DNA from: a virus
Taxonomy: Duplodnaviria > Caudoviricetes
Virus record (IMG/VR): IMGVR_UViG_3300009593_000019
Span: 1 to 61,109 of that record
DNA: 61,109 nucleotides
Direction: 5' to 3' (one strand)
Under the pieces are notes generated by a model. The model was not told the DNA's origin. It ran no database searches and worked only from the letters and a program-made list of their open reading frames with translations. Below, piece by piece: positions 1 through 61,109 of the stretch (position 1 is its first letter; the number at the start of each line of letters is the position of its first letter). The translations under genes were made by a program, and so were the position numbers.

Positions 1-2
1 CT

Positions 3-1226
3 GCTTACGGTAATGATTTCAGAGGAGACCCTGCTCAAGTTCCTTTAGCAGTTATTGACTTTCCACAAACTCACGGTTCTCCTGCTTCGTTCTGGGACGG
101 AACACCTACGGTATCAATTGTTGATGATGTTGCAGGTGGTATAGGTTCAGGTGCAGAAGTTTCGGTAACAATGGCAGAAGTAGGTGACCCTTATGGTAGT
201 TATAGTAGTCGTGTTATACATAATGAATTATTTGGTGGTATAGGTAAACCATTACGACAATATACATTATCAAAATTAGGTAAAAATTATTATAATCCTG
301 TAATGAGAATATCAGGTACGGCTATACACCAGTATAATGGTTCATTAGAACAATTAGCACAAGCTGGTATTACAACAGGATTTACACATAACTCTAGCAC
401 ATATTATAAAGTTGAAAACACATATGATTTAAATTGCAGTAAGAGACAATTAACGGTTGTTGGTGTAAGTGGTGTTGAGCAAATTTGGGGTACAGACCAT
501 TCTACTTGGGGACAATATGATGGCACACCAAATGATTATAGATTTGGTCGTTGTACAGCAAGTTTTCCTGGTGAACAAGATAAATCAAATTTTGATACAA
601 CGGCAGTTGATAATTCTGTATTCTTAAATGGTATTACAAATACTGCTATTATGAAAGGTCACGGACAACAATTTTATTATACATTAATTTATGGACCTGG
701 AGGTACACCACAAAATTTTACAGAACCAGGTTTATCTTGGGCTGCTAGTCAAGGTTTAATTACTCAACAAGAATTAGATATAATAAAAGGATATATTGGT
801 ACACATTTTTATGTTGCAGATTTATTAACAGGTGTAGGTATTAATCCTACATCATCAGCATTACAGGATTATTCTAACATAGGAAACTTTATGTATCAAA
901 TGGCACAAGGTATAAAGAATACGGTAAACAATGCAGGTAATGGAGATGTACAATGGACTGCTACACATCCTGACGCAATTTCAAATAATTCTTTTGTAGG
1001 ATATTTACAATATTATTCTTTGACATTTAAAGATTTGATGGTAAATTTAGGAAATGAATATCGTAGTTTTAGTAGACAAAAGAAAGGTGTTGATATTCCT
1101 ACATCTAGTTATTCAAGTGTAATATATCCTATACTTAAAAAAGCAGGTGTATCTACAATTGCAACTACTGACGGAAGTACAACAAGAAACTGGTCATTAA
1201 CTTCTAGTAATATCAGTTATCAATAA
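3..1226 (+). CDS. Putative virion structural protein, 5'-truncated by the window edge
   Basis: The frame of ORF 171..1226 is open back to position 3 (AYGNDFRGDPAQVPLAV...). G/T/S/N-rich, and followed by late structural genes. Confidence 0.55.
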   Translation, partial: AYGNDFRGDPAQVPLAVIDFPQTHGSPASFWDGTPTVSIVDDVAGGIGSGAEVSVTMAEVGDPYGSYSSRVIHNELFGGIGKPLRQYTLSKLGKNYYNPVMRISGTAIHQYNGSLEQLAQAGITTGFTHNSSTYYKVENTYDLNCSKRQLTVVGVSGVEQIWGTDHSTWGQYDGTPNDYRFGRCTASFPGEQDKSNFDTTAVDNSVFLNGITNTAIMKGHGQQFYYTLIYGPGGTPQNFTEPGLSWAASQGLITQQELDIIKGYIGTHFYVADLLTGVGINPTSSALQDYSNIGNFMYQMAQGIKNTVNNAGNGDVQWTATHPDAISNNSFVGYLQYYSLTFKDLMVNLGNEYRSFSRQKKGVDIPTSSYSSVIYPILKKAGVSTIATTDGSTTRNWSLTSSNISYQ

Positions 1227-1242
1227 TAGAATAGTCAAATTG

Positions 1243-1250
1243 TATAAATA
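1243..1250 (+). promoter_or_regulatory. T4-type late promoter TATAAATA
   Basis: Exact gp55 consensus in intergenic space ahead of ORF 1300. Confidence 0.8.
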
Positions 1251-1299
1251 TAAAAGATTAATCAAGTTAATTAACTTAATTTAAAAGAGGAGTACAAAT

Positions 1300-1794
1300 A
1301 TGAGTATGTGGGGAAATAAAGACTCTAAAACAGCTTCAGGAACGGTTGCTATTGCCGCTAACGGTACGGTTACTGGTTCATCAACTGCTTTAACAACACA
1401 AGCAGCTGTCGGAGATTATATTAGAGTAGCAAGCGAAGATTACCTTATTACTGCTATTGCAAGTGATACCTCAGCGACGGTTGTTGCTGGTGTACCTGGT
1501 GCAACATTAACAGCAGTAGGTAGTGCTACAGCTTACACACTTTCTGAAAAACCTAAATCGGTATCTACTTCTGAATCTAAAAACAGCTCTGGTACTCAAG
1601 GAGATCCAACAAAAGTTTTTGGTGTTGACACAACTGAACAAGGTGTTGGTACTACAAAAACAGCACACGCTGGTTGGGTAAGAAGAGTTGCTGGTTCTGG
1701 TGGTAGAAGTGGAAGAGTGCAAACAGAAGTATTAGTTGCTATGTCATCTATTTCAGGCGACCAAGCTGACGATACAGAATTTGCTGATAGTTAA
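1300..1794 (+). CDS. Virion structural protein of T4-like phages (MSxWG...AHAGWV family)
   Basis: AGAGGAG RBS, late promoter, T/A/G/S-rich sequence with AHAGWV and EVLVAM motifs. Confidence 0.65.
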   Translation: MSMWGNKDSKTASGTVAIAANGTVTGSSTALTTQAAVGDYIRVASEDYLITAIASDTSATVVAGVPGATLTAVGSATAYTLSEKPKSVSTSESKNSSGTQGDPTKVFGVDTTEQGVGTTKTAHAGWVRRVAGSGGRSGRVQTEVLVAMSSISGDQADDTEFADS

Positions 1795-1823
1795 TCAGAA
1801 TAATAACTAAAATCAAAGAAACT

Positions 1824-1850
1824 AGGGGATCCTTCGTGGTCCCCTTTTTT
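1824..1850 (+). terminator. Rho-independent terminator
   Basis: GGGGATC/GGTCCCC stem with CTTCGT loop followed by a T run. Confidence 0.85.
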
Positions 1851-1855
1851 ATTTG

Positions 1856-1863
1856 TATAAATA
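1856..1863 (+). promoter_or_regulatory. T4-type late promoter TATAAATA
   Basis: Exact consensus immediately after the terminator. Confidence 0.8.
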
Positions 1864-1931
1864 GAAGTATATGGTCCATATATGATGTATGGAGTAGTTT
1901 ACCTCGTTTAGAGGAATTATAGGAGAAAAAA

Positions 1932-2381
1932 ATGGCAGACAAAAAAATAACAGCCCTAGATGACCTAGGCTCGTCATTAGCAGAAGTAGATTTATTTCAC
2001 ATTGTTGATGACCCCTCAAATACACCAATCAATAAAAGAGTAACCGCAAAGAATGTATTTAATAACATTCCTACTTTTATTGGATTGAAACAAACTAGTG
2101 AAGCATTAACTTCAGCTAGTACATCAATTGATACAACAAGCGCAATTTCAGAAGTAGACCAAAGTGGTGGTGCAACAGCATTATCATTAGCAGATGGTTC
2201 TGACGGAATGATTAAAACTATTATCGCTATCGGTACTGGTGGTAATGCGATTACTATTACACCTACAAATTTAAGAGGTGGTACGACTATCACTTTAAAT
2301 GGTGAAGGCGAAACGGTAACTTGTTTATTCAAAAATTCTAAATGGAATGTAATCGGACACAATGGTGCTCAGATAGCATAA
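1932..2381 (+). CDS. Putative virion structural protein (MADKKITAL N-terminus)
   Basis: AGGAG RBS, late promoter, beta-rich fibre/decoration-like sequence. Confidence 0.6.
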   Translation: MADKKITALDDLGSSLAEVDLFHIVDDPSNTPINKRVTAKNVFNNIPTFIGLKQTSEALTSASTSIDTTSAISEVDQSGGATALSLADGSDGMIKTIIAIGTGGNAITITPTNLRGGTTITLNGEGETVTCLFKNSKWNVIGHNGAQIA

Positions 2382-2399
2382 TAATTGAGGAGATAAATT

Positions 2400-2630
2400 A
2401 TGGCAATATCAATTGGAGTAGTAGAGAAAGAATATAATCAACTATTCAAAGAAAGAGAAACTTTAAGTGAAAGTGTTAATAAACTTGAACAAGAATTAGC
2501 GAGTAAGAAGTCGCAATTAAATGCCATTCACGGTGGCGTTCAAGCTTTAGAGAAACTTTTAAGAAAAGCAGAAAGTGATTTGACATTACGAGACGCAGAA
2601 AAAGAACTTAAAGGAAAAGAAAATGGTTAA
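2400..2630 (+). CDS. Hypothetical coiled-coil protein
   Basis: GAGGAG RBS; heptad-like L/E/K pattern. Confidence 0.7.
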   Translation: MAISIGVVEKEYNQLFKERETLSESVNKLEQELASKKSQLNAIHGGVQALEKLLRKAESDLTLRDAEKELKGKENG

Positions 2631-3168
2631 ATCTTTTAAAAATTTTAATGATGATAATGACTTATCAGAATTTGAAGAAGATTTATTGAATGATAAAAAT
2701 TTAAGTAAAGAAGAGGAAAAAATGAAAACTTTTAAAGAACACATAAAAGAAGGCAAAAGTCAAGCGAAGTACGGTGCAGGAGAAGTAGGAACATCTACAT
2801 CTAATGCTGCTGAAGACAGCAATATCGGTACAGCGAATTTGAAAGACCCTAATGTACTTAAAAGAGTTAACGCATTTGTTGGTTCGGTTGCAGATATGGA
2901 ATATATCAAACCTCAACAAGCTGTTGACGCATTAAGAGAAAAATTAATGAGAATTGGTTTAGACATTTCACCTATGAAATTAGAAGGTGACGCAGGTACG
3001 GTATCTGGTGTTGTAAAACAATTCGGTGGTACATACGGTAAAACAACTGAAACGAAACCTGAAGATGTTGTAGTAGATAATGGTCCTGGTATTGATAACT
3101 TGAAACTTGAAGTTAAGTACGAAACATTGTCTAACGGTTCATCAAAGGTTTACGCTAAATTAGTGTAA
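2623..3168 (+). CDS. Hypothetical protein (MKTFKEH-like motifs typical of T4-like head-associated proteins)
   Basis: Overlapping start, AAGGA RBS. Confidence 0.65.
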   Translation: MVKSFKNFNDDNDLSEFEEDLLNDKNLSKEEEKMKTFKEHIKEGKSQAKYGAGEVGTSTSNAAEDSNIGTANLKDPNVLKRVNAFVGSVADMEYIKPQQAVDALREKLMRIGLDISPMKLEGDAGTVSGVVKQFGGTYGKTTETKPEDVVVDNGPGIDNLKLEVKYETLSNGSSKVYAKLV

Positions 3169-3173
3169 ACATA

Positions 3174-3536
3174 ATGTTCAAACAGATAACCGACAAGAAT
3201 TGGTTATTGTATGCACAAAAGCATTACGATAATCCAACATTTGAAACTGAAAAAGAATTTTGGGATGATATAAAGAGATTTAAATATCTCAAAAGATTGT
3301 TTCGGAAATATGAAACTACGAGCTCATTAAAGATTAGACTTGTGGTAAATCATATTATCGTATTACAAAATGTTTTCGGTACGGATGCGTGTATTACTTT
3401 GTTGTTGTATAAAAACGACACGAAGTATTGGCCTATCTTAAAATCTGTTTTTATATACTTAAACTATTTGTATCCGTCGGAACTAAATGAACTGACAGAA
3501 GACGAATATGTTAAACAGGAGTTAGATAAACTATAA
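3174..3536 (+). CDS. Conserved hypothetical protein of marine T4-like phages
   Basis: HYDNP...DIKRFKYLKRLF...NHIIVLxNVFG motif recognised from cyanomyophage-like core genes. Confidence 0.7.
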   Translation: MFKQITDKNWLLYAQKHYDNPTFETEKEFWDDIKRFKYLKRLFRKYETTSSLKIRLVVNHIIVLQNVFGTDACITLLLYKNDTKYWPILKSVFIYLNYLYPSELNELTEDEYVKQELDKL

Positions 3537-4138
3537 TGGCAAGTAGAGCAGTAGACTTATTAATAGCATATAGAGTAATTAAATTATTGGTTACTCCGTT
3601 TAAGAACCAAGAAGCGTTTAAAACAGGTATTATAGACGCAAATGGTAAAGTACTTAAACCATACAGACTATTAAAAACAGGTGCAGAAAAATCATCTTAC
3701 ACAATGCTACATAGATTTGTATTCAACTTAAAAAGAATACTAGGTAAAGTAGGATTAGGTAGTAAGATAGGTTCGTTTGCTGTTGCGTTAGGTTTATTAC
3801 TAAAAGAAGATAAAGAGTTTGCAGAAGACCAAGGTAAGAACATAGAAAGTACACTTGTAAAAATATTGAAAGAGAAGAATGAATTAAATTATCCTCTTTC
3901 ACTAAACGAGAATTACTTTGATGGTTCTACTTTGAAGACTGGTAGTTATCAATTAAAAGAAGAACTATATGACGGCAACGATTTTATACCTTCTGGTAGT
4001 GATGTATTCACTATGGACGACATACAACCAGAGTTTACAGCTCTAGGATTAGATATATATAAAATGAAGTATGGCGGAAGAGGTAACGGAATTGAAGACA
4101 TATTAGTTCCAGGAGATTATTTAAATGAAAGAATTTAA
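3536..4138 (+). CDS. Conserved hypothetical protein of T4-like phages
   Basis: YRxIKLLVTPF...GIIDxNG...HRFVFNLKRI motif; TAATG coupling to the previous gene. Confidence 0.7.
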   Translation: MASRAVDLLIAYRVIKLLVTPFKNQEAFKTGIIDANGKVLKPYRLLKTGAEKSSYTMLHRFVFNLKRILGKVGLGSKIGSFAVALGLLLKEDKEFAEDQGKNIESTLVKILKEKNELNYPLSLNENYFDGSTLKTGSYQLKEELYDGNDFIPSGSDVFTMDDIQPEFTALGLDIYKMKYGGRGNGIEDILVPGDYLNERI

Positions 4139-4850
4139 AGATATGTGGAAAGAGGCTTGTTGGAAAGGATACAAACAAGTCGGCACTAAAAAGAAAGGTG
4201 ACAAAGTTGTACCTAATTGTGTGCCTGAAGAGTATGATGTTTTATCGTTAGACGAGAAAGCAAAAGAGTTTCACTTATTCACTAACAAAAGAGACGCAGA
4301 AAAGAAAGCAAAAGAAATCGGTGGCAAAGTTGTAACCGGTACTGGTAAATCTACTGGTTATTTTGCAGCTATGAAAGAAGACGCTCCTGCTAATGCAGTT
4401 GCTCACGGCGGTGTTTCTATGCCACCTGACGCAGTACAAGATAAGAAAAGAAAAAAAGAAATTCTAACTAGAATATCTACAAAGATAAAAGAGAATACAG
4501 ACAACAACAATGCTGTATTATCAAGTGTACTAGACAACCTAGACAAGTTAGATGTAATTGTAGATGAGTTAACATATGGTAAGAGTGAACCAGAGTTTGT
4601 TGTAGACACTCCTAAAAAATCAATTTTAGAAAAAGCAAAACTGAAAGATAGTGCCTTCGGTTCTATCGGTTCAGGTTCTATGGGTTCAATGCACCCTATA
4701 GCAAGTTTAGGTGATACCACTCCTAATAGTGCAAGACACGGAAGTAGGAAGATAGGTATTATATCACAAAAGGATCCTAGACAAGGCATTGACCAGAACA
4801 AAAAGACACACAACCTAAAGGTTGTTAAACGAGAGGACAAAGATGTTTAA
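4125..4850 (+). CDS. Hypothetical protein with CWKGY...VPNCVPEE and EDAPAN modules
   Basis: AGGAG RBS; modules seen in large myovirus head-associated proteins. Confidence 0.6.
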   Translation: MKEFKDMWKEACWKGYKQVGTKKKGDKVVPNCVPEEYDVLSLDEKAKEFHLFTNKRDAEKKAKEIGGKVVTGTGKSTGYFAAMKEDAPANAVAHGGVSMPPDAVQDKKRKKEILTRISTKIKENTDNNNAVLSSVLDNLDKLDVIVDELTYGKSEPEFVVDTPKKSILEKAKLKDSAFGSIGSGSMGSMHPIASLGDTTPNSARHGSRKIGIISQKDPRQGIDQNKKTHNLKVVKREDKDV

Positions 4851-5340
4851 TGGATTATTAGACGCTATATTCTTACCACCAAGAAACTGGGTATTGAATA
4901 AAGCATTAAAGTTTAAATCAAAAGATTTAAATAACGAAGAGGTAAGTAAACTTCAACATTGTGGAGTTAAAGTTTCAGATAACGGATTAAATGTAGCAGA
5001 AATTACGGTACCAGCAGGTTATATTACTGACCTTGCAAGTGTGCCGAGAGTATGTTGGGCATTTATCGCTCCGTTTGATGTAGCAAGAGCTGCTGTAATA
5101 CACGATATATTATACGAAAAAATTAATGGTGCTTTTAAAGAAGGCAAGATTACTTCAAAGAAAGACCGAGAGATATATAGAAGTATAGCAGACAATATAT
5201 TCAGACAAGGTATGGAAAATTCAGAACCTTCAGTTCCTAAGTGGAAGATAAAGTCTGCCTATTATGCTGTACGACTATTTGGCCGATGGGCTATCAATGG
5301 AAGTGCGCCTAGAGGTGCAAAACCAAAGGCGAAAGTATAA
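4843..5340 (+). CDS. DUF1353-family protein
   Basis: ITVPAGYITDLASVPR...AAVIHDILY signature; start moved to ATG 4843 after the GAGGA RBS. Confidence 0.8.
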   Translation: MFNGLLDAIFLPPRNWVLNKALKFKSKDLNNEEVSKLQHCGVKVSDNGLNVAEITVPAGYITDLASVPRVCWAFIAPFDVARAAVIHDILYEKINGAFKEGKITSKKDREIYRSIADNIFRQGMENSEPSVPKWKIKSAYYAVRLFGRWAINGSAPRGAKPKAKV

Positions 5341-5341
5341 T

Positions 5342-5611
5342 ATGTATTTCTTTTTAATCAAATCCATAATGGGTGCAATCATCGGCCAATCTACTAATGC
5401 CTGGTTTAGAAAAACTAAAATGGGTGTATGGTTTTATAAGAAGATTGACAGATGTTATAGTTGGGCAGCGAAGAGGTACGATTTAGATGTACTTACACAA
5501 GAAGAGAAACTAATCAAAAAGTTTCCTGTCTTAACAAAGAGAATAAATAAATTAGAAGATGAACTAGCAAAAGTGAAAGTAGAACAAGTAAAATTAAGGA
5601 GTAAAAAATAA
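5342..5611 (+). CDS. Hypothetical protein
   Basis: Start at ATG 5342 directly after the DUF1353 stop; coiled-coil C-terminus. Confidence 0.65.
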   Translation: MYFFLIKSIMGAIIGQSTNAWFRKTKMGVWFYKKIDRCYSWAAKRYDLDVLTQEEKLIKKFPVLTKRINKLEDELAKVKVEQVKLRSKK

Positions 5612-5718
5612 TGTTTTTAACAATAGGACTTATTCTTGGTTTTGTATTAGGTTGGTATGTAAACGAAAAGTTTGAAGACCTACAAGACCTAGTTAAAAAA
5701 TTAAAATTCTGGAGATAA
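5611..5718 (+). CDS. Small single-TM protein (35 aa, MFLTIGLILGFVLGWY...)
   Basis: AAGGAG RBS, TAATG coupling; below the ORF-track cutoff. Confidence 0.65.
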   Translation: MFLTIGLILGFVLGWYVNEKFEDLQDLVKKLKFWR

Positions 5719-5722
5719 TAAT

Positions 5723-6196
5723 ATGATATTCGGTGGTGCAAAAATGATAATGGCTGGTATATTGATAGCAGGACTTGCCGGTGGTGCAGCTTATGTTTAT
5801 AAGTTGAAAGCAGACAATGAGATATTGAAAGCGAACCAGATTAAACTAGAAGAATCTATCAATGAACAGAAGGCTGTTATACAACAACAGAAAGAAGACT
5901 TTGGTAAGATATTAGAGGCAAATAAACAAATGAATGTTCTAGTGAATGCCTTAAAGAAAGACCTTAACGACCTTGATAAAAGGTTTAACAAAAAGAAACG
6001 AGACATTGGTAAACTGGCAATAGACAGAACCAAAGCAATTGAAAGAATAGTAAACAAAGGTAGTGCAAATGCTACCAGATGTATTGAGATTGCAATGGGT
6101 AGTCCATTGACAGACGAAGAGATTAAAGCAACTAAAAAGAGTGAAATTAATCCTGAATGTCCATCAATAGCGAATCCAAATTATGTACAATATTAA
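5723..6196 (+). CDS. Putative inner-membrane spanin (Rz-like)
   Basis: N-terminal TM followed by a long coiled coil and C-terminal Cys residues; overlaps a lipoprotein gene. Confidence 0.65.
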   Translation: MIFGGAKMIMAGILIAGLAGGAAYVYKLKADNEILKANQIKLEESINEQKAVIQQQKEDFGKILEANKQMNVLVNALKKDLNDLDKRFNKKKRDIGKLAIDRTKAIERIVNKGSANATRCIEIAMGSPLTDEEIKATKKSEINPECPSIANPNYVQY

Positions 6197-6548
6197 AAAT
6201 ATATTTTTAGTTTTAATACTTGCAATCGCAGTTAGTGGTTGTTCTTCTGTTAAGAAGTTAGACATCTTTAAAACAGAAGTCAAAAGAGAGAGACTAAATT
6301 TAGAGAAACCAACACCACCTCAATTAGAAGAGATTAAGTGGATTATTATTACTTCTGAAAATGCAGAAGAAGTATTTAAGAAGTTAGAAGAAGCAGGTAT
6401 AGACCCTGTGTTGTTTGGTTTAACAGACGCTGACTATCAACTCATTGCAAAGAACTTTGCTCAAATCAGAAACCATATGATGAAAACAAATGCTTTGTTA
6501 GATGAGTATAAAAAATATTACGAACCTGAAGAGAAAAAAGATAAATAG
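6183..6548 (+). CDS. Putative outer-membrane spanin lipoprotein (Rz1-like)
   Basis: Lipobox AVSGC, Pro-rich linker, overlap with the i-spanin candidate. Confidence 0.65.
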   Translation: MYNIKNIFLVLILAIAVSGCSSVKKLDIFKTEVKRERLNLEKPTPPQLEEIKWIIITSENAEEVFKKLEEAGIDPVLFGLTDADYQLIAKNFAQIRNHMMKTNALLDEYKKYYEPEEKKDK

Positions 6549-6608
6549 TAGTATCTGAATTGAATTGTACTTTATGACTATAAAACTTTAGCATAAGGTA
6601 TAAGGACA

Positions 6609-7088
6609 TTGATAGACCCTATTTCTGCCATAGCAATGGCAACATCAGCATACAAAGCAGTAACCAGAGCAGTACAATTAGGTTCAGAAGCTGAACACAC
6701 TTTCAAACAAATGGGTAAGTGGTACACAGCAGTATCAGACTTACGCAAAGCACAAGAACACAATAAGAAACCTCCTATATTCAAAAAGTTATTTCAAGCA
6801 GGTTCTGTAGAAGAAGAATCTCTACAATTACTATTACACGAAAAGAAAATAATGGAACAAGAGAAAGAGTTAAGAACTCTTTTAAACTTCAGGTATGGTC
6901 CTAATACCTGGAAAGAACTCACGGATATGCGTAGAAAGATAAGAGCCCAAAGAGAAAAGGAAATCTATGCACAAAAGGAGTTGCAACGCAACATATTAGA
7001 TGGTATCGCCATCACTTTACTAATACTTGTAGTCGCAGCCACAATAGGTGGTCTGATATGGTTAGCAATTAGTCAAGGAAAGTTGTAG
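6609..7088 (+). CDS. Hypothetical protein with C-terminal TM (MIDPISAIAMAT family)
   Basis: AAGGA RBS, TTG start, C-terminal hydrophobic helix. Confidence 0.65.
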   Translation: MIDPISAIAMATSAYKAVTRAVQLGSEAEHTFKQMGKWYTAVSDLRKAQEHNKKPPIFKKLFQAGSVEEESLQLLLHEKKIMEQEKELRTLLNFRYGPNTWKELTDMRRKIRAQREKEIYAQKELQRNILDGIAITLLILVVAATIGGLIWLAISQGKL

Positions 7089-7096
7089 TCAAAACA

Positions 7097-7122
7097 TTGA
7101 CACCAGGGTGTGTCAAATTTTT
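7097..7122 (+). terminator. Probable terminator hairpin
   Basis: TTGACAC/GTGTCAA inverted repeat followed by ATTTTT. Confidence 0.5.
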
Positions 7123-7195
7123 CCCAAAAAAACAAATGGTTAGAGTGCCGAGCTCCGATAAATAGAAGTATAGAACAAACACTAGGAACCTAACT

Positions 7196-7978
7196 ATGGA
7201 TAGATTATTTAATCTTCTTATAGTATGTTTCGTTATGCTAGGACTCACTATAAGTCCTGCTTGGGCTGACACCACAAACTCTGGAGCGACTACCAATTCT
7301 CAAACTAATACTTCGGGAAGCAATACCACTATATCTGGTGGGTATTCGCAAGAATCAACAACTACTTACCAATCTGGTTCAAGTAGTAATACCACAAGTA
7401 CGACTAACGCAACCACAAACAATAACTCAAACATAAGAGACCAACAGAATACTGCTTCAGCGCCCTCTATGAGTGCTATGTCGCAAGATGTTTGCGTTAT
7501 GGGTATGTCTGGTGGTTTACAATACCCAGGTATCGGACTATCACTTGGTGCTCACATAAGAGACGAGAATTGTGAAAGAATAAAATTAAGTAAAGTACTA
7601 AACGATTTAGGTATGAAGGTTGCTGCTGTTTCAATTCTATGTCAGGATCCAAGAGTTTTCTTTGCAATGGAACAATCTGGTACACCTTGTCCGTTTGAAG
7701 GTAAGATTGGTGCAGACGCAAAAGCACAATGGAACAAATACGACAAATTGAGACCTGATTATGAAATGTATGTTGACAAACTCAAAGTCATAGAAAACAA
7801 AGAAAAAGAATTAAAAAAGACTAGTGAAAAAGATAAGTCATTGACTTACAAACTAACTGAACAAACTGCTATCGCTAACGAGATAAGAAAAGAAAATAAG
7901 AAGTTAGACGATTACGCAACTAAATTAGAAAAGAAAATTGAAAAACTTGAAAAGAAAAAGTCAAAGGATAAGAACTAA
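7196..7978 (+). CDS. Secreted hypothetical protein (S/T/N-rich linker plus Cys-containing domain)
   Basis: Signal peptide ending AWA; domain QDVC...DENCERIKL...CQDPRVF...TPCPFEG. Confidence 0.7.
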   Translation: MDRLFNLLIVCFVMLGLTISPAWADTTNSGATTNSQTNTSGSNTTISGGYSQESTTTYQSGSSSNTTSTTNATTNNNSNIRDQQNTASAPSMSAMSQDVCVMGMSGGLQYPGIGLSLGAHIRDENCERIKLSKVLNDLGMKVAAVSILCQDPRVFFAMEQSGTPCPFEGKIGADAKAQWNKYDKLRPDYEMYVDKLKVIENKEKELKKTSEKDKSLTYKLTEQTAIANEIRKENKKLDDYATKLEKKIEKLEKKKSKDKN

Positions 7979-8082
7979 TGGAATGGTTAATTTTATACAT
8001 AGGAGCAATAGTATATGTCTGGTTTAAAGTGGACAAGTTTGCTGATAGCGTTAATCCTTACAACTTCAACAAGCGTAAGTAA
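7978..8082 (+). CDS. Small membrane peptide (34 aa, MEWLILYIGAIVYVW...) overlapping the next gene
   Basis: TAATG coupling, AAGGA RBS, one TM helix and basic tail. Confidence 0.45.
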   Translation: MEWLILYIGAIVYVWFKVDKFADSVNPYNFNKRK

Positions 8083-9802
8083 AGCAGAAACAGCAACCTC
8101 TGGTAACCTGTTACCTAACGCAGGTGCTGGCCAATCAAACTCACAAAACTCAACAGACGCATACGCACCTGATAAAGTAGGTACAGGTTCAACCGCACCT
8201 TACAATACGCAAGGTTTTACCATTGATAGTGGTATACAAGCATACCACGATGAACTAGAAGCAAAAGGTGAAGGTATCGTATCTGATACTGGTTCGCTTG
8301 TTGGTATCACAACTACAAAACAAAATGGTGGTTCACATACAACTACAACGGATAGTTTAGATGGTGGTGTAACCTTAAACGCAATAACAGAAATACAGAA
8401 TTGCGAATGGACTTCATCAAGTTATAGATGTGGACAATCTAGTTTAGGTGGTGGTGCCAGAGATACTTTTTCAACAACAATCAAAATTACAGACGCCAAC
8501 GATAATGTTTTAGGTGTAACCACATTTACTAGAAACAATGACGCTGGTTATGGTAATAACTCATTTACATATACAGATAGCATAACACATACAGACACAG
8601 GTGCTAGAAACTATGAGTGGGAGTGGAAAGGTACTGATGGAAGTAATACTACTCACAGCTCATCTATTGGTCCTAACTTATTAGGTGCAAGTTTAACTGC
8701 CACACTATTAGATATAGATTACACAGCGATTACAGAAGAGACACAAGCAGAATTAGATTTAACAAATGAATTGTTAGAAGAAGCACAAGAAGATTTAACT
8801 GAAAAGTTAAAAGATTTAGAAAATATAAATTTAACACAATTAGAAGAGATAGAAACTTTAGAATTTGTTCCTGAATTAAAAGAATTAGAAATAGAAGAAA
8901 TAAACATAAATGAATTAAAGATAGAAGAATTAGAAACTATGTTTGTACAAAACTTTAAAGAAGTTTTAGTCAAAGAAAACCTTACAGAAGAATTTGAAAC
9001 AGCACTAGTAGAAGAGAATATAACAGAAGAAGAATTTTTTGAAGAAGTTGGTAATATGATGAAAGAAGAGTTGAATATACAAGAAACACCAAAAGAAACT
9101 AAAATGGAGGAAACTAATGTTATAACTGAAAAACCTATGGAAGAAGAAACTATTACAGAAGAAAAGATAGAAACATCAACCGAGGAGACAAATGCAAATA
9201 ATCCAAATTCAAACCAGGAAGAACCTACTAACACCGAGACTATTGAAGAAAATGAGACAAGCAGTGAGGAACCAATGGAGACAAAATCATCTACAGAAGA
9301 GAAGTCAACTGAATCAGATGTGGGTGAAGATACGGAAACAGAAGGACAGACGGAGACGGAAACAAATGAAGAAGGAGTGGATGCAGACGAGACTGGCGCT
9401 ACAAAGGAGACAGATATTGATGATGGAGTTAAGAAAGATGTCGCAAGTAGCATAAGTGCCAAAGTTGAAAAAATAATTAAGAAGTTAGAGAACACTTTGA
9501 TGAGTGTTGACCAGAAGGTAAAAGCAGTACAATTTATCACACTAAAGGCAATGAGCGATAACGCTCCTGATATGTCCGCATATAAAAATCAGTCCTTTTA
9601 CTCTTCAAAACAACTACCAGATGGTAATGTAGATTTCTTTAACCAACTAAATATACAACAAGAAGCAATTTATACCGATGTAACCTTAGCGAAATATACT
9701 GACAACGACCCTCTAACTAAAACGAAAGTTGAGTTAGACAGGATTAAAACTGAGGAACAATCTTTATTAATTGAAATAGAACAATTGAGGAAACAACTAT
9801 GA
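8015..9802 (+). CDS. Secreted protein: beta-rich N-domain, Glu/Thr-rich stalk, C-terminal coiled coil
   Basis: AGGAG RBS, signal peptide, long acidic low-complexity region. Confidence 0.7.
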   Translation: MSGLKWTSLLIALILTTSTSVSKAETATSGNLLPNAGAGQSNSQNSTDAYAPDKVGTGSTAPYNTQGFTIDSGIQAYHDELEAKGEGIVSDTGSLVGITTTKQNGGSHTTTTDSLDGGVTLNAITEIQNCEWTSSSYRCGQSSLGGGARDTFSTTIKITDANDNVLGVTTFTRNNDAGYGNNSFTYTDSITHTDTGARNYEWEWKGTDGSNTTHSSSIGPNLLGASLTATLLDIDYTAITEETQAELDLTNELLEEAQEDLTEKLKDLENINLTQLEEIETLEFVPELKELEIEEININELKIEELETMFVQNFKEVLVKENLTEEFETALVEENITEEEFFEEVGNMMKEELNIQETPKETKMEETNVITEKPMEEETITEEKIETSTEETNANNPNSNQEEPTNTETIEENETSSEEPMETKSSTEEKSTESDVGEDTETEGQTETETNEEGVDADETGATKETDIDDGVKKDVASSISAKVEKIIKKLENTLMSVDQKVKAVQFITLKAMSDNAPDMSAYKNQSFYSSKQLPDGNVDFFNQLNIQQEAIYTDVTLAKYTDNDPLTKTKVELDRIKTEEQSLLIEIEQLRKQL

Positions 9803-10131
9803 TAAAACAACTAAAAGACAATTTAGCAAGTGTGGCCGCTCTTGTAGCAGCTATCGTTGCAATAGGTGGTGGTTTCGTAAAATACGGAGAACTTACTACT
9901 AAACTAGCAGCTATTGAAGAAAGAAAAGGTGTTAATATACAACCTTTACAAGATTCAATCAAAGCACTAGAAATCAAAATAACAGAATTAGAAGGTAACA
10001 TACCTGCTGATATTTCTGGAAGTGTACAGAAGAACAAAACACAAACAAAAGTAAACGAGAAAGAGATAGAAGTACTTAAACTTCAAATCCAAGAACTTAA
10101 ATTAAAAGCAAAGAACCCATTAGCGGGTTAA
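9799..10131 (+). CDS. TM plus coiled-coil hypothetical protein
   Basis: GAGG RBS, N-terminal TM. Confidence 0.7.
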   Translation: MIKQLKDNLASVAALVAAIVAIGGGFVKYGELTTKLAAIEERKGVNIQPLQDSIKALEIKITELEGNIPADISGSVQKNKTQTKVNEKEIEVLKLQIQELKLKAKNPLAG

Positions 10132-10153
10132 TTGATTTTGGGAGATAATCGCT

Positions 10154-10633
10154 ATGGCTACAATAAACGGTAACGGAGAAACGAGGAAAACTCTCGCTTC
10201 TTTATCAAAAGATGTGTACGATAACCGTACGAGTATAGAGGTGTTGAAGTCTGAACTTCAGCAAAGCAATTTAGTGCATAAAAGATTAGACACAGCGATA
10301 GACAAGTTAACTAATATCAGTAGTGGTATTAAGTCAATGCTTGCAGTACACGAAGAGAAACTAAATCAAGCAGAAAAACTAGACGAAATAATCTTCTCAA
10401 AGTTGAAAGACAGACAAGAAGATACGGAACAAAGGTATAATCAATTGAAAGAAAATATAGACCTAACAGAAAAAAGAATAATGAACGAAATTAGGTCTAT
10501 TAAAAACTCTCTAGGAGAACGAGTAAATATACTAGAGAAATGGAAATGGTTGATTATAGGTGGTTCTATAGTAATAGGCTTCATTTTAGCAAGAAACTTC
10601 CCATTAGTTGTAGAGTTGATGAAAGTATCATAG
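10154..10633 (+). CDS. Coiled-coil protein with C-terminal TM (XhlA/hemolysin-like; possible lysis accessory)
   Basis: GGAG RBS; RVNILEKWKWLIIGG C-terminal anchor. Confidence 0.55.
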   Translation: MATINGNGETRKTLASLSKDVYDNRTSIEVLKSELQQSNLVHKRLDTAIDKLTNISSGIKSMLAVHEEKLNQAEKLDEIIFSKLKDRQEDTEQRYNQLKENIDLTEKRIMNEIRSIKNSLGERVNILEKWKWLIIGGSIVIGFILARNFPLVVELMKVS

Positions 10634-10666
10634 GTGCTTGACAAACCTGTACTGATATAGTATAGT
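10631..10666 (+). promoter_or_regulatory. sigma70-type promoter (TAGGTGCTTGACAA class)
   Basis: TTGACA 10638-43, 17-nt spacer, TATAGT 10661-66. Confidence 0.8.
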
Positions 10667-10693
10667 GTATTCTATATTAATAAAGAGTGCTAA

Positions 10694-11704
10694 ATGTCAA
10701 GTTATACTGATTTAAAATTTATCAACGAAATCTCGGCCCGACTAGGTCATTTCAAAAAGAAAGGCGACTATCTATTTAATTTTAGATGTCCTCATTGTGG
10801 TGATAGTCAAAAGTCAAAACTAAAGTCCAGAGGTTATTTCTACCGTAAGAAAAACGATATGTTTTTCAAATGCCACAATTGTGGTATGGGTCAAAACCTT
10901 GCAAACTTTCTAAAATTTATAGACCCAAAAGTCTATGAAAAATATCTATTAGAAAGGTATAAATCGGACGCACCTGCGACACCAAAACCCGAGTTTAAAT
11001 TTGATTTTAAACCAAAGTTGAAGATAGAGAACGACTATATATCTTCACTAACTAAAATATCAGATTTAGAAGACAATCATCCAGTACGAAAGTATGTGGA
11101 AAAAAGAATGATACCAGAAGAGCATTATGATAAACTTTTCTTGTGTCATAAGTTTTACGAGTGGGCACATAAAATCGCACCTCGTAAATATAACACTAGT
11201 AAGTATGACCATCCAAGACTAGTGATACCATTTTACGATACAGATGGTAAAGTGTTTGCGTATCAAGGTCGTGCTTTCGGTAAAGAAACACCTAAATATG
11301 TAACCATTAAACTAGACGAAGACAAACAAAAAATATTCGGACTAGAAAGAGTGAACTTTGCAAAACACATTTATGTTGTTGAAGGTCCTATTGATAGTTT
11401 GTTTATTGATAATTGTATTGCAGCCGGTGGCGCTGATTTGACTTTAGATAGTAAATTTAATAATGATAAGGTGACATATATATTTGATAACGAACCAAGA
11501 AATAAAGAAATAATAAAACGAATGGAAAAAATAATTGATTTAGGTTACAACATTTTTATTTGGCCAGAAGATATACAACTCAAAGATGTTAATGACCTAA
11601 TTATGACAGGTGTATCTAAAGTACAACTTGATGAGATTATAAGTATCAACACATATTCAAAACTATCAGCGAAGCAAGTATTAACAAATTATAGGAAAGT
11701 GTAG
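10694..11704 (+). CDS. gp61: DNA primase (T4 gp61-like)
   Basis: FRCPHCGDS...FKCHNCG zinc finger; YVVEGPIDSLF and FDNEPRN TOPRIM motifs. Confidence 0.95.
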   Translation: MSSYTDLKFINEISARLGHFKKKGDYLFNFRCPHCGDSQKSKLKSRGYFYRKKNDMFFKCHNCGMGQNLANFLKFIDPKVYEKYLLERYKSDAPATPKPEFKFDFKPKLKIENDYISSLTKISDLEDNHPVRKYVEKRMIPEEHYDKLFLCHKFYEWAHKIAPRKYNTSKYDHPRLVIPFYDTDGKVFAYQGRAFGKETPKYVTIKLDEDKQKIFGLERVNFAKHIYVVEGPIDSLFIDNCIAAGGADLTLDSKFNNDKVTYIFDNEPRNKEIIKRMEKIIDLGYNIFIWPEDIQLKDVNDLIMTGVSKVQLDEIISINTYSKLSAKQVLTNYRKV

Positions 11705-11713
11705 GAGTAATAG

Positions 11714-14080
11714 ATGACTGAAAATAAAATTAATGTTATAAAAAGAAATGGCCGTGGACAAGAACCTTTAAACATTGACAAGATACACGATATGGTAGAA
11801 TATGCCTGTGAAGATATTAAAGGTGTTTCATCATCACAAGTTGAAATGAATAGTGGTTTACAATTTTATGATAATATTCCTACCGAACAAATACAACAAA
11901 TTTTAATTAAATCAGCTTCAGACTTAATCTCACTAGAATATCCAAACTATCAATATGTTGCAAGTAGACTTCTTCTTTATAGTTTAAGAAAAGCATTGTT
12001 TGGTAAACTATGGGACCATCCTCACTTGTTTGCTCACACAAAGAAATGTGTTAAGTTAGGAGTTTATGACGCTGATATTTTAAATCAATACGAAGAAAAA
12101 GATTTTGATAGAATGAACTCTATGATTAACCACGATAGAGATTATGATTTTACATATGCAGGTTTAAGACAAGTTATGGATAAGTATCTTGTACAAGACA
12201 GAAGTAGTGGTAAGATTTATGAAACACCACAATTTATGTATATGATGATTGCGGCTACAATCTTTGCAAAGTATCCTAAAAACAAAAGATTAACATATGT
12301 GAGAAAATACTATAACGCAATCTCAACATTTAAGATTAATATTCCTACACCAGTTATGGCAGGTGTAAGAACACCTATGAAACAATATGCGAGTTGTGTA
12401 CTAGTAGATGTAAATGATAGTTTACCAAGTATCTTTTCAAGTGATACAGCGATAGGTTATTATACAGCACAAAGAGCAGGTATCGGTATCAATGCAGGTC
12501 GTATTAGAGGTATCAATAGTAGAATTAGAGGTGGTGAAGTTGCACATACAGGTGTAGTACCTTTCTTAAAGAAGTTTGAAGCAACCGTAAAATCTTGTAC
12601 ACAAAACGGTGTAAGAGGTGGTTGTGCTACGGTACACTTTCCTATCTGGCATAAAGAGATAGAAGATATTATTGTTTTAAAGAACAACAAAGGTAGTGAA
12701 GATAATAGAGTTAGAAAATTAGATTATTCAATTCAGTTATCAAAACTATTTTATGAAAGATTTATTAATGATGAAGAGATTACTTTATTCTCTCCACACG
12801 AAGTACCTGGTCTATATGACGCTTTCGGTACAGATAAGTTTGATGAACTATATTGTAAGTATGAGAAAGATACAAAGATATATCGTAAGAGAGTATCAGC
12901 ACAAAGATTGATTATGGACTTACTAAAAGAAAGAGCAGAAACAGGTCGTATGTATATTATGAATATTGACCACGCTAATTCACATAGTAGTTTTAAAGAT
13001 AAAGTTAATATGTCAAACTTATGTCAGGAGATTACATTACCTACAGACCCTATTGAACATATTGATGGTGACGGTGAAATCGCATTATGTATTTTAAGTG
13101 CAATCAATGTAGGTGTATTAAAAAATTTAGATGAATTAGAAAGTCTATGTGATTTATCAGTAAGAGCGTTAGATGAGATTATTGACCATCAACAATATCC
13201 AGTTAGAGCTGCTGAAATATCTACAAAGGCAAGAAGAAGTTTAGGTATCGGTTATATCGGACTTGCACACTATCTAGCAAAGAAAGGTTATACATATGAC
13301 CAGAAGATGGCGTGGAAAGAAGTTGATAAATTAACTGAAGCGTTCCAGTATTACCTGTTAAGTGCGAGTAATGAACTTGCAAAAGAAAAAACAAAGTGTG
13401 ATTACTTTGACAGGACAAAATATTCAGATGGTATCTTACCTATTGATACTTACAAAAAAGAAGTTGATGAGATTGTAAATCGTAAACTCAGCTTTGATTG
13501 GGAGTTATTAAGAAAAGATATAATGCAGTATGGGCTAAGACACAGCACTCTCTCCGCTCAAATGCCTTCTGAATCCTCTAGTGTGGTTTCAAATGCTACA
13601 AACGGCATTGAACCACCTAGAGACTATCTTTCAGTTAAGAAAAGTAAGAAAGGTACATTGAAACAAGTAGTACCTGATTATGCAAGACTAAAGAATTTTT
13701 ATAGTTTACTATGGGATATGAAGAGTAATGAAGGTTATATAAATATCGTTGCGGTTATGCAGAAGTATTTTGACCAAGGTATCTCTGGTAACTGGAGTTA
13801 TAATCCAGAACTATTTGAAGAGAACCAAGTACCTGTGTCTGCTATGGCACAAGACTTGTTAAACACTTATAAGTATGGTTGGAAGACTTCTTATTATCAA
13901 AACACTTATGATGGTAAGAAAGAAGACGAACCTATGCACCCAATGACTTATGATGAACAAGTCGTAGGTAGTGTAAATTTACAACCAGAACAAAAAAAGA
14001 ATGTGTTAATAGACACACAAACAGAAGTTAATGTTCCTGTCGTAGAAGATGACGGTGAATGTGAGGCTTGCAACATATAA
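11714..14080 (+). CDS. nrdA: Ribonucleotide reductase class Ia alpha subunit
   Basis: N-terminal ATP cone, SNLCQEI catalytic motif, YY pair, C-terminal CEAC. Confidence 0.97.
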   Translation: MTENKINVIKRNGRGQEPLNIDKIHDMVEYACEDIKGVSSSQVEMNSGLQFYDNIPTEQIQQILIKSASDLISLEYPNYQYVASRLLLYSLRKALFGKLWDHPHLFAHTKKCVKLGVYDADILNQYEEKDFDRMNSMINHDRDYDFTYAGLRQVMDKYLVQDRSSGKIYETPQFMYMMIAATIFAKYPKNKRLTYVRKYYNAISTFKINIPTPVMAGVRTPMKQYASCVLVDVNDSLPSIFSSDTAIGYYTAQRAGIGINAGRIRGINSRIRGGEVAHTGVVPFLKKFEATVKSCTQNGVRGGCATVHFPIWHKEIEDIIVLKNNKGSEDNRVRKLDYSIQLSKLFYERFINDEEITLFSPHEVPGLYDAFGTDKFDELYCKYEKDTKIYRKRVSAQRLIMDLLKERAETGRMYIMNIDHANSHSSFKDKVNMSNLCQEITLPTDPIEHIDGDGEIALCILSAINVGVLKNLDELESLCDLSVRALDEIIDHQQYPVRAAEISTKARRSLGIGYIGLAHYLAKKGYTYDQKMAWKEVDKLTEAFQYYLLSASNELAKEKTKCDYFDRTKYSDGILPIDTYKKEVDEIVNRKLSFDWELLRKDIMQYGLRHSTLSAQMPSESSSVVSNATNGIEPPRDYLSVKKSKKGTLKQVVPDYARLKNFYSLLWDMKSNEGYINIVAVMQKYFDQGISGNWSYNPELFEENQVPVSAMAQDLLNTYKYGWKTSYYQNTYDGKKEDEPMHPMTYDEQVVGSVNLQPEQKKNVLIDTQTEVNVPVVEDDGECEACNI

Positions 14081-14093
14081 AGAGGATAAAGAG

Positions 14094-15197
14094 TTGAGTA
14101 ATACGGTTTTTAATAAAGGAAAAGAAATAGACTACACTAAACAACCTATGTTTTTTGGTGAAGACTTACAGGTACAAAGATACGACAATATGAAGTATCC
14201 TATATTTGATAAGTTAACACAACAACAATTAGGTTTCTTCTGGAGACCAGAAGAAGTATCATTACAGAAAGACAGGTCTGATTGGTCAGTATTAAGACCA
14301 GAACAGAAGTTTATCTTTACATCTAATCTAAAGTATCAAACTATGTTAGATAGTGTACAAGGTAGAGGTCCGTGTCTTGCTTTCTTACCTTTTGTATCAT
14401 TACCAGAATTAGAAGGTTGTATTGTAACCTGGGACTTTATGGAAACAATTCATAGTAGAAGTTATACATACATCATTAAGAACTTATATTCAGACCCAGC
14501 AGAAGTATTTGATACTATTATATCAGATGAGAAGATTGAGAGAAGAAGTCAATCTGTTACCGGTCATTATGACGAATTAATTAACACAGGTATGAAACAT
14601 CAATTAGGACAAAAGATTGATGAATACGATTTAAAAGAAAAGTTATGGCGTACATTAGTTACCGTAAACATACTAGAAGGTTTAAGATTTTATGTATCTT
14701 TTGCTTGTAGTTTTGCTTTCGGTGAATTAAAACTAATGGAAGGTAGTGCGAAGATTATATCGTTTATTGCGAGAGACGAAAGCCAACACCTTGCTGTATC
14801 ACAAAGAATTATTAATAACTATCGTGGACCAGAGAACGATAAAGTTATGAATAAGGTTATTAAGAACAATGAGAAATATGTTGAACAACTATACAAAGAC
14901 GCAGTAGCAGAAGAGAAGCGTTGGGCAACACATTTATTCAGTAAAGGTTCAATGGTTGGACTTTCTGAAAAACTATTACACAATTATGTGGAATGGACAG
15001 CAAACAAGAGAATGAAAGCTATTGGTATGAAACCAATCTATGACCAAGGTAATACAAATCCTTTACCTTGGACTGAACACTGGTTCAATAGCAGAAGTTT
15101 ACAAAATGCACCACAAGAAACTGAAATAGAAAGTTATGTTATTGGTGGTATTAAACAGGATGTAGAAAAAGACCAGTTTAAGAAATTCAAATTATAA
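14094..15197 (+). CDS. nrdB: Ribonucleotide reductase class Ia beta subunit
   Basis: FFWRPEE, ETIHSRSY, DESQH motifs; TTG start after the GAGGA RBS. Confidence 0.96.
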   Translation: MSNTVFNKGKEIDYTKQPMFFGEDLQVQRYDNMKYPIFDKLTQQQLGFFWRPEEVSLQKDRSDWSVLRPEQKFIFTSNLKYQTMLDSVQGRGPCLAFLPFVSLPELEGCIVTWDFMETIHSRSYTYIIKNLYSDPAEVFDTIISDEKIERRSQSVTGHYDELINTGMKHQLGQKIDEYDLKEKLWRTLVTVNILEGLRFYVSFACSFAFGELKLMEGSAKIISFIARDESQHLAVSQRIINNYRGPENDKVMNKVIKNNEKYVEQLYKDAVAEEKRWATHLFSKGSMVGLSEKLLHNYVEWTANKRMKAIGMKPIYDQGNTNPLPWTEHWFNSRSLQNAPQETEIESYVIGGIKQDVEKDQFKKFKL

Positions 15198-15367
15198 TGG
15201 AAAAGAAAAAGTACGAATGTCCTCATTGCGAGGAGGAGTTTATTATTTCGTGGAAGAATGAAGAACTAGAACCAATGACCTGTCCGTTTTGTGGCGGTTC
15301 AATAGATGAACCGGTTGATGATTATTTACCAGAGGATACCACAGATGACGAAGATACTTGGAATTGA
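15197..15367 (+). CDS. Small zinc-ribbon protein (CPHC...CPFC, acidic tail, 56 aa)
   Basis: TAATG coupling to nrdB; two CxxC motifs. Confidence 0.75.
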   Translation: MEKKKYECPHCEEEFIISWKNEELEPMTCPFCGGSIDEPVDDYLPEDTTDDEDTWN

Positions 15368-15920
15368 TTATTCTTTAACCTGTCCTGCCATATGTGTTAT
15401 GGACGGACAACCTATTATAGACGACCCATTACAGAATTGTAAGTTTTATTATTTAACTACGGTGAGAAAGTACGAAGGCGTGTTTGCAGATGGTATGATT
15501 ATTGGTCGTACAATGCCAGAATGGAAACACGAACAAGAAAGACACGATAAGATTTCTGATTTTGTTTTTAAATCAGTTATAGGTAATACTATAAACCCAT
15601 ATGTTTTTATAGAAGATTACTCTTTTGGTAGTAAAGGAAGAGTATTCAATCTTGCTGAAAATACAGGACTATTGAAACATAAACTATATACAAAAGGTAT
15701 ACGATTTGAAACATTAGTACCATCTGTAGTTAAGAAGTTAGCAACTGGTAAAGGTAATGCTGACAAAGAGAAGATGTACGATAAGTTTTATGAAGAGACT
15801 GGAGTTAATCTAATGGAAGCATTAGACCAACAAACTCTCAAAAATCCTGTTACCGATATTGTAGATAGTTATTACATAGCGAGAGCAGGATATGAAACAT
15901 TTATGGACAAAGATAACTAA
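15345..15920 (+). CDS. RuvC-like Holliday junction resolvase
   Basis: ILGIDYS, FIEDYSF, KKLATGKGNADK and DIVDSYYIA RuvC-fold motifs; start at ATG 15345. Confidence 0.8.
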   Translation: MTKILGIDYSLTCPAICVMDGQPIIDDPLQNCKFYYLTTVRKYEGVFADGMIIGRTMPEWKHEQERHDKISDFVFKSVIGNTINPYVFIEDYSFGSKGRVFNLAENTGLLKHKLYTKGIRFETLVPSVVKKLATGKGNADKEKMYDKFYEETGVNLMEALDQQTLKNPVTDIVDSYYIARAGYETFMDKDN

Positions 15921-16137
15921 TAAAGATAGATGGATAGGACTAGCAATCGCTGTATCCTCCGTTTATATTCTATCTGAAGCAAATGTCAATACACAATGGA
16001 TAGGTTGGTTCCTTTCAATTATAGCGTGTATGATGTGGGTCTACTTCGGATATAGAGATAAAGACTACCCTAGAGCTTTGATGGAATTGATGTATTTACT
16101 ACTATCAATGAGAGCAATGTACAACTGGCTCATCTAA
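15892..16137 (+). CDS. Small 3-TM membrane protein (PnuC/SemiSWEET-like half-transporter fold?)
   Basis: Three hydrophobic helices with WxGW and W...G motifs. Confidence 0.55.
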   Translation: MKHLWTKITNKDRWIGLAIAVSSVYILSEANVNTQWIGWFLSIIACMMWVYFGYRDKDYPRALMELMYLLLSMRAMYNWLI

Positions 16138-16177
16138 AAACCCCCTAAAATCAACGAAAAATAGTGTAAAAAAGTGC

Positions 16178-16206
16178 TTGACAACGCTTAAAAAGTGTGG
16201 TATATT
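16178..16206 (+). promoter_or_regulatory. sigma70-type early promoter
   Basis: TTGACA-17-TATATT with TG extension and A-rich UP element. Confidence 0.75.
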
Positions 16207-16212
16207 GTATGT

Positions 16213-16455
16213 ATGATGAATAAAAACACTATGCAAAACACACTAAAATGGTTAGGAACCTTCACTTTGATACTTGGAACAGGTATTAATTCACTTGGAA
16301 TATACCCTTTAGGCCCTCTAGTAATGGTGCTAGGAGGGTTAATCTGGTGTATCGTAGGTATTATGTGGAAAGAAATGTCTCTAATAATCACAAATTTGAC
16401 ACTTTCCTTGGTTTCTATAGTCGGAATATGTTATACAATGGGGTATTTTTCTTAA
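16213..16455 (+). CDS. 3-TM membrane protein (DUF6552-like)
   Basis: LKWLGT...YPLG...W.IVG.MWKE.SLI pattern; paralogous pattern at 33103. Confidence 0.65.
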   Translation: MMNKNTMQNTLKWLGTFTLILGTGINSLGIYPLGPLVMVLGGLIWCIVGIMWKEMSLIITNLTLSLVSIVGICYTMGYFS

Positions 16456-16474
16456 TATTATGCTCACTTTTTGC

Positions 16475-16502
16475 TTGACAATATCCACAGATATGATACT
16501 AT
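16475..16502 (+). promoter_or_regulatory. sigma70-type early promoter
   Basis: TTGACA-16-TACTAT with TGn extension. Confidence 0.65.
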
Positions 16503-16547
16503 TAAGTATGAATTTAATTAATAACACACTAAAAGGAGGACAACACT

Positions 16548-16733
16548 ATGTCTAAAACTATGCAATGGGCTTGGGATACAGCCGAAAAAGAAGTTGATAA
16601 TCTAATCTTCAAAATGAAAGATGGTCAATTTGATTGGGATACTTGTAAGAGTAAAATCTTATCAGTACAGAATGTCGGATTATGTGGCATTGACGAAAAC
16701 AATGTTGACGAAGTAATGAGTATTGAAAACTAA
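16548..16733 (+). CDS. Hypothetical early protein
   Basis: AGGAGG RBS behind a sigma70 promoter. Confidence 0.75.
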   Translation: MSKTMQWAWDTAEKEVDNLIFKMKDGQFDWDTCKSKILSVQNVGLCGIDENNVDEVMSIEN

Positions 16734-16734
16734 T

Positions 16735-16809
16735 ATGATTACTTCATTTTTTATTTTAATGTTTACAATGATTACAACAATAATAATATTGAGAAAGGTA
16801 CTATCGTAA
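16735..16809 (+). CDS. Possible 24-aa hydrophobic peptide
   Basis: Fills the gap exactly; TAATG coupling to the next gene. Confidence 0.35.
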   Translation: MITSFFILMFTMITTIIILRKVLS

Positions 16810-17261
16810 TGACAAAAGCACTTGAAGGAATTAACTTTGAAGGAAAACCAATATCTGAATATATTGATGGCAAGACTTTCAATGTATGTTATTTAAGAGA
16901 ATATATGGATCCTGAACACGAAGGTGAATTCTTTTATGCTTATGAAACGGTTTACAGAAATGTACCTAACAAGTATAAACATATTTTTACAGATAAAGTA
17001 AAACTAAAAATTGTAAAATTCCTTGATTGGAATTACAAAGAAACAGCAACCAACTTTGCTAAAGTCTCAAAGGTAGAGTTGATTAATGAAAACCAATACT
17101 ATCAAACATATGAAGATGTATTCGGTGATACGGCTGCAGGAGACAAAAATATGTTCAACGATTATGGTCAATCTTATGATAGACAAGGTTTTAGAAAAGA
17201 CTTTAATCCTGAACTAACATTAACAAGAAATCCTATCAGAAGAAAATTGAAAGTAAATTAG
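16809..17261 (+). CDS. Hypothetical early protein
   Basis: AAGGT RBS; ORF track. Confidence 0.7.
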   Translation: MTKALEGINFEGKPISEYIDGKTFNVCYLREYMDPEHEGEFFYAYETVYRNVPNKYKHIFTDKVKLKIVKFLDWNYKETATNFAKVSKVELINENQYYQTYEDVFGDTAAGDKNMFNDYGQSYDRQGFRKDFNPELTLTRNPIRRKLKVN

Positions 17262-17270
17262 GAGTATATT

Positions 17271-17564
17271 ATGATAATAAATGTAGGTGATACAATCAAA
17301 GCAAATCACGGAAGAACAGGCGAGATAATCAATATCGGTATCGCAACAGAAACAACTGATATTGCGGCTGAGAACGACACAAGTTTGAATGCCCAAACAT
17401 ATGATACAGATTTAAACTATACAGGTGCCATTACCTTTACGAATGAGAATGGTGGTACTTACTGGTGTTATTTTAGTCAGATTGAAGACAACCTGACCGA
17501 GAGAAATAAAAGTGATATAGATATTAGTATCAATTTAGAAAACGAAATGGTAAAAGGGAAGTAA
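17271..17564 (+). CDS. Hypothetical protein (SH3/KOW-like N-terminus)
   Basis: AGGAG RBS; INVGDTI...GRTGEI pattern. Confidence 0.7.
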   Translation: MIINVGDTIKANHGRTGEIINIGIATETTDIAAENDTSLNAQTYDTDLNYTGAITFTNENGGTYWCYFSQIEDNLTERNKSDIDISINLENEMVKGK

Positions 17565-17568
17565 GAAG

Positions 17569-17793
17569 ATGATTGATGTATTAACGGTCATTGAAGAACT
17601 GAAAGAAATAAAGGCTCAACTTACTAGTGGCAATACACCAATGGCCATTAAGAAGATTGATGAAGGGATTGCATATAGAGAAAAAGAAGTCGCAGACTTT
17701 GAAAAGGAATATGCACCCAAAGATAATATTAATAAAGTACCAATGGGTGATTTAGCAAATGACCCATTTGACATAACAGGACAAGGAGTTTAA
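17569..17793 (+). CDS. Hypothetical protein
   Basis: Tightly packed in the operon. Confidence 0.7.
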   Translation: MIDVLTVIEELKEIKAQLTSGNTPMAIKKIDEGIAYREKEVADFEKEYAPKDNINKVPMGDLANDPFDITGQGV

Positions 17794-17794
17794 T

Positions 17795-18034
17795 ATGATG
17801 TCAGAAGGATTATTCGGAGTTATTCTATTATCAATTGCAGGAGGCGCTTTTGTATATTGTTTGATAGAATTAAATAGTTGTAAAGAAATTTGCAACAAAT
17901 TAAAGAGAAACATTAAATCTTATATTAAGAAGTCTGAACAATTAGAGTTGCCTTTGAAGATGAAAAAGCAACCACCTAAATATTTGTCAGGCAAAACTAA
18001 AAAGAAGAAAAGTGCGAAAAAGACTAAAAAATAG
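17795..18034 (+). CDS. Hypothetical protein, N-terminal TM and Lys-rich tail
   Basis: AAGGAG RBS. Confidence 0.7.
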   Translation: MMSEGLFGVILLSIAGGAFVYCLIELNSCKEICNKLKRNIKSYIKKSEQLELPLKMKKQPPKYLSGKTKKKKSAKKTKK

Positions 18035-18134
18035 TATGAGCAATGTATCAAGGGAGCTCCCTAAACCCTACACAGCGCCCTCTAAACCCGCCGTTTTTCC
18101 TAAAAATAGTGTAAAATGTGGGTTTATTGGCTGC

Positions 18135-18163
18135 TTGACAATATTAGGGCAGTATGTTAATAT
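18135..18163 (+). promoter_or_regulatory. sigma70-type early promoter
   Basis: TTGACA-17-TAATAT with TG extension. Confidence 0.75.
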
Positions 18164-18194
18164 TAACAATAATAATGAGAGAGAGGTATAAAAT

Positions 18195-18512
18195 ATGAGC
18201 TTTACTTACACAAAAGAAATGATGTTTAGTGAGTTTAAGACGGCGACAATAAAAGACCAAAAAGGTAAGAAAGAGAAATACGACAATCGTATTAAGTTTC
18301 TAAAAGAAATGAAATCGTTGAAGAAAGAACATCCATCTTCAATGAGAAATATTAGTATCACTCAAAGACAATTTGACAATTTGATACTGGCGTGGTCATC
18401 ACCAAATCCAAGAGACCATTTTTATATGAAAGTATTTGGTAAGACTTATGCAGAACAAAAAGCGGCTGAAAGCAAAGCATATGGTAAAGACAAAGAAGAA
18501 TTACTTAACTAG
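18195..18512 (+). CDS. Hypothetical early protein
   Basis: GAGG RBS behind the promoter. Confidence 0.7.
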   Translation: MSFTYTKEMMFSEFKTATIKDQKGKKEKYDNRIKFLKEMKSLKKEHPSSMRNISITQRQFDNLILAWSSPNPRDHFYMKVFGKTYAEQKAAESKAYGKDKEELLN

Positions 18513-18804
18513 AGAAATGAGAAACGAGATAGCAAGAGAAAAACATAAGAAGTGGCTCAAGTCTATCGGTGTTAAGTTAGATAGTCAAGGCAATGTGATT
18601 AATGAGTTTAAAGGTTATCCATTTCCTGACTATTCAGTAAGACCTTCAATACCTTGTAGTAATAATATAATTGCAGGTGCTACCAAGAGAGAGGTATTGA
18701 AACCAAAACTACCTGCTGGTAAAACAATCAGTATTGCATACAACAAAGGTAATTATCAAGTTGTAGACATTGCTGATATAACAACAATGGGAAGGAAAGT
18801 ATGA
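18481..18804 (+). CDS. Hypothetical basic protein (IAYNKGNYQV motif family)
   Basis: ATG 18481 in frame; conserved-looking C-terminal motif. Confidence 0.65.
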   Translation: MVKTKKNYLTREMRNEIAREKHKKWLKSIGVKLDSQGNVINEFKGYPFPDYSVRPSIPCSNNIIAGATKREVLKPKLPAGKTISIAYNKGNYQVVDIADITTMGRKV

Positions 18805-19055
18805 ACAAGATACTTATATTATGTGTAATAATGCTTGGCGTTATGATGACGAGTGTTGTTGCAGAAGAACAGAAGACCTATACATTTACGGAAGTGAAGA
18901 CAGCAGTTTTCAATATTCCTGGTAATGTACACAACTTTTTGACAAGTGAAGTTGAGAAGACAAAAGCTTATCAAAAAGAATCTTGGGCAGATATGAAGAC
19001 ACAAACTGCTCAGAATTGGGCACAATTGAAATCATTGTTTACAAAGAAGAACTAA
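18801..19055 (+). CDS. Secreted hypothetical protein
   Basis: Signal peptide; AAGGA RBS. Confidence 0.7.
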   Translation: MNKILILCVIMLGVMMTSVVAEEQKTYTFTEVKTAVFNIPGNVHNFLTSEVEKTKAYQKESWADMKTQTAQNWAQLKSLFTKKN

Positions 19056-19264
19056 TGAGCGACTTTCATTTAACTTCAAATAATGATGGTACTTTTCTTA
19101 TCAGACCTGTCAGCGCTAGAGCTGAGGTCTGGTGGAAAGCTGCTGAAATGAGAGAGAAGTATGTTGTAGATAATACAGGCAACGACTTCGCAGTAATATT
19201 AACTGAAAACCAAAGAAAGGTATGTGATGAAATTAGAAAAAATAATTTTGATTTTACTAATTAG
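19055..19264 (+). CDS. Hypothetical protein
   Basis: TAATG-coupled start at 19055 (MSDFHL...). Confidence 0.6.
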   Translation: MSDFHLTSNNDGTFLIRPVSARAEVWWKAAEMREKYVVDNTGNDFAVILTENQRKVCDEIRKNNFDFTN

Positions 19265-19790
19265 TGTTTCATTAAGTGCCTGTGGTGCAACCGGTAAGAA
19301 GATAGACGGTTCACATATTCAAGTACAAAATTCAGATGTGAATAATACTACAGGATTTAAATTCAATAGAAGTCATTTTGGTGCTGCCGTTGGTGCAACA
19401 ACAGGTGCTATGACTTGTGTAGAAATGATTGGTTCTGACCCATACATTGCGGCCGCTTGTGCTGTAGTTGGTGCCTTTGCAGGTGCTGAACTTATGTATG
19501 ATAGTGATTACGACTTACATCAAGCAGTATTTGTAGACCACTTAAACAATGGTCCTGGTTCAGCAAGTTATACGAACTGGTTAAATAGTAAAACAGGTAG
19601 TAATGGCACTATTAAGATTAATAGAAGTTATAGTCAAGGTCCTATTATCTGTAAAGAGTATGAAAGTAGTTTTAATATAAAGAACAAATGGCCTGTAGTT
19701 GGTATCTCAAACAATGATATTGATACAAGGTTCGGAGTTGTATGCCAAATGCCTGATGGCAGATGGGTTGAGAAAGGTATGATTAGATAA
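19227..19790 (+). CDS. Glycine-zipper lipoprotein (17-kDa surface antigen-like)
   Basis: Lipobox LSAC; GAAVGA..GA..GA zipper; W-N-x-x-TG-x-x-G and C..Y...C.x.PDGRW domain. Confidence 0.7.
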   Translation: MKLEKIILILLISVSLSACGATGKKIDGSHIQVQNSDVNNTTGFKFNRSHFGAAVGATTGAMTCVEMIGSDPYIAAACAVVGAFAGAELMYDSDYDLHQAVFVDHLNNGPGSASYTNWLNSKTGSNGTIKINRSYSQGPIICKEYESSFNIKNKWPVVGISNNDIDTRFGVVCQMPDGRWVEKGMIR

Positions 19791-20350
19791 TGACACCTAT
19801 GAGATTAACATTTTATATGGGATTGATTGCTTTAGTCTGTATATGTACAAACATTGCATATGGACAAGAGATTATGCCTAAACCTATTACTTACAAAGAA
19901 GAGAGCAAGGTAAATTCTGCTCCTGTAAGCGAAGTATACATAAGTGAGATACACGAAAAGGTCAACAAGAAGTTGAAGTTGATGGGAGAGAATGAAAAGA
20001 ATGGTGTATTACATACAAAAGTTTTAGATAGATTTGAAAGAGACGGTCAATGGTGTTTCATTAAGATTGTCATAAAAGAACTAGATGATAAGACTATTGT
20101 AAAAGAAGAGATTATGGAATGTGCTGATACTGAACACGGTAAAACAGACAAAGAAAGAATTAAGGAACTGGAGAAGATGATAGAGTTAGAGAAAGCAAAG
20201 AAACCTGGTTATTGGGAACTATTTGCTGCCTTCTATTATAAAGACTTAAATGCTCCAGAATATTGTAGGTTATATTCTCAACCTACACACGCTTTTAAAT
20301 CCTTCGGAAGAGCGTGTTTAACAAACGAAGGTACTTGGGAGAGAAAATAA
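19790..20350 (+). CDS. Secreted protein with C-terminal CR.Y...GRAC...GTW module
   Basis: Signal peptide; tail resembles the C-terminal domain of the upstream lipoprotein. Confidence 0.65.
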   Translation: MTPMRLTFYMGLIALVCICTNIAYGQEIMPKPITYKEESKVNSAPVSEVYISEIHEKVNKKLKLMGENEKNGVLHTKVLDRFERDGQWCFIKIVIKELDDKTIVKEEIMECADTEHGKTDKERIKELEKMIELEKAKKPGYWELFAAFYYKDLNAPEYCRLYSQPTHAFKSFGRACLTNEGTWERK

Positions 20351-20505
20351 TGATTAAAAATATAATCATATTAGGTCTCCTTTTTATGTTAATAACAGGT
20401 GTAAGTACAACGGAAGTTGTTGCTTATGTAGAAGATAACCAGCTTATTGACAAGTTGAGTGAAATGTTATATAATGTAGTTAGGAGTGTGAAAAACAATG
20501 TATAA
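20350..20505 (+). CDS. Small secreted/membrane peptide
   Basis: TAATG coupling, GGAG RBS. Confidence 0.6.
   Translation: MIKNIIILGLLFMLITGVSTTEVVAYVEDNQLIDKLSEMLYNVVRSVKNNV
20447..20475 (+). promoter_or_regulatory. Consensus sigma70 promoter inside a coding region
   Basis: TTGACA-17-TATAAT just upstream of ORF 20498. Confidence 0.7.
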
Positions 20506-21148
20506 AAACATAGTAAAACTAGGATTGTTAGGCGTCCTAATCATTGGCCTAAATGCTTGTTCGTCAAAGACTTATAAGATTAAGCAAGAGACAGACAAGT
20601 TAGTTAACGAAGTGCCGTCTTGGTATATGGCAGACTTTGATAATGCTAAACATTGCGACATATCAATGTGGGCAAACAATGGTGTTATCAAAACAGAAGA
20701 TGATGACAAGACTTGCATATTTGGTGTTGGTACGAGTGTATCACCATCATTAGAACTTGCGATTGAGAAAGCGAAGTTGATTGCGAAAGCAGAAATGGCT
20801 GATATTGTTGCAGGTGAAATGAACAAGAAGGCGAAAATCTTTGTAACCGAGATAGGTAAAACAAATGTTAAGACCGTGGTTACAGAAGTAGAAACAGCGA
20901 TGGTAAATGTCATTGCGAATACACCAGTGAGAGGATATGAAATCTTTGCACAAGAGGTAACTAGAACGAAGAACGGTTACTATAGAGCGTGGATAGGTTT
21001 AAGACTACCACTTGGTGAGTTTAATAAGATGTACGATTACACAATTGCAGAAATTGTTGATAGTCATAAACTTAAACTAAAAGCTGCTGAAGCCTTCAAA
21101 AGTGTTGAAGACACAGCAAAGGCAAAAAAAGATGGCAAAAGCGAATAA
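20498..21148 (+). CDS. LPP20-like lipoprotein
   Basis: Lipobox LNAC; PSWY...GVGTS...LAIEKAKLIAKAEMA pattern. Confidence 0.65.
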   Translation: MYKNIVKLGLLGVLIIGLNACSSKTYKIKQETDKLVNEVPSWYMADFDNAKHCDISMWANNGVIKTEDDDKTCIFGVGTSVSPSLELAIEKAKLIAKAEMADIVAGEMNKKAKIFVTEIGKTNVKTVVTEVETAMVNVIANTPVRGYEIFAQEVTRTKNGYYRAWIGLRLPLGEFNKMYDYTIAEIVDSHKLKLKAAEAFKSVEDTAKAKKDGKSE

Positions 21149-21404
21149 TATAATCGTTTACACAAAAGACAATTGTCCATTTTGTGTTAAAGCAAAGGCC
21201 TTGATAAAAGGCCTTGGCTTCCCTTATAAAGAAAAGAACTTGAAAGAGTTTGAAAGTCCAGAGGCAATGATTAAAGACATTGGTAAGAATGTAAGGTCAA
21301 TGCCACAAATTAAAATAGATGATGAACTTGTTGGTGGATACAATCAGTTAATTGAGTATTACAACAAACAAGGTCTCGTTGATTTCAAAGGAAATAAGAT
21401 ATAG
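21132..21404 (+). CDS. nrdC: Glutaredoxin
   Basis: YTKDNCPFC, MPQI and VGGY motifs. Confidence 0.9.
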   Translation: MAKANNIIVYTKDNCPFCVKAKALIKGLGFPYKEKNLKEFESPEAMIKDIGKNVRSMPQIKIDDELVGGYNQLIEYYNKQGLVDFKGNKI

Positions 21405-21946
21405 TGTCAGATGAACCTAAAAAACCATACGAGAATGTTATTTTGTTTCCTGAAAACAAGATAGCAAAGAAACCTCAACCAGTAGACCCGAAAGCACAAG
21501 AGAAGATGAGAGACTATCAGGCTGCTAAATTTGTAGAGACTTCTACAGATGATATTGGTTTAGATTTGATTAGAAGATTTGTACAAATGGGACTTGATAC
21601 GAAACAAGATGTATTCACAAAAGACCTTGCAATGACAATGGATGCTGTCAGAGGTCTTTTGTACAGACAATTTAAATTGAAACACCCTATACAAAAGGTG
21701 ATTGACCAGGCAGTAAAATTAAAGATGAATAAGAAAGGTGTTGTAACCGCTCGTATTGAATATGCAAATATGACAGATGAAAGCGAAGCGACAACTAAAC
21801 CTTTAAACAAAGAAGTATCAGATGAACTAAACGAAAGAAACAATGGTATGTTTATGTTCACAGAAGATTTTGAATTCAAACCAGACTTCAATCCACTAGA
21901 TGATGATGATGGTTATGATGGTCCGCCAAGTGATACGGACAAATAG
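21404..21946 (+). CDS. Hypothetical protein (NVILFP motif)
   Basis: Coupled GTG start; acidic C-terminus. Confidence 0.7.
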   Translation: MSDEPKKPYENVILFPENKIAKKPQPVDPKAQEKMRDYQAAKFVETSTDDIGLDLIRRFVQMGLDTKQDVFTKDLAMTMDAVRGLLYRQFKLKHPIQKVIDQAVKLKMNKKGVVTARIEYANMTDESEATTKPLNKEVSDELNERNNGMFMFTEDFEFKPDFNPLDDDDGYDGPPSDTDK

Positions 21947-22077
21947 AATTTGACTATGGAAAACCATTATAATGCGATTGACCATAGCAAGTTGTCAGAC
22001 AAGACATTAAAATCAAATTGAAAAGGAGGTTAAACATAATGTTTAACATTTTTAAATTATCTAAAGGAGATAAAACT

Positions 22078-22341
22078 ATGGCTAGAACAAAGCTAACTAA
22101 AACTGAAAAAGTGAGAAATCTTTTTCTTTCAGGTACAGATGTTTCTTGGAAAACTTTGAGAAACAAATTTGACCTAACTTCACCAGCTGCAATGGTTGGT
22201 AAATTGAGAAACGAAGGTTTAATGATTTACGAAAATAAATCATCTAAAGGTGTTTCTTATAGAGTTGGTACACCATCAAAAGCGATTATCGCTGCTGGTA
22301 TCAACAAAGTGTTCGGTAAACAAGTAGCTTACTCAGCATAA
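22078..22341 (+). CDS. Putative winged-HTH DNA-binding protein
   Basis: AAGGAG RBS; LRNKFDLTSPAAMVGKLRNEG...YRVGTPS pattern; alternative upstream start at 22039. Confidence 0.65.
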   Translation: MARTKLTKTEKVRNLFLSGTDVSWKTLRNKFDLTSPAAMVGKLRNEGLMIYENKSSKGVSYRVGTPSKAIIAAGINKVFGKQVAYSA

Positions 22342-22345
22342 TTGA

Positions 22346-22418
22346 ACTCACAGGTGAAAGCGAGAGTGGAAACCTAGAGTATTTTGAGGCGAGGAAAGCG
22401 AGAGTGGAACTCGCCTCA
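22346..22418 (+). ncRNA. Tandem structured RNA motif (two hairpins with identical GAAAGCGAGAGUGGAA core)
   Basis: 16-nt repeat at 22356-71 and 22394-409, each closed by a different complementary stem. Confidence 0.55.
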
Positions 22419-22444
22419 TTATTTAACTAATATAGAAAGTGTTT

Positions 22445-22669
22445 ATGAGTGATAAAGATATTGATTTAGGTATGAACCACGGTCCAGATACTAGAGACCA
22501 CGATACGACATATGAGAATGAACAATCAATGGTTACTATACCTTTAAGAGATTATGATAGATTGAAAGACCAAGAAAAATATATTACAGACCCTAACTTG
22601 ATTGCTAGTATTGACAAGATAGAGTTTTTTGTAAAAGAGTTAAGAAAACATATAGTAAGGAAATTATAA
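22445..22669 (+). CDS. Hypothetical protein
   Basis: ORF track; coupled to the next gene. Confidence 0.65.
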   Translation: MSDKDIDLGMNHGPDTRDHDTTYENEQSMVTIPLRDYDRLKDQEKYITDPNLIASIDKIEFFVKELRKHIVRKL

Positions 22670-22929
22670 TGGCAGGTATAGCAACATTTGGAAATATATT
22701 TGACACGAAGAGAACAGGTGTCAGAAAACTAAAGATTAAGATTACAGACGGAAAAGAGTTTACAGAAGAAAAAGAAGGTTTGTCTTTTAAGAAGATATTT
22801 AAATCTGTACAATCATCAGCACCGAAAGGTACTAGTGAATTGAGAGTTGAATATAAGAATAGAAAAGGCACATTGATTGACCGATGGGTAAAAGTACCTA
22901 TGGGTAGACATAAAAAGATTGGGAGATAA
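22669..22929 (+). CDS. Hypothetical basic protein
   Basis: TAATG coupling, AAGGA RBS. Confidence 0.7.
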   Translation: MAGIATFGNIFDTKRTGVRKLKIKITDGKEFTEEKEGLSFKKIFKSVQSSAPKGTSELRVEYKNRKGTLIDRWVKVPMGRHKKIGR

Positions 22930-22931
22930 AT

Positions 22932-23795
22932 TTGATTATAGTTGATATGCACCAAGTGTTAATCAGTAATCTGATGGCACAAATGGCAAAAGTATCATAC
23001 CAGAAAGGAAGTCAACCTGGTCTGGCCAATAAAGAAATGGTTAGATATATGGTTTGTAATTCACTTAAAGGTTATATCAGAAAGTTTGGTAACGAATACG
23101 GAAAAGATTTAGTACTTGCTTGTGATAGTGCAGACCCTTGGAGAAGAGAGTTTTTTCCTCAATACAAGGCAAGTAGAAAGACAAGTAGAGAAGAAAGTAC
23201 AAACAATTGGGACCATCTATTTAATCTGATATGGGAAATCAAAGAAGAGATTAAGGAGAACTTTCCTTATAAAGTCATTGCGATTGATAATGCAGAAGCA
23301 GACGACATAATTGCAACTATCATCAAAATGCAGACGGAAGACAAGTATCTAATTATATCAGGCGATAAAGACTTTAAACAACTACAGAAGTATAGTAATG
23401 TAAGTCAATATAGTCCGATACAAAAGGTAATGGTAGTAGAAGATAATCCCATTAGGTACTTACACGAACAGATTATCAAAGGAGACAGGTCAGACGGTAT
23501 ACCTAATATCTTATCGCCAGATGATGTCTTTATTACCAAGACTAAACAAAGTCCTATTACGAAGAAGAAACTAGCAGAATGGTCAGAAGTTGATGATATT
23601 CCACTAGGTTCAGAAACGAAGAAATACTACAATAGGAATAAGAAACTGATAGATTTAGAGCAGATTCCAAACGCTCTGGTAGAATCTATTATAAATAGCT
23701 TTAAACAATACGAAGTACCTAATAGGTCCAAACTATTACCGTACTTTATTGATAACAAACTGAAATCGTTGATTGAACATATTAATGATTTTTAA
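22932..23795 (+). CDS. rnh: T4-like RNase H (5'-3' exonuclease, FEN family)
   Basis: IIVD, YKASRK, AEADDIIA, ISGDKDFKQL and GDRSDGIPN motifs. Confidence 0.93.
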   Translation: MIIVDMHQVLISNLMAQMAKVSYQKGSQPGLANKEMVRYMVCNSLKGYIRKFGNEYGKDLVLACDSADPWRREFFPQYKASRKTSREESTNNWDHLFNLIWEIKEEIKENFPYKVIAIDNAEADDIIATIIKMQTEDKYLIISGDKDFKQLQKYSNVSQYSPIQKVMVVEDNPIRYLHEQIIKGDRSDGIPNILSPDDVFITKTKQSPITKKKLAEWSEVDDIPLGSETKKYYNRNKKLIDLEQIPNALVESIINSFKQYEVPNRSKLLPYFIDNKLKSLIEHINDF

Positions 23796-23821
23796 TATTG
23801 CAATATTAAGAGGATAATGAA

Positions 23822-24331
23822 ATGGCTGAACAAAATAGTAATCTAACTAACAATAGTTTGAGGCAGGCAGCGATGTCTTCTTCATCTATGGCTCTCACAT
23901 TCCACGAAATACTAACCAAAGTAAATAACGCTAAAGACAAGGCAAAGAAGATGGAAGTCTTACGCCAGTATGATACACAGGCATTAAGACAAATTCTTAA
24001 AGGTGCGTTTGACCCTCGTATAGAATGGGACTTACCGAAAGGTACACCACCATATATAGAGAACGAAGCGCCTGTAGGTACTGAACACACTTACCTTGAA
24101 ACTGAAGCAAAGAGACTTTGGCATTTTGTGAAAGGTGCAGACCAAAATCTATCCAAGGTAAAGAAAGAAACACTTTTCATACAAATTTTAGAAGGTTTAC
24201 ACGCTGACGAAGCAAAACTGCTTATCGGTGTAAAAGAGAAGAAGTTAAACAATGTATATAAAGGTCTTACAGCGGCTCTAATCAAAGAGGCGTTTGGGTG
24301 GAATGAAGATTTTGTTAAATTAGAGGCATAA
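23822..24331 (+). CDS. Conserved hypothetical protein of T4-like phages (DUF6433-like)
   Basis: EIL.KV.NAK...FDP.I.W.LP.G.PPY...FIQILEGLH..EA pattern; typical position after rnh. Confidence 0.7.
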   Translation: MAEQNSNLTNNSLRQAAMSSSSMALTFHEILTKVNNAKDKAKKMEVLRQYDTQALRQILKGAFDPRIEWDLPKGTPPYIENEAPVGTEHTYLETEAKRLWHFVKGADQNLSKVKKETLFIQILEGLHADEAKLLIGVKEKKLNNVYKGLTAALIKEAFGWNEDFVKLEA

Positions 24332-24347
24332 TACAACTCACGGTTTC

Positions 24348-24376
24348 GGGTATTTCCCTGTAAAAATACCCACTTT
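24348..24376 (+). terminator. Probable terminator hairpin
   Basis: GGGTATTT/AAATACCC stem followed by ACTTTT. Confidence 0.5.
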
Positions 24377-24402
24377 TCCCCCAAAATAAAGGCATTTTTT
24401 GC

Positions 24403-24436
24403 TTGACAAAGCTTCTTGGAAGTGATACTATAAATA
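24403..24436 (+). promoter_or_regulatory. Overlapping sigma70 promoter and T4 late promoter
   Basis: TTGACA-17-TACTAT (24426-31) overlapping TATAAATA (24429-36). Confidence 0.75.
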
Positions 24437-24461
24437 TATTAATGATAACGAAAGGTATATA

Positions 24462-24794
24462 ATGTATAATTTGATAAAAGAAACAATATCATTGTTAGTC
24501 TATTTCATAGTTTTCCTTTGGTTAGTTGGTGTAGGTTTACACTTAACTATGCAAAAGGCAAAAGCAAGTGATTATGCGACAGCGACTGGCGCCCATATAA
24601 TCACTCAAACGGTTAAAGGTAATATAGACCATAAAGCCGTTATGACTTCTGAAATAGAAAAGATGGCACATACAATGGCCATAGAAATGACTTTTGTATT
24701 ACAAAAGCATTTGCCTAATATTTTAGAAAGTATCGCCGCTGACATAAGAGTTAACGGCATAGACAAAGTATATAAAGACAAACAAACAAAATAA
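24462..24794 (+). CDS. Hypothetical membrane/secreted protein
   Basis: AAGGT RBS, N-terminal TM. Confidence 0.7.
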   Translation: MYNLIKETISLLVYFIVFLWLVGVGLHLTMQKAKASDYATATGAHIITQTVKGNIDHKAVMTSEIEKMAHTMAIEMTFVLQKHLPNILESIAADIRVNGIDKVYKDKQTK

Positions 24795-24802
24795 GGAGAC
24801 TT

Positions 24803-24973
24803 ATGGAAAACTTGATATACTCAATGGCAGATATGGTGTCTGTTATGAAGACCATAATGCCTATTGAACTATGGATAATAATACTTGGTGGTATTACATC
24901 CTTTTTGATTATGGAGTATAGTGATAGAAAGAGACAAAGACTAGAGTTATTACGAGACAAAATCAAAAGATAA
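24803..24973 (+). CDS. Small single-TM protein (56 aa)
   Basis: AAGGAG RBS; MENLIYSMADMV...; below the ORF-track cutoff. Confidence 0.65.
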   Translation: MENLIYSMADMVSVMKTIMPIELWIIILGGITSFLIMEYSDRKRQRLELLRDKIKR

Positions 24974-24984
24974 GAGAGAGACAA

Positions 24985-25410
24985 ATGCCAAAAGAAACAA
25001 AACCTAAATCAGTTAGGTATGCAACTTTAAAGAAGAGAGTAAAGGCGGAATATGAGCATACCAGACAATATAAGACTACTTACAAAGATATTAAGAAAGT
25101 CTTTAGTTGGATTAATGACGCTGTATTTGATGGCAAACTTGCACCTTTCAATGAGATTACGATTAAAGATTTGAGACCGATTAAATGTTTTGGTCAGGTT
25201 ACACAATGGGAGTGGAAAAGAAAAGGCACTCAATCGTTTCACTTGGAAATGTGTGAGAAGTATAGTAATAAAAAAGAATTCATTAGTACATTGGCACACG
25301 AAATGGTCCATTTGTATCAAATGAGAAATGCAGGAGATAGTGGTAATCATAATAAGCTGTTCTATTCATTTAAGACCCCTATGAAAAGAGCCGGCATTGA
25401 TATGATATAA
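24985..25410 (+). CDS. SprT-like zinc metalloprotease
   Basis: TLAHEMVH HExxH motif plus a downstream H...F. Confidence 0.85.
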   Translation: MPKETKPKSVRYATLKKRVKAEYEHTRQYKTTYKDIKKVFSWINDAVFDGKLAPFNEITIKDLRPIKCFGQVTQWEWKRKGTQSFHLEMCEKYSNKKEFISTLAHEMVHLYQMRNAGDSGNHNKLFYSFKTPMKRAGIDMI

Positions 25411-25423
25411 CACTAATATAATT

Positions 25424-26113
25424 ATGGTGAGAAAAGTGAAAATAAATTATGTAGAAAAAGTCCGTGTTGCAAAGATGTGGGCAAAAAGAATAATAGGTGT
25501 ATCAATGTTATTTCTTATAACATATGTAATAGGTACATTTAATCCGAACGATTACAAATTAAACAAACTATCAAAAGAGTACGAACTCAAATACCTTGAA
25601 AAGTTAAAAGAGTTAGATTTACGAGAACCTGAATTTACATATAATAATGATATGCAATTTGTTAGGGCAACTCATAAATGTATTGACTATCATAACTTCA
25701 CATTGGCAGAAGTGTTTAGAGTACCTTATGAAATGGTGACAGCACAGGCCGCTTTAGAGAGTGGTTGGGGTACGAGTAGATTTGCAAAAGAAGGTAATAA
25801 CCTTTTTGGTATTAGAGTATTCAATAAAGAATATCCTCATATGCTACCTTTATCACAAAAAGAGTGGAAAGGTTGGGGTGTAAGAATATTCGCTACGAAG
25901 TGCGATAGTGTAAAAGAATATATTAGGTTGATGAATGAACACCCAGCCTATGAGAAATTCCGTAAGTTAAGATTAAGACAACTTGCAGAAGACGGCAAAA
26001 TGGACCCAATTGAATTAGTTAAGACATTGGATAAATTTAGTACAACACCTGATTACGCAGAGCGTGTAATTGTTATTATTAAAAAAATACGAAAACTTGA
26101 GGAGAGTAAATAA
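25424..26113 (+). CDS. Glucosaminidase (GH73/Bax-like) peptidoglycan hydrolase with N-terminal TM
   Basis: AQAALESGWGTSRFAKEGNNLFGI motif; FSTTPDY variant of YATDPxY. Confidence 0.85.
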   Translation: MVRKVKINYVEKVRVAKMWAKRIIGVSMLFLITYVIGTFNPNDYKLNKLSKEYELKYLEKLKELDLREPEFTYNNDMQFVRATHKCIDYHNFTLAEVFRVPYEMVTAQAALESGWGTSRFAKEGNNLFGIRVFNKEYPHMLPLSQKEWKGWGVRIFATKCDSVKEYIRLMNEHPAYEKFRKLRLRQLAEDGKMDPIELVKTLDKFSTTPDYAERVIVIIKKIRKLEESK

Positions 26114-26421
26114 TGAGACCTAATAATTGGGAAGATGAAAGTTATAATAATATTAAGGAAGACAATACTCCGTATATGGATCCTTATCTAAAGAATATGA
26201 TTGAGAAAGCATTTAAAATTTTTGACACATTACGGCAAGGTCAACAGAAAGTATACTTTACAGGTTTCTGGCAACCAGATGTAATGAGGTGTTTTCCAGG
26301 TAGACAATCTAAAAAGATATTTAAGAAAATGCAGACAGCGTTGAATAGACCAGAACTACAATTCTTTCAAAAGAAGTTAGATGGCGTTGACGGATATGAA
26401 TATATAGTAAGAAGGAGATAA
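26113..26421 (+). CDS. Hypothetical protein
   Basis: GGAG RBS, TAATG coupling. Confidence 0.7.
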   Translation: MRPNNWEDESYNNIKEDNTPYMDPYLKNMIEKAFKIFDTLRQGQQKVYFTGFWQPDVMRCFPGRQSKKIFKKMQTALNRPELQFFQKKLDGVDGYEYIVRRR

Positions 26422-26422
26422 A

Positions 26423-27490
26423 ATGGGTATATTAGCATTTTTATCAGCATTAAGTATTTCAAGTGTTGCAGCCTTGTATAGTATACTAGGTCTTGCCGCT
26501 ATCTTTGCAGGTGCGAAGATACCTATTATGATAATGGGTGGTGTACTTGAAGTTGGCAAACTAGTAACCGCTTCTTGGTTGTATCAAAACTGGAAGAATA
26601 AAGACTTACCTAAAACAATAAAATATTACTTGACAACTTCTGTAGTTGTGTTAGTATTTGTTACCAGTATGGGTATCTTTGGTTTCTTATCAAAGGCACA
26701 CCTAGACCAGGTAACTCCGACTTCTAATTATACAAGTAAGATTACATTAATAGACCAGAGAATATTACAAGAAGAACGAGTTATAGAACGAGCAGAAAAA
26801 ACTTTAGTACAACTAGATAAATCAATTGAAGTGTATTTAGAAAATGAATATGCAACAAGAGGTTTAAGAGAACGAAAGAGACAAAAACCAGAACGAGACG
26901 AATTAAAACTAACAATTGATACTGCTATGAATAACATAGACAAGTTAATGTTAGATAAGAATACAATTGAATTACAACAATCAAAGATAGAGGCAGAAGT
27001 AGGTCCTCTTAAATATATTGCAGAATTAATATATGGTGATAATGCAAAAGACTATTTTGACGAAGCAGTAAGGTGGGTTATAATAGTATTGATATTTGTA
27101 TTTGACCCTCTTGCAGTATTACTATTAATCGCTGCCAACATATCATTAGCACAATGGAACGAAGGTAGAAAAAAGAAAAAACAAGTATCGTTGAGACAAC
27201 TTGATTTAAAGATTAAGAAAGAGAACGAGAAACATAAAGAAGCAAGTAAACAGATTAAGAACTACAAAGAGTTTTTTACAAAGTTAGCAGGTAAAAATCT
27301 AACGAATGAAGACTATGAGAAGTTTTTTAAGATATTAGGTAATAAAGAATTAAGAGAAATGGGTCTGGATCCAGATGAGATTCGTATTAAGATGGACCAG
27401 GTATTAGACTGGAATGCTACAGAAGTAGCAGAAGTCGCTGAAAAAGATGACAAAACACTAGTTAAATCAAAGCTTGACAAAGAAGTATAG
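26423..27490 (+). CDS. Membrane protein with coiled coil (conserved in large myoviruses)
   Basis: Multiple TMs; LEVGKLV, GIFGFLSKAH, EVGPLKY and FVFDPLAV motifs. Confidence 0.75.
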   Translation: MGILAFLSALSISSVAALYSILGLAAIFAGAKIPIMIMGGVLEVGKLVTASWLYQNWKNKDLPKTIKYYLTTSVVVLVFVTSMGIFGFLSKAHLDQVTPTSNYTSKITLIDQRILQEERVIERAEKTLVQLDKSIEVYLENEYATRGLRERKRQKPERDELKLTIDTAMNNIDKLMLDKNTIELQQSKIEAEVGPLKYIAELIYGDNAKDYFDEAVRWVIIVLIFVFDPLAVLLLIAANISLAQWNEGRKKKKQVSLRQLDLKIKKENEKHKEASKQIKNYKEFFTKLAGKNLTNEDYEKFFKILGNKELREMGLDPDEIRIKMDQVLDWNATEVAEVAEKDDKTLVKSKLDKEV

Positions 27491-27502
27491 GAGTGATATA
27501 AT
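27474..27502 (+). promoter_or_regulatory. Consensus sigma70 promoter
   Basis: TTGACA-17-TATAAT with TGn extension. Confidence 0.8.
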
Positions 27503-27649
27503 ATGAAGATGATTTACACAAAAAAGAGACAAAACGAATTGATTGCAAATGCAGAAAAAATGATGAACAAGGCACAATCAAAATGGGCAACTATGTTCTG
27601 GACTGGTGTCTGGAAACAATTGTGTATTAAATTCGGAAAGGTGAACTAG
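27503..27649 (+). CDS. Small hypothetical protein (48 aa; alternative leaderless start at 27509)
   Basis: MKMIYTKKRQNELIANAEKMMNKAQSKWATMFW...; AGGAG RBS; coupled to the next gene. Confidence 0.65.
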   Translation: MKMIYTKKRQNELIANAEKMMNKAQSKWATMFWTGVWKQLCIKFGKVN

Positions 27650-28239
27650 TGAATATATTTGCTTTAGATAAAGACCCTATTGTTGCAGCCAAGATGGCGT
27701 GTGATAAACATATTGTAAAGATGATACTAGAGAGTGCTCAAATGCTATGTACAGCAAAAAGAGTTACCGATGGTACTTTATATATTGACAAAACTAAAAA
27801 CGGTAGAGATATTAAAAGATGGCGATTGCCAAATACTAACGAAGAGGCAATTATCTACAAAGCAGGTTGGTTAGGTCACCCTAGTACGAAGTGGGTACTT
27901 GAAAGTGCATACAACTATGTCTGGTTATACAGACACTTCAAAGCATTGAATGATGAGTTTATGGAAAGATTTCCTAAAAACAAAAAGACAGGTGGTCATA
28001 AATCATTTTTATTACTAGGTGAGATATTGAAAGACCCACCTAAAAATTCACCTATCAATAAGATAGGTAGTTTACCAACACCAGCAATGCCAGAAGAATG
28101 TAAAGTATTCAATGAAGGTGTTATTGATGTTGTTGAGAGTTATAGAAAATATTATATTATGAAAAAGAAAGACTTTGCCAGATGGACTTATCCAGGTAAA
28201 GCACCAGTATGGTTTACAGAAGGAGTAGCGAATGCTTAA
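27649..28239 (+). CDS. Pyrimidine-dimer DNA glycosylase / endonuclease V-like family protein
   Basis: MNIF.LD.DP..AA...CDKHIVKMILESAQML, HPST.W and PAMP...YR.YY motifs. Confidence 0.75.
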   Translation: MNIFALDKDPIVAAKMACDKHIVKMILESAQMLCTAKRVTDGTLYIDKTKNGRDIKRWRLPNTNEEAIIYKAGWLGHPSTKWVLESAYNYVWLYRHFKALNDEFMERFPKNKKTGGHKSFLLLGEILKDPPKNSPINKIGSLPTPAMPEECKVFNEGVIDVVESYRKYYIMKKKDFARWTYPGKAPVWFTEGVANA

Positions 28240-28393
28240 TTTAGAGTACGGACTATTATTCTTTTTGATTGGTATGACGGTAACAATAGGTGGTTTCTTT
28301 ATTGCTTATCTTGTTGCAAGTCATAAACCAAAAGAGACTATAGAAGAAGAGAATGCTCTTACGGATTATCGTAGAGATTTTATGAATAAATAA
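28232..28393 (+). CDS. Small single-TM protein (53 aa)
   Basis: AAGGAG RBS; MLNLEYGLLFFLIG... Confidence 0.65.
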   Translation: MLNLEYGLLFFLIGMTVTIGGFFIAYLVASHKPKETIEEENALTDYRRDFMNK

Positions 28394-28409
28394 AGAGAAG
28401 GAATAAATT

Positions 28410-28796
28410 ATGATGATAGAAACATTAGTAGGTAAAACAATTGTATTTTTAAACAACATACAATTGGCACATTGGCAGACACGAAGTTATAGTGAACACG
28501 AAGGACTTGGTGAATATTACACAAAGTTAAATACTTTGAATGATAGATTAGTAGAAACCTATCAAGGTAATAGTAATACAAGAATTCATATTGAAAGTGG
28601 ACAACACACATTACAAAACTACCAAAGTGTTGCTCATACTATTTCAGAAATTGTACAATACTCACAAGACTTAGCGAAAGCGTCTTATGACTTATCACAA
28701 AAGAACGATATGAACCAGTATGAAGACCAGTTATCTATACTTGAAGATATGGCTGAAGCAACTAGTCAAATTCAGTATCATTTAACGCTGAAGTAG
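28410..28796 (+). CDS. Ferritin/Dps-like four-helix protein (DUF5856-like)
   Basis: HWQT.SYSEHE.LGEYY..L....D.LVE.YQG pattern. Confidence 0.7.
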   Translation: MMIETLVGKTIVFLNNIQLAHWQTRSYSEHEGLGEYYTKLNTLNDRLVETYQGNSNTRIHIESGQHTLQNYQSVAHTISEIVQYSQDLAKASYDLSQKNDMNQYEDQLSILEDMAEATSQIQYHLTLK

Positions 28797-28803
28797 TATC
28801 ACA

Positions 28804-29112
28804 ATGCCGACATATTCATTTAAAAATACTAAAACAGGTGAAGAATTTACTGAATTAATGGGTATTTCTGAAAAAGAGAAGTATCTAAAGAAGAACAAAC
28901 ATATTCAGCAAATGGTTACTTCTATAAATATTATAAGTGGAACAGGATACAATAGTAGAATTAAAAATGATAGCGGATGGAAAGAACTACAATCAAAAAT
29001 TGCCGAACGCAATCCAGGCTCAGCGTTTGCACAAAAGCACGGCAAAAGGTCTATAAAGGACATCAAAACTAGACAAGTCTTACAAAAACATAAAATATTA
29101 CCGAAAGATTAA
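28804..29112 (+). CDS. FmdB-like putative regulatory protein (Cys-less variant)
   Basis: MPTYSFKNTKTGE N-terminus; D.GWKE motif. Confidence 0.65.
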   Translation: MPTYSFKNTKTGEEFTELMGISEKEKYLKKNKHIQQMVTSINIISGTGYNSRIKNDSGWKELQSKIAERNPGSAFAQKHGKRSIKDIKTRQVLQKHKILPKD

Positions 29113-29340
29113 ATGAAACATATTGCTATATTGATACTATTCTTATCCACGGCCGGTTGTAGTGCTAACTTTTCAGGACTATTTACGGTAGGTGGTATGA
29201 CAAGTGCCGCTATAAGTAAAAACAATGTGAGTATGGCGTATAGTGCTATAGATTTAGGTGTTCAAGCAAAAACAAAGAAACCTATTAGAGAACACGCTTT
29301 CACACATTTTGCAGAATTAACGGAGGAAGAAGATGAGTAG
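29113..29340 (+). CDS. Small lipoprotein
   Basis: Lipobox TAGC. Confidence 0.65.
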   Translation: MKHIAILILFLSTAGCSANFSGLFTVGGMTSAAISKNNVSMAYSAIDLGVQAKTKKPIREHAFTHFAELTEEEDE

Positions 29341-29725
29341 AGATATACCTGATTATATGAGAGGGTTTGATTTAAATGATGATACTTGGGGTGTCGGACC
29401 ATCGGTTGCGGAAGTACCGAAGTCACCATCAATTGACCCGAAAAAAATAGATAGTCAATCTGCTGAACTATCTACTATTAAAAATGATGTATCAGATATT
29501 AAGTCAGCGATGAATGAGATAATGCAGATAGTTGCTGAGAAAGATACAATAACAAAAGAAATCACAGATGAGGACACACAAAAACGATTTAAAGAGATAG
29601 AAAAAATCATTTTACCTTTTCTGTATAATCTATCTAAAACGGAGGAACCGTATATCCACTGGCCGAATAGAGGACCTATTATTAAGGCACAGATTGAGAA
29701 AATACTAAAACTAACAAGGGGGTAA
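29333..29725 (+). CDS. Conserved hypothetical protein (PFL.NL....YI.WPNR motif)
   Basis: GGAGG RBS; motif typical of T4-like phages. Confidence 0.7.
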   Translation: MSRDIPDYMRGFDLNDDTWGVGPSVAEVPKSPSIDPKKIDSQSAELSTIKNDVSDIKSAMNEIMQIVAEKDTITKEITDEDTQKRFKEIEKIILPFLYNLSKTEEPYIHWPNRGPIIKAQIEKILKLTRG

Positions 29726-29728
29726 TTT

Positions 29729-29884
29729 ATGTCCAGTAAAATGGCACACAAAGAACTGAAAAAGGAAGTGAATGTATTAGAACAAGCAAGGAAAGAAGAT
29801 AGGAGCTTTGAAAGTTGGAGAAAACTGAAAGAAGCGAAAAAACTTAAACTAAAGGCAAAGGAAAAATTAAATGAAATTAAGTAA
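29729..29884 (+). CDS. Small coiled-coil protein (DUF465/YdcH-like, 51 aa)
   Basis: HKELKKEV..LE...LKEAKKLKLKAKEKL; GGGGG RBS. Confidence 0.55.
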   Translation: MSSKMAHKELKKEVNVLEQARKEDRSFESWRKLKEAKKLKLKAKEKLNEIK

Positions 29885-30341
29885 GAATTTTAGTCTGAAG
29901 GAACTAACTGCTTCGCAAACAGCGGAACGGAAAGGTATTAACAATAATCCTAATGACGACCATATTACTAATATGCAGAAGTTGGCTGAGAATATTCTAC
30001 AACCAGTTAGAGACCATTATGCTACACCTGTAACCGTATCAAGCGGGTTCAGAAGTGAAGAGTTATGTGTTGCTATCGGAAGTAGTGTTAATTCACAGCA
30101 CGCTAAAGGGCAAGCCGCCGATTTTGAAATCTTTGGTGTCCCGAATGCTGAATTAGCAAAATGGATTGCTGAAAATTTAGACTTTGACCAGCTGATATTA
30201 GAGTACCATAAGACAGATGAACCTAATAGTGGTTGGATCCATTGCTCATATAAGTCACCTACAGATAATAGGAAACAGACTTTAAGAGCATTTAGGAATG
30301 ACCAAGGTAAGACGCAATACGAAGAATACAAGCCAGAGTGA
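29871..30341 (+). CDS. Peptidase M15A (D-Ala-D-Ala carboxypeptidase-like), putative endolysin
   Basis: LSKNFSL.E, SSGFR, SQHAKGQAAD, FDQLILE and WIHCSY motifs. Confidence 0.9.
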   Translation: MKLSKNFSLKELTASQTAERKGINNNPNDDHITNMQKLAENILQPVRDHYATPVTVSSGFRSEELCVAIGSSVNSQHAKGQAADFEIFGVPNAELAKWIAENLDFDQLILEYHKTDEPNSGWIHCSYKSPTDNRKQTLRAFRNDQGKTQYEEYKPE

Positions 30342-30392
30342 GCGCTCGGCGAGTTTTCTAAAGACGATATTAATAATATGTACATTAAAGGC

Positions 30393-30428
30393 TAGGTGCT
30401 TGACAAATGTATCGTGTGATGATATAAT
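30393..30428 (+). promoter_or_regulatory. sigma70-type promoter (TAGGTGCTTGACAA class)
   Basis: TTGACA 30400-05, 17-nt spacer, TATAAT 30423-28. Confidence 0.85.
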
Positions 30429-30458
30429 GAGAGACAATTAAACATAAGGAACAATATA

Positions 30459-31157
30459 ATGGCTAAAGAATTTAAGTTTGTTGAGTTGAATAAAGACTTA
30501 CTGCCTAAAACAAAAGGCAAAAGACAAGACGGTATCCGTTTTTACGAAGTAAACGGACATAACTATCCTTCTGTAACCTCAATTCTAGGTATCAGAAAAA
30601 CAGAAGGTCTAAAGAAATGGCGAGAGAGTATTGGTGAGAATGTCGCTAACTTTGAAATGCGAAGAGCAGCCTCTCGTGGTAAAGCAACTCACAATCTAGT
30701 AGAGAATTATCTTAAAGGTGAAGCACCGAGTGAAAGAGGTGTATTACCTCTAGGTCTATTCAGGTTGATGAAACCATACCTTGATAACATTGGTGATATA
30801 CACCTTGTTGAAGAGATAATGTATTCAAAAGAATTAACACTTGCCGGTCAGGTAGATTGTGTCGCACAATATAGAGACAAATTGTCCGTTATTGATTTCA
30901 AAACAGCGAACAAAGAAAAGATTGAAGAGTGGGTAGACAATTACTTCTTACAAACTACTGCTTATGCAATAATGTATGAGGAGATATTCGGTAAACCGAT
31001 TGAACAAATTGTCGTACTTATCGCAGGTGAAGATGGCTCTATGCAAGAATGGGTTAAGAATCCACAAGATTACAAACCTGAACTAAAAAAATCTATTGAA
31101 AACTTTTATAAATATTACGAGAATAAAAAGTTAGAAACAGACAAACAGACAGCATAG
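30459..31157 (+). CDS. PD-(D/E)XK exonuclease (Cas4-like phage exonuclease)
   Basis: YPSVTSIL, RG..TH, LAGQVDC, IDFKT and YFLQ..AYA motifs. Confidence 0.85.
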   Translation: MAKEFKFVELNKDLLPKTKGKRQDGIRFYEVNGHNYPSVTSILGIRKTEGLKKWRESIGENVANFEMRRAASRGKATHNLVENYLKGEAPSERGVLPLGLFRLMKPYLDNIGDIHLVEEIMYSKELTLAGQVDCVAQYRDKLSVIDFKTANKEKIEEWVDNYFLQTTAYAIMYEEIFGKPIEQIVVLIAGEDGSMQEWVKNPQDYKPELKKSIENFYKYYENKKLETDKQTA

Positions 31158-31205
31158 ATTAAGAAGGTGATTTGATGTCCTTTCTACTTTAACGAAAAGG
31201 ACAAT

Positions 31206-31541
31206 ATGAAAAAACTACTAATCTTTGTTATGTTATTGATGACAAGTTTAGTATATGCAGACCATAGAGAAGATATATTTTATTCATCACAGGTCCCGAT
31301 GTTGTGTACAAGTGCTCCTCAAATGAACGAGTTTTTGGACCACAACAATATGAAACCATTAAGTATTGGTTTCGGTCGTAATCAAGGAACGCCTGATGGT
31401 GATATAGTTTATGCCATAACTCACTGGTACAATGCAGAAGATGATATGTTTATGGCAGTAATAGAAACACCGGCACAAGGTGAGAAATGTATTGTGTATG
31501 GAATTTATAATTACAAGGAAGTAAATGAAAAAAATAATTAG
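31206..31541 (+). CDS. Secreted hypothetical protein
   Basis: Signal peptide ending VYA; two Cys residues. Confidence 0.7.
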   Translation: MKKLLIFVMLLMTSLVYADHREDIFYSSQVPMLCTSAPQMNEFLDHNNMKPLSIGFGRNQGTPDGDIVYAITHWYNAEDDMFMAVIETPAQGEKCIVYGIYNYKEVNEKNN

Positions 31542-31719
31542 TATTATATTTTTAGCAGGACTATTAAGTGCGTGTGCTATCAATGAACCTAGAGTTTCTT
31601 TTGGTAAGAAATGTGTAGAGAAAGACAACAATGTTGTTTACTCATATGTTTGGTTATACGATAAAGAAGCAGGTTTAAATGCAAACGAGAAGACTTGCGA
31701 AAAAATTAAAAAAGATTAA
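31525..31719 (+). CDS. Small lipoprotein
   Basis: Lipobox LSAC. Confidence 0.7.
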   Translation: MKKIISIIFLAGLLSACAINEPRVSFGKKCVEKDNNVVYSYVWLYDKEAGLNANEKTCEKIKKD

Positions 31720-31957
31720 TCGTTGATGGTGGTGTAATAACCGGACTGGACTCGGGTGCAACTCCCGACACCTCCACCATAAACACATTAAGGTGTGCTT
31801 ATGGGGGGTGTGTTAGGATTGACAGACGACTAAAGACCTTCGGAGATTGATAGTTGGCGAACTTAAACGCAATTTTAAATGGCAACAATAATTTTGCCCT
31901 TGCTGCCTAGTTAATAGGTAACGGAGTTAGTGAAGTACTTGGCAACAGAAACTTCAC
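31720..31957 (+). ncRNA. ssrA: Two-piece (circularly permuted) tmRNA, alphaproteobacterial type; tag (A)GNNNFALAA
   Basis: T-arm plus CACCTCCACCA (ends 31779) precedes GGGGGTG (31804), forming a 7-bp acceptor stem with G3.U70. Tag ORF 31881-31910 ends ALAA. 3' hairpin contains TGGCAACAGAA. Confidence 0.9.
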
Positions 31958-31978
31958 ATTTTCTATAGGAGAAAGAAA

Positions 31979-32257
31979 ATGGATACGGTTTATCTAATAG
32001 TGGCGATGTTATTGAACATAGAAACAGGTATCGTAGAACCTCGCCATCACGCAGCTTACAAATTTGACACATTACCAGAATGTATGCAATTCGTAAATTC
32101 ACAATACGAAGGCTTATATGGTGGTCTGGTATATAAACTACAAGAAGAAGGTAAGGTAACAACACAAATAATCAATATAGGTTGTGCCGAAATGTCTGAA
32201 CAAGACGCATTAGATTTTATGAAAGAGCACGAAATCAAACCTGGTGTAGGTGCTTGA
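31979..32257 (+). CDS. Hypothetical protein (hydrophobic N-terminus, F...C...C pattern)
   Basis: AGGAG RBS. Confidence 0.7.
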   Translation: MDTVYLIVAMLLNIETGIVEPRHHAAYKFDTLPECMQFVNSQYEGLYGGLVYKLQEEGKVTTQIINIGCAEMSEQDALDFMKEHEIKPGVGA

Positions 32258-32282
32258 CAAACTAACTATAACCTGATATAGT
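32247..32282 (+). promoter_or_regulatory. sigma70-type promoter (TAGGTGCTTGACAA class)
   Basis: TTGACA-17-TATAGT; the -35 overlaps the upstream stop codon. Confidence 0.8.
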
Positions 32283-32288
32283 AAGAGA

Positions 32289-32501
32289 ATGAATAGTAAA
32301 CAATTTAGTTTAGAAATAGAAAACTACAAGAAAGAACATAAAGGCATATCTTATATGGATGCCATTGTTCATTATTGTGAAGAGAGAAGTATTGATACGG
32401 CAACGGTCGGTCCTTTAATTAACAAGGCTTTAAAAGAAAAGGTTGCTTTAGAGTGTCAGAAATTAAATCTGTTACCTAAAACAAGCGAGTTGCCTATATA
32501 A
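32289..32501 (+). CDS. gp33: Late promoter transcription accessory protein (gp33-like)
   Basis: FS.EIE...YMDAIVHYCEE..I...LI.K.LKEK pattern; adjacent to gp59 and gp32. Confidence 0.88.
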   Translation: MNSKQFSLEIENYKKEHKGISYMDAIVHYCEERSIDTATVGPLINKALKEKVALECQKLNLLPKTSELPI

Positions 32502-33106
32502 TGTATGGAGGATTTGATGTATTTAAAATCTGGTTGGGAATAAAATTACACTTCACAACAGATACTTACGATTATATTACCTATGGTGGTAAAGTTAATT
32601 GTAAGATAGAGACTTTTACAAAACGAAATGATAGGTACTTCTTTCATAAACTTTCTAAAAAATATAACGCAGAAGAAGCAGTTGATTTCTTTGTGGCAAA
32701 CTTTTTGCATAAAGACAAAGCCTGGATTGGAAATCTTGCTAAGTCTGATGGCGCTGATATATACTTGGATTACAAGAAGCGTAAAGATAGTTTTACTTAT
32801 CAGTTTAGGAATGAGTGTAATAGTATTAGGCTTAATATGGATAATAAGCGCCTGTCTTTTGATGACCTTTTTATGGTTAATGGAGGTCAACATCCAATCT
32901 TTTTCAAACTTCTACTATCTAAACAAATATGTTATGAAACTCTTGTGGTCTTTGAAGAGTTATTGGGATTCATTAGAAGATGGGATAAAGAGATTGAGGA
33001 AAAAGTAGTATGGCCAATATATGCAAAACGAATAAAGAAGTTTACGCCATTTTTACGATACAATAGAACAGAAACTAAATTGATTATGAAAGAGATTTTT
33101 AATTGA
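32501..33106 (+). CDS. gp59: Helicase loader (gp59-like)
   Basis: KLHF...YDY..Y.GK...F.KR.DRYFF.KL...FFVANF...WIG pattern; synteny. Confidence 0.88.
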   Translation: MYGGFDVFKIWLGIKLHFTTDTYDYITYGGKVNCKIETFTKRNDRYFFHKLSKKYNAEEAVDFFVANFLHKDKAWIGNLAKSDGADIYLDYKKRKDSFTYQFRNECNSIRLNMDNKRLSFDDLFMVNGGQHPIFFKLLLSKQICYETLVVFEELLGFIRRWDKEIEEKVVWPIYAKRIKKFTPFLRYNRTETKLIMKEIFN

Positions 33107-33417
33107 GTATGACAGAATACAAAAAGAAACTTGATGATAAGATTAAAGAATTAAATAGTACCAGAGTTTTTAAGAAGATAACACCTAAAGGTGATTTATC
33201 GTGGTACATTAAATGGATTTCTAGTGTTATTATTCTCACTGGAATGGTGTTGACATCAATACCTATATCGCCTATGAACCTATATTTTCACTTTACAGGT
33301 GTTGTAGGTTGGTTTATAGTAGGTATGTTGTGGCACGATAGGGCACTTATAATGTTAAATGCAGTAGCAGCCGTGATATTTGCTACAGGCATATTAAATT
33401 CATACATAGGTGCTTGA
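33103..33417 (+). CDS. 3-TM membrane protein (DUF6552-like)
   Basis: WYIKW...P.NL...GW..VG.LWHDRALI.LN pattern. Confidence 0.7.
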   Translation: MSMTEYKKKLDDKIKELNSTRVFKKITPKGDLSWYIKWISSVIILTGMVLTSIPISPMNLYFHFTGVVGWFIVGMLWHDRALIMLNAVAAVIFATGILNSYIGA

Positions 33418-33442
33418 CAAAAGAATAAAAAGGTGTTATATT
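33407..33442 (+). promoter_or_regulatory. sigma70-type promoter (TAGGTGCTTGACAA class)
   Basis: TTGACA-17-TATATT with TG extension. Confidence 0.75.
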
Positions 33443-33449
33443 AGATACA

Positions 33450-33623
33450 ATGTTTGACAGATTTATATATTTGACATTAGACAAAATTGTTAATCTTTGT
33501 GAAAAGGCAAAGACTTTCATTAAAGAAAGAAAGTTGCCTAAAGAGTGCAAACAAGATTGGCAAACTGGTTATAAGAAGTGGAAAAGGCAGAATGAACATA
33601 AAAATGCTGATGATTGTCAATAG
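33450..33623 (+). CDS. Small hypothetical protein (57 aa), probably leaderless
   Basis: MFDRFIYLTLDKIVNLCEK...; ATG 8 nt after the -10 box. Confidence 0.55.
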   Translation: MFDRFIYLTLDKIVNLCEKAKTFIKERKLPKECKQDWQTGYKKWKRQNEHKNADDCQ

Positions 33624-33629
33624 AAGATG

Positions 33630-33637
33630 TATAAATA
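33630..33637 (+). promoter_or_regulatory. T4-type late promoter TATAAATA upstream of gp32
   Basis: Exact consensus. Confidence 0.7.
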
Positions 33638-33707
33638 GTAGCATATATAATAATATATACAAAACATACAATAATACAAATACGAAATACATACAAGGAG
33701 AAAAATT

Positions 33708-34610
33708 ATGGATTTTGAAAGTCTAAAAAATAGTCAAAGCAATTTTGACAAATTGACGAAACAAATAGAAGCAAACCTCAATCCTGAGGATGCTGCTAAA
33801 ACTAAAAACAAATACCAAGACGACAGATTGTGGAAACCTGAACTAGATAAAACTGGTAATGGTTATGCTGTGCTAAGGTTTTTACCTGCACCACAGAAAG
33901 AAGAAATGCCGTGGGCTAGAGTATGGTCTCACGCTTTCCAAGGTCCTGGCGGATGGTATATTGAGAACTCTCTAACTACACTTGGTCAAAAGGATCCTGT
34001 GTCAGAAGAGAATACTATATTATGGAACTCTGGTGTTGATAGTGATAAAGAAATCGCTAGAAAACGAAAGAGAAAACTATCGTACTACTCAAACATCTAT
34101 GTTGTGAGTGACCCAAAGCATCCTGAAAACGAAGGCAAAGTTTTCTTATTTAAATTCGGTAAAAAGATTTTTGATAAGATTACAGAAGCAATGCAGCCAG
34201 CGTTTGAAGATGAAAAACCTATTAACCCATTTGATTTCTGGACAGGTGCAAACTTTAAACTGAAAATCAGAAAAGTTGATGGTTTCTGGAATTACGATAA
34301 ATCTGAATTTGAGGCTGTTAGTCCAATCAGTACCGATGATGAAGCAATCAAAGGTATTTGGAACAAACAATATCCTCTGAAGCCATTCCTAGAAGCGGCG
34401 AATTTTAAATCTTATGACGAACTTAAAGAGAAGTTTAATCGTGTGATTGCCGGTTCAAAGAATACCGAGACTGCTAGTGAAATAGACCTCCCACCTACGA
34501 CTGGCGGTGTGGCTGCAACAGCAACCACTTCGGTTAAAAGTAATGAGGCGTCTGGCGTTGAAGATGATGATACATTATCTTACTTTTCAAAACTCGCTGA
34601 AGACGAATAA
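33708..34610 (+). CDS. gp32: Single-stranded DNA-binding protein (gp32-like)
   Basis: D.R.WK...DKTGNGYAVLRFLPAP, WYIEN, FGKKI.DKI and GANFKLK motifs; acidic tail. Confidence 0.96.
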   Translation: MDFESLKNSQSNFDKLTKQIEANLNPEDAAKTKNKYQDDRLWKPELDKTGNGYAVLRFLPAPQKEEMPWARVWSHAFQGPGGWYIENSLTTLGQKDPVSEENTILWNSGVDSDKEIARKRKRKLSYYSNIYVVSDPKHPENEGKVFLFKFGKKIFDKITEAMQPAFEDEKPINPFDFWTGANFKLKIRKVDGFWNYDKSEFEAVSPISTDDEAIKGIWNKQYPLKPFLEAANFKSYDELKEKFNRVIAGSKNTETASEIDLPPTTGGVAATATTSVKSNEASGVEDDDTLSYFSKLAEDE

Positions 34611-34639
34611 TCTCTCTCTTTCCTACATTACTTTAAAAG

Positions 34640-34673
34640 CAAAGGGTACCTTTTACGGTACCCTTTGTCATTT
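34640..34673 (+). terminator. Terminator hairpin after gp32
   Basis: 11-bp perfect stem CAAAGGGTACC/GGTACCCTTTG. Confidence 0.75.
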
Positions 34674-34677
34674 CTAT

Positions 34678-34685
34678 TATAAATA
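34678..34685 (+). promoter_or_regulatory. T4-type late promoter TATAAATA
   Basis: Exact consensus 9 nt before the gp2 ATG. Confidence 0.8.
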
Positions 34686-34693
34686 TATGTGTT

Positions 34694-35245
34694 ATGGCAA
34701 TATCTATATTTGACCCAATTGTACAAAAACAAGGAGACACCAGAAAGTCTGGTGCTTGGTATCGTAAGGCTGTCAGCAGTATAGCTGATAAATCGCAGGC
34801 AAGAGCATTAATGAGAGCAGGCCAACTAATTAGTAGACCTTCTCAAGGACGATTGAACTTATTTTTTTATGACCCTAAATTTAAACGAACACTACCTTAT
34901 TACGACACATTCCCATTAGTATTACCATTAGAACCGATTAAAGGTGGATTTATTGGAATGAATTTTCATTATCTACCTCCTGCAATGAGATTTACTCTAC
35001 TCGCAAGAATGGATAAATTCTTATCCGGTGATATGATAAGACCTAACACGAAATACGAAGTATCCTATGATAGTGTGAAGAACATACCTATGGTTAAACC
35101 AACTCTTCATAAATATCTTTATAGTAATGTACGAAGTCAGTTTTTGCGTATTAATGCGTCTGAAGCTGCAATAGCAGTATACTTGCCAGTACAACAATTT
35201 AGAAAACAACCAGCGACTACCGTTTGGCGTAGAAGCAGAAATTAG
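34694..35245 (+). CDS. gp2: DNA end protector protein (gp2-like)
   Basis: FFYDPK.K..LPYYD.FPL...G.NFHYLP and YL.S.VRS motifs. Confidence 0.9.
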   Translation: MAISIFDPIVQKQGDTRKSGAWYRKAVSSIADKSQARALMRAGQLISRPSQGRLNLFFYDPKFKRTLPYYDTFPLVLPLEPIKGGFIGMNFHYLPPAMRFTLLARMDKFLSGDMIRPNTKYEVSYDSVKNIPMVKPTLHKYLYSNVRSQFLRINASEAAIAVYLPVQQFRKQPATTVWRRSRN

Positions 35246-35282
35246 TAGAGGACTTTTATGATGAATAAGAGTAATAAGGTAA

Positions 35283-35438
35283 ATGGCAAGAAGAACTTTT
35301 TGGCGAGTATGTGTCGTCAAGTTGAGAATGTTGTGGTGCGATATTAGAGGCCATCACGGACATAAGTGGGATTACGAACCTGGAGATTATTATTTAGGAA
35401 TGCGTAAATCAAAATATTGGAATAGTAAACACAAATAG
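35283..35438 (+). CDS. Small basic hypothetical protein (51 aa)
   Basis: TAAGGT RBS; MARRTFWRV...GHHGHKWDYEP. Confidence 0.6.
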   Translation: MARRTFWRVCVVKLRMLWCDIRGHHGHKWDYEPGDYYLGMRKSKYWNSKHK

Positions 35439-35450
35439 AGAGAAACAGAT

Positions 35451-36410
35451 ATGGCAATTTTAAGAGGCGGAAAAAGAATTGGTGGTATGGATATCAGATT
35501 AGGTATTCCTAGAGACCGTGCCTTTGACAATATCAACCGAGACCCGAAGTTAAAACAAAGGGTAGGTGCAAACCCAGCGACAACAATAGGTAGATACCAA
35601 TCCTATGTAAATGAAGCAGAAGGTTTTGCTCGTAAGGCTAGATATTATGTCGTCTTTGAATTACCAACTGGTGGTAAGATTGCAGGTGCAATGGACTTTG
35701 GTGGTTCAGTACCTGGTGGTGATGGTATGGTACACGGTAGTGATATAAGAAGATACTCAAACGAAGCAAACTTGCAACGAAGAGTACAAGCCTTTGTATC
35801 AGAAGTGAATATGCCTGCTAGAACAATGAAAACAAAAGCAGTAAAACATAATGGTCCACCAAGACACATTGTTTACGATTATGAAATGGCAGATGTTTCT
35901 ATGACATTTTATACAGACAAATATATGAGAGAAAGAATATTTTTTGAAATGTGGCAGAAGACTGCCTTTTCAAATATAACTCACAACTATGCGTACTATG
36001 ATGAGTATGTAGCACCGATTAATATTCTTCAATTAGGTGCAGACCCAGGAGCACAAGAACGAGACGGTGCAACATATGGTGTTAGATTGTGGGAAGCGTA
36101 TCCAGTTTCAGTAGGTGATGTATCGTATGCTTCAGGTTCAAATGAAGTACAGACATTTACCGTACAATTTAAATATAGATACTGGTTGAATTTTGCGTTA
36201 GACCAACAAAACAAATTTCAAATTGGTCAATCGCATTTTAATAATGCTGTTGTAAAAGAAGGAGACACAGGATTTTTAAGTAAATTACCACCTGAATTGA
36301 GAAGAGCAGGTGAAGGTGTGTTGCAAAACTTGAAGAGGTCATTCCCAATCGGTAAGATTACTGGTGGTAGAGTTATGCCTCCGTTCAAGTTTGGACCCCT
36401 AAATATATAA
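35451..36410 (+). CDS. Baseplate-tail tube initiator / tail-tube-fold protein (gp54/gp19-like)
   Basis: V.MP.R..., TFY.D...R.FFE.WQ and EAYP..VG...Y...FTV.F.YRYW tube-fold motifs. Confidence 0.7.
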   Translation: MAILRGGKRIGGMDIRLGIPRDRAFDNINRDPKLKQRVGANPATTIGRYQSYVNEAEGFARKARYYVVFELPTGGKIAGAMDFGGSVPGGDGMVHGSDIRRYSNEANLQRRVQAFVSEVNMPARTMKTKAVKHNGPPRHIVYDYEMADVSMTFYTDKYMRERIFFEMWQKTAFSNITHNYAYYDEYVAPINILQLGADPGAQERDGATYGVRLWEAYPVSVGDVSYASGSNEVQTFTVQFKYRYWLNFALDQQNKFQIGQSHFNNAVVKEGDTGFLSKLPPELRRAGEGVLQNLKRSFPIGKITGGRVMPPFKFGPLNI

Positions 36411-36438
36411 TAGTAAATAATAAGGAGATGATAACAAT

Positions 36439-37173
36439 ATGGCTTTACCTAAAATTGAAGTCCCAACATATAGAATAACGCTACCTAGTGAAGACAAGAT
36501 AGTAGAATTTAGACCGTTCTTGGTCAAAGAAGAAAAGATACTTTTAATGGCGATGGAAGAAGCGAATGACGCTCAAATGAAATCGGCAGTAAGAGACCTA
36601 ATCAATTCTTGTACTTTCGGCAAACTCAATGTGAACACTATGCCTCTATTTGACATAGAATATTTGTTTTTAAATATTCGTGCCAAGTCAGTAGGTGAGA
36701 TTGCAAAATTCAAAGTATTCTGTCCTGAAGACAAGGTAACTTTATGTGATGTTGAACTAGACTTAACTACGGTTGAAGTGCAGGTTGATGACGAACATAC
36801 AAACAATGTGGTATTAGATGAAGAAAGAAGTCTAGGTATCGTGTTGAAATATCCAAACATATCCACTATTCCTATGGGCATAGATGAATCAAAAAATGCA
36901 AGTGCAATTTTTAAAACAATTGTAGAATGTATTGATTATATCTATGAGGGCGAAAAAGTGCATAAAGCAAAGGATTCTACAACACAAGAACTAGAAGAGT
37001 TTTTTAATAGCTTGAACACAAAGCAGTTTGAGAAGATTAAGAAGTTTTTTGACACAATGCCAAAATTAAGACACGAAGTTGAAGTAGTGAACCCGAATAC
37101 TAAAAAGAAGTCGGTGGTAACTCTTCAAGGCTTGTCTGATTTTTTCGTATCAGCCTCTCCCACAACAACCTAG
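36439..37173 (+). CDS. gp26: Baseplate hub assembly protein (gp26-like)
   Basis: MALPK...FRPFLVKEEKILLMA, FDIEYLFL.IRAKSVGE and L.GL.DFF motifs. Confidence 0.9.
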   Translation: MALPKIEVPTYRITLPSEDKIVEFRPFLVKEEKILLMAMEEANDAQMKSAVRDLINSCTFGKLNVNTMPLFDIEYLFLNIRAKSVGEIAKFKVFCPEDKVTLCDVELDLTTVEVQVDDEHTNNVVLDEERSLGIVLKYPNISTIPMGIDESKNASAIFKTIVECIDYIYEGEKVHKAKDSTTQELEEFFNSLNTKQFEKIKKFFDTMPKLRHEVEVVNPNTKKKSVVTLQGLSDFFVSASPTTT

Positions 37174-37202
37174 AGGCGTACTACGAGACTAATTTTGCGT
37201 TA

Positions 37203-37346
37203 ATGCAACATCACAAATATAGTCTAGCAGAATTAGATAATCTTTTTCCTTGGGAGAAAGAGGTCTATGTAGGACTACTAGTAAAATTTCTCAAAGATGA
37301 GAAAGAAAAGGCAAGAAGAGATAATGTAGGGAAAGGTCCTGCATAA
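37203..37346 (+). CDS. gp51: Baseplate hub assembly catalyst (gp51-like); probably made as a -1 frameshift extension of gp26
   Basis: MQHHKYSLAELDNLFPWEKEVYV motif; the frame is open upstream to the slippery site at 37140. Confidence 0.75.
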   Translation: MQHHKYSLAELDNLFPWEKEVYVGLLVKFLKDEKEKARRDNVGKGPA

Positions 37347-37370
37347 ATATAGATAAAGTTGAAAGGATTT

Positions 37371-37835
37371 ATGAGCAAAGATGAATTTAAAGTATCTGAC
37401 CAGACGGCTATTAGTATGCCTATGAGGAACTTAATCTCCATAGTGGCTGCAGTTGCAGTAGGAGTTTGGGCTTACTTCGGTGTCTTGGAAAGATTAAACA
37501 GAATTGAGACGAATGAAGAACTATTAAGAAAAGATTTAGAAGGCTACACCGTATCAATTAATAAAGAATTAGAAAAAAATACAGAATTTAGAATAAAATG
37601 GCCGAGAGGCGAAATGGGTACATTACCTGCTGATAGTGAGCAGTATATGCTTATTGAACACATTGCTGGTCAATTAGAGACTATGAGTAAGAGAATGGAA
37701 GAAATGATGAACAATGGGGTCAACATTAAGAGGTTACAAGAGGATGTTAAGTTATTGAGAGAGGATGTTGAAAAATTAAAAGATAGTAATAGAAATATAA
37801 TCTATTCTAACGGTAACGGTAAAAAGGAACAATAG
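37371..37835 (+). CDS. TM plus coiled-coil hypothetical protein
   Basis: AAGGA RBS; ISMPMRNLI..TM..LPADSEQYML. Confidence 0.7.
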   Translation: MSKDEFKVSDQTAISMPMRNLISIVAAVAVGVWAYFGVLERLNRIETNEELLRKDLEGYTVSINKELEKNTEFRIKWPRGEMGTLPADSEQYMLIEHIAGQLETMSKRMEEMMNNGVNIKRLQEDVKLLREDVEKLKDSNRNIIYSNGNGKKEQ

Positions 37836-37841
37836 AAACAT

Positions 37842-38150
37842 ATGAAAAAGACATTAGCATTATTATTTTCGTTGATGTTCTTTACGAGTGTTGTATATGC
37901 ACAAAAATTATACACAGGCGGCGAGAAATACGAGAAAGAGGGAGTTGTTGCCTTAACACTTACACTAAATGGTAAAATGATTGAGTGGGTATACAAAGAA
38001 AACTTATCACAATGCTTGAAATCTAAAAGAGTAGCAAGTAGAGAAGTAGGTGGTGAAAGAGTTATCTTTGCGTGTAAGATGGTAAAAGCTCTTTTACAAG
38101 AAGACAAACAAACAAAGTATGGTATTAGATTACTAAAAATATTAGACTAA
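37842..38150 (+). CDS. Secreted hypothetical protein (CLKSKR.A motif)
   Basis: Signal peptide; two Cys residues. Confidence 0.7.
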   Translation: MKKTLALLFSLMFFTSVVYAQKLYTGGEKYEKEGVVALTLTLNGKMIEWVYKENLSQCLKSKRVASREVGGERVIFACKMVKALLQEDKQTKYGIRLLKILD

Positions 38151-38157
38151 AGGATTT

Positions 38158-38613
38158 ATGAATAAGATATTATTAATAGCATTTTTATTTTTGATGATGT
38201 ACGCTCCAGCATATGCTGATTGTACAGGTTGTGGAGATGACGGACACCAAGTTTGTCCTATTGAAGAGAAGGCACATAAACATATAACGGTGATGACAGA
38301 AGAACATAAGACTTCAACATCACAACCAGAAGATGGTGTTGTATTTGCAGTATGTATCTTTGAAATTGATGAGGCAACAGGTGAAAGAAAATTAATTGAC
38401 CATAGAGCAAGTGAGAACTTGATGGACTGCTTGAAAAATAAAAGAGAAGCAGAAAGAGATTATAAAGAGAAGAAAGATAAAGGTGGTATCTTCAATATGA
38501 CTTGTGATAAAGTTAACGCAAAAGTACAAGTACAAGAAGATGGTTCGTGGAAGATTTTAGAAATATTAGGAAGACACGAACAAGCATATATTAGAAAAAA
38601 AGTTTACGAATAA
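38158..38613 (+). CDS. Secreted Cys/His-rich protein (CLKNKREA motif), likely paralog of the upstream gene
   Basis: Signal peptide AYA; CTGC..GH..C N-terminus. Confidence 0.7.
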   Translation: MNKILLIAFLFLMMYAPAYADCTGCGDDGHQVCPIEEKAHKHITVMTEEHKTSTSQPEDGVVFAVCIFEIDEATGERKLIDHRASENLMDCLKNKREAERDYKEKKDKGGIFNMTCDKVNAKVQVQEDGSWKILEILGRHEQAYIRKKVYE

Positions 38614-38629
38614 TCGTGGGAGATAAAAA

Positions 38630-38956
38630 ATGGCAGAAGAAAAGATTGTAGTACCTGCTGATAAAAAAGAAATCAGTAAAAAGGTAAAGGTTGACTTGGA
38701 AGTGGACACTAGTGTAAAAGATTTAGGTCCTAATCCTTACGCAAAAATTATTCATATGGCAAGAGCAGTAGACGCTTGGAGAATATTTCCAAGATTGTTC
38801 TTAACCGTATATATTGTTTTATTATACAAATGTGTAATTTGGTATATGAACTTACAGGCACCTACTATGGAACAAAGTGGGTTAATCAGTATCGTTGTTG
38901 GTGCTGGTGCAGCTTGGTTTGGTTTATATACAGGTTCAAGTAAGAAAAACAAATAA
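38630..38956 (+). CDS. Two-TM holin-like membrane protein
   Basis: D.WRIFPRL...WYM.L..PT.EQ...GAGAAWFGLY; basic C-terminus. Confidence 0.5.
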   Translation: MAEEKIVVPADKKEISKKVKVDLEVDTSVKDLGPNPYAKIIHMARAVDAWRIFPRLFLTVYIVLLYKCVIWYMNLQAPTMEQSGLISIVVGAGAAWFGLYTGSSKKNK

Positions 38957-38968
38957 GGTAACGAGTAA

Positions 38969-40519
38969 ATGGCCGCAACCACACTAACCGAAGCCTCGCA
39001 AGACGAGATAGTAAGCATATTCAAAGCAATATCTAACAAAGTACAAGGTTCTGTTGAAGGACTTGTTAAGACTACTCAGCCTAAATTAAATAAACTAGTT
39101 GCAGAAACAATAGACTCATTTAGAGATAATCCTCGTCAAGTTAACAAACAGATGAATTTGTTAGCAGATAGAATGAAAGAGTTAGGATTTTCTGTAGATG
39201 ATTTGACAGCAGGTATTGATGAAAAAGATTTAACTGCTGATATGAAGTCTTTACAAGACGCAATGAGAACTAGAGAAGTTAAGATTGTAGAGGCAGAAAA
39301 ACAAGTAGAAAGTTTGCGTAAACAAGGTATAGCGGCAATGGTTGAGCAAACAGAAGACGGTGCCAGAGCGATGGTAATGTCTACTAAAGAACTCAAAATT
39401 GAACAAGATAAAATTTTAGAAAAAGAAAAAGAATTAGTTAAATCACAATTAGAAATAACAAAAGATACAAAAGATGTAGTTAAAATGCAGGCTGGTCCTG
39501 CAAGAGAAGCCGCAGAAAAAGCAATCGCTGAAAGAAGTGCTAATTTAGAAGAAGAAAAACAATTACTTGAACAAAAAAGAATACAGGTAACAGGTCAAGG
39601 TAGAGACGAGATTGCTGGTGGTGGCGGTGGTGATTTTATTGACCCACGAGGTGCGTTTGCTGGTATATCTGATACCTTTATGGGTATCAAAGATAGTATC
39701 ACAGGTCCATTTGTTGAACTTGGTGAAATGGCAGCTCGTATGGGTAAATCTTTTATGAACTTCGGTAAAGCAATGAAGACACCTATTAAATCACTAAAAC
39801 TATTTGGTGCAAGTTTAATGGTTTCACTTGTACCTGTATTATTATGGGCAGCTGCTATATTAGCATTAGTTGCTCTTATCGCAGTTATAATGTTTAAATT
39901 CAAAGATATTAAACAAGCAGTCATAGACGCATATAACTATCTAGGAGAAGTATTTACAAAGTTTGGTGAATACTTAAAAGAGAAGTGGGATAATTTAGTT
40001 AATTATTTCACGGAGATGGGAAAAAGTTTGAAAGAGAGATGGGAAAAAGTTAAACAAGGTTTTTCTGATATGATAGACTATATTGTTGGTATAGGTGGTA
40101 ATATAAAAGACGCTGTACTTGGTGCTTTTAGTAAAGTTGGTAATTATATTGCAGACATATTTAAAAGAATCTATAATGGTTTCGTAGATAAGTTTGGTAA
40201 GTATATCGGTATGGAGAAAGTTGCATTGTCAACAGATACACAAGGTGCACCTAAAGAAGTTGAAGAAACAGACGAAGTTAAGAAAGCAGAAATAGAATCA
40301 AATGCTACAATGGAAAAAGTAGCAGCCAACAATAAAGAGAACGCAAAAACTTTGAGTGAAGAAGGTGCTACTCAAGCAGGTAAAGGTAATAATGTTGGTG
40401 TATCACAAGACAATAGACAAATTGTAACCACAAACAATCAGGAATCTATATTCGCAGGAAGTGGTAATAGAAATCCAGACCCATCATCAAAATGGGAAAA
40501 ACTAACAGCACTAACTTAA
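38969..40519 (+). CDS. Putative tail tape measure protein (gp29-like)
   Basis: Long helical protein with central TM-like segment and W/F periodic repeats; downstream of gp26/gp51. Confidence 0.65.
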   Translation: MAATTLTEASQDEIVSIFKAISNKVQGSVEGLVKTTQPKLNKLVAETIDSFRDNPRQVNKQMNLLADRMKELGFSVDDLTAGIDEKDLTADMKSLQDAMRTREVKIVEAEKQVESLRKQGIAAMVEQTEDGARAMVMSTKELKIEQDKILEKEKELVKSQLEITKDTKDVVKMQAGPAREAAEKAIAERSANLEEEKQLLEQKRIQVTGQGRDEIAGGGGGDFIDPRGAFAGISDTFMGIKDSITGPFVELGEMAARMGKSFMNFGKAMKTPIKSLKLFGASLMVSLVPVLLWAAAILALVALIAVIMFKFKDIKQAVIDAYNYLGEVFTKFGEYLKEKWDNLVNYFTEMGKSLKERWEKVKQGFSDMIDYIVGIGGNIKDAVLGAFSKVGNYIADIFKRIYNGFVDKFGKYIGMEKVALSTDTQGAPKEVEETDEVKKAEIESNATMEKVAANNKENAKTLSEEGATQAGKGNNVGVSQDNRQIVTTNNQESIFAGSGNRNPDPSSKWEKLTALT

Positions 40520-40520
40520 T

Positions 40521-40700
40521 TTGGAAATAATACTAATAACATTGGCAATCTTCATATTGGTTATGCACAATAATCCAGAACTATTTACTAGGATTACAAG
40601 AGCATTGAGAATAAGAACTGCTTATCTAAAACCTGAAGTGAGTATTGCTGAACTGATTATAATTGGATTACTTGCTTGGTTATTATTAAAACTTACCTAA
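40521..40700 (+). CDS. Possible small 2-TM protein (59 aa, TTG start)
   Basis: Open frame filling the gap; two hydrophobic helices; weak RBS. Confidence 0.45.
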   Translation: MEIILITLAIFILVMHNNPELFTRITRALRIRTAYLKPEVSIAELIIIGLLAWLLLKLT

Positions 40701-41123
40701 ATCATCTTCTGTAAAGATTTTGAACTCCCAACCTTGCATTTCGCAATAACGAACGGCTGCATTCCATTTAGCCTTGTTCTTAATATACGCTAAACTTTCA
40801 TTGATATATGCTCTAGTTTTACGAGACCTAGGTTTAGGTTTGACGGTGAACGCCTTTGGTTTGATTTCAATAATGTACTTACCTTTGTCGGTAACTACAA
40901 AGAAATCAGGAAAGTAATTGTGTAATTTCTTGGTCACAGGATTACGATAACGGATTGCTATCTCTTCACTACCCCAATGTTTGATTGCCTCATTACGGTC
41001 GCAGTATACCATAAATCTTCTCTCCCAATTAGACCGATAAACAACTCTATTAGGATTACCGATGTATTTGTCTTTGTTTTGAGGTTTATATTTGCCTTTA
41101 TAACTTGCTGTTGCCATTGCCAT
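40686..41123 (-). CDS. gp4: Head completion nuclease (gp4-like, TnsA fold)
   Basis: Y.G...P.N..KY.G....YRS.WE, WGSEE, YFPDF, IEIKP and N.AKW motifs. Confidence 0.92.
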   Translation of the reverse strand: MAMATASYKGKYKPQNKDKYIGNPNRVVYRSNWERRFMVYCDRNEAIKHWGSEEIAIRYRNPVTKKLHNYFPDFFVVTDKGKYIIEIKPKAFTVKPKPRSRKTRAYINESLAYIKNKAKWNAAVRYCEMQGWEFKIFTEDDLGKF

Positions 41124-41129
41124 TTCCTG

Positions 41130-41164
41130 TATAAATATTAGTACAATTCATAAGGATATTTATA
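41130..41164. promoter_or_regulatory. Face-to-face late promoters for gp48 (+, 41130-37) and gp4 (-, 41157-64)
   Basis: TATAAATA on both strands. Confidence 0.75.
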
Positions 41165-41165
41165 T

Positions 41166-42350
41166 ATGGGATATACAAACAAAGTAAGTCAAGTTATAAA
41201 AGGTCGTATCAATTCAGGTGCAAATGCTGTAAAAGGATTTGTTGATGGTCTTGCTGGTGATATAACATCACAAATAGACAACTTCAGCAATCAGTTTACT
41301 GGTGCCGAGAATAGTGAAGCGACTAAAGCAAAAGCACGACAGATTTTAAACAAATCACCACTAGAGATTGGTTCAGGTGACGCTATGCAAGGTAGAGTCC
41401 GTTCCAGAATTAATTGGGGTCAGATATATTATCCTGAAGAAACAGGTATGTTAGATGAAGGTCACTATGTAATATTTGATATTATTGAAAACAGAAAAAC
41501 ATCATATGGTAGTAATATGAAGAGAATGATAGAAGTACCAGCCGATGATGACGCAGAAGCTAATCGTAATGCAATTGCAACAGCAGATTCAGCAGCTGCT
41601 CCGAAGTTAACGACAACTAGAAAGGCAAGAGAAATGTCCTCTGGTATTGGTCAAGGTGGTTCACATACACATACAAGAATTAGTGATACGGTGTGTTTAT
41701 ATACACCTGCCGAAGCTGCAAAATTCTCATACAAAGCAAACTATGAAAACTTAGCAACTGGTCTTGCTGGTCTTATGGCGTCTAGTATGGAAGCAGGTAA
41801 AGATATGTCTTTCAAAGAAGCAATGATTGATGGTGGTGGTGCTGTGATAGAAAGAGTATTAGGTGAGGCAGTAACCGGTATCGTAAGTGCATTGCCTGGT
41901 GTTGGTGATGTTAGAGGTGCAATAGATAAGTCAATGGGTAGAGCATTAAATCCATTTAACGAACAAGTTTTTAGAAGTGTACCATTTAGAGAATTCCAGT
42001 TTCCATTTACATTTGCACCAAAGAATAGAAAAGAAATGTTAAATGTAGAAAAGATTATCAAGTTATTTAAATTTCATATGTTACCTGAATTTAGTAATAA
42101 AACTAAATCAGCATTTTTGTCTCCATCTGAATTTCAAATAACTTATATGTATCGTGGCAAGACAAACGATTATATACCACAGATTTCTCGTTGTGTTATG
42201 ACAGGTATGGATGTTGACTATGCAACAGAAGGAACATTCCATACATTTAGAGAAGACGATAGAGGAGCTGCACCTATAACAACAACAATGAATTGTACAT
42301 TTGCAGAAACAGAAATTATGACTAAAGAGACAATCGCTAAAGGATATTAA
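41166..42350 (+). CDS. gp48: Baseplate tail tube cap (gp48-like)
   Basis: NP..EQVF....FR.F.F.F.FAPK...E...II..FK..M.P motif; next to gp53. Confidence 0.85.
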   Translation: MGYTNKVSQVIKGRINSGANAVKGFVDGLAGDITSQIDNFSNQFTGAENSEATKAKARQILNKSPLEIGSGDAMQGRVRSRINWGQIYYPEETGMLDEGHYVIFDIIENRKTSYGSNMKRMIEVPADDDAEANRNAIATADSAAAPKLTTTRKAREMSSGIGQGGSHTHTRISDTVCLYTPAEAAKFSYKANYENLATGLAGLMASSMEAGKDMSFKEAMIDGGGAVIERVLGEAVTGIVSALPGVGDVRGAIDKSMGRALNPFNEQVFRSVPFREFQFPFTFAPKNRKEMLNVEKIIKLFKFHMLPEFSNKTKSAFLSPSEFQITYMYRGKTNDYIPQISRCVMTGMDVDYATEGTFHTFREDDRGAAPITTTMNCTFAETEIMTKETIAKGY

Positions 42351-42353
42351 TAA

Positions 42354-42863
42354 ATGTATTTTTCAAGTTTCCCACTTATACTATATGATATGAAAGGTGA
42401 CCAGAAAGCAAAACTGGCAACTAACATAATCAAACGAGTAAAGGTAAGAGAAAAAGTATTAGACGCAGCTATGCTGTATCAGAAGTACTTTGTACAACCT
42501 GGCGAAAGACCAGAAGATGTAGCATTTAATCACTTCGGTAAATCAGAATATCACTGGATTATATTGTTGACAAATAATATAACAGACGCATACTATGGTT
42601 GGCCTATGTCATATGCAGAATTTGAAACATTTTTAAAAGACAAGTATACAAATCCAGAAGGTATACATCATTACGAAAAGAAACAAACTAGTGGCGATAC
42701 AGGTGTCCATATAGAATGTATGGAATCAGACGCAGGTTCTGTATCTGTATCTAATAGAGAATACGAACAAAGAAAACAAAACGATATAAGCGAAATCAAA
42801 TTGTTAGACCAAGGATATCTATCAACATTTTTAGATGAGTTTGACAAATTAATAGGTGAATAA
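42354..42863 (+). CDS. gp53: Baseplate wedge subunit (gp53-like, LysM)
   Basis: MYFS.FP...GERPEDVA...G....HWIILLTN.I...WP motif. Confidence 0.9.
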   Translation: MYFSSFPLILYDMKGDQKAKLATNIIKRVKVREKVLDAAMLYQKYFVQPGERPEDVAFNHFGKSEYHWIILLTNNITDAYYGWPMSYAEFETFLKDKYTNPEGIHHYEKKQTSGDTGVHIECMESDAGSVSVSNREYEQRKQNDISEIKLLDQGYLSTFLDEFDKLIGE

Positions 42864-42865
42864 TA

Positions 42866-44323
42866 ATGTATAGCAAACTTAAAACCGATGACCTGAAAAA
42901 GGCAGGTGACTATACGCTATCTGAAATAGTGGTACATAGTAGAGAGTCTTTTGACGGTTCAAGTAAAGCAAAGAAAACAGATATAACAAGTCTTGTTGCT
43001 GAAATCAATATTTACGAAGATATAAATGAGAAGAACTTAACAGGTCAGTTAGTTATATCAGATAGTACAGGTTTGCCTAACAATATGCCATTGACTGGCA
43101 ATGAACTATTATCATTTAAACTAGGTACACCAGGTTCTAGTAGATATTATGATTTTGAAAAGTATCCTATGGTCATCTACAAGATAGGTGAGAAACAACC
43201 ACATAATCCTAGGTCACAATTCTATATTCTATACTTCTGTAGTAAAGAACAAATTACCAATCAAACTTTAAAAGTACAAAGACCATTTAGTGGTGCTGTA
43301 TCTGATATGATTTCTAGTGTAGCATTATCTGAATTAGGTACTAGTAAAGACATTTACATTGAAGGAACAAAAGGTAGTCGTAAGTTAGTCGTTCCTAGAT
43401 TTAGACCATTTAAGGCAATTGATTTCTTATGCAGTATGGCAGAATCAAGTCAGTTTAATTCAACAGGATTTAAATGGTACGAGACAGCAGATGGATTTCA
43501 TTGCCGTTCATATGAGAATATGATGGCAGTAGGATTAGATAGTACAAGACCTAACAATGGTTATTTTAAACCAACTATGGCAGGTACTACAAGAGATAAA
43601 GGTAACCGTGATGTTACCCAAGAAATGCAGACAATGTTTAGTTATGAAGTTATAGACCAGTTTAATCTTATGAAAATGTTAGGTATGGGTGGTGTTGCAA
43701 GTCGTGTATTAAAGACAGATTTATTTAACAAGACATTTAGTAATGCAGATTTTAATTACGAAAAGAACTATGATACACAACATCATACAGAGCACGATGG
43801 TATGGGTATGAGACAAGGTGATAAGAAATTACTACCTAATTATCCATTTAGAAATAACTTGGCACTTACAGATTACGCAGATGGTACTTTCTTTCATAGT
43901 AGTGAGACAGAAAATCAATATGATGGTTATTCTTCTGTATCGCCAGAAAACTCAATGCTGAATAGAATAGCACAAGAGGTAGCATTAGAATGCTTTAAAG
44001 TAAAATTTGATGTGCCTGGATACACAGGATTATCAGTTGGTGAAATGGTTGGATTAGAACTGCCTAGATACGAAAGTATAAGTGTTGGTGATATAGACCA
44101 AGACCATATAATGTCAGGCAGATGGTTAGTATCAAGTATAATACATAAAGTTATACCAGCAAAGAGTTACCACTCAATGACCGTTGAATGTCTGAAAGAT
44201 AGTGTAAAATCGCCATACTATAATGAAACAATTAAAGTAGAAGAAGGAAAAGAAGATAAAGGTAAAGTCTTTGAGCAAGAGAAGATAGATGAAGGTATCT
44301 TTGGAATCTTTGATGAATATTAA
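42866..44323 (+). CDS. Baseplate hub protein (gp27-like)
   Basis: I.IYEDI....TG...I.DS, P...PF.AI..L and SGRWLVSSI.H motifs; sits before gp5. Confidence 0.6.
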   Translation: MYSKLKTDDLKKAGDYTLSEIVVHSRESFDGSSKAKKTDITSLVAEINIYEDINEKNLTGQLVISDSTGLPNNMPLTGNELLSFKLGTPGSSRYYDFEKYPMVIYKIGEKQPHNPRSQFYILYFCSKEQITNQTLKVQRPFSGAVSDMISSVALSELGTSKDIYIEGTKGSRKLVVPRFRPFKAIDFLCSMAESSQFNSTGFKWYETADGFHCRSYENMMAVGLDSTRPNNGYFKPTMAGTTRDKGNRDVTQEMQTMFSYEVIDQFNLMKMLGMGGVASRVLKTDLFNKTFSNADFNYEKNYDTQHHTEHDGMGMRQGDKKLLPNYPFRNNLALTDYADGTFFHSSETENQYDGYSSVSPENSMLNRIAQEVALECFKVKFDVPGYTGLSVGEMVGLELPRYESISVGDIDQDHIMSGRWLVSSIIHKVIPAKSYHSMTVECLKDSVKSPYYNETIKVEEGKEDKGKVFEQEKIDEGIFGIFDEY

Positions 44324-44477
44324 GAGAATATTCGTAGTTTATTCATATGACAACAACTAGAGAGAACCATAGAGAATCGCCCTCCGAGACGCCCCTCCAG
44401 AGGTCTAAAGGGCATAGATTAGGGTATCTCAGCACACGCTCCACTCTATCTGCTGACATACAAACCAGAATAAATGA

Positions 44478-44492
44478 GAACAAAATGAGAAC
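44478..44492. promoter_or_regulatory. GAAC-N7-GAAC box (alphaproteobacterial LexA-like)
   Basis: GAACAAAATGAGAAC in an intergenic/low-confidence coding region. Confidence 0.4.
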
Positions 44493-44501
44493 AAAAACAC
44501 A

Positions 44502-44765
44502 ATGATTAGAACAATGAAAGAATTAAACAACCCTTTACGCAACACATTTAGAACCATACGCAAGACCTATGAGGATGCTCTGTATAAAGTAATCTTACAG
44601 AAGTTTTTTAAAGGAACATACGCAATAGACGAACTCAATCATAAAGTCGGCGTACTAGAAGCAATCGCTATACGCACGGCAGTATTACGAATAATGCTCA
44701 AAGATATGACACTAGCGTGTCAGTTGCGTAGGTTTAGAATAAATAGTAAAAATAATAGTATCTGA
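44502..44765 (+). CDS. Hypothetical protein (doubtful)
   Basis: ORF track; atypical codons and no clear RBS. Confidence 0.35.
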   Translation: MIRTMKELNNPLRNTFRTIRKTYEDALYKVILQKFFKGTYAIDELNHKVGVLEAIAIRTAVLRIMLKDMTLACQLRRFRINSKNNSI

Positions 44766-44799
44766 TGTTATCTAAAAGGTACAAGTATCGGAAGAAAAT

Positions 44800-45849
44800 A
44801 TGGCCAAGTTTATCACATTTACAGGAATAGTAGAAGACAGACAGGATCCTCATAAGGTAGGCCGAGTGCGTGTAAGGTGCTTGGGTTACCATTCAGACGA
44901 CATTACCGTTTTACCTACAGCGGACTTGCCGTGGGCGCAATGTGCATTACCTACGACTGCCGGCGGTATATCGGGCCTGGGCCAGTCGCCAACATTTTTG
45001 GTAAAAGGTACTTGGGTATATGGTTTCTTTAGAGATGGAGAGCAGGCGCAACAACCAGTTGTTCTTGGAGTACTCCCAGGAAAACCAATTGAGTATTCTA
45101 GTCGTTATTATTCAAAGGCCTACTATGATGGCTCTGGTGTGTATCCTAAATACATTAATGAGACAGATACAAACAGATTAGCACAAGGCGACAATAGTTT
45201 AGTTAATGAAATAAGAACAGCGACCAGAATAACAGATGTTGCTACAGCGGACTTTGATAGTCAGACTGCTGCTGATGGCAGTACTATATTAGGTTCTGAT
45301 ACAACAAAGTGGTCACAGCCTGCTATATCATACGCTGCTGTGTATCCATATAATAAGGTAACGGAAACAGAAAGTGGTCATATACAAGAGTTTGACGATA
45401 CGCCAGCCGCAGAGCGTATACACATAAGGCACAAGATAGGTACTTCTTTAGAATGGACACCAACTGGCGACCAAGTCAATATAATAAAAGGCCACAATTA
45501 TAAGATGGCCGTTGGTTCAGATAAGACTTATATAGAAGGCGATAGTGATATTAGTATAGATGGCCGCCATAAGATATACATTAACAAGTCTGCTACATTA
45601 AACAACCACTATGATATACAAGTAGGTGCTAATGCAAATCTTAATATACAAGTAGATACTGGCGATGTCAATGTAGTCACCAGAGTAGGTAAAGTCAATG
45701 TAAATAGTGGTGGTGATTATAACTTAAAGGTAGGTGGTAATTACACTTTAACCGTAGATGGAAGTCATAGTGAAACAATCGCAGGCACTCGTACTGAAAC
45801 GGTTACAGGCGATAACACAAAGACAGGTAAGACAATCAATCTCAACTAG
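44800..45849 (+). CDS. gp5: Baseplate central spike (gp5-like: OB-fold plus beta-helix, no lysozyme domain)
   Basis: G.VEDR.DP...GRVRVRC.G.H...LPWA, YPYN.V.ETESGH..EFDDTP motifs and V.G repeats. Confidence 0.9.
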   Translation: MAKFITFTGIVEDRQDPHKVGRVRVRCLGYHSDDITVLPTADLPWAQCALPTTAGGISGLGQSPTFLVKGTWVYGFFRDGEQAQQPVVLGVLPGKPIEYSSRYYSKAYYDGSGVYPKYINETDTNRLAQGDNSLVNEIRTATRITDVATADFDSQTAADGSTILGSDTTKWSQPAISYAAVYPYNKVTETESGHIQEFDDTPAAERIHIRHKIGTSLEWTPTGDQVNIIKGHNYKMAVGSDKTYIEGDSDISIDGRHKIYINKSATLNNHYDIQVGANANLNIQVDTGDVNVVTRVGKVNVNSGGDYNLKVGGNYTLTVDGSHSETIAGTRTETVTGDNTKTGKTINLN

Positions 45850-45986
45850 GGCCGGTTTGTTATCGGAAATCCTGATAGCAATTAGGGCAATTATAACTAG
45901 GACCTGCTGGGTAATCTATAAATGCAATAGACTATACTAAATATAAATTATGAAGAAACTCTTAAAAATAGCAGGTCTCTACTTCT

Positions 45987-46169
45987 TTACATTTCAACTA
46001 ATAAAGGGTCTTCTGTGGATCCTATTGATATATCTCGGCTTTGAGTTTGGGAATTTTTTTCCGAGCTAATTTTCTCTACAAGCTTCGTTAACTTATCTAT
46101 CTTATTGTGAAGCTCATCTACTTCTTTTGTTATATCATTGTAAATATCATCATTATTATAAAATGTCAT
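45987..46169 (-). CDS. Hypothetical coiled-coil protein
   Basis: AAGGA RBS on the minus strand. Confidence 0.55.
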   Translation of the reverse strand: MTFYNNDDIYNDITKEVDELHNKIDKLTKLVEKISSEKNSQTQSRDISIGSTEDPLLVEM

Positions 46170-46182
46170 TATTCAGTCCTTT

Positions 46183-46434
46183 CTAAAAAAAATATTCAAC
46201 ATCGCCCCAACTATCAGACTTTACTTGTATAATAGTCATAGGGTCATTTACTTCATTATTATTCATTGCTTTCTCAATGTCTTCTTTAGTCTCAACTATC
46301 AAAGGCATTTCAGCATTTGCGTCATATGGGTCAACGAATGTCGTTCCCGTAGCGTCAAGTAATAGTTCAGTATTATCTTTTTTCAAAGCATAACCTTCTT
46401 GTTCATAAACCATTGTTGGTATTGGATGACTCAT
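46183..46434 (-). CDS. Hypothetical acidic early protein
   Basis: AAGGAG RBS before ATG 46434; sigma70 promoter upstream. Confidence 0.7.
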   Translation of the reverse strand: MSHPIPTMVYEQEGYALKKDNTELLLDATGTTFVDPYDANAEMPLIVETKEDIEKAMNNNEVNDPMTIIQVKSDSWGDVEYFF

Positions 46435-46463
46435 AATATACTCCTTTTCTTTATCATACTTAC

Positions 46464-46492
46464 ATACTATCAAACTCTACACTCCTTGTCAA
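46464..46492 (-). promoter_or_regulatory. sigma70-type early promoter (leftward)
   Basis: GCTTGACA-17-TAGTAT with TGn extension on the minus strand. Confidence 0.75.
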
Positions 46493-46501
46493 GCACTTTT
46501 T

Positions 46502-46509
46502 TATAAATA
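46502..46509 (+). promoter_or_regulatory. T4-type late promoter TATAAATA
   Basis: Exact consensus, back-to-back with the leftward early promoter. Confidence 0.7.
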
Positions 46510-46544
46510 TTTTCAGTAATATTAACACTCAACTGGAGCGAGTA

Positions 46545-46607
46545 ATGGTTGAAATACTTACTATATTAGCGTTAGCAGTAAATCTGTTAACAAGTCTTTT
46601 ACGCTAG
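46545..46607 (+). CDS. Possible 20-aa hydrophobic peptide MVEILTILALAVNLLTSLLR
   Basis: GGAG RBS; first ORF after the late promoter. Confidence 0.35.
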   Translation: MVEILTILALAVNLLTSLLR

Positions 46608-46679
46608 AATTTGTGAATCTTATACATAAGTGTGTTGAGACTTCCAGAGAATAGCTAAGCTAAGGAACAGGACACACAA

Positions 46680-46934
46680 ATGACTTTCAAGGAACGACTA
46701 CAGCGCATACGAGGAAAGGCGCAAAAATCCATCACTACTGATAATCTCGTTGACATTTCTGTTGACATATTGATATTAGTCTTTGATGTATTAAGTTCGC
46801 CTATCTTAATTGTAATGAGAGTTGTACGATTTTTAATAAGAAGGCATATCGTTAGATACCTTAAAAGGTTTATTAAGTGGTTTCTCCATTCTGTCTGTAA
46901 GATAGATAATACGCCTTTAGATTGGAAAGATTAA
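46680..46934 (+). CDS. Hypothetical membrane protein
   Basis: AGGA RBS; hydrophobic core. Confidence 0.6.
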   Translation: MTFKERLQRIRGKAQKSITTDNLVDISVDILILVFDVLSSPILIVMRVVRFLIRRHIVRYLKRFIKWFLHSVCKIDNTPLDWKD

Positions 46935-46935
46935 A

Positions 46936-47235
46936 ATGATTAATGGATTGTGGTTAGTTGATAGAATTGAATACCTAATAGGGAGAGGGCGACTCTTGTT
47001 CTCTATGTGTTTGCGATTGTTAACTTGGGCCGGTATAACGGTAATGGTTGCGTATGGTTTAGCGTTTCTTTATGTTGTGATAATCGGGACTTATACTGAA
47101 AGAAGCGAATTTAATAAGATTGTTGGTTCTTCTATGTTAGATGAATTTTACTATTTTATATTACCAGCATTATTAATAACTAGTCGTAAATATATAAATA
47201 GTTTTATTCGTTCAACCATTTTTGGTCGGAAGTAA
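46936..47235 (+). CDS. Hypothetical membrane protein
   Basis: Two TM segments; the 3' end overlaps the late promoter and riboswitch. Confidence 0.5.
   Translation: MINGLWLVDRIEYLIGRGRLLFSMCLRLLTWAGITVMVAYGLAFLYVVIIGTYTERSEFNKIVGSSMLDEFYYFILPALLITSRKYINSFIRSTIFGRK
47193..47200 (+). promoter_or_regulatory. T4-type late promoter TATAAATA driving the riboswitch leader
   Basis: Exact consensus 8 nt before riboswitch P1. Confidence 0.75.
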
Positions 47236-47283
47236 GGCACTCGCCTGAAGGAACGCACCTAACTTGAAACATAGGAGGGTGTT
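47207..47283 (+). ncRNA. Glutamine riboswitch (glnA / glutamine-I type) with SD-proximal expression platform
   Basis: P1 CGUUC/GAACG, P2 ACCA/UGGU, GGAAGUA...GAAG E-loop, P3 AGGC/GCCU; CACC and CCUA can pair with GGUG and UAGG around the SD. Confidence 0.85.
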
Positions 47284-47478
47284 ATGAATAGACATACTTA
47301 TTTACTCTCCACTTATAGAAAGAAGAAACAAATAGAGCGTAAAGAAAAGGCTCTTGCGTCTTCTCGTACAGAAGTGGATATAAATGGTAATGGTACTTCT
47401 GGTTATACACTTAAAGAAGGTGTTAACAAAAACAAAGTACTTGGCCATAGAGTAGTCAAATCAACCGATAATTGGTAA
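47284..47478 (+). CDS. Small basic protein under glutamine riboswitch control
   Basis: AGGAGG RBS; 64 aa, Lys/Arg-rich. Confidence 0.8.
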   Translation: MNRHTYLLSTYRKKKQIERKEKALASSRTEVDINGNGTSGYTLKEGVNKNKVLGHRVVKSTDNW

Positions 47479-47483
47479 TATTT

Positions 47484-47503
47484 TGGGGGAGTTAAATCTC
47501 CCC
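47484..47503 (+). terminator. Hairpin after the riboswitch-controlled gene
   Basis: GGGGAG/CTCCCC stem; no adjacent U-tract. Confidence 0.4.
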
Positions 47504-47514
47504 TAAATACTTTT

Positions 47515-47841
47515 ATGAGTAATTTAATAAACTTAACAGATAACGCAGTATCACATCTACAAACTTTAGCAAAAGAACATAACAAAAAATATGTTCGTTT
47601 AGAAGTTAAAGGTGGTGGTTGTGCTGGGTTTAAATACGACTGGAAGTTTGAAGATGAAGCAGATACTAATGATGAGGTTATCTTACACGATAACTTTACA
47701 TTGTTGGTTGATAAGTCTAGCATATTAATGTTAGCAGGTATGACTATAGAATATCGTAAGGAGATATTTGGGTCATTTTTAGAATTAAAGAATCCCAACG
47801 CAACAAGTAGTTGTGGTTGTGGAGAAAGTTTTGGAGTATAA
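47515..47841 (+). CDS. iscA: A-type Fe-S cluster carrier (HesB/IscA/ErpA family)
   Basis: VKGGGCAGFKY and NPNATSSCGCGESF signatures. Confidence 0.92.
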   Translation: MSNLINLTDNAVSHLQTLAKEHNKKYVRLEVKGGGCAGFKYDWKFEDEADTNDEVILHDNFTLLVDKSSILMLAGMTIEYRKEIFGSFLELKNPNATSSCGCGESFGV

Positions 47842-47842
47842 A

Positions 47843-48100
47843 ATGAATTATGATAGAATAAAACAAGAAGAGTTGTTATATTCAGAATCTTGTGGGTCTT
47901 GTATACCTATAGAAAAAGACCACAAATATCAAAGTGAGTTGTTAAAGAAACAATTACAAATGATATTAGATGATGAAAGAGGCGACAACGATTTAGATAA
48001 AAAGATAAAGATATTAGAAACACAAAATAAGATATTACAAGCGGAAAAGAAGTTTCTTGCCGATACATTAAAAGAACACGGCATATTGACAATGAAGTAA
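47843..48100 (+). CDS. Hypothetical coiled-coil protein with CGSC motif
   Basis: GGAG RBS before ATG 47843. Confidence 0.6.
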   Translation: MNYDRIKQEELLYSESCGSCIPIEKDHKYQSELLKKQLQMILDDERGDNDLDKKIKILETQNKILQAEKKFLADTLKEHGILTMK

Positions 48101-48114
48101 TTATGTTGTATAGT
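48086..48114 (+). promoter_or_regulatory. sigma70-type promoter
   Basis: TTGACA-17-TATAGT ahead of the oxygenase gene. Confidence 0.7.
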
Positions 48115-48134
48115 AATTATTGGAGTGAATTAAA

Positions 48135-48941
48135 ATGACAAAATTTAGAGAACAAACCGTAATACCTCAAATAGTACATCCGAAGATAAACGGAGAAGTA
48201 TTATATCCTTTTGGACCACCTGTCTATCGTACAGAATTAGATACAAAGATTGTTGATATGCTGATAGCAGAAGGTCAACGAACAAGAGAACAAAAAGATT
48301 TAGACCATAGATTAAAACTAGCAGGTAATATGAAGTCTGGTACTTCTGTTCTATTTCCTGCAGGTCCTGATAAAGATGTTAGAAACAGAGCAGACCAAGC
48401 AATCGTTCAAAAAGTATTTGAGTTTTTTGAAATACTACAATCACAATATGGTAAAGATTGGCCTAATATAGAAAAGATGATGTTAGGTAATAGTGGTGGT
48501 ATGGGTGCATTAAGATTACAACAATTATGGATTAACTTTCAACAAGCAGGTGATTATAATCCTTTACACGACCACGGTGGTCTTTTTAGTTTTGTTATAT
48601 TTGGTGATATAGATGAAAAGATATTTACAGAAGATGTACCACCTACAAATACTAATATAGCAGGTAAACTAATATTTCATTATGGTGAACAGATTACAAA
48701 ACTACAATCAAATAGTTTTTCAGTAGAACCATATAAAGGTTTGATGTATGTTTTTCCTGCGGCTTTACAACATACGGTACCACCATACTTTAAAGAGTTT
48801 GAAAGAATTAGTATAAGTGGTAACTATGTACTAGAACAAAATCAACCACAATCAAAACTTAATCCTGTTAAGTTAAATTTAGAAGATGATAAAGTAGCAC
48901 AAATGATGATGAATCCTAATACGGACCAGAATAACATATGA
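48135..48941 (+). CDS. Putative 2OG-Fe(II) oxygenase
   Basis: WINFQ..GDYNPLHDH, FPA.L.H.V.P and RISISGN motifs. Confidence 0.85.
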   Translation: MTKFREQTVIPQIVHPKINGEVLYPFGPPVYRTELDTKIVDMLIAEGQRTREQKDLDHRLKLAGNMKSGTSVLFPAGPDKDVRNRADQAIVQKVFEFFEILQSQYGKDWPNIEKMMLGNSGGMGALRLQQLWINFQQAGDYNPLHDHGGLFSFVIFGDIDEKIFTEDVPPTNTNIAGKLIFHYGEQITKLQSNSFSVEPYKGLMYVFPAALQHTVPPYFKEFERISISGNYVLEQNQPQSKLNPVKLNLEDDKVAQMMMNPNTDQNNI

Positions 48942-49126
48942 TAAAAGAATATTTAAAAATTATAGGTTTAGGTATACTTGCAATACTATTTCATTGGAAG
49001 ACAATTGCATTTTATGGATTTATGGCGTTTGCTTTTGTACTAATGATGTTAGAACAAGGTATTGTTGCGGCTCTTTTCGTAATACCTATTCTATACTTCT
49101 TACGACTTATAGGTAAGTTTCTATGA
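48938..49126 (+). CDS. Small membrane protein
   Basis: Highly hydrophobic; overlaps both neighbours. Confidence 0.65.
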   Translation: MIKEYLKIIGLGILAILFHWKTIAFYGFMAFAFVLMMLEQGIVAALFVIPILYFLRLIGKFL

Positions 49127-49425
49127 CACCAGAAGAATTACAAGAAACAATTGACAAAATTAAATTCATACTAGACGATAAAGTTGCACCTAGTGTAGCT
49201 GCACACAATGGTAAGATTAACTTTCTTTCTTTTTCACAAGAAGGAGTATTAAAATTACAAATGGCAGGAAGTTGTGCTGGGTGTGCTATGTCTCAACTTA
49301 CTTTAAAACAAGGTGTTGAAAGTATGATGAAACATTATTGTCCAGAAGTCAAGCAAATCATTTCAGAAGATGATACACAAGCTGCTGAACAAGGTTACAC
49401 ACCTTACGCACCTACCTTAAAATAG
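49123..49425 (+). CDS. nfuA: NifU/NfuA C-terminal domain Fe-S carrier
   Basis: V.P.VAAH.G.I...LQMAGSCAGC.MS..TLK.GVE signature. Confidence 0.85.
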   Translation: MTPEELQETIDKIKFILDDKVAPSVAAHNGKINFLSFSQEGVLKLQMAGSCAGCAMSQLTLKQGVESMMKHYCPEVKQIISEDDTQAAEQGYTPYAPTLK

Positions 49426-49506
49426 TCCAGGTATACAGACTAAAGTTTCTGATACGATACAGCCAGCAAAACTGACTAAACCATAAATCATCAAAAAAGT
49501 AATCAT
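49417..49506 (-). CDS. Possible 29-aa hydrophobic peptide
   Basis: AAAGGT RBS; MITFLMIYGLVSFAGC... Confidence 0.4.
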   Translation of the reverse strand: MITFLMIYGLVSFAGCIVSETLVCIPGLF

Positions 49507-49639
49507 TTATTGTACCTTTCATAATGGCTCTTATCTACGCAATAAAAGGCTTTGTGTTGTGGATATTCTTTTTTAGCGAGGCGATGAGCAGATAAACAAT
49601 TGGGAAAGTCCCCTAGCATCCGCATATCTTTTGATTCAA

Positions 49640-49675
49640 AATCAAAATAACCGTAGCCTGATAACCAGACTACGG
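49640..49675 (-). terminator. Probable leftward terminator
   Basis: CCGUAGUCUG/CAGGCUACGG stem followed by UUAUUUU on the minus strand. Confidence 0.55.
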
Positions 49676-49718
49676 CAACAAAGGATTGTAATATGAATAT
49701 TCTCCGTTAAGATTATTA

Positions 49719-49997
49719 TTATGAAGCTAACTTCATTAAAGAATAAGGCACGGTCCATTTACCACGACCTTCTTCCATAACTACAGCTTTCTTCGGGTTA
49801 CATTTAACAATAACTCCGTGATGTTGTTTACCACGAGGTCTGCCAAATATCACTTTTGCTCCGACAGCAAACTTGTTAATGTCTTCGGCTTTTGCTTTTG
49901 CAATACAAGCCTCAACAATATATAAGTGTTCTTTATGACTAGGTTCTCTAATCCATTCTAACACTTTATTTAAATCATTAAATTTCACTTCTGACAT
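49719..49997 (-). CDS. Hypothetical protein with SH3/KOW-like C-domain
   Basis: AAGGAG RBS; VGAKV.F...GVIVK.N.K.A.V...W.VP pattern. Confidence 0.75.
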   Translation of the reverse strand: MSEVKFNDLNKVLEWIREPSHKEHLYIVEACIAKAKAEDINKFAVGAKVIFGRPRGKQHHGVIVKCNPKKAVVMEEGRGKWTVPYSLMKLAS

Positions 49998-50009
49998 AAT
50001 ATACTCCTT

Positions 50010-50372
50010 CTATTTAAGATATAAAGGTCCAGTCCACTGGATTGGATAGTTTCCAGTAAGAACATTTCCTCTAGGTGAATTTAAGGCAGGTGCATTGTAA
50101 CCAGCGGCTTTCAATATATCACCTTTCTTAAAATGTTTAAAGTCTTCTTTTGCGATAAAACAAAAAACTCCAGTATCTTGTACAATCTTAATGTACTTCT
50201 TACCTTCTTTGATTTTTGTTTTACTATCCCAATTATCAACTTGTTCTTTTGAATAACCTGATAATTCTTTGCCACCCATAGTTGACCATTTAAAATAGTC
50301 TTCTTTGGCACCAGCCATCAAGTTTTTTATTCCATCATTTAAGTTATCAGCAGATTTATCAACTTTTATCAT
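50010..50372 (-). CDS. Conserved phage hypothetical protein (GKKYIKI...GDILKAA...APA..RGN)
   Basis: GAGG RBS; recognisable motif of early phage proteins. Confidence 0.75.
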   Translation of the reverse strand: MIKVDKSADNLNDGIKNLMAGAKEDYFKWSTMGGKELSGYSKEQVDNWDSKTKIKEGKKYIKIVQDTGVFCFIAKEDFKHFKKGDILKAAGYNAPALNSPRGNVLTGNYPIQWTGPLYLK

Positions 50373-50373
50373 A

Positions 50374-50553
50374 TTATTGGTCCTCATTTTTAAGTGTTAA
50401 GATAGTTCCAACAACTGAACCTATCATTATTGCAAGCATTATAAAAAACATTGTCCAGTTTTCTTGTCCTAAACAATGACCTCCACAATCTTCAATTGAA
50501 CCAACTGCCAAAATGGCAGAAAGTATAGCAGTAATACTAAAAAAAGTATTCAT
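50374..50553 (-). CDS. Small 2-TM protein
   Basis: AAAGGA RBS before ATG 50553. Confidence 0.65.
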   Translation of the reverse strand: MNTFFSITAILSAILAVGSIEDCGGHCLGQENWTMFFIMLAIMIGSVVGTILTLKNEDQ

Positions 50554-50591
50554 AGTGTTTTGTCCTTTCGTTTTATTCATAATATACATAC

Positions 50592-50620
50592 ATATTACCA
50601 TAGTTTAATAACATTGTCAA
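50592..50620 (-). promoter_or_regulatory. sigma70-type early promoter (leftward)
   Basis: GGCATTTTTTGCTTGACA-17-TAATAT; same upstream motif as at 24391. Confidence 0.75.
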
Positions 50621-50637
50621 GCAAAAAATGCCCTAAA

Positions 50638-50829
50638 ATGAAAAAAAATCAACAAAAAATACTAGTGTTCTTGTTTTGTTCTCTATTTTTCTTAAATAGT
50701 TGTGGAATTCATTGGAAAAAATGTAAATTTACACCCGATTACGGACGAATCAGCGAATCAATTTACAAATCGGTAGAAAAAGACAAATTTATTGCGTTTA
50801 GAACGGGACAAATTTCGTGTCCTTTTTAA
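50638..50829 (+). CDS. Possible lipoprotein
   Basis: MKKNQQKILVFLFCSLFFLNSC lipobox-like start; no clear RBS. Confidence 0.45.
   Translation: MKKNQQKILVFLFCSLFFLNSCGIHWKKCKFTPDYGRISESIYKSVEKDKFIAFRTGQISCPF
50667..50681. promoter_or_regulatory. GTTC-N7-GTTC box (alphaproteobacterial LexA-like)
   Basis: GTTCTTGTTTTGTTC about 50 nt upstream of the leftward -35. Confidence 0.4.
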
Positions 50830-50862
50830 TTTTCAACTAAATATACTTAACAAAAGGATTTT

Positions 50863-51012
50863 ATGGCGTTACCAAAGTTTGGTGTGAGTTTGTATTCCCC
50901 AGGTAAGGGAAAAAAGACTTCACAAGGGGTCAGAAAAAGGATGATAAAAAAATCATCTATGAATAAGAGTAAAAAACGAAGTTGGAAAGCATATAAAGGA
51001 CAAGGAAAATAG
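50863..51012 (+). CDS. Small basic protein of T4-like phages (KKTSQG...YKGQGK)
   Basis: AAGGA RBS; CTAAATA late-like motif upstream; 49 aa. Confidence 0.75.
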   Translation: MALPKFGVSLYSPGKGKKTSQGVRKRMIKKSSMNKSKKRSWKAYKGQGK

Positions 51013-51221
51013 TGGAAGGCAAATTTGTTATCAAAATTGGCAATCAACTACACACTTATACTCAATATGATGAAATTCCTAATGAGATAGGTGCGGTCAT
51101 TTCGTTTGAGCCTAAATATCCTGAAGAACCACATACAGAAGAAGAACATAATTTAATAGAAACCTTTAACGACAAATTAAAACAATTAATGGAGAGAGAA
51201 TGCCTGCGGTTACGAGGATAG
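51012..51221 (+). CDS. Hypothetical protein preceding PAAR
   Basis: Coupled GTG start; P.PHT.EEH motif. Confidence 0.7.
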   Translation: MEGKFVIKIGNQLHTYTQYDEIPNEIGAVISFEPKYPEEPHTEEEHNLIETFNDKLKQLMERECLRLRG

Positions 51222-51487
51222 GAGATAAAGATGTTACCCATTGTAGTACACCTGCAAGAGCAGTAGGTTCTCCAGATGTATTTTGCAATGGTATAGCTGT
51301 TAGTAGACAAGGCGATAATAACACGGTACACTTATTACCTGGTTTACCTTGCCCAGCACACGCTGCCCCTATTGCAACTGGTAGTACTACGGTCTTTATA
51401 AATGGCAAAGGTTGTGGTCGTGTAGGTGACGCAATATCGGGTTGTACAAGTGTTGCTCAAGGTTCTCCTAATGTCTTTGCCGGTTAG
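51200..51487 (+). CDS. gp5.4: PAAR spike-tip protein (gp5.4-like)
   Basis: MPAVTRIGD..H, GS.DVF.NG, R.GD and GS..VF repeats. Confidence 0.92.
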   Translation: MPAVTRIGDKDVTHCSTPARAVGSPDVFCNGIAVSRQGDNNTVHLLPGLPCPAHAAPIATGSTTVFINGKGCGRVGDAISGCTSVAQGSPNVFAG

Positions 51488-51489
51488 TG

Positions 51490-51497
51490 TATAAATA
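51490..51497 (+). promoter_or_regulatory. T4-type late promoter TATAAATA
   Basis: Exact consensus 9 nt before the gp25 ATG. Confidence 0.8.
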
Positions 51498-51505
51498 TTA
51501 GTGTT

Positions 51506-51931
51506 ATGGCATTCTACGATTCAAAAGCAAGCACTAGTAAAAAAAGAGTAAATAGGATTTATTCTGATTTAGACCTAGATTTCACAAGAAATCCGGTTAC
51601 AGGAGATGTGGTTAAACTTATTGATGTAGACGCTGTTAAAAGAAGTGTAAAGAATTTAATACAAACAAATCATTATGAGAGACCTTTTCATCCTGAAATA
51701 GGAAGTGATGTAAGAGCATTGTTATTTGAAAATATGACGCCGTTAACTGCTCTTAATTTAGAAAGAAAAGTTGCTGAGGTTTTAATTAACTTTGAACCTA
51801 GAGCAAGTATTGAAAGTATCGTTGCAAGTCCTGATATAGACGCAAATAGATACCACTTACAAATTAGTTTCTATGTTGTAGGTATTCAATCACCAATCGT
51901 AGTAGAAACATTTTTACAAAGGTTAAGATAG
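51506..51931 (+). CDS. gp25: Baseplate wedge subunit (gp25-like)
   Basis: YSDLDL.F..NP...AVKRSVKNLI.T...ERPF.P.IGS...FEPR motif. Confidence 0.93.
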   Translation: MAFYDSKASTSKKRVNRIYSDLDLDFTRNPVTGDVVKLIDVDAVKRSVKNLIQTNHYERPFHPEIGSDVRALLFENMTPLTALNLERKVAEVLINFEPRASIESIVASPDIDANRYHLQISFYVVGIQSPIVVETFLQRLR

Positions 51932-53785
51932 ATGGCAAGTACAAAACTAGATATTACAGAACTGGATTTTGACCAGATAAAACAAAATTTAAAAGTATTC
52001 TTACAAGGACAACCTGAATTTTCAGACTACAACTTTGAAGGTAGTGGTTTCGCTGTTCTATTAGACTTACTTGCTTACAATACACACTATCTAGGTTTCA
52101 ATGCTAATATGTTAGCAAACGAAATGTATTTGGATTCTGCTGATGTTAGAGCAAATGTAGTTTCACTTGCTAAGATGTTAGGTTATACACCTGCAAGTGC
52201 AAAAGCACCTGTAGCAAATATTGATGTTGTTGTCAATGACGCAACAGGAACAACTTTAACAATGAATAAAGGTACGGTGTTTACTTCTTCTATAGACGGA
52301 ACAACTTATAACTTTATCACTAATACAGATACAACAACTTCACCTGTTGATGGTGTATTTAAATTTTCTAGTATACCTGTTTACGAAGGTACACCAGTAA
52401 CCTTTAGATATACGGTTGACACACAAGACCCAGACCAAAAATATATAATACCTAGTGTAAACGCTGATACAACTACACTACAAATAAAAGTACAAAAGAG
52501 TTTAAATGACCAAACTTCTGAAACATATACAGGTGTTTCTGGATTATTAAAATTAAATAACGAAAGTCAAATATACTTCTTATCAGAAACAGATACAGGT
52601 AAATTTAAAGTTAAGTTTGGTGATGGTATTATCGGTAAGAAATTAGAACACGGTAATATCATAATTATGGATTATATCGTAACCAATAGGTCAGAAGCGA
52701 ATGGTGCTAAACTATTTAATCCTGCTGGTAATATTGGTTCGTTTTCAAATATCACGGTTACTACCGTATCAGAAGCACAAGGTGGTTCAGCACCTGAAAC
52801 AAAAGAGAGTATTCGTTTCAATGCGCCACTTCAATATACTGCACAAGATAGAGCGGTAACAACTTCTGATTATGAAACAAAAGTAATATCAATTTATCCT
52901 AACACACAATCAGTTAGTGCTTGGGGAGGTGAAGATGACGTAACACCAGTTTACGGTGTTGTAAAAATCGCAATCAAACCTACTTCAGGTTCTACACTAA
53001 CAACACAAACAAAAGCAGATATAGTTTCACAATTAAAAGAATATAATGTTGCTTCGGTAACACCTCAAATTGTGGATCCTGAAATAACAAGTATTGTTTT
53101 AAATTCAACTGCAAAGTATAATGAAAGAGCAACTACTAAAGACGCTGAAACAATTAAAGCAGATATTATTAGTACACTAGGTAGATACAATGTATCAACT
53201 TTACAAAAATTTGATAGTATGTTTAGACATTCTAAAGTTATCAAAGAGATTGATGAAACAGACGGAAGTATACTATCTAACATCACAACATTAAAAATTA
53301 GAAAATCATTTGCCCCTACATTAAATTCATCTTTGAAGTATAACATTTACTTTAGAAATGCAATTTACAATCCACATACTGGACATAATTCAGCAATGGG
53401 TGGTGTGGTTACATCTACAGGTTTCAAAGTAGCAGGTTCTACTTTTGAACAATTTTTAGATGATGATGGTAATGGAAATATAAGAGCATACTATCTATCA
53501 GGTGCAACTAGAGTTTATACTAACTCAACACAAGGTACGATTGATTATACAACTGGTGCAATTACAATTAATTCATTACAGATTACAGAAATTTCAAATA
53601 TAAGAGGGAGTGCTTCAACGGTGATAGAAGTAACCGTGCAACCTGCTTCAAACGATATTGTTCCTGTTAGAGACCAGATTTTAGAGTTAGATATTACTAA
53701 CTCAACGATTAAGGTTGAGAAGGATTCCTTTGTCGGAGGAAGCTCGGATGCTGGTGTCGGTTATACTACCACTTCTGCATATTAA
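51932..53785 (+). CDS. gp6: Baseplate wedge subunit (gp6-like)
   Basis: LDFD.IK.NL, DYNFEGS, LAYNTHY, FGDG and Q.RAVT..DY motifs. Confidence 0.93.
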   Translation: MASTKLDITELDFDQIKQNLKVFLQGQPEFSDYNFEGSGFAVLLDLLAYNTHYLGFNANMLANEMYLDSADVRANVVSLAKMLGYTPASAKAPVANIDVVVNDATGTTLTMNKGTVFTSSIDGTTYNFITNTDTTTSPVDGVFKFSSIPVYEGTPVTFRYTVDTQDPDQKYIIPSVNADTTTLQIKVQKSLNDQTSETYTGVSGLLKLNNESQIYFLSETDTGKFKVKFGDGIIGKKLEHGNIIIMDYIVTNRSEANGAKLFNPAGNIGSFSNITVTTVSEAQGGSAPETKESIRFNAPLQYTAQDRAVTTSDYETKVISIYPNTQSVSAWGGEDDVTPVYGVVKIAIKPTSGSTLTTQTKADIVSQLKEYNVASVTPQIVDPEITSIVLNSTAKYNERATTKDAETIKADIISTLGRYNVSTLQKFDSMFRHSKVIKEIDETDGSILSNITTLKIRKSFAPTLNSSLKYNIYFRNAIYNPHTGHNSAMGGVVTSTGFKVAGSTFEQFLDDDGNGNIRAYYLSGATRVYTNSTQGTIDYTTGAITINSLQITEISNIRGSASTVIEVTVQPASNDIVPVRDQILELDITNSTIKVEKDSFVGGSSDAGVGYTTTSAY

Positions 53786-53789
53786 TTAG

Positions 53790-56354
53790 ATGAAGTTTAA
53801 TAAGAAGATTACAAACCTTCTGCAAGGTCAGTTACCTGAATTTGCATTAGAACAGCATCCTAAATTTTTAGAGTTTGTCAAAACTTATTTCCAGTTAATG
53901 GAATCTGCTGAACTGCAAATTACTTCTTCACAATCTACAGATGGTATCTTACTAGAAACAGAAACAGGTCAATCTAATAATTTAATATTAGACGCAAGTA
54001 GACTTGGTTCAGAAGCAACTCAAATAGACGCCGGTTCTAAAATCTTACAAGAGACTTCTTCTTTTGGTAAGTTTACAACTGGTGAAACAATTAAAGGCGA
54101 AACATCAAACGCAACTGCTGTTATATTAGCAGAAGATTTAGTTAACAATAGATTATTCATTACAGCAGAAGATAAATTTATAGAAGGTGAAACGGTTACA
54201 GGTATTTCTTCTCAAGCGTCTGGTGTATCAGGAACTTATAGACCTAATCCTGTAAAAACAATACAAGACTTATTATCATTTAGAGATCCAGATAAAGTTA
54301 TCTCACACTTCTTATCTCAATTTAGAAATGAAGTATTAAATACAATACCTGAAAATTTAACAGACAATCTAAACAAAAGAGAATTAATTAAAAGAGTTAA
54401 ATCTTTGTATCGTACTAAAGGTACTGCAAAAGGACACGAATTATTTTTTAGATTATTATTTGGTATCTCTTCTGAAACATTTTATCCTAAAGAACAAATG
54501 CTTAGAGTATCAGATGGTGAGTTTACTTCAAACACAATATTAAGATGTATTAATTCAGTCGGTGATACTGGTAAATTAATTGGAAGAAAAGTTGAAGGTA
54601 TTACTTCTGGTGCAACTGCGATTGTAGAAAACATATCTCGTTTTCAGATTTCAAGTGAAGTTGTATCTGAATTTTTATTAAACCAAGAAAGTATTGTAGG
54701 TACATTCCAAGTAGGTGAAACTATTAGAGGTACTGAAACTGATACAGACGACTTGTATATTAAAACAACTATCACAGGTATACCTGGACAATTTACAATT
54801 ACAAATGATGGTTCTCTATTTGAAGAATCTGACATTGTAGATTTAATAGGTGGTGGTGCTGGTGCAAATTGTCAAGTTGCTGAAATAGGTGCTGGACAAA
54901 TTACAGATTTTTATATAAATGCTTCTGGTACACAATATCAAATAGGCGACAAACTAGTTTTCAATAATGCAAATACAAATGGTGCCGGTGCAATAGCAGA
55001 AGTTGCTGTTGTTAATGGTGCAATTGCAGGAGAAACTGGAAGTGGTTACGACCATATTATATTTGAAGACGCAACAAGTAAGAATGATATTAACCCAGGC
55101 AGTAAAATGGTTTTAGAATCTGGTCTAGGTGATATTACAGATATAAGATTAATTAAAGGTGGTTCTGGTTATACTAAAATACCTACGGTTACAATTACTT
55201 CTGATAATGGTTTGTCTGCTGAGATTTACGCATACGGAAAAGATATTGGAAAACTTCTAGGTATCAATACGGTTGAACCTGGTTTCAAACACGATTTAAG
55301 TCCATCTCCACCAACGGTTAAATTACCACAATCAATTATTATATTACTATCTTCAGGTAATTATGCTGTAGGAGAAACGGTTACTGGTGGAACTTCAGGT
55401 AGTACAGGTGTTGTATTATCTTGGGACGCAACAAGAGGTCTATTAAGATTAAAAGATGTTAGTGGTGCATTTATAGGACACGAAGTTATGACTGGTGGTC
55501 TTTCTTCGGTAACTGGTCTAATGGCAAAAACAGATTTAGCAACTGCAACGGTTAATGTTGTAGGTACTTCAACAAGTGAAGGTAAATATATTTCAGAAGA
55601 TGGTCACTTATCAGAAACAACTATGAAGATACAAGATAGTTTATACTATCAGGACTTTTCTTATGTTATTAAAGTAGGTCGTACTATTGATGAATGGAGA
55701 GACGCATTTAAAAAGACAATGCACCCTGCTGGTTTCTACTTTACTGCACAAGTAAATATTGAAAGTAGACTTAATGCGAAAAATAGAATGCCTGTTATTG
55801 GTAGGGTTACTGGTATTGAGGCAAGTCCATTTATTTCAGTATTGAATACATTGTTTGGTACAATCTTTGGAAGAAGACTAGGTACAATAGATGATGGTAC
55901 TACATTAAGAGGTACTGGTTCTAACGATAGACAATTAGGTTTACCTGCTGATGTTGTACAATCTGCTCTTTCACCTTTTGCAACTAACACAAGAGACTTA
56001 ACTCTACATAGAACAAAAATAAGTTTCACATTTCAATTTAAACCGTTTTATAATTTTAGAACGGTTAATACAAACTTTGGGTCAGTATATGCAGGACCAA
56101 GATTAAGAAGTTTCAATAAATACTTTCAACAATCAATGTCTGCTTCTGCAATGAATTGGGCAAGAGTAGCAGAATTAAAGGCAATAGGTACAAATACTAA
56201 TGCTGATGGTACAGACTTGCAATATGGTGATTTAACTACTATTGCAAAGACATATATTACATATCCTGCTACGGTTTTAGTGCCTCAAGGTAGATTTAGT
56301 AATACACAGAAAAAATTTAGTAGCGGAACAGCGAGATTTGACTCAACTGCTTAA
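53790..56354 (+). CDS. gp7: Baseplate wedge initiator (gp7-like)
   Basis: QLPEF....P.FLEF...Y, LY.TKGT...LFFRLLF and IQDS.YYQDFSYVIK...HPAGF motifs. Confidence 0.75.
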   Translation: MKFNKKITNLLQGQLPEFALEQHPKFLEFVKTYFQLMESAELQITSSQSTDGILLETETGQSNNLILDASRLGSEATQIDAGSKILQETSSFGKFTTGETIKGETSNATAVILAEDLVNNRLFITAEDKFIEGETVTGISSQASGVSGTYRPNPVKTIQDLLSFRDPDKVISHFLSQFRNEVLNTIPENLTDNLNKRELIKRVKSLYRTKGTAKGHELFFRLLFGISSETFYPKEQMLRVSDGEFTSNTILRCINSVGDTGKLIGRKVEGITSGATAIVENISRFQISSEVVSEFLLNQESIVGTFQVGETIRGTETDTDDLYIKTTITGIPGQFTITNDGSLFEESDIVDLIGGGAGANCQVAEIGAGQITDFYINASGTQYQIGDKLVFNNANTNGAGAIAEVAVVNGAIAGETGSGYDHIIFEDATSKNDINPGSKMVLESGLGDITDIRLIKGGSGYTKIPTVTITSDNGLSAEIYAYGKDIGKLLGINTVEPGFKHDLSPSPPTVKLPQSIIILLSSGNYAVGETVTGGTSGSTGVVLSWDATRGLLRLKDVSGAFIGHEVMTGGLSSVTGLMAKTDLATATVNVVGTSTSEGKYISEDGHLSETTMKIQDSLYYQDFSYVIKVGRTIDEWRDAFKKTMHPAGFYFTAQVNIESRLNAKNRMPVIGRVTGIEASPFISVLNTLFGTIFGRRLGTIDDGTTLRGTGSNDRQLGLPADVVQSALSPFATNTRDLTLHRTKISFTFQFKPFYNFRTVNTNFGSVYAGPRLRSFNKYFQQSMSASAMNWARVAELKAIGTNTNADGTDLQYGDLTTIAKTYITYPATVLVPQGRFSNTQKKFSSGTARFDSTA

Positions 56355-56361
56355 AATCGGT

Positions 56362-56369
56362 TATAAATA
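56362..56369 (+). promoter_or_regulatory. T4-type late promoter TATAAATA
   Basis: Exact consensus. Confidence 0.8.
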
Positions 56370-56390
56370 TTAGGATAGGAAGATAAAAAT

Positions 56391-58013
56391 ATGGCAAAAC
56401 AAAGTATAGGATTAGGAACCACAGCGAATGACGGCACAGGTGATAACCTGCGTGTAGGTGGTGATAAGGTCAACGATAATTTTGATGAAATTTACACGGC
56501 CTTAGGCGACGGTTCGTCATTACAGATAACAACTAGTGGTGCTTCTTCTAACCAAGTACTTCAATGGAATACTTCTAATAATAGATTTGAACCAACTGCT
56601 TCTGCGGCTGCAGGAGATATATCCGTAGACACAACTCCACAACTTGGTGGTGATTTAGATGTTAACGGAAACAATATTATATCACAAGGAAATGCTGATA
56701 TTAATATTATACCTAATGGTACTGGTAGAGTTAAATTTGGTTCTTTAAGATTTCCTACAGGTGCTGGTACTTCAACATATGTACTTGCAACTGACGGTGC
56801 TGCCGATATGTACTGGAAACAAGTAGGTTCTGTAATTAACTTATCTGCTGATAGTGGAACAAACGACCAATATACGGTAGGTGATGTTCTTAACTTTACT
56901 GGTGGTACAGGATTAACTTCAACGGTTTTAGATGACACAATTAAATTTGATATAGATTCAAATGTCGTAACCTTAGCAGATAACCAAACTCTTTCAAACA
57001 AAACAATAGACAATCCTGTTTTTACAGGAACTTCTTCTGGTAATGTTCAAATTAGAGCTGCAACTCTTGGTTCTTATATTGCACAAGGTGGAACTGCTCT
57101 TGCAGGATTTGAAAATGCAACAACTTATGCTGGTGCGTTTGCTGTTGATACAACAACTTATAAATCTTACTATGCCGCTAACGGTGTATGGAATGAACTT
57201 GTATCTTCTGCTTCATCTATAGATGTATTATCAGATGTAGACACAACTACACAAGCACCTACAAGTGGTCAAGCATTAATATGGAATGCCGGTTCAAGTC
57301 AATGGAGACCTACGACATTATCTGTACCTGTATCTGCTGATAGTGCGCCAAGTTTAGGTGGTAATTTAGATACTGCCGGTTATACAATTCAAGGAACTGG
57401 TAAAATAAGTTTAAGTGGTTCTGGTTCTGTTGTTAAATCAGATTTCGTTAACACAGCGTCATTACCTAACGCAACAAATAGTGTTGGTGCCTTTGCGGTA
57501 ACAACAAATAATAATCTTGCTCTTTTTGCAACCTCTTCAGGTTGGATAGGATTACTATCTGAAAATGATGGTATCAATTCGTTTACAGATGTAGACACAA
57601 CAACTAATCCTCCGTCTTATGGACAAGTATTAGTATATGAGAATGTTGCAGGTGTAGGAAGATGGAGACCTAATGATTATACTCCTGCTACTAGAGTATC
57701 AGCACAATTTACGGTAACTGCAAATGGTTCAACTGATTTTGTATTTAATGGTGATGGTTTTCCATCAGCACAAAATGACCCAGTTTTATACTTAAAGAAA
57801 GGTCTTACATATCAATTCGTAATGAACCAAGGTGGTTCACATCCTTTTGAAATTAGAACTGCGTCAGGTGGTTCTGCATATTCTTTCGGAGTAACCAATA
57901 ACGGTGCTTCTTCAGGAACACTAACATTTACGGTACCAATGAATGCTCCGTCAACATTGTATTATCAATGTACTTCACATAGTGGTATGGGAGCAGTAAT
58001 TAATATAGATTAA
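56391..58013 (+). CDS. Baseplate/tail-fibre connector protein (gp9/gp10-like N-terminus) with repeats and C-terminal cupredoxin-like domain
   Basis: MAKQ.I..G..ANDGTGD.LR.GG.K.N.NF.E.Y N-terminus; LYYQCTSHSGMG tail. Confidence 0.7.
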   Translation: MAKQSIGLGTTANDGTGDNLRVGGDKVNDNFDEIYTALGDGSSLQITTSGASSNQVLQWNTSNNRFEPTASAAAGDISVDTTPQLGGDLDVNGNNIISQGNADINIIPNGTGRVKFGSLRFPTGAGTSTYVLATDGAADMYWKQVGSVINLSADSGTNDQYTVGDVLNFTGGTGLTSTVLDDTIKFDIDSNVVTLADNQTLSNKTIDNPVFTGTSSGNVQIRAATLGSYIAQGGTALAGFENATTYAGAFAVDTTTYKSYYAANGVWNELVSSASSIDVLSDVDTTTQAPTSGQALIWNAGSSQWRPTTLSVPVSADSAPSLGGNLDTAGYTIQGTGKISLSGSGSVVKSDFVNTASLPNATNSVGAFAVTTNNNLALFATSSGWIGLLSENDGINSFTDVDTTTNPPSYGQVLVYENVAGVGRWRPNDYTPATRVSAQFTVTANGSTDFVFNGDGFPSAQNDPVLYLKKGLTYQFVMNQGGSHPFEIRTASGGSAYSFGVTNNGASSGTLTFTVPMNAPSTLYYQCTSHSGMGAVINID

Positions 58014-58032
58014 TAGAGTTAATGAGAAGATG

Positions 58033-58040
58033 TATAAATA
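58033..58040 (+). promoter_or_regulatory. T4-type late promoter TATAAATA
   Basis: Exact consensus. Confidence 0.8.
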
Positions 58041-58065
58041 TATCAAAGAACATAGGAATTAAACA

Positions 58066-59526
58066 ATGCCAGCAATTATAACAAACAAATTTAGAAGAAA
58101 TAACGCTCAGCAATTTGAAGAATCTTTTGGTGAAGCGTCTCCTAATATCTATTATCTAGGTATAGGAAAACCTTCTGCGTTTGGTACTAAAACTAGACCA
58201 GATGGTAGAACAGAAAATATTGGAACAGATAGTGCTCCAGTAACCCCAGCGGATTCAGTACAAGATGAGTATGATACTTTTGATGATTTACTTGCCGCTA
58301 AAAGAATTACAAGCTCAGATGTAAGTTTCGCTTGTCCTAGAATTAACTGGACAACAAATACAACTTATGATATTTACAGACACGACTATGGAAACAGAAT
58401 TACTGGTTCCACTAATTTACAAAGTGCTCATAGTGGTGCAACTAATTTATATGATTCAAATTTCTATGTTTTAAATTCCAACTTCAATGTTTATAAGTGT
58501 TTAGATAACGATAATAACACACCTTCAACGGTTGAACCTACTGGCGAGTCAACTTTGATTTTAGAAACTGCTGATGGATACAAATGGAAATATATGTACA
58601 CTATGTCTGCTGCTCAACAAGCAAACTTCTTGTCAACAGACTTTATGGGAGTTTCAACTAACTCAACGGTTACAAACAACGCAACAGACGGTGATGTTAA
58701 TATAATCAAAATTAAAACTGCTGGTACAGGTGGTACTGCTGGAACTTATACAAACATTCCTTTAAGAGGAGATGGTTCTGGTGGAACTTGTACGGTTACG
58801 GTTTCAAGTGGTTCGGTTACTTCTGTTATCGCAACAGGAACACCATCAGGATATACTTTTGCAAATGTAAGAGTAGCAGATATTAATGCTGCCGGTGCTG
58901 GTGCTTTAACTGGTGCTGAACTAGATTGTATTATTGAACCAAAAGGTGGTCACGGTTTTGACCCATTTGAAGAATTAGGTGCTTTCTTTGTGATACTTAA
59001 TACTTCTTTTGAAGGTGCTGAAACTGCAAACTCTGGTGACTTTACAACTGCAAACGATTTTAGAAGAGTTGCATTGATTAGGGATCCTAAATCTGCTGGT
59101 TCGGCTGCAACGACAGCAACATTAAGAGCAACTAAAGCTGTTAGATTAAATTCAGGTGCTGGTACTTTTCAATCAGACGAAGTAATTACTCAAACAAACA
59201 CAGGTGCTGTTGGTAAAGTAGTAGAATTTGATACTGCAAACAATATCTTATTTTACACGCAAACAAGATATAATGACGAAGGTGTTGACGCAAGTGGAGA
59301 CGGAACTTTATTTAGTGGTACAAATGTAATCACAGGTTCAACTTCTAGTGCAACTGGAACACCTACAGGTAATACTGAAACGGTTAACAATGTTTCTTTA
59401 GTTTCTGGTTATTCAACTTCTGAAATTGACGCTGACTCTGGCGATGTAATGTACATTGAGAACAGAGCACCTGTTAATAGAAGTGCTGACCAAACGGAGA
59501 ATGTTAAGTTAATCATAGAATTTTAA
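58066..59526 (+). CDS. gp8: Baseplate wedge subunit (gp8-like)
   Basis: MPAIIT.KFR, VYKCLDN, DGY.WKYMY, P.GGHG and Y.ENR...Q.E.VKL..EF motifs. Confidence 0.88.
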   Translation: MPAIITNKFRRNNAQQFEESFGEASPNIYYLGIGKPSAFGTKTRPDGRTENIGTDSAPVTPADSVQDEYDTFDDLLAAKRITSSDVSFACPRINWTTNTTYDIYRHDYGNRITGSTNLQSAHSGATNLYDSNFYVLNSNFNVYKCLDNDNNTPSTVEPTGESTLILETADGYKWKYMYTMSAAQQANFLSTDFMGVSTNSTVTNNATDGDVNIIKIKTAGTGGTAGTYTNIPLRGDGSGGTCTVTVSSGSVTSVIATGTPSGYTFANVRVADINAAGAGALTGAELDCIIEPKGGHGFDPFEELGAFFVILNTSFEGAETANSGDFTTANDFRRVALIRDPKSAGSAATTATLRATKAVRLNSGAGTFQSDEVITQTNTGAVGKVVEFDTANNILFYTQTRYNDEGVDASGDGTLFSGTNVITGSTSSATGTPTGNTETVNNVSLVSGYSTSEIDADSGDVMYIENRAPVNRSADQTENVKLIIEF

Positions 59527-59538
59527 AGAGGAAAATAA

Positions 59539-61109
59539 ATGCCAAGTCCAACTGACTTTAACCTCTCGCCGTACTTTGATGACTTCTCGGAAGATAAAAA
59601 CTTCCATAGAATTCTTTTTAGACCAGCATTTGCTGTACAGGCTAGAGAGTTAACTCAATCACAAACGATACTACAGAACCAATTTGAAAAAATGGGTAAC
59701 CATATTTTTGAATCTGGTGCTCAAATGATTCCTGGTGAGATTACTTTTGACTTGGAATATTACGCAATCAAACTTACTTCTTTTGCTGGTACTACAGATT
59801 TATCACAATTTCTTGGACTAGAAATGACAGGACAAACTTCTGGTGTAAAAGCAAAAGTTATCAATACAGATGTTGCAACTTCAACGGATCCTGCAACTCT
59901 ATATGTTAAGTATACAAGAACTGGTACTAGTACTCAAACACCAGACTTTGTAGCACCTGAAACTATTTTAGGTGTACACCCAACACTAGGTAATTTAACT
60001 GGTGTTGTTATGTCTGCTGAAACTGGTTCTGCGGCTGCGATTGCAGCTGGTACTTATTACATTAATGGTTATGCTGTTAATGTTGCTGAACAAACAATTG
60101 TATTAGACAAGTATACAAACACACCTTCTTATAGAGTAGGTTTATTAATTACAGAAAGTTTTATTACACCTAACCTAGATACTTCTCTAGTAGATAACGC
60201 TGCCGGTTCGTCAAACGCAAACGCACCTGGTGCTCACAGATTTAAAATTGCGTTAACACTATCTAAACTATCAACTTCATCTATAGAAGACTCAAACTTT
60301 GTTGAGTTAATGAGATTACAAGATGGTAGATTACAGAATAGAGTTAGAACTACAGAATATTCTATATTAGAAGATACACTTGCTAGAAGAACTGCTGACG
60401 AAAGTGGTGACTATACAATCAGACCTTTTGATTTAGATATTAGAGAACATTTAGATAATGGTGCTAACAATAGAGGTATCTATACTTCTGCAAATGGTGG
60501 TGACGCTAATAAACTTGCATTAGGATTATCTCCTGGTAAAGCATATGTAAGAGGATATGAAATTGATAAAGTAGGTACAACTTTTGTAGATGTTGACAAA
60601 CCAAGAAGTACAGGAACTGAAAATGGTTTCAATACTATCTTTGATGTTGGAAACTTTATGAATGTATCTAACGCATACAACGCTCCAGATATTAACTTTG
60701 TAACCGGTAAGTCTGAAGCATTTAAAACACTACAATTAAAACTTGCTAATTCAAGTTATGTTGCTGGTAATATCTCAACAAATGTAGAAAACAAAGTATT
60801 AGACATAGGTAGAGCAAAATCTAAAGGTTACGAATTTAACGCAACAACAGGTTCTGGTATCGGTAGTGCTTCAAACTTAGCACCATCTTCTCAAAATATA
60901 TTTAAACATTATCTATTTGATATGGAAATGTTTAGTCATATTAAGATACCAACTAATCAAACATTTACAGATGGTGAATTAATAACTGGTGGTACTTCAG
61001 GTGCAACTGGTACAAAAGAAAGTGTATCAACAAATACAACTTCTGCAATCACTTCATCTACGGCTGCAAATCCTGTTGTAATTACAATGACTGCTGATTT
61101 AGAAATCAA
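59539..61109 (+). CDS. Large virion structural protein (DUF4815/VrlC-like), 3'-truncated
   Basis: N.SPYFDDF...F.RILFRP..AVQARELTQ.Q.ILQNQ, APGAHR and ARRT.DESGDY motifs; runs off the window. Confidence 0.85.
   Translation, partial: MPSPTDFNLSPYFDDFSEDKNFHRILFRPAFAVQARELTQSQTILQNQFEKMGNHIFESGAQMIPGEITFDLEYYAIKLTSFAGTTDLSQFLGLEMTGQTSGVKAKVINTDVATSTDPATLYVKYTRTGTSTQTPDFVAPETILGVHPTLGNLTGVVMSAETGSAAAIAAGTYYINGYAVNVAEQTIVLDKYTNTPSYRVGLLITESFITPNLDTSLVDNAAGSSNANAPGAHRFKIALTLSKLSTSSIEDSNFVELMRLQDGRLQNRVRTTEYSILEDTLARRTADESGDYTIRPFDLDIREHLDNGANNRGIYTSANGGDANKLALGLSPGKAYVRGYEIDKVGTTFVDVDKPRSTGTENGFNTIFDVGNFMNVSNAYNAPDINFVTGKSEAFKTLQLKLANSSYVAGNISTNVENKVLDIGRAKSKGYEFNATTGSGIGSASNLAPSSQNIFKHYLFDMEMFSHIKIPTNQTFTDGELITGGTSGATGTKESVSTNTTSAITSSTAANPVVITMTADLEI

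What the first reader, a model, noticed from the sequence alone, without database searches (positions are those of the whole stretch)
47193..47478. Late-promoter-driven glutamine riboswitch controlling a small basic protein in a probable non-cyanobacterial phage
Seen: TATAAATA (47193-200) is followed almost immediately by CGUUC-A-ACCA-UUUU-UGGU-C-GGAAGUA-AGGC-ACUC-GCCU-GAAG-GAACG-CACC. Next come an AGGAGG SD that can pair with CACC/CCUA and a 64-aa K/R-rich ORF (MNRHTY...KKKQIERKEKALASSRTEVDI). Known: this three-way junction with a GGAAGUA/GAAG E-loop is the glnA (glutamine-I) riboswitch, which in cyanobacteria switches on the glutamine synthetase inactivating factor gifB (IF17). Inference: the phage senses host glutamine late in infection and makes a peptide, loosely reminiscent of the basic IF7/IF17 factors, that may modulate GS, nitrogen flux or lysis timing. 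The other host clues here point to Alphaproteobacteria, where I know of no such module.
Basis: partly seen in the sequence, partly recalled or inferred. Interest (0 to 1): 0.9.

Follow-up and report, generated by a model that had tools for sequence, protein, structure and literature searches.

The report
Phage glutamine riboswitch gating a microprotein
A marine phage related to viruses of the ocean bacterium SAR11 carries a genuine glutamine-sensing RNA switch at the start of a late transcript, which most likely allows a conserved 64-residue basic protein of unknown function to be made only when the infected cell is rich in glutamine.

Summary
Rfam's Glutamine riboswitch model (RF01739) matches 47207-47259 at 56.1 bits (cut-off 35). 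TATAAATA lies 8 nt upstream. An SD, a 64-codon ORF under purifying selection and a terminator-like hairpin follow.

The contig is a T4-like phage closest to Pelagibacter phages Mosig and HTVC008M.

In 97 phage leaders the aptamer stems covary, and so does a helix pairing the 3' tail (CACCU) with the SD region. This fits the published glutamine-ON translational model.

Among the 80 closest homologues of the ORF in IMG/VR, 68 have the full switch ending at the start codon. Three keep only a remnant, one is cut by the contig end and 8 have none.

The same switch precedes at least 24 clusters of small, nearly all basic, peptides in viral contigs. About a sixth of the unique peptides are of the cyanobacterial DUF4278/IF17-like kind. 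This ORF is not.

Its function is unknown. Homologues without a switch sit beside membrane and coiled-coil genes near an endolysin or the terminase in some pelagiphages, but not in most sampled.

Glutamine riboswitches in this phage group are already published (Buchholz 2022), there read as controlling tmRNA. Here the tmRNA lies 15 kb away.

This scan found the same cassette before on other DNA (e1-5667491, e1-5667497).

The parts
47193..47200 (+). T4-type late-promoter-like octamer TATAAATA. It would place the transcript start at about 47206, one base before the aptamer.
   Evidence: Sequence. 15 of 16 octamers in the window are on the + strand. (NN)TAAATA lies 5-13 nt upstream of the aptamer in 68 of 106 unique related cassettes, against 1.7% background. 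The window encodes a homologue of the late-transcription coactivator. The transcript start itself is not shown.
47207..47259 (+). Glutamine riboswitch aptamer (Rfam RF01739, glnA motif), full length
   Evidence: 56.1 bits against a gathering score of 35, E 1.1e-9, model 1-53/53. Same result.
47209..47213 (+). P1, 5' strand CGUUC (pairs with 47251-47255)
   Evidence: Rfam alignment. Invariant, or CG to UA, in 97 phage leaders; these positions were fixed by my search pattern and so are not informative.
47215..47226 (+). First hairpin ACCA-UUUU-UGGU
   Evidence: Four pairs, all with changes on both sides among 97 leaders; 95.5% of cells paired.
47227..47234 (+). Conserved junction / E-loop strand CGGAAGUA
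   Evidence: Matches the Rfam consensus. Fixed by my search pattern in the other loci.
47235..47246 (+). Second hairpin AGGC-ACUC-GCCU
   Evidence: Four pairs, all with changes on both sides; 86.2% of cells paired.
47247..47255 (+). E-loop strand GAAG and P1 3' strand GAACG
   Evidence: Rfam alignment.
47256..47260 (+). 3' tail CACCU. C47256 corresponds to the conserved C that forms the long-range G-C pair on glutamine binding. In the unbound state the tail pairs with 47277-47281.
   Evidence: The C directly after P1 is invariant in 97 of 97 leaders although my pattern did not require it. Helix with the SD region: 76.1% of cells paired, and pair 63-99 has 28 changes on both sides, CG to UA. 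The model comes from the Klahn 2018 passage.
47273..47281 (+). Shine-Dalgarno AGGAGG (47273-47278), overlapping the tail-complementary GGGUG (47277-47281)
   Evidence: Sequence. The MFE fold pairs 47255-47260 with 47277-47282. Covariation. 78 of 103 leaders have at least 5 consecutive tail-leader pairs, against about 45 with permuted tails.
47284..47478 (+). 64-aa basic protein gene ('family A'; PHROG 32989; net charge +8)
   Evidence: ORF. dN/dS 0.08-0.45 in 11 comparisons. 56 homologues. At least 150 clusters at 50% identity. PHROG 32989, E 2.3e-11. AF2 model: helix 3-27 plus three strands, pLDDT 74.
47482..47517 (+). Terminator-like hairpin (10 pairs, 5 G-C) with a U-rich tail; closes the cassette
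   Evidence: Similar hairpins follow 22 of 105 related cassettes, against 2 in shuffles.

Best explanation
This is a self-contained late-gene cassette of about 320 nt, made of a promoter, a riboswitch, a microprotein gene and a terminator. It lies in a T4-like phage of the SAR11/OM43 myophage group.

Proposed mechanism:
1. Late in infection, transcription starts about 6 nt after TATAAATA, at the first bases of a type-1 glutamine aptamer (inferred).
2. Without glutamine, the 3' tail CACCU (47256-47260) pairs with GGGUG (47277-47281). That stretch overlaps the Shine-Dalgarno sequence, so initiation at ATG 47284 is blocked (supported by covariation).
3. With glutamine bound, the conserved C47256 is taken up by the aptamer's long-range G-C pair. 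The inhibitory helix melts and the 64-aa protein is translated. This ON logic is taken from the cyanobacterial gifB switch and was not tested here.

The product is a real, conserved, cytoplasmic basic protein with an N-terminal helix and a small beta sheet. It has no known relatives of known function.

My best guess for its role, at about 0.2, is a regulator of the end of infection (lysis timing). The reason is that switch-less homologues of this family, and of the Mosig-type peptide family, occupy the same slot. That slot lies between a membrane protein and a TM-plus-coiled-coil gene, near an endolysin or the terminase, in several pelagiphage podoviruses.

The confidence given below is for the regulatory mechanism, not for the protein's role.
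For: Aptamer:
- RF01739 scores 56.1 bits against a cut-off of 35.
- Both hairpins covary in 97 phage leaders: 89.3% of cells paired against 75.9% in shuffles, and 0 of 500 shuffles reach the observed value.
- The linchpin C is invariant in 97 of 97 leaders.
- 17 of 17 pattern-found instances in 16 loci pass Rfam's cut-off, at 47.1-64.9 bits.

Expression platform:
- The tail-SD helix is paired in 76.1% of cells, with 28 CG-to-UA double changes at one pair.
- 78 of 103 leaders have at least 5 consecutive tail-leader pairs, against about 45 with permuted tails.
- The published model for gifB is the same (Klahn 2018, PMC6212724, passage).

Linkage to the gene:
- Of the 80 best IMG/VR homologues, 68 have a full switch plus platform (60-84 bits) ending at the start codon.
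- Mosig and Melnitz have the same layout with other small basic ORFs.

Late promoter: (68 of 106 cassettes) and a gp33-like coactivator at 32289-32501 (42% identity, E 1e-20).

Gene reality: dN/dS is 0.08-0.45.

Presence in RNA libraries: one contig identical over 47234-47474, and a relative's contig over 47174-47540.

Lineage: gp5 is 54.7% and gp6 62.5% identical to Mosig, and the tmRNA is of the alpha type.

Lysis lead.
Against: - No ligand binding, transcript start or reporter data exist for this RNA. The ON logic is transferred from cyanobacteria.
- RNA-library contigs do not prove transcription, because DNA can be present in such libraries.
- The octamer count in the window is not above chance, and 38 of 106 related cassettes lack the motif.
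- 24% of cells in the tail-SD helix are unpaired, and 25 of 103 leaders have fewer than 5 consecutive pairs. The loci were found with a pattern that fixes P1 and the E-loop, so those positions say nothing.
- Eight of the 80 homologues have no switch, and the podovirus and siphovirus homologues have none. The link between switch and gene is therefore optional.

Against the lysis guess:
- PHROGs and Pfam name none of the neighbours as holin or spanin.
- In Kolga the gene lies among tail genes.
- In 46 of 61 usable IMG/VR loci of the P0177 subfamily the context is HTVC027P-like, without membrane neighbours. Only 12 of 61 have a TM protein downstream.
- In the window itself the cassette lies in an accessory island between gp5 and gp6.
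Confidence: 0.8

Rival explanations
1. The peptide is a phage analogue of the cyanobacterial glutamine synthetase inactivating factors (IF7/IF17). High glutamine switches on an inhibitor of host GS.
For: - The same riboswitch class controls gifB/IF17 and IF17-like DUF4278 proteins in cyanobacteria (PMC6212724, passages).
- 18 of 109 unique peptides behind viral switches are YRG-type. Five of five tested hit DUF4278, three of them above the cut-off.
- 107 of 109 unique peptides carry a net positive charge.
- SAR11 glnA is induced during pelagiphage infection (PMC12753301, passage).
Against: - No Pfam hit, so not DUF4278.
- No PDB sequence relative and no fold match.
- The family occurs without any switch in podoviruses and a siphovirus.
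- Buchholz 2022 states that the OM43 host of Melnitz has no glnA, yet Melnitz carries the switch with a small basic ORF.
Confidence: 0.12
2. The protein is a small nucleic-acid- or ribosome-binding factor, with a basic helix and an SH3/KOW-like beta unit, that tunes late transcription or translation when nitrogen is plentiful.
For: - Net charge is +8.
- The AF2 model is a helix plus a three-stranded sheet.
- The weak top Foldseek rows are three YbaB-type nucleoid proteins, KOW/SH3-like domains (Kin17) and Sso7d, at E 1-5.
- The resemblance of the G-x-N-K-G-K stretch to a KOW motif is recalled from memory, not tested.
Against: All fold matches are insignificant: E at least 0.48 and best Z 3.2. 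There is no Pfam match at E up to 0.1.
Confidence: 0.15
3. The riboswitch controls the phage tmRNA (ssrA), as proposed for Melnitz, rather than the small ORF.
For: In Melnitz the aptamer lies at the 3' edge of the annotated ssrA feature. In one relative (L070) the cassette sits at the position that the tmRNA occupies in the window.
Against: - In the window the tmRNA (31672-31960) is 15 kb upstream of the switch.
- The switch is followed within about 25 nt by an SD and an ORF in 116 of 122 terminal aptamers. Four of the six exceptions are cut by contig ends.
- In Melnitz an unannotated + strand 32-codon ORF with the same platform follows the aptamer.
- A 3'-located aptamer has no known way to control an upstream RNA.
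Confidence: 0.03
4. The aptamer is an inactive relic, or the match is fortuitous, and the ORF is expressed constitutively.
For: Natural remnants exist in which only the 3' half survives (L167, L168, L170), and 8 homologues have no switch.
Against: The window's copy is full length and scores above the Rfam cut-off. All conserved positions are kept, and the helices covary across relatives.
Confidence: 0.04

Closest known systems
Type-1 glutamine riboswitch of the Synechocystis sp. PCC 6803 gifB (IF17) leader (Klahn et al. 2018, PMC6212724; passages read)
   Same: Same Rfam family (RF01739) and same three-stem junction with an E-loop. The same conserved C lies 3' of P1, and its neighbours can pair with the ribosome binding site. 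The cargo is likewise a small basic protein, with glutamine-ON translational logic.
   Different: The element is phage-borne and follows a T4-type late promoter, where gifB is under NtcA repression (repression stated in a PMC7760959 passage). The cargo is not DUF4278/IF17. The host lineage is SAR11-like, not cyanobacterial.
Glutamine riboswitches reported in Methylophilales phage Melnitz, Pelagibacter phage Mosig and pelagimyophage metagenomic genomes (Buchholz et al. 2022, PMC9004378; passages read)
   Same: Same phage group and same riboswitch class. I re-found the Mosig (50 bits) and Melnitz (52.8 bits) copies.
   Different: The paper reads the switch as part of, or controlling, ssrA and speculates about curli-pore lysis. 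Here the switch is 15 kb from the tmRNA, and in all three phages a small basic ORF with an SD-sequestering platform follows it directly. The three ORFs belong to different peptide families.
Glutamine-II / Downstream-peptide motif (RF01704) with DUF4278 'YRG' peptides of marine picocyanobacteria (Weinberg 2010, PMC2864571; Klahn 2018; passages read)
   Same: A short conserved peptide gene lies directly behind a glutamine aptamer. YRG/DUF4278 peptides also follow RF01739-type aptamers on viral contigs.
   Different: The window's aptamer is type 1, and RF01704 did not match at E up to 1. The peptide lacks the YRG repeats.
PHROG 32989 / small hypothetical proteins of Pelagibacter podoviruses and siphovirus Kolga (e.g. 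HTVC168P gp47, HTVC027P gp53, HTVC019P, Gjalp gp28, Kolga gp9)
   Same: Homologous protein family: PHROG E 2.3e-11 and a shared central G-x-N-G-T motif.
   Different: These copies have no riboswitch. They lie in late regions next to membrane and coiled-coil genes, tail genes or GroES.

Membership tests
Glutamine riboswitch, type 1 (Rfam RF01739, glnA motif) | Covariance-model score at or above the curated gathering score | tested here: met
   56.1 bits against 35; full model 1-53
Glutamine riboswitch, type 1 (Rfam RF01739, glnA motif) | Three-stem junction (P1 plus two hairpins) supported by covariation | tested here: met
   Both hairpins have 4 of 4 pairs with changes on both sides in 97 phage leaders; slid controls fall to 31-52% paired. 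P1 was fixed by the search pattern and is uninformative.
Glutamine riboswitch, type 1 (Rfam RF01739, glnA motif) | Conserved E-loop nucleotides GGAAGUA / GAAG | tested here: met
   Present at 47228-47234 and 47247-47250
Glutamine riboswitch, type 1 (Rfam RF01739, glnA motif) | Conserved C directly 3' of P1 that forms the long-range G-C pair on ligand binding | tested here: met
   C47256. Invariant in 97 of 97 leaders without being required by the pattern. Its role is taken from the Klahn 2018 passage citing Ren 2015; the pair itself cannot be observed here.
Glutamine riboswitch, type 1 (Rfam RF01739, glnA motif) | Selective binding of L-glutamine | not testable with these tools
   Needs in-line probing or ITC
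Glutamine riboswitch, type 1 (Rfam RF01739, glnA motif) | Expression platform: the 3' tail pairs with the ribosome binding site (translational ON switch) | tested here: met
   The helix of columns 60-65 with 98-104 is 76.1% paired, with compensatory changes. Permutation control. MFE fold. Regulation itself is not tested.
GS inactivating factors IF7/IF17 and IF17-like proteins (Pfam DUF4278, PF14105) | Match to DUF4278 / YRG repeats | tested here: not met
   0 Pfam families at E up to 0.1 for the 64-aa protein. As a control, five YRG peptides from other viral cassettes do hit DUF4278.
GS inactivating factors IF7/IF17 and IF17-like proteins (Pfam DUF4278, PF14105) | Binds and inactivates glutamine synthetase | not testable with these tools
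T4-type late promoter | TATAAATA element with the start about 6 nt downstream, in a phage with gp55/gp33-type late machinery | tested here: inconclusive
   The octamer is present, and its position is conserved in 68 of 106 cassettes. A gp33-like coactivator is present. gp55 was not looked for, the start is not mapped, and the octamer count in the window is not above chance.
Holin-associated lysis regulators (antiholin-like) | Encoded within a lysis cassette next to holin, endolysin or spanin genes | tested here: inconclusive
   Membrane and TM-plus-coiled-coil neighbours in HTVC168P, HTVC019P, MedDCM-S46-C10, Gjalp and (for family B) HTVC103P. An endolysin lies two genes away in HTVC023P. No holin or spanin family is matched. 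The context is different in Kolga, HTVC027P and 46 of 61 IMG/VR loci.

The most novel reading that the evidence does not exclude
The cassette is one of many interchangeable 'glutamine-gated late microprotein' modules that move between accessory islands of marine T4-like phages. Families A (this ORF) and B (Mosig-type) are cytoplasmic regulators of the holin/spanin machinery. On this reading these phages set lysis timing, or another end-of-infection decision, by the glutamine level of a host (SAR11) that may lack this switch; I could not scan SAR11 genomes. If so, a riboswitch would serve as a phage's own nutrient sensor for the lysis decision.
Probability: 0.15. Interest if true: 0.8.

Novelty: new member of a known kind. 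Interest (0 to 1): 0.5.

Why it matters
Riboswitches encoded by phages are rare, and for this one the regulated gene had been misassigned. The only paper I found on this phage group ties it to tmRNA.

Three results define a concrete and testable unit. The switch sits at the first bases of a late transcript. Its tail covaries with the SD. It gates small basic proteins of many unrelated families on at least 119 viral contigs.

Mosig can be grown on HTCC1062 and carries such a cassette. The question 'what does a SAR11 phage do differently when its host is nitrogen-rich?' can therefore be asked at the bench.

If the products act on lysis or on nitrogen enzymes, this links nutrient status to viral mortality of the ocean's most abundant bacteria.

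Tried and rejected
- DNA search of 46600-48200 against 50,697 phage records (blastn) found no match.
- Pfam found nothing for the ORF at E up to 0.1.
- A PDB sequence search with the family profile gave only E 1.3 and 1.5.
- Foldseek against PDB and BFVD gave nothing at E up to 0.001; the best values were 0.99 and 0.48.
- VIA-align against 48,161 chains gave a best Z of 3.2.
- The ESM Atlas returned only unnamed viral clusters, at scores of 0.84-0.85.
- The window at E up to 1 showed no second riboswitch and no RF01704 match. A HOTAIR_2 row (22 bits against a cut-off of 60) is chance.
- Pfam and PHROGs did not name the podovirus neighbour genes as holin or spanin. One depositor annotated one of them as DUF3154. 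My recollection that this family is a holin family was not confirmed by my own scan.
- RNA-library contigs: I saw no cover of 46600-47173 or beyond 48003 in the four runs laid. This is no evidence for transcript ends.
- Terminator-like hairpins follow only 22 of 105 cassettes, so the terminator is not a general part of the module.
- Whether SAR11 genomes carry RF01739 could not be asked directly. A sample of 151 genomes of the class of an Alphaproteobacteria MAG gave 2 matches.
- Complex prediction was not used. No SAR11 GlnA or allowed holin-like partner was at hand, and a stand-in would not have changed my odds.
- Supplements were closed. Table S3 of PMC12753301 may give the temporal class of HTVC027P gp53, and Table S1 of PMC9004378 lists the riboswitch-bearing contigs. 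I could not see either.
- Not in print, as far as reach: I found no description of the peptide cargo of phage glutamine riboswitches.
- Papers: only passages (find mode) were read of PMC9004378, PMC12379486, PMC2864571, PMC9964418, PMC9602691, PMC6212724, PMC7760959, PMC7029224, PMC12753301 and PMC12695635. PMC6698751 was seen as a search listing only. Ren et al. 2015 was not seen and is cited through the Klahn passage.
Full report
THE OBSERVATION. TATAAATA is at 47193-47200. P1 is CGUUC/GAACG (47209-47213 with 47251-47255). The two hairpins are ACCA-UUUU-UGGU (47215-47226) and AGGC-ACUC-GCCU (47235-47246). The junction strands are CGGAAGUA (47227-47234) and GAAG (47247-47250). The tail CACC(U) begins at 47256, AGGAGG is at 47273-47278, and a 64-codon ORF runs from 47284 to 47478.

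Rfam's Glutamine riboswitch model (RF01739) matches 47207-47259 over its full length, at 56.1 bits against a gathering score of 35 and E 1.1e-9 (repeated). It is the only riboswitch match in the window, even at E up to 1, and the glutamine-II model does not match.

The octamer alone is not more frequent than chance in this 34% G+C window: 16 matches against 11.2 +/- 3.65. However, 15 of the 16 lie on the coding strand.

WHAT THE CONTIG IS. The window is a whole IMG/VR viral record of 61,109 bases, estimated 42% complete. It encodes T4-type genes: gp5, gp6 and other baseplate proteins, class I ribonucleotide reductase and a primase-like protein.
- gp5 is most like that of Pelagibacter phage Mosig (54.7%), then HTVC008M (37.8%) and the OM43 phage Melnitz (38.2%).
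- gp6 gives the same order: 62.5%, 53.3% and 52.1%, with cyanophages at 40% or less.
- The window holds a permuted tmRNA that scores best with the alphaproteobacterial model.
- It also encodes a homologue of Melnitz's annotated late-transcription coactivator (32289-32501; 42% identity, E 1e-20).
So 'non-cyanobacterial, SAR11-type myophage' is well supported, although the host is inferred.

THE SWITCH IN RELATED DNA. With the window, Mosig and Melnitz this gave 129 aptamers in 122 loci, 7 of them the first of a tandem pair. All 17 instances in the 16 loci that I re-scanned pass Rfam's cut-off, at 47.1-64.9 bits.

I aligned 97 of the 103 unique leaders, leaving out six with leaders longer than 92 nt.
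- Both hairpins show changes on both sides at every pair.
- Over the whole drawn structure, 89.3% of cells are paired against 75.9% in shuffles (0 of 500 shuffles reach this). Sliding the partners lowers pairing to 31-52%.
- P1 and the E-loop were fixed by my pattern and carry no weight.
- The C directly 3' of P1 was not fixed, yet it is invariant in 97 of 97 leaders.

EXPRESSION PLATFORM. Klahn et al. 2018 (PMC6212724, passage) propose the following for gifB. The conserved C after P1 and its neighbours pair with the ribosome binding site. Glutamine binding recruits that C into a long-range G-C pair and so melts the inhibitory helix.

Here CACCU (47256-47260) can pair with GGGUG (47277-47281), which overlaps the SD. 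The MFE fold draws this hairpin.
- Across the 97 leaders the helix is paired in 76.1% of cells.
- One pair switches between C-G (39), U-A (27) and U-G (8), which gives 28 changes on both sides.
- 78 of 103 leaders have at least 5 consecutive tail-leader pairs, against about 45 when tails are permuted among leaders.
- Mosig-type leaders use CUCUUU against AAGGAG in another register. In the alignment these count as unpaired.
I take this as good comparative support for a translational switch. The ON direction is carried over from the cyanobacterial experiments.

PROMOTER AND CASSETTE ENDS. In 68 of 106 unique cassettes, (NN)TAAATA lies 5-13 nt upstream of CGUU, with a mode of 6 nt and 8 nt in the window. 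Of these, 25 have the full TATAAATA. The motif occurs in 1.7% of background 30-nt windows, and 38 cassettes lack it. With the start about 6 nt after the octamer (recalled for T4), the RNA would begin at about 47206, one base before the Rfam match.

A terminator-like hairpin (47482-47507, followed by a U-rich tail) comes 3 nt after the stop codon. Such hairpins follow only 22 of 105 cassettes.

Contigs from two metatranscriptome libraries lie on the unit. One is identical over 47234-47474. One, from a relative with 35 differences, covers 47174-47540. This shows presence in RNA libraries, not transcription.

THE GENE. The ORF is under purifying selection: dN/dS is 0.08-0.45 against 11 relatives.
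- It has 56 homologues in the word-indexed search.
- It matches PHROG 32989, of unknown function, at E 2.3e-11.
- At least 532 viral contigs encode a relative.
- In cellular genome collections it appears only on 9 short MAG contigs (911-10,409 nt) of unrelated phyla. I read these as mis-binned phage DNA.

Among the 80 closest viral loci, results with my model of switch plus platform were as follows:
- 68 have a full match (60-84 bits) ending at the start codon.
- 1 is cut by the contig end.
- 3 keep only the 3' strand of P1, the tail and the SD helix.
- 8 have an ordinary leader.

More distant homologues have no switch. These occur in Pelagibacter podoviruses, in the siphovirus Kolga and as a split copy in HTVC008M.

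The AF2 model (pLDDT 74, pTM 0.43) is a helix (3-27) followed by three strands. No fold or sequence relative of known function was found.

WHAT PHAGE GLUTAMINE SWITCHES CONTROL. Of 122 terminal aptamers, 116 are followed by an SD and an ORF of at least 15 codons. Four of the six exceptions are cut by contig ends. The 109 unique peptides (16-120 aa, median 44) fall into 24 clusters, and 107 of them have a net positive charge.
- The window's family has 18 unique members.
- The Mosig-type family has 14.
- Melnitz's 32-aa type has 3.
- YRG-type peptides total 18. Five of five tested hit DUF4278, three of them above the cut-off.
So the cyanobacterial cargo type is a minority, and the window's protein is not of that type.

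The cassette moves. In most relatives it lies, as here, between gp5 and the gp6 block. In L070 it lies where the window has its tmRNA. In Melnitz it abuts the annotated ssrA feature, and there the + strand 32-codon ORF behind it is not annotated.

This argues against the published reading that the switch controls the tmRNA (PMC9004378, passages). In the window the two are 15 kb apart.

FUNCTION OF THE PROTEIN. This is the weak part. The lead is synteny.
- In HTVC168P, HTVC019P and MedDCM-S46-C10 the homologue lies between a membrane protein and a 121-aa protein with an N-terminal TM segment and a long coiled coil. A 70-aa protein follows, close to the terminase.
- In HTVC103P the Mosig-type peptide occupies the same slot, in front of homologues of those two downstream genes (59.5% and 54.3% identity; the same PHROGs, 20984 and 24646).
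- In HTVC023P the Mosig-type peptide is followed by a TM-plus-coiled-coil protein and then an M15 endolysin (PHROG 894).
Two unrelated riboswitch cargos thus replace each other next to lysis-like genes. Both families hit only Pelagibacter phages among isolates: 16 of 17 records for family A (the last is an uncultured Mediterranean phage) and 4 of 4 for family B.

Against this lead:
- No neighbour matches a named holin or spanin family.
- Kolga has the gene among tail genes.
- HTVC027P has it between a basic 92-aa protein and a 77-aa protein beside GroES.
- In a sample seeded with P0177, 46 of 61 usable loci are of the HTVC027P type, and only 12 of 61 have a TM protein downstream. That sample is dominated by one lineage.
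I therefore hold the lysis-regulator reading at about 0.2 and the GS-inhibitor reading at about 0.12. The latter is weakened by the reported absence of glnA in Melnitz's host.

COMPARISON AND NOVELTY. The RNA is a regular member of RF01739. Its presence in T4-like cyanophages (PMC9964418 and PMC9602691, passages) and in Mosig, Melnitz and pelagimyophage genomes is in print. An earlier survey had found none (PMC7029224, passage).

In the papers I could search I did not find four things: the small-protein cargo, the late-promoter placement, the covarying SD-sequestering tail, or the link to switch-less homologues in other pelagiphages.

This scan has already reported the same 64-aa cassette on other DNA with the same reading (e1-5667491 and e1-5667497).

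As a side result, RF01739 matched in 2 of 151 genomes sampled from the class of an Alphaproteobacteria MAG. One match is on a 911-nt phage-like contig. The other is chromosomal, in a 1.6-Mb genome upstream of a circularly permuted ATP-grasp gene.

VERDICT. This is a genuine and well-formed riboswitch cassette: a new member of a known kind, with an uncharacterised cargo. Interest is moderate.

Noticed in passing
window 31672-31960, with 30459-33106: A permuted two-piece tmRNA that scores best with the alphaproteobacterial model (91.2 and 98.6 bits). Its neighbourhood (PDDEXK-type exonuclease, tmRNA, gp33-like coactivator at 32289-32501, helicase loader at 32501-33106) mirrors the ssrA locus of Melnitz. 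ARAGORN reported no tmRNA or tRNA in the window.
   Followed up: partly
window 46936-47235: A 99-codon ORF with one predicted TM segment runs through the late-promoter octamer and ends inside the aptamer, using the UAA of GGAAGUAA. It has no PHROG or Pfam family, and no homologue turned up in the related family-A loci, including the closest one, L105. It may be spurious or strain-specific.
   Followed up: partly
window 47515-49425: Directly after the cassette come an A-type Fe-S carrier (Fe-S_biosyn, E 4.5e-19), a 2OG-Fe(II) oxygenase and a NifU-like protein. A 62-aa ORF with two predicted TM segments lies at 48938-49126.
   Followed up: partly
L003 2415-2586 (Pelagibacter phage HTVC008M, unannotated gap): A copy of the same small-protein family, without a riboswitch, whose reading frame changes within a run of A. 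The N-terminal 22 codons and the conserved C-terminal part lie in different frames. It is not annotated in the record.
   Followed up: partly
L167, L168 and L170, about 50 nt before the ORF start at 2501: Natural remnants of the switch. The 3' strand of P1, the tail and the SD-pairing helix are kept, while the 5' part of the aptamer is replaced by unrelated sequence.
   Followed up: partly
L220 1501-1551 (- strand; genome G009, contig C4): A chromosomal RF01739 match (59.7 bits) in a 1.6-Mb genome sampled from the class of an Alphaproteobacteria MAG. It lies about 45 nt upstream of a 468-aa circularly permuted ATP-grasp protein (PF14403, E 1.7e-153). I did not see this cargo in the passages I read.
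   Followed up: partly
proteins P0064 and P0090: Two metagenomic proteins (194 and 204 aa) join an S-adenosylmethionine decarboxylase domain (PF02675, checked for P0064 only) to a C-terminal copy of the 64-aa family. This may be a real fusion or a merged gene call.
   Followed up: partly
L010 1882-2532, L019 4319-4683, L022 3748-3835: On these contigs, manA RNA and/or 'freshwater-2' RNA motifs lie on the same strand a few hundred bases downstream of the glutamine cassette. L013 carries PhotoRC-II. Some cassette-bearing contigs, including the family-A locus L010, may therefore be cyanophage-like rather than SAR11 phages.
   Followed up: no
L305 1099-1270 (Melnitz MZ577097.1, about 46398-46567): The published Melnitz riboswitch is followed on the + strand by an unannotated 32-codon basic ORF with an SD-sequestering tail. 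The record instead annotates a 33-codon ORF on the opposite strand.
   Followed up: partly
L022, L063, L078, L092, L109, L114, L117: Tandem glutamine aptamers about 10 nt apart precede one small ORF (7 first-of-tandem instances).
   Followed up: no
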